Notes: a model not told the origin generated them from the sequence alone. A DNA stretch of 24,000 nt from Spirochaetaceae bacterium (GCA_025356015.1 JANXYO010000119.1:22033-46032), one strand, 5' to 3'; shown: positions 1 through 24,000, counted from the first letter of the stretch. Made by a program: numbers and translations.

Positions 1-1
1 C

Positions 2-232
2 ATCGAGGGTCTGGCCGATGATCAGGGCCAGCAGTCTGCCTCGGTCGAGGCGGCGATGAAGAGCATCGTGGGCGCCTCGCGGCGGATTGACGAGGCCGTG
101 CGCGCCCAGGCCTCCACGAACGAGTCCCTCGCCTCCCTCGTGGAGGCCGTCGCCTCGGAGGCGCGTGCCAACGCAGCCGCCGTGGGCGAGCTTGGAGTCG
201 CCGCGGCGAAGTTCAAGCTCGACTCGGCCTAA
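2..232 (+). CDS. methyl-accepting chemotaxis protein, C-terminal fragment (5' end lies outside the window)
   Basis: Frame is open from the window edge (nt 2) to TAA at 230-232. Translation IEGLADDQGQQSASVEAAMKSIVGASRRIDEAVRAQASTNESLASLVEAVASEARANAAAVGELGVAAAKFKLDSA is the Ala/Ser/Glu-rich coiled-coil tail typical of MCP signalling domains. It is absent from the ORF track because the start is off-window. The antisense ORF 22..216 looks like a shadow ORF. Confidence 0.7.
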   Translation: MEGLADDQGQQSASVEAAMKSIVGASRRIDEAVRAQASTNESLASLVEAVASEARANAAAVGELGVAAAKFKLDSA

Positions 233-244
233 GAGTCCTGTGCC

Positions 245-1738
245 CTAGCGCTTCCCCATCCGGATGTAGTCGCCCGCGTTGACCGATTGCAGGAGGGCCG
301 GCGTGGCCAGGGCGACCCAGCTGATCCTTCCCTCGAGCACATACTTCCTGAACGCCGCGGCGACCTGGGCCGCCGTGACATCGGGGAGGCTCTCGGCCTG
401 GAGGAGGTAGTCAGCGCTATTCCCCGAGGCGATCATCGATTCGGCGATGCGGGTGGCGACCGAGGCGTTCGACCTCCAGGATTCGTAGAGCTGGCCCTCG
501 AGGAGGGCCTTGTACATGGGCAGGGCATCCTCGAGGCTGGTGCGCCGATTCTCCCCGTGCTTCGCCTCGGGATCGTCGGTGGCGACCTCTCCCGCTGCCA
601 TCGAGGCGGCCGCCTCGTCTATGTAGGCCTTGATCTTCCCGGGGGAGCTCGTCTTGAACATCGCTATCGTGCCGAAGTTCGCCGCCCTTGACCGTATGTA
701 GGCGCCGGGGGTGTAGACGGCGCCGTACTTGTCCCTGACGATCGCATTGAGCAGATCCTCAAACATCATCATCGACAGCCGCAAGGGGAGGTAGTCCGGA
801 TGGGAGGGCCCCGGCGCGGCGAAATTTCCGAGGACATAGCCGACGCCCTTGGCCTGGGGGAAGGGGAAGGTCTGGAGCCCTTCGTCCTCGGGCACGAAGG
901 CGGGAGCCGCGGCGGGCAGGGGGAAGAGCCGGTCAGGGATCCGCCCAAGACCCCATTCGAGATCCCAGCGCAGCTTCCAGGGATCGAGCTTGCCGACGGC
1001 GACCACGAACATGCGGTTCGCCGAGAAGGCTGTCGAATACCAGGCCTTCACGGACTCGAGCTTCACATTCTCGATGGACTCAAGGCTGCCTTCGGGATCG
1101 ACCGAGAAGGGATGGCCGCGGAAGAAGGCCGCGTTGGCAAGGTCGGTGGTCCTCGACCAGGGGTCCCGGGCCCTGCTCTCGAGGCCGAGCCGGGCCTGGG
1201 TCACCATCTGGGTGAAGTCGGCCTTCTCGAGGGCCGGGGCAGAGAGGGTCTCGGCCCAGGCGGGCAGTGTCCGCTTGAGGTACTTATCGAGGGTGTTCAG
1301 ACTGTAATAGGAGGCCTCGAGGCTGGTGCTGACCTTGATGCTCGTGCTCGTCTCGTCGAGCAGGGCCTGGAGCTCGCGGTGGGGATAGCTGCGGGAACCG
1401 CGCGCCATGGTCTTGAGGGCGAGGGACTCTGTCCCCGCCGACTCCCTGGATGCGACCAGGGATCCGCCCCTGATGACGAGGAGGATATGGGCCACATGGC
1501 TCGAGGGGTTGCTCTTCACGATGACGGGGATGCCGTTGCTCAGCTTGAAGGTCGTGAAGGAGGGGAGGTTGTCCTCGACATACTGGGTGAAGGCGGACTC
1601 CGAGGCCTGTTCCTCGGGACTCTCGAAATCCTCTCCCAGGTAGACCGGTGCCGGGCGGCCTGGGCTCGCGCAAGAAGCAAAGCCGAGGAGGGCCAGGGCG
1701 ATCAGGGCCGCGGCGCCGTGCATGGTGGCGCTTCTCAT
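245..1738 (-). CDS. M16-family peptidase, non-catalytic (no HxxEH) subunit, probable lipoprotein
   Basis: 500-aa ORF with M16/insulinase-like two-domain layout. The position of the zinc motif reads ESLALKTMARG, with no His. N-terminus MRSATMHGAAALIALALLGFASC resembles a lipobox signal. I prefer ATG 1738 over the track's GTG 1747 because it forms an ATGA overlap with the upstream stop (1735-1737). Confidence 0.85.
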   Translation of the reverse strand: MRSATMHGAAALIALALLGFASCASPGRPAPVYLGEDFESPEEQASESAFTQYVEDNLPSFTTFKLSNGIPVIVKSNPSSHVAHILLVIRGGSLVASRESAGTESLALKTMARGSRSYPHRELQALLDETSTSIKVSTSLEASYYSLNTLDKYLKRTLPAWAETLSAPALEKADFTQMVTQARLGLESRARDPWSRTTDLANAAFFRGHPFSVDPEGSLESIENVKLESVKAWYSTAFSANRMFVVAVGKLDPWKLRWDLEWGLGRIPDRLFPLPAAAPAFVPEDEGLQTFPFPQAKGVGYVLGNFAAPGPSHPDYLPLRLSMMMFEDLLNAIVRDKYGAVYTPGAYIRSRAANFGTIAMFKTSSPGKIKAYIDEAAASMAAGEVATDDPEAKHGENRRTSLEDALPMYKALLEGQLYESWRSNASVATRIAESMIASGNSADYLLQAESLPDVTAAQVAAAFRKYVLEGRISWVALATPALLQSVNAGDYIRMGKR

Positions 1739-3231
1739 TTCTGCCACCAGAAGGCGTTGTCCGCGCCCACCTTCTCGTAGGCTCCTTGCCCGGGCTTCGC
1801 CGTCTCGTTGGCGGCCAGCCAGGCCGAATCAACCCTGATCGCCACGGCCTCGGGCCTGTCGGCCAGATAGCGCTTGAGGAACCTCACCAGCTGGTCCTCC
1901 TTCACCTTGAGACAGTTGCTCTCGTAGCCGAGGAAATAATCGGTCCCGGCGACGGCCCACCAGAAGCTCAGCACATCGGTGATGAACCTGCCCGTGTCCT
2001 CGAGCATGATGGCATTCCGGTCGACGAGCTTGTTTTTGGCGCTCCGCAGGGCGCCGGCGGGGAAGAAGGCCACGGGGTCCCTGGCGACGAGGGCCAGCTC
2101 CTCGTCGAGGGCCAGCCTGAGGCGCTCCGCACGTTCGCCCAGGGGCGCGTCTGTGGCTGGATCCCCAAGCTTGAGGACTGCGGAGAAATAGAAGGTGGAG
2201 CCGTCCCTCGAGGTCGGATAGTGGAAGCTGATGTACTCGGGGTTGAGGAGGTCGGGATCCTTCTTCATGAGGTCGATCTTGAACCTGCCGATGGGCGAGG
2301 CTATGAGGTTGAAGAGGACGTCGGCGATGTAGGTGTCGGAAGCCTGCTTGATGACATCGGGGGCCCGCCAGCGGAACTGCACCTGGGCGAGGCCCTTGTA
2401 GAAGCTGTCATCGGGATAGACGATCTCCACCCTGGAGGCGGCAGGCTCCTGGCCCGCCGTGACGAGGGTCGGGGCGCCTCGTCCCTTCCATTCTCCGAAC
2501 CATCGCTGGGCGAGGGCAAAGACAGCCTCGCTCTCCACGTCGCCACCGATCATGAGAGCCGCATTCTGGGGGATGTACCAGGAGTCGCGGATGGCCTCGA
2601 GCTGGGCGACAGTCGCCCCTTGCACGTTGGACTCCGGGCCGTCGATGTTCTTGCGCCAGGGCGCGAAGGGGAAGACCCGCTTCGTGACCGCGTTTTCCAT
2701 GATCGCGTTGGGGTCGGCATGGACACCGCGGATCTCGTCGAGGACGACCTTCTTCTCGACCTCGAGCTTGGCCTCGTTGAAGACTGGCTTCTCGATTGCC
2801 CATGACCAGAACTCGATTCCCTCGCCGAGCCTCTCGGAGGGAATCGAGATGAAGTAGTTGATGAATTCGTCGCTGGTCGCCCCGTTCCAGTCCGAGGCCC
2901 CGAGCCTGTTGAGGCCCGCCCTGAATGCGGCCTGTGAGGGATACTTCTCGTTCCCGTCGAACATCATGTGCTCGTAAAGGTGGAAAAGGCCCGCGTTCTT
3001 CTCGTCCTGGGCGATCGCCCCGCCCCTGAACACGATGCAGACCGTGGCGAGGGGGACTGAATGGTCGGGCACCACGAAGACCTCGAGGCCGTTGGCCAGG
3101 GTCCTGTGGGCGATGGAGCCTGGGGCCCTGGGCGGCGTCCCCTTCGCCACGCCCTCCTCGGAAGAAAGGTAAGGAGAGGAAAGCCATGCCAAGGCGAGGA
3201 GGATCGCCCCGAGGCGTCCGACCGCCCTCAT
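1735..3231 (-). CDS. M16-family zinc peptidase, catalytic subunit (HxxEH)
   Basis: 498 aa with an N-terminal signal-like segment MRAVGRLGAILLALAWLSS. The inverted zinc-binding motif H-L-Y-E-H sits in GLFHLYEHMMFDGNEKY. Translationally coupled to the downstream inactive paralogue. Confidence 0.9.
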   Translation of the reverse strand: MRAVGRLGAILLALAWLSSPYLSSEEGVAKGTPPRAPGSIAHRTLANGLEVFVVPDHSVPLATVCIVFRGGAIAQDEKNAGLFHLYEHMMFDGNEKYPSQAAFRAGLNRLGASDWNGATSDEFINYFISIPSERLGEGIEFWSWAIEKPVFNEAKLEVEKKVVLDEIRGVHADPNAIMENAVTKRVFPFAPWRKNIDGPESNVQGATVAQLEAIRDSWYIPQNAALMIGGDVESEAVFALAQRWFGEWKGRGAPTLVTAGQEPAASRVEIVYPDDSFYKGLAQVQFRWRAPDVIKQASDTYIADVLFNLIASPIGRFKIDLMKKDPDLLNPEYISFHYPTSRDGSTFYFSAVLKLGDPATDAPLGERAERLRLALDEELALVARDPVAFFPAGALRSAKNKLVDRNAIMLEDTGRFITDVLSFWWAVAGTDYFLGYESNCLKVKEDQLVRFLKRYLADRPEAVAIRVDSAWLAANETAKPGQGAYEKVGADNAFWWQK

Positions 3232-3575
3232 GCCGTGAGGGCCTTCAGGAAGCCGGTCCTGTCTATGAAATTCGTCGCCTTCACGAACTTCCCGCTACGG
3301 TAGTAGCGGACATAGGGGACCTCCCTATTGCCGAAGGTGTCCTCCTTGAAGGCCATAAAGGGCTCGAAAAAGTCCTCGTTGTCATATTCCACAAAGAAGA
3401 TCTCGCGGCCCGGCTCGTCGCCGATCTGCTCGAGATAGGACCGCATCCACTGCCATTGGACGCACCAACTCTGGGTGAGGACAACGGCCACTGCGGGCGC
3501 CGCCCCCGTGATCGATTCCGGGAAGTCACCCTGTTCCACTGCGTCGAGACATTCCTGGGACTTCAGTTTCTTCAC
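3228..3575 (-). CDS. thioredoxin-fold protein with a single Cys (SWCVQW in place of WCxxC)
   Basis: 115 aa. AVVLTQSWCVQWQ followed by a beta-alpha-beta-like pattern resembles thioredoxin or YtxJ-like monothiol proteins. GTG start at 3575 is preceded by AAGGGAG. ATGA overlap with the M16 start (3228-3231). Confidence 0.55.
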   Translation of the reverse strand: MKKLKSQECLDAVEQGDFPESITGAAPAVAVVLTQSWCVQWQWMRSYLEQIGDEPGREIFFVEYDNEDFFEPFMAFKEDTFGNREVPYVRYYRSGKFVKATNFIDRTGFLKALTA

Positions 3576-3640
3576 GCTTGCTCCCTTGCGGCTTCGGATC
3601 GGTCAGGACGCCCAGCGGTTTCGGCCACGCCCCACACGGT

Positions 3641-3669
3641 AGTATAGGCCCTTTGAGGGAAATGGTCAA
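3641..3669 (-). promoter_or_regulatory. sigma70-like promoter for the trx-like/M16/M16 operon
   Basis: Minus strand reads TTGACC-(17 nt)-TATACT, about 60 nt upstream of the GTG at 3575. Confidence 0.5.
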
Positions 3670-3697
3670 TTTCTCCAAAATATCCTCAAGCCAGACC

Positions 3698-5323
3698 CTA
3701 GTCCTCACCCATCGAGGGGTGTCGCCAGGCAAGGGGCGGATCGAAATTTTCCTTAACCACGCAGGCGCTTGCCCAGCGGAGGAGGTTCCCCGCAGTTCCA
3801 GCCTTGTCGTTGGTGCCCGAGGCCCTCATCCCGCCAAAGGGCTGCCTGCCAACGACAGCCCCCGTGGGCTTGTCGTTGACATAGAGGTTGCCAGCCGAAT
3901 GCCTGAGGGCCAGTAGGGATGTGGCTATGTCGCGGCGATCACGGGCGAAGACCGCCCCGGTGAGGGCATAGGGCGAGGTCGTGTCGACGAGCCTGAGGGC
4001 CGAGGCGATGTCGCCTTCATCGTAGATGTAGACCGAGAGCACCGGGCCGAATATCTCCTCGCTCATCGCCGCGCAGCGGGGCTCGGCGCAGACCAGGAGG
4101 GTCGGCTCGATGAAGAAGCCCTCGGAACTGTCCCCCCTGCCGCCGGCCAGGAAGCGGCCGCCGGGTCGGACGGCCTCGATGCGGGCCATGATCGCTTCGA
4201 AGGCCGTTTCATCGATCACCGCACCGAGGAAATTGCGGAAATCGGTGACCTTGCCCATGGGAAGGGCGCGGACCTCCTCGGCCAGGCCGTCGAGGAAGGC
4301 CCTCGCTGTCGACTTGGGCACATAGAGGCGGGAGGCGGCCGAGCACTTCTGTCCCTGGTATTCATAGGCCCCCCTGATGATGGCCACTCGTGCGGCCTCG
4401 AGGTCGGCACTCGGATGGAGGAACACAAAGCCCTTCCCGCCCGTTTCCCCGACAATGCGGGGATAGGACCGGTATCGCTCGAGTCCCTCGCCTATCCCCT
4501 TCCACAGACCGCGGAACACCGCTGTCGAGCCGGTGAAGTGAAGGCCAGCGAAAAGGGGATGGGCCAGGACGACTTCCGATATCTCCTTGCCGCTGCCGGG
4601 CAGGAAATTGATGACCCCGGGGGGGAGTCCCGCCTCCTCATAGATCTGCATGAGAACCCAGTTCGAGAGAACCGATGTCGAGGCGGGCTTCCACAAGACG
4701 ACGTTGCCCATGAGGGCGGGGGCCGCGGCGAGGTTCGCTCCGAGGGCGGTAAAATTAAAGGGGCTGACCGCGTACACGAAGCCCTCAAGGGGACGGTAGC
4801 TTGTGCGGTTCCATTCGGCAGGGGCGTCGGCGGGCTGGTCGGCGTAGGCCTCGGCCATGGCGGCGGCCCCGAAACGGAAGAAATCGGCCACCTCGCAGGC
4901 CGAGTCAATCTCAGCCTGGCCCACGGTCTTGCACTGGCCCAGCATCGTCGCCGCGACGATCCGGGCGCGCCGGCTCCCAGACACAAGCTCGGCCGCCCGG
5001 CGGAAGACCGCCGCCCTCTCCTCCCAGGGCAGAGCTTCCCACTCCTGCTTCGCCGCGAGGGCGGCCTCGATCGCGGTCTTGGCCTCGGCAGGGCCAGCGG
5101 CGTGGTAGCTGCCGAGCTCTGTCCCCCTCTCGTCGGGACGGATGATGGGCCGTTTCCGACCCGTCCATACGCTCCTGCCGCCTATCAGGCAGGGGATCTC
5201 TATGCGTGATGCCAGCACTGTCCCCAGCTCGGCCTCGAGAGCTGCGCGCTCGGGGGAGCCGGGAGCATACCCCAGGGCCACCTCGTTCCGGGGGAGGGCG
5301 GGCCTGTATATTGAGTCGTTCAT
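3698..5323 (-). CDS. pruA: L-glutamate gamma-semialdehyde (1-pyrroline-5-carboxylate) dehydrogenase, aldehyde dehydrogenase superfamily
   Basis: 541 aa. ALDH hallmarks are present: VGETGGKGF (catalytic Glu region), EYQGQKCSAASRLYVP (catalytic Cys), FTGSTAVF. Length and N-terminal region are typical of stand-alone P5CDH (PruA/RocA type). Confidence 0.85.
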   Translation of the reverse strand: MNDSIYRPALPRNEVALGYAPGSPERAALEAELGTVLASRIEIPCLIGGRSVWTGRKRPIIRPDERGTELGSYHAAGPAEAKTAIEAALAAKQEWEALPWEERAAVFRRAAELVSGSRRARIVAATMLGQCKTVGQAEIDSACEVADFFRFGAAAMAEAYADQPADAPAEWNRTSYRPLEGFVYAVSPFNFTALGANLAAAPALMGNVVLWKPASTSVLSNWVLMQIYEEAGLPPGVINFLPGSGKEISEVVLAHPLFAGLHFTGSTAVFRGLWKGIGEGLERYRSYPRIVGETGGKGFVFLHPSADLEAARVAIIRGAYEYQGQKCSAASRLYVPKSTARAFLDGLAEEVRALPMGKVTDFRNFLGAVIDETAFEAIMARIEAVRPGGRFLAGGRGDSSEGFFIEPTLLVCAEPRCAAMSEEIFGPVLSVYIYDEGDIASALRLVDTTSPYALTGAVFARDRRDIATSLLALRHSAGNLYVNDKPTGAVVGRQPFGGMRASGTNDKAGTAGNLLRWASACVVKENFDPPLAWRHPSMGED

Positions 5324-5422
5324 CGTATGCGCTGCCTCATATATAGAAGATACACCTCAAGGCCCCCACTTCTACGACACAAAACACGAGAGCCGGGGCC
5401 CGTGATCCGCGAAAAAGTTCCG

Positions 5423-6127
5423 ATGTTGACAAGCCGGGCCTACCGCGCGATCCTGAGGGCCATGAACACCACCACCTTCTTCACCCGCGCCAGCATCGCG
5501 GCCCTGGCCATCGTCCTCATGGCCGCCATCGCCGGCGGAGCCGTGCTCGCCCAGGCCGCTTCGGTCAAGGCGAGCGTCCAGTACCTCGACGGAAACGTGA
5601 AGATCAACGGCAAGCCGGCCGAGATCGGCCAGGCCCTTGGCGCCAAGTTCAGCGTTGAGACGGGTCCGGGCTCTGCCTGCGATGTGGTATTTGGGGGCAG
5701 GAACAGCTTCAGGGTTTCCCAGAATGCCTTCGTCACGGTGGACTTCTCGAAGCGGGCGCCAGAATTCGAGCTCAGGAAGGGTGGCCTTACCTCGGTCCTC
5801 AAAAAGCTCGATGCCATCGCCGGGCAGGACAGCTACAGGGTGCGAACGCCGACGGCGATCGCCGGGGTCCGTGGTACCTCCTTCTGCATCTGGGCCGACG
5901 AGACCTCGACCTATGTCTGCGCCTGCAACGGCACGGTGCGCACCCTGGACGCCAAGGGGGGGCACGAGCTCGGCCTCACTGCCGCCCACCACACGGCCCG
6001 CATCTATTCGGTCGCGAACGGAACGACCAGCGTGGCCGAGGCGGGCGTCCTCCACCACGACGACGCCCTTGTCCAGGCTGTGGCCAACGAGATCGGCTAC
6101 ACGGTGGACTGGACAGTGGCCGACTAG
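5423..6127 (+). CDS. FecR-domain protein with N-terminal membrane anchor or signal
   Basis: Hydrophobic IAALAIVLMAAIAGGAVLAQA, then a FecR-like beta-rich region (VQYLDGNVKINGKPA...RVRTPTAIAGVRGTSF). The track start 5327 would abut the divergent pruA start (5323), so ATG 5423 (or 5462) is more plausible. Confidence 0.65.
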   Translation: MLTSRAYRAILRAMNTTTFFTRASIAALAIVLMAAIAGGAVLAQAASVKASVQYLDGNVKINGKPAEIGQALGAKFSVETGPGSACDVVFGGRNSFRVSQNAFVTVDFSKRAPEFELRKGGLTSVLKKLDAIAGQDSYRVRTPTAIAGVRGTSFCIWADETSTYVCACNGTVRTLDAKGGHELGLTAAHHTARIYSVANGTTSVAEAGVLHHDDALVQAVANEIGYTVDWTVAD

Positions 6128-6180
6128 AGCTCTCGGGACCCTCGATCGGTTCGAGGCCGCCCTCCTCTCGGCCTCGCGGC

Positions 6181-6209
6181 TTGAGCAAAGCTCCGCATGG
6201 GCGTAGACT
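6181..6209 (+). promoter_or_regulatory. sigma70-like promoter for the yjjI operon
   Basis: TTGAGC-(17 nt)-TAGACT. The -10 element ends 10 nt before ATG 6220, and no Shine-Dalgarno is visible in between. Confidence 0.45.
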
Positions 6210-6219
6210 CTAGAGCATC

Positions 6220-7746
6220 ATGGACAGCGCAGAAACCACGATCCGGGACAGGGGCCTCAGTTACCGGCAAAAGGCAGCAGCTCTCGCCCGCCTGGGCGAA
6301 GAGCGCATCGCTCCCTTGCACATCTCGAGGCGGACCGAGGAGCTGCGCTCGGCTCGCGTCGTCTGCGACCTCATGGAAGGGCCAGCCCCCTGGCGTCCGC
6401 GCTACATCCTCCCCGATTACGAGGCCTATTTCCGCAAGGGCTCGGAATTCCTTCGGATCGAGGCTCCCCGCGACCTCCTTGGCGCTGTCTTCGCCCTGCT
6501 CTCGATCTACCGCCAGATCCCCTCGATCACCGGCTATCCCGTCTGGCTGGGCGACCTCGATTCCCTGCTCGAGCCCTTCGCCCTTCCCAACGAGTCTGAC
6601 GGCCTTGCGCCCGAGCAGGACAGGATACTGCGCATGTTCATGGAGCAGATCGACCGCGACCTGCCCGACTCCTTCTGCCACGCAGACCTCGGCCCCCGCG
6701 CCACCCGAGTCGGCAGGGCCATACTCCGCCACCAGCGCGGAGCGGCCCGCGCCGTGCCGAACCTGAGCCTGCGCTATGACAGCGAGCTCACCGAGGACAG
6801 CTTCGCCGAGGAGGCCGCGTCCTGCGCCCTCGACTGCGCCAAGCCGAGCTTCGCCAACCACCGCCTCTTCCAGGCAGACTTCGACGCTCTGGGACTGGGT
6901 CCCTATGCCATTGCCAGCTGCTACAACGGTCTGCCCGTCGGAGGGGGCAGCTGCACCCTCGTGCGCCTCAACCTGGCCGCCTTCGCCTCAAATGCCCGAG
7001 TCAGTGGAATGAGTCCCGAGGACTTCATCTCCGGCCCCCTGGCGGAGGCTGTCGCCTCGGTTCTCGAATACATCCAGGAGCGTGTGCGCTTCGTCATGAG
7101 GGAGTCGGGTTTCTTCGAATCGTCCTTTCTCGCCGCCGAAGGGATCATCGACCCCTCGAGATTCACCGCGATGTTTGGCCTGGTCGGGCTGGCCGAGTGC
7201 GTCAACGCCCTCCTTGCAGGGCGGGGAGCTCGCTTCGGCCACGACAGGGCAGCCGACGAGCTCGGCATGGCGATCCTCGGCGAGATCAACCGCCTGGTCG
7301 CCGCCCACCGCGATCCCAACCTCAAGGCGTCCGGTGGCCGCTACCTGCTCCATGCCCAGGTGGGCATCGATTCCGATTCGGGCGTATCACCGGGCTGCAG
7401 GATTCCCATCGGCGAGGAGCCTCCCCTGCCCCAGCACCTTCTTCGCTCCGCGCCCTTCCACGGACCCTTCGTGGCCGGCACGGGTGACGTCTTCGCCTTC
7501 GAGCCGACAGCCCGCGCCAACCCCGGCCAGATCGTCGATGCTGTGAAGGGTTTCTTCGCCCTCGGCGGCCGCTACTTCTCCTGCTACGCCGCCGACTCCG
7601 ATGTCATCAGGGTCACAGGCTACCTGGTCAAGCGCTCCGAGGTCGAGCGGCTCCGCCACGGCGAGGTCGTGCCCAACGCCTCGACTGTCCTCGGCAAGAA
7701 CGCCATCGACAACCTCAAGGTCCTGGACAGGGCGATCAGGCGATGA
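6220..7746 (+). CDS. yjjI: short glycyl-radical enzyme, YjjI-like family (substrate unknown)
   Basis: 508 aa. The C-terminal DSDVIRVTGYLVKR matches the glycyl-radical fingerprint RVxG[FY] (Gly467, nt 7618-7620), about 40 aa from the C-terminus. Directly followed by, and overlapping, a GRE-activase gene. Size fits YjjI (about 500 aa) rather than PFL-type GREs (about 750-850 aa). Confidence 0.65.
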   Translation: MDSAETTIRDRGLSYRQKAAALARLGEERIAPLHISRRTEELRSARVVCDLMEGPAPWRPRYILPDYEAYFRKGSEFLRIEAPRDLLGAVFALLSIYRQIPSITGYPVWLGDLDSLLEPFALPNESDGLAPEQDRILRMFMEQIDRDLPDSFCHADLGPRATRVGRAILRHQRGAARAVPNLSLRYDSELTEDSFAEEAASCALDCAKPSFANHRLFQADFDALGLGPYAIASCYNGLPVGGGSCTLVRLNLAAFASNARVSGMSPEDFISGPLAEAVASVLEYIQERVRFVMRESGFFESSFLAAEGIIDPSRFTAMFGLVGLAECVNALLAGRGARFGHDRAADELGMAILGEINRLVAAHRDPNLKASGGRYLLHAQVGIDSDSGVSPGCRIPIGEEPPLPQHLLRSAPFHGPFVAGTGDVFAFEPTARANPGQIVDAVKGFFALGGRYFSCYAADSDVIRVTGYLVKRSEVERLRHGEVVPNASTVLGKNAIDNLKVLDRAIRR

Positions 7747-8618
7747 TGGGCCTGGTCCCCGGGCCTGAGGGCGCCGCGGTCCGAGGCGAGGTCGCGCGCA
7801 TCCTTCCCTTTAGTGCTGTGGACGGTCCCGGCAACCGGGGAGTCGTATTCCTCCAGGGCTGCGACTTCGGCTGCGGCTATTGCCACAATCCCGAGACCAG
7901 GATGGCCTGCGCGCTCTGCGGGGCCTGCATCGGCGCCTGCCCCGAATCGGCCCTTAGCGGAGGACCGGGCTCGAGGCCAGCCTGGGACCGGTCCCGTTGC
8001 CGCGACTGCGGCTCCTGCGTGGCCGCCTGCTCCCATGGCAGCTCTCCCAAGGTCAGGAGCATGGAAGCCCGGGAGGCCCTGGACGAGCTCGAGCCTTACA
8101 GGCCCTTCCTGCGCGGGATAACAGTCTCGGGCGGCGAGTGCCTCCTCCAGTCGGATTTCCTGGCCGAGCTTCTTGAGCAGGGAAGGGCTCGGGGCCTTCC
8201 CGGCCTTGTCGACACCAACGGCTCGAGGCCCCTCGCCTCCCTGCCCCGGATCACCTCGGCCGCCGAGGGCTTCATGCTCGATGTGAAGGCCTGGAACGAG
8301 GCCGAGCACATTGCCCTCACCGCCTCGAGCAACTCGACCGTCCTTCAGAACCTCGGCTTCCTCGCCAGACAGGGCTCCCTCTTCGAAGTCCGCACCGTCA
8401 TTGTCCCCGGCTCCTTCGACCTCGAAGAGACGGTGCGCGAGACTTCCGCGGTCCTCGCCGCGGCGCGATCGATGGCCCGCTACCGCCTCATCCGCTACCG
8501 GCCCTGGGGCGTTAGGCCCGAGCGCGCCGCTGCCCTCAGCGAGCCCGACGAGGATCTCATGGCGAGGCTTGCCGCCCTGGCGCTTGCGCAGGGCGCGGCT
8601 TCGGTGCTTGTATCATGA
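7743..8618 (+). CDS. yjjW: glycyl-radical enzyme activating protein (radical SAM), YjjW-like
   Basis: 291 aa. Activase N-terminus SAVDGPGNRGVVFLQGCDFGCGYCHNPE carries CX3CX2C at nt 7860-7883. Two additional ferredoxin-type motifs: CALCGACIGACP (7908-7940) and CRDCGSCVAAC (7998-8030). GGEC SAM-binding-like motif in TVSGGECLL. ATGA overlap with yjjI. Confidence 0.85.
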   Translation: MMGLVPGPEGAAVRGEVARILPFSAVDGPGNRGVVFLQGCDFGCGYCHNPETRMACALCGACIGACPESALSGGPGSRPAWDRSRCRDCGSCVAACSHGSSPKVRSMEAREALDELEPYRPFLRGITVSGGECLLQSDFLAELLEQGRARGLPGLVDTNGSRPLASLPRITSAAEGFMLDVKAWNEAEHIALTASSNSTVLQNLGFLARQGSLFEVRTVIVPGSFDLEETVRETSAVLAAARSMARYRLIRYRPWGVRPERAAALSEPDEDLMARLAALALAQGAASVLVS

Positions 8619-9130
8619 GCATGAAGACGCTCATAGCATATTCGACCCGCTACGGCTCGACCGCGAAGACCGCGGCCCTCCTCGCGCAGACCCTTGCGCA
8701 GACCGATGGCCGGGAAGTGACGGTGGTCGACGCGCGAAGGGTCGATCGTGCCGGGATTGAGACCAATGACAATTTCATCGTGGGCTCCTCGATAGCGATG
8801 GGCCGCTGGAAGCGAGGCGCCTTGAGGCTCATCGAGACTCTCGCCAGGGAGGACAAGCCGGTCGCCGTCTTCGTGACTGCAGGCGGGACCCTCTCTGGCA
8901 GGGAACCGGGGTCGGGAGCCGATGCAGCGCCAAAGGGTTCCCTCGAGGAGCGCGAGGCGGCCGCGGTGTCGCTCTACCTTCGGCCCGTCGTCGATGCTTC
9001 TGGCCTCAGGCCGGTGGCACAGGCGGCTTTCGGCGGACGCTTCGCCTTCTTCGGGAAGCTCGTCCTGGACAACTGGGATCCCGAGCGCGTCCGCCTCTGG
9101 GCCGCGTGCCTTGCCTCGGTGCTCCGCTAG
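8615..9130 (+). CDS. flavodoxin-like domain protein
   Basis: 171 aa. N-terminal KTLIAYSTRYGSTAKTA is the flavodoxin/HemG-like FMN phosphate-binding loop pattern, followed by NFIVGSSI and VAVFVTAGG strands. ATGA overlap with the activase gene. Confidence 0.7.
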   Translation: MSMKTLIAYSTRYGSTAKTAALLAQTLAQTDGREVTVVDARRVDRAGIETNDNFIVGSSIAMGRWKRGALRLIETLAREDKPVAVFVTAGGTLSGREPGSGADAAPKGSLEEREAAAVSLYLRPVVDASGLRPVAQAAFGGRFAFFGKLVLDNWDPERVRLWAACLASVLR

Positions 9131-9132
9131 AG

Positions 9133-9678
9133 ATGGCACTCAAGGCCACGGTCTTCAAAGCCGCCCTCCAGGTGGCAGACCTCGACCGGCACTATTACGC
9201 CGAGCACAGGCTCACCCTCGCGCGCGACAGCTCGGAGACCGATGAGCGCATGATGGTGAGAATCCTGGCCTTCGCCCTCAATGCCGGTGAGGATCTTCTT
9301 ATCACGAGCGACATGAGCGAGACCGAGGAGCCGAGCCTGTGGAGGAAGGACCTCGACGGGCGCATACGGCTGTGGATCGAGGTGGGCCTGCCCGAGCCAA
9401 GGCGTCTCAAGAAGGCGGCCGGCAGGTCAGACCAGGTCCTCCTCTACCTCTACCACGGCCGCCAGGCGCGGCTGTGGTGGGAGGGGAACCGGGCCGAACT
9501 CGAGGGCATCCGTGGCCTCAAGGTCCTCGAGATCGACCAGGAATCGGTACGCGCCCTCGCGGCCCTCGCCCAGAAGACCATGGACCTCCAGGTGACCATC
9601 CAGGATGGCCAGCCGAGCCTGGCCCACGAAGGGGGCATGGTCGAGATACACCTCGCACGGCTGCTTCCGATCATCTAA
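9133..9678 (+). CDS. yaeQ: YaeQ-family protein
   Basis: MALKATVFKAALQVADLDRHYYAEHRLTLARDSSETDERMMVRILAFALNA is the characteristic YaeQ N-terminus. The ATG at 9133 lies 2 nt after the flavodoxin stop. The track's 9106 start would add 9 aa that overlap the upstream gene. Confidence 0.8.
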   Translation: MALKATVFKAALQVADLDRHYYAEHRLTLARDSSETDERMMVRILAFALNAGEDLLITSDMSETEEPSLWRKDLDGRIRLWIEVGLPEPRRLKKAAGRSDQVLLYLYHGRQARLWWEGNRAELEGIRGLKVLEIDQESVRALAALAQKTMDLQVTIQDGQPSLAHEGGMVEIHLARLLPII

Positions 9679-9706
9679 CCGCCACGACATAGTTCCCAAT
9701 AATCGA

Positions 9707-9743
9707 AAAGCCGGAGGAAGCAGTGACGCTTTTCCCCCGGCTT
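9707..9743 (-). terminator. intrinsic terminator hairpin (AOR operon; may also serve the convergent yaeQ)
   Basis: Minus-strand RNA AAGCCGGGGGAAAAGC-GUCACU-GCUUCCUCCGGCUU forms a stem of about 14 bp with an AA bulge, followed by UUUUCGAUUAUU. It lies between the convergent stops at 9678 and 9778. Confidence 0.55.
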
Positions 9744-9755
9744 ATCCTAAGACGC

Positions 9756-9770
9756 CTCCCCCTCGGGGAG
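9756..9770 (-). terminator. short GC hairpin just after the AOR stop
   Basis: CTCCCC-ctc-GGGGAG: 6-bp stem, 3-nt loop, no U-tract of its own. Confidence 0.3.
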
Positions 9771-9777
9771 TGCCAAT

Positions 9778-11928
9778 CTACACGTGTTTTTCCACGACGG
9801 CCAGCACCTCTCCAAGATCCATGCCGATCTTCTTCAGATGCTCCGGAGTCGGCACCCCGTCCTGAGTCCAGCCTCGGCGCTTGAAGACCGCGTCGATCAG
9901 AGATTCGTACTGGGCCTCGCGGTGCTTGCGCATCGCCGCGATCTTGTCCGAGGTCGCCATGCCCGCGGGGTCGATGCCCACCTTCTCCTTGAGCTGCTTG
10001 TCATAGCGCTCGGCTCGGGAGAGGTACTCGTCCTCGGTGACAGGGCCCATGGCGCGGTAGGGCGGATAGTCGTCCACGCGTTTGCCGTGGCCAAGGCGGA
10101 GGTTGAACACCCGCTGGAAGTTGTAGACCCTCTCGCTCTGCCGGATCATGCCTTCCCAGTCGAGGCTTTCCCCGGTGATGGCCGTGTAGAGCTCGCGGTA
10201 GTTGTCGACGTGCTCGGGCACCTTGTTGGGCTCGCTCCATTTCTTGTTGTCGGCCGGCTCGACATCGTTCCAGGGAAGCTTGCAGAGTCCCTGAAGGCCG
10301 AACCAGGTGCGGAACATGGGGAAGTAGTGCAGGGCCTCGGCCTTGTTCTCGAAGGTCGGGATGCGGTTGTTCACCATGTCCATGAAGATCACCCAGGCCT
10401 CGTCGTGCTGGGGTCCCTTGTTCGTGAGGTAATAGCCGCCCTGCTGGGCGAGGGATTCCTTGGAGATGTACTCGCTCTGCTCGAGGCCCTTGCCGTGCAG
10501 GGCGATGTCCTTCATGAGCTGCCTGTCGGCACCGAACTCCCTGGTGAAGTGCTCGGCGAGGAACTTGACGCCCTTACCCATGAGGAGGCCGAAGCCTCGG
10601 CCCTCGGCCAGCTGGTGCATGAGCTCGCAGACCGCCTGCCAGTTGCCCCAGCGCAGGTCTATGCCGCCTGTCCTTTGGGCATTGAGGATGCCGAGCTCCC
10701 AGCACTCCATGAGGAAGCCGCAGGTGGTGCCCACGGAGATCGTGTCGATGCCGTAGGTGTCGCAGTAGAAGTTGATCTCGAGGATGCCGTGGGGGTCCCA
10801 GACGTAGAGGTTCGAGCCACAGCCCGCGGCGGTCTCGTACTCGGGTCCGTCGACGCAGACCTTCTGGCCCTTGTATGGCCCGGTCTCGAGCTCGAACTGG
10901 TCAACGGCATGGGCGCAGGCCATGGTGCAGCCGAACCAGCAGCCGTCGGGGAGGTCCTGGGAGAAGAGCTTCTCCCAGACCCAGGAGGCGATCTCGGGGC
11001 CGCGGGGGTCCTGGCCGTACTTGTGGTTCTTCGTGGGCAGGAGGTCGTAGTCGTTCATGACCTCCATGAGGTGGGCCGTGCCCTGCTTGCGCATCTTGCA
11101 CTGCTTGTCGTCGTTGACGATGATCTCGCGGTGCAGCTTGAGGCCGATGCGCTGGACGGCCGCGGGATCGGCGGCGTCGTTGGAGTTCTGCTCCACGCCA
11201 CGGTAGCGTCCCACGATGGCGCGGATCTTCTTGTTCCGGAGCACGCTGCCGATGCCGCCGCGGCCCGCCTGCTTGACGCGGCAGCCTTTGCGGCGCTTGT
11301 CGAAAAGGGAGAAATTGAGGACACCCATGGGGCTGTGGTCTGCCCCCCGTCCCGCTGATACAACCGAGACCGACTGGAGGTCCTGCTCGTCCTTGGCGAA
11401 GGCTCTGGTGAGGGCCTCGGCGAGGAGGTGGCTGTCCTCGGGCAGGGAGGAGGGGGCCTCGTAGAACTGGACGAGACCCTCGTTGCCATCGATGAAGACT
11501 ATCGTCTCGCGGTCCGCCTTGCCCTGGATCTCGAGGGCGTCGAAGCCCGAGAACTTGAGGTAGGGCCCGAAATAGCCACCGACGTTCGAGTCGATGGGAA
11601 CCCCTGTCATCGGGGAGATGGAGACGACAAGGCTCTTGCCCGAGCCGGGATAGTTGGTGTTCCCGCAGACGGGGCCCATCGCGATCACGATCTCGTTCTC
11701 GGGGCTGTCCCATTTGGTCTCAGGCTTTGTGCCGTCCCAGAGCAGCTTGAGGCCGAAGCCCTTGCCGCCAATGAAGCGCTGCTTCATGTCCTCTGAGACG
11801 GTCTTCTGCTTCGCCGTGCGCGTTCCCACGTCGACGTGGAGGGTCCTCATGTTGTAACCGCGCCTGACCGCGCCCTTCTCGTAGCGCCACTCTGACAGGA
11901 GGGGAAAGTCCTTCTTGGTCGGGCTCAT
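9778..11928 (-). CDS. aor: aldehyde:ferredoxin oxidoreductase family (tungsto/molybdo-pterin) catalytic subunit, long (~716 aa) form
   Basis: The N-terminal domain pattern (MRTLHVDVGTRTAKQKTVSEDMKQRFIGGKGFGLKLLWD...SGFDALEIQGKA) and the overall sequence match the AOR family. Cys-rich DGCWFGCTMACAH region. I prefer start ATG 11928: GAGGAG lies 6 nt upstream and there is an ATGA overlap with the ferredoxin stop. The track's 12003 start would run through the ferredoxin gene. Confidence 0.9.
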   Translation of the reverse strand: MSPTKKDFPLLSEWRYEKGAVRRGYNMRTLHVDVGTRTAKQKTVSEDMKQRFIGGKGFGLKLLWDGTKPETKWDSPENEIVIAMGPVCGNTNYPGSGKSLVVSISPMTGVPIDSNVGGYFGPYLKFSGFDALEIQGKADRETIVFIDGNEGLVQFYEAPSSLPEDSHLLAEALTRAFAKDEQDLQSVSVVSAGRGADHSPMGVLNFSLFDKRRKGCRVKQAGRGGIGSVLRNKKIRAIVGRYRGVEQNSNDAADPAAVQRIGLKLHREIIVNDDKQCKMRKQGTAHLMEVMNDYDLLPTKNHKYGQDPRGPEIASWVWEKLFSQDLPDGCWFGCTMACAHAVDQFELETGPYKGQKVCVDGPEYETAAGCGSNLYVWDPHGILEINFYCDTYGIDTISVGTTCGFLMECWELGILNAQRTGGIDLRWGNWQAVCELMHQLAEGRGFGLLMGKGVKFLAEHFTREFGADRQLMKDIALHGKGLEQSEYISKESLAQQGGYYLTNKGPQHDEAWVIFMDMVNNRIPTFENKAEALHYFPMFRTWFGLQGLCKLPWNDVEPADNKKWSEPNKVPEHVDNYRELYTAITGESLDWEGMIRQSERVYNFQRVFNLRLGHGKRVDDYPPYRAMGPVTEDEYLSRAERYDKQLKEKVGIDPAGMATSDKIAAMRKHREAQYESLIDAVFKRRGWTQDGVPTPEHLKKIGMDLGEVLAVVEKHV

Positions 11929-12329
11929 ACACGCTCCTCTTTGGTGGCGATTTCCAGAGCCTGCTTGGGGCAGGTCTTCACGCAGGCGCCGCAGGCTATG
12001 CACTTGAAGGGGTTCTTGCCGCCGGGATAGTAGCGCATGGCCTCAATTGGGCAGACCGCCACGCATGCCAGGCAGCCCACGCAGAGCTTCTTGTCGATCA
12101 TCACGACGCCCGTCTTGTTGACGCTGATCGCCTGGGTGGGGCACTCGGCGACGCACTTGCGGCATTCCTGGTCGCAGGCGATGAGGTGGAAGGCGCCCTT
12201 CCCGAGCCCGTTCACCTGGATGGCGGACTTGGCGGGGTTTCCCTCTTTGAAGTAGAGCTTGGAGCAGACCGCGGTGCAGGTCGTGCACCCGACGCATTTC
12301 TCGTCGATGGTCTTGAGATACTTGATCAC
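11925..12329 (-). CDS. polyferredoxin with four Cys-cluster motifs (AOR electron-transfer subunit, AorA/YdhY-like)
   Basis: 134 aa with CVGCTTCTAVC, CDQECRKCVAECP, CVGCLACVAVCP and CIACGACVKTCP. GTG start at 12329 is preceded by GGAGG. Confidence 0.9.
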   Translation of the reverse strand: MIKYLKTIDEKCVGCTTCTAVCSKLYFKEGNPAKSAIQVNGLGKGAFHLIACDQECRKCVAECPTQAISVNKTGVVMIDKKLCVGCLACVAVCPIEAMRYYPGGKNPFKCIACGACVKTCPKQALEIATKEERV

Positions 12330-12443
12330 GGCGGAGACCTCCTGTGGTTCACTGCCGGGTCATTGCGGGACACCGGGACCGGCTCCATCCCGAGAGCTGG
12401 TACTCGCCTCTGTGCTGGCACCTGCGGCAACGGAATGTGTGGG

Positions 12444-12455
12444 CTGATATATCAG
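12444..12455. promoter_or_regulatory. perfect 12-bp palindrome CTGATATATCAG at the predicted transcription start of the fdx-AOR operon
   Basis: The sequence is self-complementary as read directly. It overlaps the last 2 nt of the -10 hexamer (12454-12459) and the expected +1 on the minus strand. Confidence 0.4.
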
Positions 12456-12482
12456 TATAGCCCAGATTCGGGATTTCCGCAA
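12454..12482 (-). promoter_or_regulatory. sigma70-like promoter for the fdx-AOR operon
   Basis: Minus strand reads TTGCGG-(17 nt)-TATACT. This implies a leader of about 115-120 nt before the GTG at 12329. Confidence 0.45.
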
Positions 12483-12512
12483 CCGTGAAGATGGCCATCC
12501 GGCCCTGCGCGC

Positions 12513-14366
12513 CTAGGCCGGGAAGCTTATGAGGGTCCGCGTACCCCCGTGGTCGGATTCGATCTCCAGGTCGCCCTTGAGCTGGTCGGCAAGGCCGGGG
12601 ACGAGCTGTGAACCCAGGCCTTCCTTCCCCTGTTCGGGACGTCCCGGCGCCGCAGCCGGGATGCCGATCCCGTCGTCCGAGACCAGCAGGAGGAAGCGGT
12701 CCCCCGACCTTCCCAGGGAGACCTCGACCCTGCCGCCCGCCCTTCCCTCGAAGGCGTGCTTGAGGGAGTTGGTGACCAGCTCGCTGACGATGAGACCGCA
12801 GGGCAGGGCGCGGTCGAGGGAGAGTTCTATCTCGGCTGCTCTCACATGGACCTCGGTGGAGCCGCCCGGACGGCCCGCCGAATGAAGGGAATCGCAGACC
12901 CTGCCCAAATACTCGTCCATGCGCACCGCCCTGAAATCCCCCGAGCGGTAGAGGTCCTCGTGGACGAAGGCCATGGCCTGGATCCTGTCCTGCACGTATT
13001 CGATCGATTCCCGGAAATCGAGGTCCTCGGAGAGGCTGCCCTGGAGGCTCAGGATGCTCGAAACGATCTGGAGGTTGTTCTTCACCCGGTGGTGGATCTC
13101 CTTGAGCAGGATTTCCTTATCGGCGAGGGAGGCCTTCAGTGTGGTGAAGCCCTCGTTGAGCCGCGCGCTCATCCCAACGAAGGCCGACGCGAGCTGGCCG
13201 ATCTCGTCGGAGCGCAGGGCGATGCGTTCCGCCTTTGAAAGGTCGGCCATCGAGGGAAGCCGCATGGGGAGGGAGGGGGAACCAGGCTCAAGCAGGGCGA
13301 TGGCGTCGCCCAGCTCGCGCAGGGGACCGGACACCCGGCCGGCGGCCAGGAAGGCGATGAGGAGGACCAGGCTGAGCATGACCACCAGGACGATCAGGGC
13401 CTTCCGGTCGAGGGCCTCGAGGGGGGCATAGAACATGGATTCGGGAAGGGCCACCACTACCCGCCAGGATAGCTCCCAGGGCCCGGTCCAGTCGCGGACG
13501 ACGGCGCGGTATCGGAACCGGCCATCCTTCAGGGTAAAGGCCGAGCCCGTCGGGAGCCTTGATGATTCCCTGAAGGTGAGGGCGGCGAGGCCCCCGCCCT
13601 CGGCCGCCATACGGCGCGAGCCCGAGGCTTCGACGAGGGAGGAAAAATCCGAGGAGGCCAGGAGATGACCGTCTCTGTCGGCGATCGCGGCGATTCCCGA
13701 TCGCGCCGTCTCCATCCTGGAGAGGTAGGCCGAGAGACGGCCCAGGGTCACGTTTGCCGTCGTCACCGCGAAAAGCTTTCCCTCGCCGTACACGGGGCTT
13801 ACGGCCGTCATGCTCAGCTCGCGTGACGAGACCATCGGATAGGGTTCCGTCCAGCTGGTTTTCCCTGCCTCACGGGCCCTCTGGAACCAGGGCCGGGCCC
13901 TCGGGTCGTAGCCGGCATGCCGCATCACGACGTAGTCCGGATTGCCATGGATGTCAGCTGTCTCGAGAACGAGGTCCCCGCCCTTGGCCGGATCGGCCTC
14001 GCCGACGTGGATCAGGCCGCCCGAGACGCGCTGGGCCTCGGCATATCGGCCGTCCGAGAATCCCACGCTGGCCAAGTCGACATCGTCCCGCGCCTGGAGC
14101 TCCCGGTAAAAGAGGCGCTGGAGCGATAGCAGAGCTGCCCTGGAATCGCTGATCTCGGCAATCTGGGCGGCGTTCGCCTCGGAGAGGGCCACGGAGCCCG
14201 CAAGAAACTCGCTGATACTCTCGCTCGCCCTCGCCGCCGATTCCGCCAGCAGCAGATCGACAGTGCCCAGCACCGCGCTGCGTGAACCTTCAAGATAGAG
14301 GAGCCAGCCGGCTCCGAATCCCATGACGATCAGGATGACGTAGGGTATGAGGATAGTCCGTTTCAT
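12513..14366 (-). CDS. sensor histidine kinase: periplasmic Cache-like domain, HAMP, HisKA_2-type H-box, HATPase
   Basis: TM1 is ILIPYVILIVMGFGAGWLLYL. It is followed by an extracytoplasmic region of about 300 aa, then TM2 (LIVLVVMLSLVLLIAFLAAG). The H-box is LLKEIHHRVKNNLQIVSSILSLQ. The ATPase motifs are ELVTNSLKHAF, VSDDGIGIP and GLGSQLV. I prefer start ATG 14366 (MKRT...), but ATG 14426 is possible. Confidence 0.88.
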   Translation of the reverse strand: MKRTILIPYVILIVMGFGAGWLLYLEGSRSAVLGTVDLLLAESAARASESISEFLAGSVALSEANAAQIAEISDSRAALLSLQRLFYRELQARDDVDLASVGFSDGRYAEAQRVSGGLIHVGEADPAKGGDLVLETADIHGNPDYVVMRHAGYDPRARPWFQRAREAGKTSWTEPYPMVSSRELSMTAVSPVYGEGKLFAVTTANVTLGRLSAYLSRMETARSGIAAIADRDGHLLASSDFSSLVEASGSRRMAAEGGGLAALTFRESSRLPTGSAFTLKDGRFRYRAVVRDWTGPWELSWRVVVALPESMFYAPLEALDRKALIVLVVMLSLVLLIAFLAAGRVSGPLRELGDAIALLEPGSPSLPMRLPSMADLSKAERIALRSDEIGQLASAFVGMSARLNEGFTTLKASLADKEILLKEIHHRVKNNLQIVSSILSLQGSLSEDLDFRESIEYVQDRIQAMAFVHEDLYRSGDFRAVRMDEYLGRVCDSLHSAGRPGGSTEVHVRAAEIELSLDRALPCGLIVSELVTNSLKHAFEGRAGGRVEVSLGRSGDRFLLLVSDDGIGIPAAAPGRPEQGKEGLGSQLVPGLADQLKGDLEIESDHGGTRTLISFPA

Positions 14367-14486
14367 GCCACCGACGCCGAAGAGCCAGGGAAGAAACCCG
14401 CGGAAACGGCGCGGAAGCGGAACCATGAAGGCATACTACCGAAATCGGGCATGAGCTCCTAGGCCGGCCCGGGCAGGTCTGGCCGC

Positions 14487-14516
14487 TTGCGGCGGCAGAA
14501 GCTGGCGAGCTAGACT
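14487..14516 (+). promoter_or_regulatory. sigma70-like promoter for thiS-like gene
   Basis: TTGCGG-(18 nt)-TAGACT. The -10 element ends 6 nt before the GTG at 14523. Confidence 0.4.
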
Positions 14517-14522
14517 CTGCCC

Positions 14523-14726
14523 GTGACCATCACCCTCAATTTCGCTTCGGAGGCCTTCGAGGAAGCCAGCCTCACCGTCTCAGACATCCTCGCGCGCAAG
14601 CACTGGTCCTTTCCCCTCGTCATCGTAAAGGTGAACGGAGAGGTCGTGGAAAGGTCGGCCTACGCGGAACATGTGGTCAAGGATGGAGACGAGGTGGAGG
14701 CCTACCACCTGGTTTCCGGCGGCTGA
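14523..14726 (+). CDS. thiS: ThiS/MoaD-family ubiquitin-like sulfur carrier protein (C-terminal Gly-Gly)
   Basis: 67 aa ending ...VNGEVVERSAYAEHVVKDGDEVEAYHLVSGG-stop. Length, the VNGE...DGD pattern and the terminal GG match ThiS. GTG start. Confidence 0.75.
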   Translation: MTITLNFASEAFEEASLTVSDILARKHWSFPLVIVKVNGEVVERSAYAEHVVKDGDEVEAYHLVSGG

Positions 14727-14778
14727 TGCCAGGAGATGGGATGGAGAAACCCGCAGCCCAGGAGCCCTTGCCGAGACC

Positions 14779-15183
14779 CTAGTTTCGCTCGTAGACCTCG
14801 ACTATCTCGACGCGGTCGCCCAGGGTTATCCGCACTGGACAGGCCTTGCCAGCGGCGACGACCTTCTGGAATTCCTGGTCGGAGACCACACCCATGATCC
14901 TGTAGGTCACCGTGAGGCGCTCAATCCTCCGGGGCGGGGGGCTCATCTCCTTCACCAGATCGAACTCGATGTTCCTGAGGCCGATGCCGTGGTTGGCGGC
15001 GTACATGTTCATGATCGTGGTGGCGCAGGCACCAAGGGAGATGGCGCAGAGGTCGGTGGGCGAGAAGTTGGAGCCATCGCCGCCATTGTCCTTGGGTGCC
15101 ATCGTGTGGATGACGGAGCCGGATTCGTGGATCAGCTCGACGGTGAAGGTGCCGGTGCTCCGGCCGCGCATGGAAACGCTCAT
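14779..15183 (-). CDS. OsmC/Ohr-family protein
   Basis: 134 aa. FSPTDLCAISLGACATT and the C-terminal KACPV motif carry the two conserved Cys of the OsmC fold. GAGGAGG lies upstream of ATG 15183. Confidence 0.8.
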   Translation of the reverse strand: MSVSMRGRSTGTFTVELIHESGSVIHTMAPKDNGGDGSNFSPTDLCAISLGACATTIMNMYAANHGIGLRNIEFDLVKEMSPPPRRIERLTVTYRIMGVVSDQEFQKVVAAGKACPVRITLGDRVEIVEVYERN

Positions 15184-15229
15184 GCCTTGATTCCTCCTCT
15201 TGACCGCCTAGGGGTCGGCGGGAAAGACG

Positions 15230-15258
15230 ATACTAGCATCATTTGCGCCTTCCCGCAG
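15230..15258 (-). promoter_or_regulatory. sigma70-like promoter for the OsmC-family gene
   Basis: Minus strand reads CTGCGG-(17 nt)-TAGTAT, about 40 nt upstream of the start. Confidence 0.35.
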
Positions 15259-15278
15259 CATATCAGGTCAGCTGCGGG
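15252..15278. promoter_or_regulatory. 8-bp perfect inverted repeat CCCGCAGC-N11-GCTGCGGG in the osmC-like/motA divergent region
   Basis: Arms at 15252-15259 and 15271-15278 are exact reverse complements. The left arm overlaps the putative osmC-like -35 element. Confidence 0.4.
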
Positions 15279-15287
15279 GCCTTTGCA

Positions 15288-15295
15288 GCCGATAA
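15288..15295 (+). promoter_or_regulatory. sigma28 (FliA)-type -10 element candidate upstream of motA
   Basis: GCCGATAA matches the flagellar sigma28 -10 consensus 8/8, about 85 nt upstream of the motA ATG. No TAAA-like -35 element is found at the expected 15-nt spacing. Confidence 0.3.
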
Positions 15296-15332
15296 CCTAA
15301 GGGTGAATGACCCGTCTTCGAGGGGCGGCTCC

Positions 15333-15362
15333 TTGCCGCTCCGTTCGGGCGGGACCTATACT
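15333..15362 (+). promoter_or_regulatory. sigma70-like promoter candidate for motAB
   Basis: TTGCCG-(18 nt)-TATACT. The -10 element ends 17 nt before ATG 15380. Confidence 0.35.
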
Positions 15363-15379
15363 ACGGCCAGAGGTACAGC

Positions 15380-16168
15380 ATGAATCTCGCCTCCGTCCTG
15401 GGTATTCCCGTCGGCATCGGCTGCCTCCTCGTAGCCTTCCTGATCGAAGGGGGAAACCCAGCCAGCCTCATCCTTCCCTCGCCCTTCATCATAATATTCG
15501 GGGGCATCACCGGTGCCCTCCTCCTCTCTTTCGACCTGAGCGACGTTCTGAGCATCCCGAGGCTCATCGGTGTGGCCATGCGGATGCCTGCGACCAGGGA
15601 GAAGGATCTCGCCCTCAGGTTCGTGGCCCTGGCAGAGAAGTCCCGGCGCGACGGCCTGCTCTCCCTCGAGGAGGACATGCAGGGCCTGGACGCGAACGAG
15701 GACGCCCTGCTCAAGAAAGGCCTGCGCTACGTCATCGACGGCACAGACTCCGACGCCCTCCACGAGCTCCTGGAGAACGACATCGCCATATTCGAAAAAC
15801 ACCGAAAGCACGAGGTCGAGATCTTCGAAGCCGCTGGCGGCTACTCGCCCACGATGGGCATCATCGGGACGGTCCTTGGCCTGGTCATCGTCCTCTCGAA
15901 GCTCAATGAGCCCGAGAAGCTCGGCGAGTCGATCGCCGTCGCCTTCATCGCCACCCTCCTCGGCATCGCGATGGCCAACCTCGTCCTCCTCCCCCTCGCC
16001 CTCAAGCTCAAGCTCGTGCTTGCCAAGGAAAAGAACGTGAAGGAGATGATCGTCGCCGGCGTCCTCGCGATCCAGCAGGGCGAGAGCCCCAAGCTGGTCG
16101 GCGACAAGCTCGCGGCCTTCGTTTCCGAGAAGGACCGGGCCGCCCTCGAATCCTTCAACGAGGCATAG
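15380..16168 (+). CDS. motA: flagellar motor stator protein MotA (MotA/TolQ/ExbB proton-channel family)
   Basis: 262 aa with four TM segments in a 2+2 arrangement and a large cytoplasmic loop. The C-terminal TM pair (GIIGTVLGLVIV...AFIATLLGIAMANLVLLPLA) is typical of MotA/PomA. Followed by motB. Confidence 0.9.
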   Translation: MNLASVLGIPVGIGCLLVAFLIEGGNPASLILPSPFIIIFGGITGALLLSFDLSDVLSIPRLIGVAMRMPATREKDLALRFVALAEKSRRDGLLSLEEDMQGLDANEDALLKKGLRYVIDGTDSDALHELLENDIAIFEKHRKHEVEIFEAAGGYSPTMGIIGTVLGLVIVLSKLNEPEKLGESIAVAFIATLLGIAMANLVLLPLALKLKLVLAKEKNVKEMIVAGVLAIQQGESPKLVGDKLAAFVSEKDRAALESFNEA

Positions 16169-16171
16169 AAG

Positions 16172-16936
16172 GTGGCAAAGAAGTCCGCAGGCGAGGGCCG
16201 CCGCAAGCGCAAGGAAGAGCCGGAGAAGCCCCAGAACGCCGAGCGCTGGCTCCTCACCTACGCAGACATGATCACCCTGCTCATGGTCTTCTTCGTCGTC
16301 ATGTACGCCCTCTCGAAGGTCGAGACCACGAAATTCACCGCCCTCGCCGAATCCCTCTCCTCGGCCTTCAACATGCCCGGCATCCAGCTCGAGTCGGGCC
16401 AGGGCGGCCACTCGCTCTCGCCGACCGACGCCCCCTTGCGGCCGCCGCCCGGCACGGGTCTCTCGCCCAAGCAGTCTGCGAAGCGGGATCCCTTCCTTGA
16501 GAAGGCCCGCTCGACCCTCGTGAGCGAGATCAAGACCGGCTCGATCCACATAAGCACCGAAGCCCGTGGCATCGTCCTCGCCCTTTCGGGCGACGTCTAT
16601 TTCAGGGAAGGCTCGGCCACGCTCAACGAGGACTCGATCAACATGCTGGAGAAGGTGGCCGAACTCATCGTGCCCCTGCCAAACCCCGTTGCGGTCGAGG
16701 GCCACAGCGACAACACCCCGACTCCAAGGACTGACCGATACGGCTCAAACCTCATGCTCTCCGCAGCGCGGGCCGTGTCCGTGGCCCAGACCCTGGAGCT
16801 GCTCAACGTCCCGCGCGACCGCCTGTCGGCGACGGGCTACGGTGATGCCAAGCCCATGAGGCCCAACGACACACCCGAGGGGCGTGCCCAGAACCGCCGC
16901 GTCGAGATTCTCATCCGCTTCGACGCCGGGGGCTAG
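16172..16936 (+). CDS. motB: flagellar motor protein MotB (OmpA-like peptidoglycan-binding C-terminus)
   Basis: The basic N-terminus is followed by WLLTYADMITLLMVFFVVM, which carries the conserved Asp in the TM. The OmpA-like C-terminal domain reads VEGHSDNTP...GSNLMLSAARAVSV...GYGDAKP...NRRVEI. GTG start at 16172. Confidence 0.9.
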   Translation: MAKKSAGEGRRKRKEEPEKPQNAERWLLTYADMITLLMVFFVVMYALSKVETTKFTALAESLSSAFNMPGIQLESGQGGHSLSPTDAPLRPPPGTGLSPKQSAKRDPFLEKARSTLVSEIKTGSIHISTEARGIVLALSGDVYFREGSATLNEDSINMLEKVAELIVPLPNPVAVEGHSDNTPTPRTDRYGSNLMLSAARAVSVAQTLELLNVPRDRLSATGYGDAKPMRPNDTPEGRAQNRRVEILIRFDAGG

Positions 16937-16990
16937 ACCACGGGCCTCCGGCGGCCAGCGCCGCGGCAACCAGGCGACACTATTTTACGG

Positions 16991-17407
16991 CTAGCGGCAA
17001 AGACAGCCTCCGGCCTCCCCCTCAAGGCAGTTGTCGATAACGGCAAAGAGGTCCTGGGAGCGCCAGGGCTTCTGGAGGCAGGCGAAGAGCCCGGCTTCGC
17101 GCCTGGCCCTGTCCACCGAGTCGATCTCGGCGTGTCCCGTGATGAGTATCATCCTGATGTCGGGCCTGCGCTCATGGATGCCGACCAGGAACTCGTCGCC
17201 CCGTATCCCGGGCATGAACCAGTCCGAGATTATCAGGACCGTGCGTATGCCCCTGGTCTCGAGCTCATCCACTGCCGCATTCGCGAAGGCTGCGTTGAGC
17301 GCCGTCTCGATGAGGAAGCGGGCCCCGTAGCGCCGCCGCAGCTCCTGCTTCATGGCGAGAAGGATGACAGCCTCGTCGTCAACGCAGAGGATGGCCTCCC
17401 GCGTCAC
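16991..17407 (-). CDS. single-domain response regulator (CheY-like receiver) with Cys-rich tail
   Basis: 138 aa. ILCVDDE, the phospho-acceptor context LIISDWFMPG, ITGH, and LQKPW (conserved Lys). The tail is CLEGEAGGCLCR. GTG start forms a GTGA overlap with the upstream stop. Confidence 0.88.
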   Translation of the reverse strand: MTREAILCVDDEAVILLAMKQELRRRYGARFLIETALNAAFANAAVDELETRGIRTVLIISDWFMPGIRGDEFLVGIHERRPDIRMILITGHAEIDSVDRARREAGLFACLQKPWRSQDLFAVIDNCLEGEAGGCLCR

Positions 17408-17922
17408 ACGCCCTTCCTGGCGGCCTCGTCGTGGGCATCGATGTCATCGGCGTCCCAGGGATAGCAGACCCAGCGGTCCTCGATCCGCAGGCCCGCGAAA
17501 TAGCGCGAGACCTCGTCGGGGATGACGCCTCGCTTTTCCTTGTCCTTGTCGTGGAGGACAGCGACCGCGATCTCGGAAGGCTCGTGCCTCATGAGCTCGC
17601 GGATGCAGTATTCGAGGGTGGTGCGGGAATCGTCGACCTCGTCCACAAGGAGGATGCGCTTGCCCGCGAGCTTGCGCTCGGCCTCCTCGATCCACTGCAC
17701 CTTCCGGGGCAGGTCGGTCGGCCTGTCCTCATCGTCGTAGTAGGAGATGCCTACCGCAAGGATGGGCTTTGACAAGAAGGTCCGAAGGATGCGGGCAGGG
17801 ATGAAGCCACCCGAGCCGATGGCGACGATCATGTGGGGGTCGAAGCCGCTTGCCTTGACGCGCTCGGCTATGTCCTTCGCGGTGCGGTGAATGTCCTCGT
17901 AGGTGAAGTGGAGCTTATCCAT
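17404..17922 (-). CDS. purine phosphoribosyltransferase-like protein (Gpt/Hpt type I PRTase)
   Basis: 172 aa. The PRPP-binding loop is RILLVDEVDDSRTTL. The overall pattern (HMIVAIGSGGFIPARIL...W..YPWD) resembles xanthine-guanine PRTases. Confidence 0.75.
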   Translation of the reverse strand: MDKLHFTYEDIHRTAKDIAERVKASGFDPHMIVAIGSGGFIPARILRTFLSKPILAVGISYYDDEDRPTDLPRKVQWIEEAERKLAGKRILLVDEVDDSRTTLEYCIRELMRHEPSEIAVAVLHDKDKEKRGVIPDEVSRYFAGLRIEDRWVCYPWDADDIDAHDEAARKGV

Positions 17923-17931
17923 GCACGGATA

Positions 17932-18264
17932 TTAAAGAGGCTTCCCCGACTGCGCAAGACCTTCGCCATCTCCCTGCCCTTCTGCCCCGCCTGCCTGCGT
18001 GCCGTGGGCCTCGCCGCCTGGAGAGGTAGGGGAAGCCTGGGTCCCGGCCTCCGCGGGAGCCGGGGCCTCCTCCTCGATCCGTGCCGCGGCCTCCACCTCC
18101 CTGATGAAATCGTCCTTCACGGCGGTGAGCTCGTCATAGCCCTTCTTGAGCTCGGCGTAGATCTTGCCGAGTTTCCTGAAGAAAGCGGGCAGGTCCTCGG
18201 GCTTGATGAAGACGAGTACGACGAGGACGATGACGACAAGTTCGGAGAAGCCTATCCCCATCAT
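17932..18264 (-). CDS. tatB: twin-arginine translocase TatB-like subunit
   Basis: MMGIGFSELVVIVLVVLVFIKPEDLP, then an amphipathic helix and an acidic/Pro-rich tail. The GFSEL N-terminus is TatB-like. ATGA overlap with the tatC stop. Confidence 0.72.
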   Translation of the reverse strand: MMGIGFSELVVIVLVVLVFIKPEDLPAFFRKLGKIYAELKKGYDELTAVKDDFIREVEAAARIEEEAPAPAEAGTQASPTSPGGEAHGTQAGGAEGQGDGEGLAQSGKPL

Positions 18265-19010
18265 CGGCCTTCTCCAAACCTGAAGATCTTGGCGATCAGG
18301 ATCGCGAGGAAGTAGAGGATCGTCAGGGGGATGGCGACGCCCAGCTGGCTTATGAAGTCGGGCGAGGGCGTCACGATGGCAGAGAAGATGAAGATGCCAA
18401 CGATGACGAATCGGCTCGCCTTCAGCACCTGCTTCCTGTTGAGGACATTCATGATCAGGAGGACCTCGAGGACCAGGGGAGTCTGGAGGGCGAGGACCGA
18501 CCAGAGCATGAAGGTGAGGACGTAGAAGACGTTGGTCTCGTAGTTGAGGAGGAGGCCCACGCCGGGCGGCATGAAATAGGGATTGGTCAGGAAGGCGATC
18601 GCGAGGGGCACGATGTTGAAGTAGCCGATGTACACCCCGCAGGCGATCAACAGGAGGCTCGCCGCCAGGAGCACGAGCATGAGGCCGCGCTGCCGGCGGT
18701 TCAGGCCGGGGAATATGAAACCGACGAGGTTGAAAACATGGACTGGCATCGACAGGATCAGCCCCGCGAAGGCCGCGATCTTGACCTGGGTCGTGAAGCC
18801 CTCCGAGATGCTGTGCATCACGAGCTTCTTGTCGACGGCGCTCGGCACCGCGATGAAAGGCTGGGTGAAGAGGGCCAGGATCCGGTCAGAGAAGATGAAC
18901 GCAAGGATGAAGCCAACGACGAGGGCGACCATCGAGAAGAGGACCCTGTTGCGCAGTTCCCGGATGTGGTCCAGGACTGTCATCACCTTTTCGGGATTGC
19001 TCGAGGCCAT
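18261..19010 (-). CDS. tatC: twin-arginine translocase subunit TatC
   Basis: 249 aa with six hydrophobic segments. The N-terminus MTVLDHIRELRNRVL is the conserved TatC HL.ELR.R motif. Confidence 0.9.
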   Translation of the reverse strand: MASSNPEKVMTVLDHIRELRNRVLFSMVALVVGFILAFIFSDRILALFTQPFIAVPSAVDKKLVMHSISEGFTTQVKIAAFAGLILSMPVHVFNLVGFIFPGLNRRQRGLMLVLLAASLLLIACGVYIGYFNIVPLAIAFLTNPYFMPPGVGLLLNYETNVFYVLTFMLWSVLALQTPLVLEVLLIMNVLNRKQVLKASRFVIVGIFIFSAIVTPSPDFISQLGVAIPLTILYFLAILIAKIFRFGEGR

Positions 19011-19039
19011 CGTTGTTCCAATTCAAGCCTGCTCGGGGC

Positions 19040-19228
19040 TTACTTGGATTCCCCGACCTTCTTCTCCTTGGCCGCCGCTTCCTTGGACTCGGCTTCTCCT
19101 TCCTTCATGGCCTTGGTGAACTCCTTCTTCGCCTCGCCCAGCGAGCGGGCGAATTTCGGGATCGCGGCGGAACCGAAAAGGATCAGGATGACGACGACGA
19201 TGACGATGAGCTCGGTGGTACCAATCAT
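19040..19228 (-). CDS. tatA: twin-arginine translocase subunit TatA
   Basis: 62 aa: MIGTTELIVIVVVILILFGSAAIPKFARSLGEAKKEFTKAMKE.... AAGGAG lies 7 nt upstream of ATG 19228. The 119-aa track ORF is an unlikely 5' extension. Confidence 0.85.
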   Translation of the reverse strand: MIGTTELIVIVVVILILFGSAAIPKFARSLGEAKKEFTKAMKEGEAESKEAAAKEKKVGESK

Positions 19229-19249
19229 GAGAAACTCCTTGTATTTGCG

Positions 19250-19268
19250 GGATTCCGTTCCGGAATCC
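19250..19268 (-). promoter_or_regulatory. perfect 8-bp hairpin in the tatA 5' leader
   Basis: GGATTCCG-ttc-CGGAATCC (palindromic, so it has the same stem on either strand). It lies 22-40 nt upstream of the tatA ATG and just 5' of the SD. Confidence 0.4.
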
Positions 19269-19439
19269 TCCCCGGGGATCGTGCATTCATAATAGGGATT
19301 GTCCAGGCCGCATGCGCGCGGATGGCTCAGATGGGCATCGGGCCCGTGGCCGGTGTACAGAGCCGCTACAGGTATACAGCAGCGCTCCGGGCTGCGCAAG
19401 ATCCGGGCTCAAGCCGGGGCCCCCTCTCGACCATGGCCA

Positions 19440-19469
19440 TTGACATCGGCCTTCGGCCCTTTCTATGGT
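19440..19469 (+). promoter_or_regulatory. sigma70-like promoter for padR
   Basis: TTGACA-(18 nt)-TATGGT. The -10 element ends 5 nt before the GTG at 19475. Confidence 0.45.
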
Positions 19470-19474
19470 GAGTA

Positions 19475-20035
19475 GTGCCACGCGCGCCTCAAAGCCCGCA
19501 TCAGTCCGACGTGCGGCCGGAATATGTCCTCCTCGGCCTGCTCATGCGCAGAGGCATGCATGGCTACGACCTCTACCACCAGTACCAATCCCAACTCGGC
19601 CGGGTCTGGCGGATGAGCCAGAGCCAGATGTACGCGATCCTCAAGAGGCTCGAGGCCCAGGGTCTGGTCAGCGGCCTCGTCGAGGAGGACTCCCGAGGTC
19701 CCTCCCGCCGCCACTTCGCGGTGACCGAGATGGGTCAGGAGCGATTCTCGCGCTGGCTCCTCGAACCGAGCGACTGCAGCTCGCGTGTCATGCGGCTCGA
19801 GTTCATCTCACGCCTCTTTTTCGCCAGCATGAAAGGGAAGAAAACCCTCGAACTGGTGATCACCGAGCAAATCGCAGCAAGCTACCGTGAACTGGGCAAC
19901 CACGAAAGGATCTACGAGGGCCTCGACGCGTCAGAAGTCTTCAATCGCCTCGCCCTCGACCTCAGGGTCAGGCAGCTCAAGGCCATGCTTGAATGGCTCA
20001 ACGCCTTGGTTGCGCAGCTCCCCCACGCAGAATGA
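19475..20035 (+). CDS. PadR-family transcriptional regulator
   Basis: The winged-helix core reads YVLLGLLMRRGMHGYDLYHQYQSQLGRVWRMSQSQMYAILKRLEAQGLVSG. It is followed by a C-terminal dimerisation-helix region. The start is uncertain. GTG 19475 follows the track, but GTG 19511 would give the typical MRPEYVLLGLL N-terminus. Confidence 0.82.
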   Translation: MPRAPQSPHQSDVRPEYVLLGLLMRRGMHGYDLYHQYQSQLGRVWRMSQSQMYAILKRLEAQGLVSGLVEEDSRGPSRRHFAVTEMGQERFSRWLLEPSDCSSRVMRLEFISRLFFASMKGKKTLELVITEQIAASYRELGNHERIYEGLDASEVFNRLALDLRVRQLKAMLEWLNALVAQLPHAE

Positions 20036-20151
20036 CGACACGATTCTAGCCTTTGGGCCCTATTCCTGTCAATTTTTATCAACAGTTTTTTATCTATATC
20101 TCTAGTCTGGCACTGGCAGCCCGGCCCGGGGCTCCGTGGGGTATTTCCAGC

Positions 20152-20181
20152 TTGACAGGGCCGAGCGATGCTCCCAATACT
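20152..20181 (+). promoter_or_regulatory. sigma70-like promoter for the modB operon
   Basis: A perfect TTGACA (20152-20157), 18 nt of spacer, then AATACT (20176-20181). ATG at 20214. Confidence 0.45.
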
Positions 20182-20194
20182 CACTCAGTGAGTA
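20178..20194. promoter_or_regulatory. 17-bp palindrome TACTCAC-tca-GTGAGTA overlapping the -10/+1 of the modB promoter (operator candidate)
   Basis: The arms are exact reverse complements as read directly. The right half GTGAGTAG recurs at 19468-19475 in the padR promoter. Confidence 0.4.
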
Positions 20195-20213
20195 GCAAAG
20201 GTCGCGCCCTTCG

Positions 20214-20894
20214 ATGAACCCCTTCGGCCCCATCCTTCTCTCCCTCAAGGTGGCGGCGGCGGCGACCCTGATCATCTTCGTGACCGGCCTGGGCTTGGCA
20301 TTGCTGGTCGCCCGCATGCGCAGGCCGGCACGCCGGATCCTGGAAGCCCTGATCCTCCTGCCCATGATCTTCCCGCCGACCATAACCGGCTATCTCCTCC
20401 TCCTGCTTCTGGGTCGGCGAGGCCCAGTCGGCCGATTCCTGGCCTCCCTGGGAGTGGAAACCATCTTCACCTGGGGCGCGGCCGTCATAGCCTCGACCGT
20501 GGTCGCGCTTCCCCTTATGTATCAGAATGCCAAGGCGGCCTTCGCAAACGTCGATCCTGGTTTCGCCCAGGCAGGAAGGACCCTCGGCCTCGGGGAGGCC
20601 CGCATCTTCGCGAGGATCACCCTCCCCCTCGCCGCACCGGGCATCGTCGCGGGCACGGCCCTCTCCTTCGCGAGGGCCCTGGGGGAATTCGGCGCGACAC
20701 TCATGGTCGCCGGGAACATCCCCGGACGGACCCAGACCCTTCCCCTCGCCCTCTACAGCGCGGTTGAGGGAGGAAGAAGCACCGAGGCCAGGCTCTACCT
20801 CGCAGTCACCGTGGGCCTCTCCCTTGCCGTCGTCCTCGTTGTGGGACTCTGCGAACGGAAGCCTTCGCCTCCTCCCGAGGCCAGGCGGGCATGA
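20214..20894 (+). CDS. modB: molybdate (or tungstate) ABC transporter permease ModB
   Basis: 226 aa, closely ModB-like throughout: LLSLKVAAAATLI..., LPMIFPPTITGYLLLLLLGRRGPVG, the EAA loop AQAGRTLGLGEARIFARITLPLAAPGI, and FARALGEFGATLMVAGNIPGRTQTLPLALY. Confidence 0.88.
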   Translation: MNPFGPILLSLKVAAAATLIIFVTGLGLALLVARMRRPARRILEALILLPMIFPPTITGYLLLLLLGRRGPVGRFLASLGVETIFTWGAAVIASTVVALPLMYQNAKAAFANVDPGFAQAGRTLGLGEARIFARITLPLAAPGIVAGTALSFARALGEFGATLMVAGNIPGRTQTLPLALYSAVEGGRSTEARLYLAVTVGLSLAVVLVVGLCERKPSPPPEARRA

Positions 20895-21520
20895 CCCTGA
20901 TCAATTTCGAAAAGGAGCTTCCCCACGCCACGATAAGGACGGCCTTCATCGTCGAGCCAGGCACGACTACGGTCCTGCGGGGCGAGTCCGGGGCTGGCAA
21001 GACGACCATTCTCAACTGCATCGCCGGCCTGGCAAGTCCGGAGCGGGGAGAGATCAGCCTCGAGGGCAGAAGCGTGTTTTCCTCATCAAGCGGGCTCGAC
21101 CTGCCGCCCCGGCTAAGGAGGATCGGCTATGTCTTCCAGCACTACGCCCTCTTCCCCCACCTTTCGGCCCTCGAGAACGTCGCCCTCGCCATGCCGAGGG
21201 AGGGGCGGAAGCGGTCGCTGGAGATCCTCGAGCGCTTCGGCCTCGCCCGCCATGCGAAAAAGCGGCCCGCCCTCCTCTCCGGCGGGGAAAGGCAGCGCCT
21301 CGCCCTTGCGAGGGCACTTGCCGTCGAACCCCGCCTTCTCCTACTCGACGAGCCCTTCAGCGCCCTCGATACCCGGACGAGGGAGGCGACCTGGCGTGAG
21401 TTCCTCGGATACCGCAGCGAGATAGGGGCGGCCGTCATCCTCGTGTCCCACGACCGCCGCGAGGCTGAGATCCTGGGCCACCGGATCATCGAGATCATCG
21501 ACGGATCGGCAATAGAGTAG
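20891..21520 (+). CDS. modC: ABC transporter ATP-binding protein, ModC-like but core-only (no C-terminal TOBE/Mop domain)
   Basis: 209 aa. Motifs: Walker A GESGAGKTT, Q-loop FQHYALF, signature LSGGERQR, Walker B LLLLDEP, H-loop VSHD. ATGA overlap with modB. Confidence 0.8.
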   Translation: MTLINFEKELPHATIRTAFIVEPGTTTVLRGESGAGKTTILNCIAGLASPERGEISLEGRSVFSSSSGLDLPPRLRRIGYVFQHYALFPHLSALENVALAMPREGRKRSLEILERFGLARHAKKRPALLSGGERQRLALARALAVEPRLLLLDEPFSALDTRTREATWREFLGYRSEIGAAVILVSHDRREAEILGHRIIEIIDGSAIE

Positions 21521-21560
21521 CCGCCGTCGCTCCGCTTATGAGTTTCACGGAGGTGTGGAC

Positions 21561-22628
21561 ATGGATTCCGAGCTTATAGCAGTGGTAGCCGAGGGAGCCG
21601 CGAGAACCGCTGCCCTCGTGACCGTACTCGAGATCAAGGGATCGGCGCCCCGGCACGCTGGCAGCAAGATGCTCGTGCGCCCGGGCCATGGCCTGCTCGG
21701 CACGGTCGGGGGAGGCAGGCTTGAGGCCTCTGCCATCGAGGCGGCCGAGGACTGCGCCCGCGCGGGACGATCCGCTCTCATCGAGGTGGAGATGCTTGGC
21801 GAGGCTGCGGTCGGAGCGGACATGATCTGCGGCGGCTCGAGCAGGATGCTCGTGGAGCTGGTCTCGGATCCCCAGCCCTACCGCGCTGCCCGCGACCTCC
21901 TCGCGAGCGGCAAGAGAGCCCTTCTCGTGAAGCGGATCGAGGGAAGGCCGGGCTCCTCCGAATGCTGGATCCAGGTGACGGTCATCGACGAGGACCTGCG
22001 CGCGAGTTCCGGCGCCAGTGTGGCCATCGATGAGAAGGCCGCCCGCAGGGCCCTCTCGACGGGGAAGCCCGTCCTCGCCGATGAGGGCGGGACCTTCTAC
22101 GACCCGATACTGCCCGAGGAGAAGCTGGTCATCCTGGGCGGGGGGCACGTGGGACGCGCGTTGGCCGAAATCGCCCAGAGCCTGGACTTCTCGACCACAA
22201 TCGTCGATGACAGACAGGAGATGGCAGATCCCTCCCGCTTCCCGAAGGGCGTGAGGACAGTCTGCGCATCGGAGGGCTACGCGCCGGCGATCGCTTCCCT
22301 TCCCTTCGACGCCGCCACGTACGCCATCGTCGTGACGCGCGGCCATGTCTACGACCTTGAGTGCATACGAGCGCTGCTCGGGCGGGAATACCGCTATGTG
22401 GGAATGATCGGGTCCTCGCGCAAGACCAGGCTCATCCTCGAACAAGCCAAGGCCGACGGCTTCGACGGCGCGAAGGTTGATGCCCTGTATGCGCCCATCG
22501 GCCTGGACATAGCCGCCGAGACGCCCGAGGAGATCGCGGTCTGCATAATGGGGGAGATCATCGCCGTGCGCAGGAACGCCAAGGCCCTCGAGGGGCTGTC
22601 CGCGCAGCGGGCCGCCAGGAGGGCCTAG
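21561..22628 (+). CDS. XdhC/CoxI-family protein (molybdenum-cofactor insertion/maturation accessory)
   Basis: The N-terminal XdhC_CoxI pattern is ALVTVLEIKGSAPRHAGSKMLV...GTVGGGRLE. The C-terminal Rossmann-like domain is KLVILGGGHVGRALAEIAQSLDFSTTIVDDR. GGAGG lies 7 nt before ATG 21561; the track uses GTG 21555. Confidence 0.8.
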   Translation: MDSELIAVVAEGAARTAALVTVLEIKGSAPRHAGSKMLVRPGHGLLGTVGGGRLEASAIEAAEDCARAGRSALIEVEMLGEAAVGADMICGGSSRMLVELVSDPQPYRAARDLLASGKRALLVKRIEGRPGSSECWIQVTVIDEDLRASSGASVAIDEKAARRALSTGKPVLADEGGTFYDPILPEEKLVILGGGHVGRALAEIAQSLDFSTTIVDDRQEMADPSRFPKGVRTVCASEGYAPAIASLPFDAATYAIVVTRGHVYDLECIRALLGREYRYVGMIGSSRKTRLILEQAKADGFDGAKVDALYAPIGLDIAAETPEEIAVCIMGEIIAVRRNAKALEGLSAQRAARRA

Positions 22629-22645
22629 ACATGGGCCAGCGGGGA

Positions 22646-22661
22646 AAGGCCAGGGGGCCTT
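22646..22661 (+). terminator. weak hairpin after the xdhC-like gene
   Basis: AAGGCC-aggg-GGCCTT: 6-bp stem, 4-nt loop, no clear U-tract. Confidence 0.25.
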
Positions 22662-22698
22662 AACCGCCAAGCCCGGCTCCAACTATACTCCCCCCACG

Positions 22699-23978
22699 AT
22701 GTACGGCATCATCCGGGCCTCGGGGCAAAGGGCAGCGTCGATCGCGCGGGCGGGCATCGGCAGGGTGCGGGGCTATGCCGCCCTCTTCCCGCCGCCGATC
22801 TGGTTCCTCGTCGCCGCGACGACCCTTGAGTCCACGGGACGCTTCATGGTGGTCCCCTACCTGAGCCTCTTCCTGCACGGCAAGGGTGTCGGCCTCGGCG
22901 TGCTCGGCCTGGTCCTCGCCTCAGCCCCGGTCGCCAGCGTGCTCTTCGGCGCGATAGGCGGGCAGCTCTCGGACCGATGGGGCAGGAAGCCCGTGTAGAT
23001 CCTCGGGGTCGCGTCGAGCGGAACCGCCCTCATCGGCTTCGCCTTCGCCGGATCCGACCCAGTCCTACTTGGCCTTCTCAACTTCCTCAATGGCATGACG
23101 CGCACCTTCTAGCGCCCCGCCACCAGCGACGCCATCTCGGATTTCTGCCCTGCCGAGCGCCGCTTCGAGGCCTTCGCCCTCAACAGGATCGCGATCAACG
23201 CGGCCTTCGGCTGGGGCCCCTCATCGGCGTCGCCCTCTTCGCCGCCGCGCCCCGAGCCGGCTTCCTCATCGCGGGCATGGTGAGCCTCTGCGTCGGTCTC
23301 TTCCTCGCATTCGTCGTCCCCGAAAGCCACGCTCCGGGGCGCCATGAACGCGCCCCGGGCAGGGCGAGGAGCCTCCGTGAAAGCCGGAGCGGCAGGTTCT
23401 GGACCGAGTGCAAGGAGGTCCTGTCGGACCGTGGATACTGGATCTGGAACATCGGGGGGATGTGCATATGGGGCGCCTACGACCTCATCCAATCCTTCCT
23501 CCCCCTCCATCTCGTGGCCCGGGGCGTCCCCCTCGTCGCCTACGGGATGCTGCTCACGACGAACGCCCTTGTCTGCGTCTTCGGCCAACTTCCCGTGAGC
23601 CGTTCGGTCCGCGTCTCGGAGATAGGGCCCATAGCCTTCTATTCCAAACTCGGCTACGCGGTCGGCTTCGTTGGCTTCGCCCTCCTTCGCTCTCCCTGGG
23701 CACTCGTCAAGGCGATGCTCGTGCTCTCATTTGGCGAGATCCTCGGCTCGGGGGTCCAGACCCGCTACATCCCCGAGCGGGCTCCCGCACGGCTCCTTGG
23801 CCGATACATGGGCCTCTCAACCGTAAACGAGCTAGGACGGGCCATCCTGGTCCCGGCTGCCGGCTTTGTCATGCAGGCCTACGGAGGCGAGCTCGTCTTC
23901 CTTGGCGCGGGCATACTTTCGCTCATCGGTGGCGGCCTCGCCTGGATGGGAGCGAGCCGAAAGCACCGAGGAAAATGA
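22699..23978 (+). pseudogene. MFS transporter, disrupted (two in-frame TAG codons and one frameshift)
   Basis: The reading frame from 22699 gives MFS motif A, ...GGQLSDRWGRKPV, then TAG at 22996-22998. The same frame continues sensibly (ILGVASSGTALIGFAFAG...NGMTRTF) to TAG at 23110-23112. It continues again (RPATSDAISDFCPAERRFEAFALNRIAINAAFGWGP) until the sense switches frame within ggggcccc (23213-23220). From there it reads LIGVALFAAAP... through an intact C-terminal half to TGA at 23976-23978. Confidence 0.75.
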
Positions 23979-24000
23979 GGTCGCGCCGGGACGTTGGCGG

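Follow-up and report, generated by a model that had tools for sequence, protein, structure and literature searches.

Background

YjjI is a family of glycyl-radical enzymes (GREs) whose E. coli member carries a glycine, Gly465, that is labelled in vivo by a radical probe, and whose gene in Yersinia is induced anaerobically. The original prediction for the locus described here noted that YjjI has no established substrate or physiological role, and this still applies to the literature that we searched, in which the family stands as uncharacterised. The activation of GREs has been described in other systems: in E. coli, flavodoxin (FldA) is the physiological reductant of PFL-AE, and in GRE microcompartment loci a small flavodoxin (PDB 5veg) is encoded beside the GRE and its activase and has been hypothesised to mediate reduction of the latter.

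Here we analyse a window of 24,000 nucleotides from a Spirochaetaceae bacterium (GCA_025356015.1 JANXYO010000119.1:22033-46032), in which a yjjI gene is followed by genes for an activase, a flavodoxin-like protein and YaeQ. The locus encodes a new YjjI member of a known family of unknown function, with a lineage-specific operon extension.

Layout of the locus

The four same-strand, closely packed genes that had been predicted are present as open reading frames, all on the + strand (Table 1). Also found at the positions originally given are the 4-nt ATGA overlaps between yjjI and yjjW (7743-7746) and between yjjW and the flavodoxin-like gene (8615-8618), and the 2-nt gap (9131-9132) ahead of yaeQ, for which an alternative start, an upstream GTG at 9106, is likewise open. 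Third-position GC is 0.80-0.86 in all four genes, a strong bias that is typical of the real genes of this genome, and the profile HMM matches of all four to their families are far beyond chance.

The single promoter-like element proposed upstream of yjjI did not hold up: by direct reading, it agrees with the sigma-70 consensus at 8/12 positions, a weak match that could be due to chance, and a scan of 5900-9900 at a threshold of 9/12 yielded no sigma-70-like site. Moreover, the 3' end of the TAGACT hexamer lies just 10 nt upstream of the ATG, so that there is no space for a ribosome-binding site. In the same interval, no internal terminator beyond chance was detected among the four genes. By contrast with shuffled sequences, the region 9672-9785 folds with a minimum free energy of -34.1 kcal/mol (z = -2.8), and the hairpin within it, bordered 5' by AAAA and 3' by TTAT, is consistent with the 3' end of a transcription unit after yaeQ. 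Judging from the ATGA overlaps, the absence of an internal terminator and this hairpin, the four genes are predicted to be co-transcribed in this genome.

Table 1. Genes, putative signals and candidate catalytic codons of the yjjI locus (window coordinates)
Feature	Position	Strand	Description
Proposed promoter	6181-6209	+	TTGAGC, 17-nt spacer, TAGACT; weak, putative
yjjI	6220-7746	+	YjjI-family glycyl-radical enzyme, 508 aa
Cys49 codon	6364-6366	+	invariant; possible second active-site cysteine
Cys234 codon	6919-6921	+	best candidate for the thiyl-radical cysteine
Cys245 codon (TGC)	6952-6954	+	earlier thiyl candidate; rejected
Gly467 codon (GGC)	7618-7620	+	glycyl-radical site in RVTGYLV
yjjW	7743-8618	+	radical-SAM activase, two auxiliary ferredoxin-type cluster motifs, 291 aa
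Flavodoxin-like gene (PF12724 Flavodoxin_5)	8615-9130	+	171 aa; lineage-specific indel
yaeQ	9133-9678	+	PD-(D/E)XK-fold protein family without assigned function, 181 aa from ATG
GC-rich hairpin	9705-9746		convergent yaeQ/AOR gap; probable bidirectional terminator

A compact glycyl-radical enzyme of the YjjI family

The assignment of the first gene to the YjjI family of GREs is borne out by matches above the curated cut-offs of both family models, namely, TIGR04040 (592.1 bits against a cut-off of 498.3, with residues 4-507 on profile positions 3-497) and PF11230 (606 bits over the entire profile, 1-485 of 485), and by 40% identity to E. coli YjjI over 463 aa. The full-length HMM match is accompanied by the glycine motif and by a neighbouring YjjW-type activase, and, at ~500 aa, the protein is a compact GRE. 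The AF2 model, which is confident (pLDDT 83.6, pTM 0.87), displays the ten-stranded alpha/beta barrel of the GRE superfamily, of the NrdD/PFL type, as the original prediction anticipated. Of the 102 PDB structures that a Foldseek search matched to this model at E <= 0.001, the 50 best listed consist without exception of NrdD and PFL-type GREs; NrdD comes out on top (E = 1e-16 to 1e-13, best E = 1.4e-16; TM 0.62-0.70), followed by PflD, PFL, dehydratases and CutC. The protein is a genuine member of the widespread YjjI family that, on the evidence of the predicted fold, appears to be structurally closest to class III ribonucleotide reductase.

We assessed the catalytic residues by their conservation among 81 YjjI homologues, all species-level sequences, E. 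coli included. The predicted glycyl-radical fingerprint RVTGY is confirmed: R464, G467 and Y468 are present in all 81 sequences and T466 in 79 of them. In the AF2 model, Gly467, the homologue of E. coli Gly465, occupies the tip of a hairpin (E462-465/E468-471), and HMMER pairs the motif with RITGYLV of NrdD, albeit in a domain below threshold. The thiyl-radical cysteine, however, is apparently not the one originally suggested. Cys245, in PVGGGSCTLV, is ruled out by its poor conservation, with Cys in just 9/81 homologues, Tyr in 50/81 and Ser in E. coli; in the model, it lies mid-strand (E242-251). Cys234 appears to be the better candidate, being part of a C-Y-N motif found in 81/81 homologues and being placed by the model at the tip of a beta-hairpin (E229-233/E236-239). 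An hhalign comparison, at a probability of only 19%, puts NrdD Cys384 within ~8 residues of Cys234 and aligns the strand that comes next, TLVRLNL, with GVISLNL of NrdD. Cys49, too, is a cysteine in 81/81 homologues, that of E. coli among them, and by analogy is a possible second active-site residue. Many other YjjI residues are likewise invariant across these sequences.

No activity, substrate or EPR signal has been demonstrated in the literature for any YjjI, which would be compatible with a non-radical protein or a degenerate relic that keeps the glycine motif through ancestry alone. We consider this extremely improbable: the Gly loop and the Cys hairpin, along with numerous further residues, do not vary across the 81 species-level sequences, an intact dedicated activase is almost always encoded alongside, the E. 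coli glycine is labelled by a radical probe, and the Yersinia gene is induced anaerobically.

The activase, the flavodoxin-like protein and YaeQ

The second gene was predicted to encode a GRE activase with a CX3CX2C motif and two ferredoxin-type cluster motifs, and the TIGR04041 match (302.5 bits, cut-off 250.2), which, like that of its neighbour to TIGR04040, exceeds the family cut-off, agrees with the motifs that are present: the radical-SAM motif C40x3Cx2C and two motifs of the CX2CX2CX3C type, C56x2Cx2Cx3C and C86x2Cx2Cx3C. It is a YjjW-family activase, probably dedicated to YjjI.

The flavodoxin-like nature of the third protein is likewise upheld. It matches PF12724 above the cut-off (41.4 bits against 27), with the match limited to residues 6-89; the phosphate-loop residues T11, R12, G14 and T16 are invariant; and its AF2 model (pLDDT 94.4) matches flavodoxin-fold structures with E of about 1e-7, the top TM-score among these being that of 5veg (0.63). 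Taken together, the loop residues and the model point to a flavodoxin-fold protein with a predicted FMN phosphate loop. Homologues of this protein are auto-annotated as HemG by JGI. An assignment of the protein itself to HemG is rejected: it scores 34.1 bits with NF008316, against a cut-off of 142, over residues 3-76 only. Finally, the fourth protein is YaeQ, as predicted, with an essentially full-length match to PF07152 (223.8 bits, profile positions 1-172 of 173); the YaeQ literature contains no known tie to radical chemistry.

Conservation of the gene order

The arrangement had been described as a fixed four-gene architecture, and its recurrence was surveyed from the YjjI, the flavodoxin and the YaeQ side. 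The yjjI survey covers the best 80 of >592 matches, is skewed to Clostridia and Spirochaetota and leaves out more distant YjjI clades. The yjjW gene is directly downstream of yjjI in 79/82 loci, and no third gene cluster accompanies the pair in >10/80 species. There is no flavodoxin-like or YaeQ gene within ~6 kb of yjjI in any of the 82 other loci, so the proposed co-occurrence is not seen, an outcome that the original prediction had named as refuting it; tblastn for both genes detected none in 84 yjjI loci, and profile HMMs, for which a positive control worked, none in 983 kb from 82 yjjI loci. Among 39 tightly packed yjjI neighbours, flavodoxin families are absent from the 25 most frequent Pfam families, and the three closest long-contig YjjI homologues (68-71% identity) are encoded in a yjjI-yjjW pair alone. 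Neither yjjI nor yjjW nor yaeQ is found beside the flavodoxin homologue at any of 26 other loci, three of which harbor an orthologue of AOR, the tungsten-type aldehyde:ferredoxin oxidoreductase. Among the loci surveyed, the complete four-gene order is confined to the window and one Logan contig (L085) of 100% identity.

The one partial exception is the closest relative found (L113), in which yjjW (80% identity) is separated by 19 nt from yaeQ (82%), with AOR (93%) next in order and no flavodoxin gene between yjjW and yaeQ. The nucleotide alignment of this contig with the window breaks exactly at 8614/9133, which makes the flavodoxin gene a precise indel of 516 bp. The recurrence of the yjjW-yaeQ junction may reflect function rather than common ancestry.

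A dedicated four-component system, in which YjjW draws its single electrons specifically from the flavodoxin-like protein and the role of YaeQ is tied to the YjjI reaction, is compatible with the translational-coupling-type junctions, with a plausible single transcription unit, with the intact flavodoxin fold and predicted FMN loop, with the precedents of PFL-AE and of the microcompartment flavodoxin 5veg, and with the yjjW-yaeQ adjacency in L113. Nevertheless, we consider it unlikely: the association is missing at the 82 other yjjI loci, in the three nearest long-contig relatives and in E. coli, as well as at all 26 other flavodoxin-homologue loci (0/26); the flavodoxin gene is absent at exactly this junction in L113; and YaeQ, a protein without a known radical-chemistry link, is found beside AOR without yjjIW in L112, L114 and L116.

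Both additional genes are syntenic with the neighbouring AOR locus. In the window, yaeQ and the AOR gene are convergent and 99 nt apart; yaeQ orthologues (75-85% identity) adjoin an AOR gene in L112 and L113 and lie near one in L114; and L087, L088 and L092 have a flavodoxin homologue and, 2-3 kb away, an AOR orthologue (77-80% identity), the two converging as they do in the window. Conceivably, the flavodoxin-like protein, and perhaps YaeQ, functionally belongs to the AOR region as a low-potential electron carrier, its gene having joined the yjjIW transcript via loss of the intervening genes. Although this synteny fits such a scenario, we regard it as very unlikely, considering that the flavodoxin gene never shares the AOR operon but lies on the other strand, separated from it by further genes, that the AOR region already has its own ferredoxin gene (11925-12329), that in L086 and L089 the flavodoxin gene has no AOR within the 6-kb flanks examined, and that the synteny, which is confined to close relatives, may merely reflect common ancestry.

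The core of the locus is probably an ordinary yjjI-yjjW module, to which the flavodoxin-like gene and yaeQ are lineage-specific additions from the AOR neighbourhood, rather than conserved components of the YjjI system. The presence of these two genes beside yjjI only in this lineage therefore offers little insight into the function of the enzyme. Some selection for co-expression of the packed genes in this lineage is possible because a 4-nt overlap and a 2-nt gap are expected of functionally coupled operon genes.

Proposed mechanism

By analogy with PFL/PFL-AE and NrdD/NrdG, activation would begin with reduction of the [4Fe-4S] cluster at the YjjW CX3CX2C motif to the 1+ state; the reduced cluster would then split S-adenosylmethionine, generating a 5'-deoxyadenosyl radical. 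This radical would abstract hydrogen from YjjI, namely from Gly467 at its C-terminal hairpin tip. In turnover, the stored glycyl radical would be passed to Cys234 (not Cys245), predicted to be at the tip of a facing hairpin, and the resulting thiyl radical would attack the YjjI substrate; like the second cysteine of NrdD, Cys49 may take part as an additional redox residue. In this genome, the activating electron could well come from the flavodoxin-like protein, much as FldA provides it to PFL-AE in E. coli, but nothing singles this protein out as a dedicated partner. That this co-translated Flavodoxin_5 protein is the dedicated reductant of the YjjI system in this spirochaete lineage, acting on the YjjW cluster or, more speculatively, as turnover reductant in an NrdD-like reductase chemistry based on the Cys49/Cys234 pair, seems unlikely; if true, the locus would amount to a self-contained form, open to reconstitution, of an enzyme that in E. 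coli has so far resisted characterisation.

Comparison with known systems

Class III ribonucleotide reductase NrdD is the best structural match to the YjjI protein described here (TM about 0.70 with the P. copri and T4 enzymes). Both have a Cys hairpin followed by an xLNL strand (in the 19%-probability hhalign comparison) and a second conserved Cys towards the N-terminus. However, they share just 12-14% identity, and the sequence link is weak, with the Pfam NRDD model reaching 17.7 bits, under its gathering threshold of 26.2. Furthermore, YjjI has neither the ATP cone nor the C-terminal Zn-ribbon cysteines. Membership in the ribonucleotide reductases is rejected. The activases differ as well: YjjI has a PFL-AE/YjjW-type activase that carries two auxiliary cluster motifs, and NrdD has NrdG.

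With PFL/PFL-AE, the system shares the presumed logic of activation, in which a reduced [4Fe-4S] cluster cleaves SAM to yield a glycyl radical and, subsequently, a thiyl radical, but PFL is ~250 aa longer, and the Cys-Cys pair is a PFL feature. E. coli fldA is not known to be linked to pfl; the flavodoxin-like gene of the window belongs to Flavodoxin_5 and is apparently co-transcribed with the GRE genes. The flavodoxin 5veg is of the short-chain Flavodoxin_1 type and comes from a shell-protein locus, its role having been proposed for the whole locus class, unlike the window, where the association of flavodoxin and GRE is found in a single lineage and there are no microcompartment genes. HemG, the named member of Flavodoxin_5, has in common with the third protein the PF12724 domain and a similar N-terminal phosphate loop.

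The E. coli operon, unlike the window, includes no flavodoxin or YaeQ gene, which, as regards the flavodoxin partner, accords with the original prediction, and Cys153 and Cys393 of the spirochaete YjjI are replaced by Met and Ala in the E. coli protein. The E. coli pair YjjI/YjjW (b4380/b4379) nevertheless belongs to the same TIGR04040, TIGR04041 and PF11230 (formerly DUF3029) families as the pair in the window, the two YjjI proteins share the VTGY motif, the C-Y-N hairpin and the equivalent of Cys49, and in both genomes the gene order is the same, with the activase gene directly downstream of yjjI.

Gene families and operon layout

Profile searches bear out the original prediction in assigning the four genes to the YjjI, YjjW, flavodoxin-like and YaeQ families. 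The product of gene 1 matches PF11230 over its full length with 606 bits and TIGR04040 with 592 bits (cut-off 498), and that of gene 2 matches TIGR04041 with 302.5 bits (cut-off 250) and contains the radical-SAM CX3CX2C motif along with two CX2CX2CX3C motifs. Gene 3 is recognized by the Flavodoxin_5 model, PF12724 (41 bits, cut-off 27); its identification as HemG was rejected given that the HemG equivalog model reached 34 bits against a cut-off of 142. Gene 4 encodes a full-length match to YaeQ (224 bits). Of the named relatives, those from Rectinemataceae and Spirochaetaceae MAGs are the closest, and an exact-sequence look-up of the window YjjI returned no record. An anti-phage defence role was rejected as well, PADLOC giving no meaningful match for any of the four proteins.

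Direct reading of the window confirmed four plus-strand ORFs, with ATGA overlaps at the first two junctions and a 2-nt gap at the third, the GGC codon of Gly467 at 7618-7620, inside RVTGY, and the codon of Cys245 at 6952-6954. The GC3 values of the four genes (0.80-0.86) reflect a strong bias common to the surrounding genes. The promoter that had been proposed at 6181-6209 (TTGAGC-17-TAGACT) matches the consensus at only 8 of 12 positions; the end of its -10 hexamer lies 10 nt 5' of the yjjI start codon, and a scan of 5900-9900 found no sigma-70-like site. A stable hairpin at approximately 9705-9746 (z = -2.8), within the 99-nt gap between yaeQ and the convergent gene for an aldehyde:ferredoxin oxidoreductase (AOR), is probably the end of the transcript. 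The search for a riboswitch or leader in the window yielded nothing credible, with three sub-threshold matches to miRNA models. The flanks of the operon consist of ordinary genes, of which the ABC transporter pair and the XdhC-like gene possibly form a tungsten/molybdenum cofactor supply set.

Operon genes and surrounding features in the window
Feature	Position	Strand	Content
yjjI (gene 1)	6220-7746	+	ORF
yjjW (gene 2)	7743-8618	+	ORF
flavodoxin-like gene (gene 3)	8615-9130	+	ORF
yaeQ (gene 4)	9133-9678	+	ORF
Upstream-side flank			two M16 peptidases, P5C dehydrogenase, FecR-domain protein
Other flank			AOR-type oxidoreductase and ferredoxin, histidine kinase, MotA/MotB, TatC, PadR, ABC transporter, XdhC, MFS transporter
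AOR and ferredoxin genes	9778-12329	-	AOR-family (tungsten-type) oxidoreductase with its own poly-ferredoxin
ABC pair and XdhC-like gene	20214-22628		ABC permease/ATPase pair, XdhC-like maturation factor
Candidate ORF, 209 aa	14671-15300		no Pfam match
Candidate ORF, 153 aa	3186-3647		no Pfam match

Fold and active site of YjjI

An AlphaFold model of YjjI, built from a 25-sequence alignment (pLDDT 83.6, pTM 0.87), has its best fold matches in the PDB among class III ribonucleotide reductases, namely, NrdD of P. copri (E = 1.4e-16, TM 0.70) and of T4 (TM 0.70/0.66), followed by PflD, PFL, the diol and hydroxyproline dehydratases, and CutC. Given this series of matches, the glycyl-radical fold of gene 1 is confirmed at the level of the predicted structure, in which YjjI looks like a pared-down NrdD-like barrel and has the class III ribonucleotide reductase, not PFL, as its nearest structural relative. 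This relationship is barely visible to sequence searches alone: the YjjI profile gave only a marginal match to NrdD among PDB sequences (E = 0.028), with no solved YjjI structure found, and hhalign of this profile against E. coli NrdD reached a probability of only 19%, a weak pointer to the cysteine loop rather than proof.

In an alignment of 81 YjjI sequences (one from the window, one from E. coli and 79 from species loci), the invariant residues are R464, G467 and Y468, C49, the C234-Y235-N236 triad, R249, R394 and E400. In the model, G467 is at the tip of a hairpin formed by residues 462-465 and 468-471, and C234 occupies the tip of another (229-233/236-239). The candidate for the thiyl radical in the original prediction was Cys245, a position that holds cysteine in only 9 of the 81 sequences, tyrosine in 50 and serine in E. 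coli, and that lies mid-strand in the model. We therefore reject C245, which is variable and mid-strand, and propose C234, the invariant cysteine at a hairpin tip, as the likely thiyl cysteine, a candidate suggested by the alignment and the model. Two other cysteines of the window protein, C393 and C153, are other residues in E. coli, with Cys393 replaced by alanine. The low-probability hhalign alignment puts Cys384 of E. coli NrdD no more than about 8 residues from C234 and pairs the TLVRLNL strand that follows C234 with GVISLNL of NrdD.

Model confidence is low in a single stretch, residues 382-392 (pLDDT <50; residues 382-400 correspond to window 7363-7419), which is located directly N-terminal to the highly conserved SPGCRIPIGEEP motif, which holds the invariant R394 and E400. 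Judging from the model, this stretch may be a mobile active-site loop.

Gene neighborhoods

The four-gene architecture, which had been taken to be fixed, did not recur in surveys starting from YjjI, from the flavodoxin-like protein or from YaeQ. A scan of species-representative genomes detected more than 592 YjjI relatives, of which the best-scoring 80 loci were kept; a separate search gave 3244 clusters of YjjI homologs. The yjjW gene is directly downstream of yjjI in 79 of 82 loci, the three nearest homologs on long contigs (68-71% identity) have yjjI-yjjW only, and in E. coli K-12 the pair stands alone between yjjV and deoCABD, without a flavodoxin gene, in agreement with the original prediction. 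Neither the flavodoxin-like protein nor YaeQ of the window had a tblastn match in 84 yjjI loci, and profile HMMs of both families found none in the six-frame ORFs of 82 loci (983 kb), with the window's own two genes recovered as a positive control (E = 4e-77 and 1e-89). When all yjjI neighbors were clustered, no third gene was present in more than 10 of the 80 loci, and the minor clusters look, by sequence, like regulators, transporters and housekeeping genes. Among 39 tightly packed same-strand neighbors, a Crp/Fnr-type regulator, in 7 loci, is the only Pfam family that recurs, and flavodoxin families are absent from the 25 most frequent families listed for these neighbors. Across 80 species, no metabolic gene recurs beside the yjjI-yjjW pair, which behaves as a self-contained module of two genes.

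The Crp/Fnr-type regulator (cNMP_binding and HTH_Crp_2 domains) is encoded directly 5' of yjjI and in its orientation, at about 5270-5990, in loci L062, L064, L065, L066, L067, L069 and L077, from Romboutsia and its relatives and one Oceanispirochaeta, a position compatible with control of the module by oxygen or redox state. In a Cetobacterium locus (L082), tRNA gene arrays lie on both sides of the pair (5600-5925 and 9261-9684), a hint that it is mobile as a cassette. The FecR-domain gene is 5' of yjjI in the window (5327-6127) and 3' of yjjW in a 71%-identical Spirochaetaceae relative (L004 10538-11257, L005 8538-9257), and the P5C dehydrogenase gene is upstream in both; the switched side of the former and the retained side of the latter imply that the yjjIW pair moved relative to its neighbors.

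The family of gene 3 is small (31 matches, the best non-self one at about 60% identity), and none of yjjI, yjjW and yaeQ was found near its homologs in 26 other loci. In three of the loci (L087, L088, L092), an AOR ortholog is 2-3 kb from the flavodoxin homolog in the same convergent orientation. The YaeQ orthologs (74-85% identity) of L112, L113 and L114 are encoded next to AOR or a short way from it, and those of L114 and L116 have DUF4139, MFS and CheX genes nearby. Apart from the window, the full four-gene order was found only in a Logan contig (L085) with 100% identity over the aligned regions of the four proteins; this presumably is the same organism. In a Rectinemataceae MAG (L113), the order is yjjW (80% amino acid identity), a 19-nt spacer, yaeQ (82%), UPF0114 and AOR (93%); the spacer (807-825) contains AAAGGAG, and the UPF0114 gene is absent from the window. 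Nucleotide alignment pairs window 7809-8614 with L113 1-806 and window 9133-9607 with L113 826-1300. Since the alignment breaks where yjjW stops and where yaeQ starts, the 516-bp flavodoxin gene (8615-9130) is a precise indel relative to L113. Its GC3, 0.80, is the lowest in the window and overlaps the values of its neighbors (0.81-0.90), so that a foreign origin by composition was rejected and composition fails to polarize the indel or to show the ancestral state. The AOR neighborhood is rearrangement-prone in the relatives, with the flavodoxin, YaeQ, DUF4139, CheX, MFS and UPF0114 genes variably present.

The phosphate loop of the gene 3 protein is intact (T11, R12, G14, T16) and a flavodoxin fold is confidently predicted. 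By analogy, this protein could plausibly feed electrons to YjjW in this organism; comparative sequence evidence marks it as an opportunistic passenger, not a defining component of the YjjI system. YaeQ has a PD-(D/E)XK fold and no assigned function, and we found no link to radical enzymes in the literature.

Function and mechanism

YjjI and YjjW are among the E. coli glycyl-radical families still without a substrate or physiological role; they were called uncharacterized as late as August 2026, and the terms 'YjjI' and 'DUF3029' are both absent from a June 2026 review of the superfamily. In Yersinia, yjjI is induced anaerobically, and its co-regulation with nitrate-respiration genes has been predicted (PMC3228777). 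No substrate lead came from the gene context of yjjI in 80 loci or from riboswitch scans, and no known riboswitch was found 5' of yjjI in 11 diverse loci scanned. A T-box leader just downstream of yjjW in one locus (L033, 8499-8748, 125 bits) presumably controls the next gene, not yjjIW. In E. coli K-12 (L118, 6681-13603), yjjI is divergent from deoCABD, the genes of nucleoside/deoxyribose catabolism, and yjjG, encoding a pyrimidine 5'-nucleotidase, is nearby; this proximity is suggestive because the predicted YjjI fold is NrdD-like, although it may be a coincidence.

The original prediction holds for the layout and the families, not for the promoter, which is weak, the thiyl Cys245 or the fixed architecture. 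The locus adds a member to a known, functionally uncharacterized family, and its operon extension is specific to this lineage. Conservation of an accessory gene would have hinted at the role of YjjI; the accessory genes here offer no such clue. The gains for the family are a corrected candidate for the catalytic cysteine, an apparent NrdD-like fold and the self-contained two-gene module, and the operon could serve as a practical co-expression construct because it includes a candidate reductant.

In the glycyl-radical enzyme superfamily, the [4Fe-4S] cluster of the activase is reduced by a low-potential donor, which in E. coli is flavodoxin, and SAM cleavage yields the C-terminal glycine radical, from which the cysteine thiyl radical that performs catalysis is generated. 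Gly465 of E. coli YjjI has been labelled in vivo by a probe. Under this scheme, YjjW would act on Gly467 of YjjI and Cys234 would be the thiyl site and, by analogy with NrdD, Cys49 may be a second redox cysteine.
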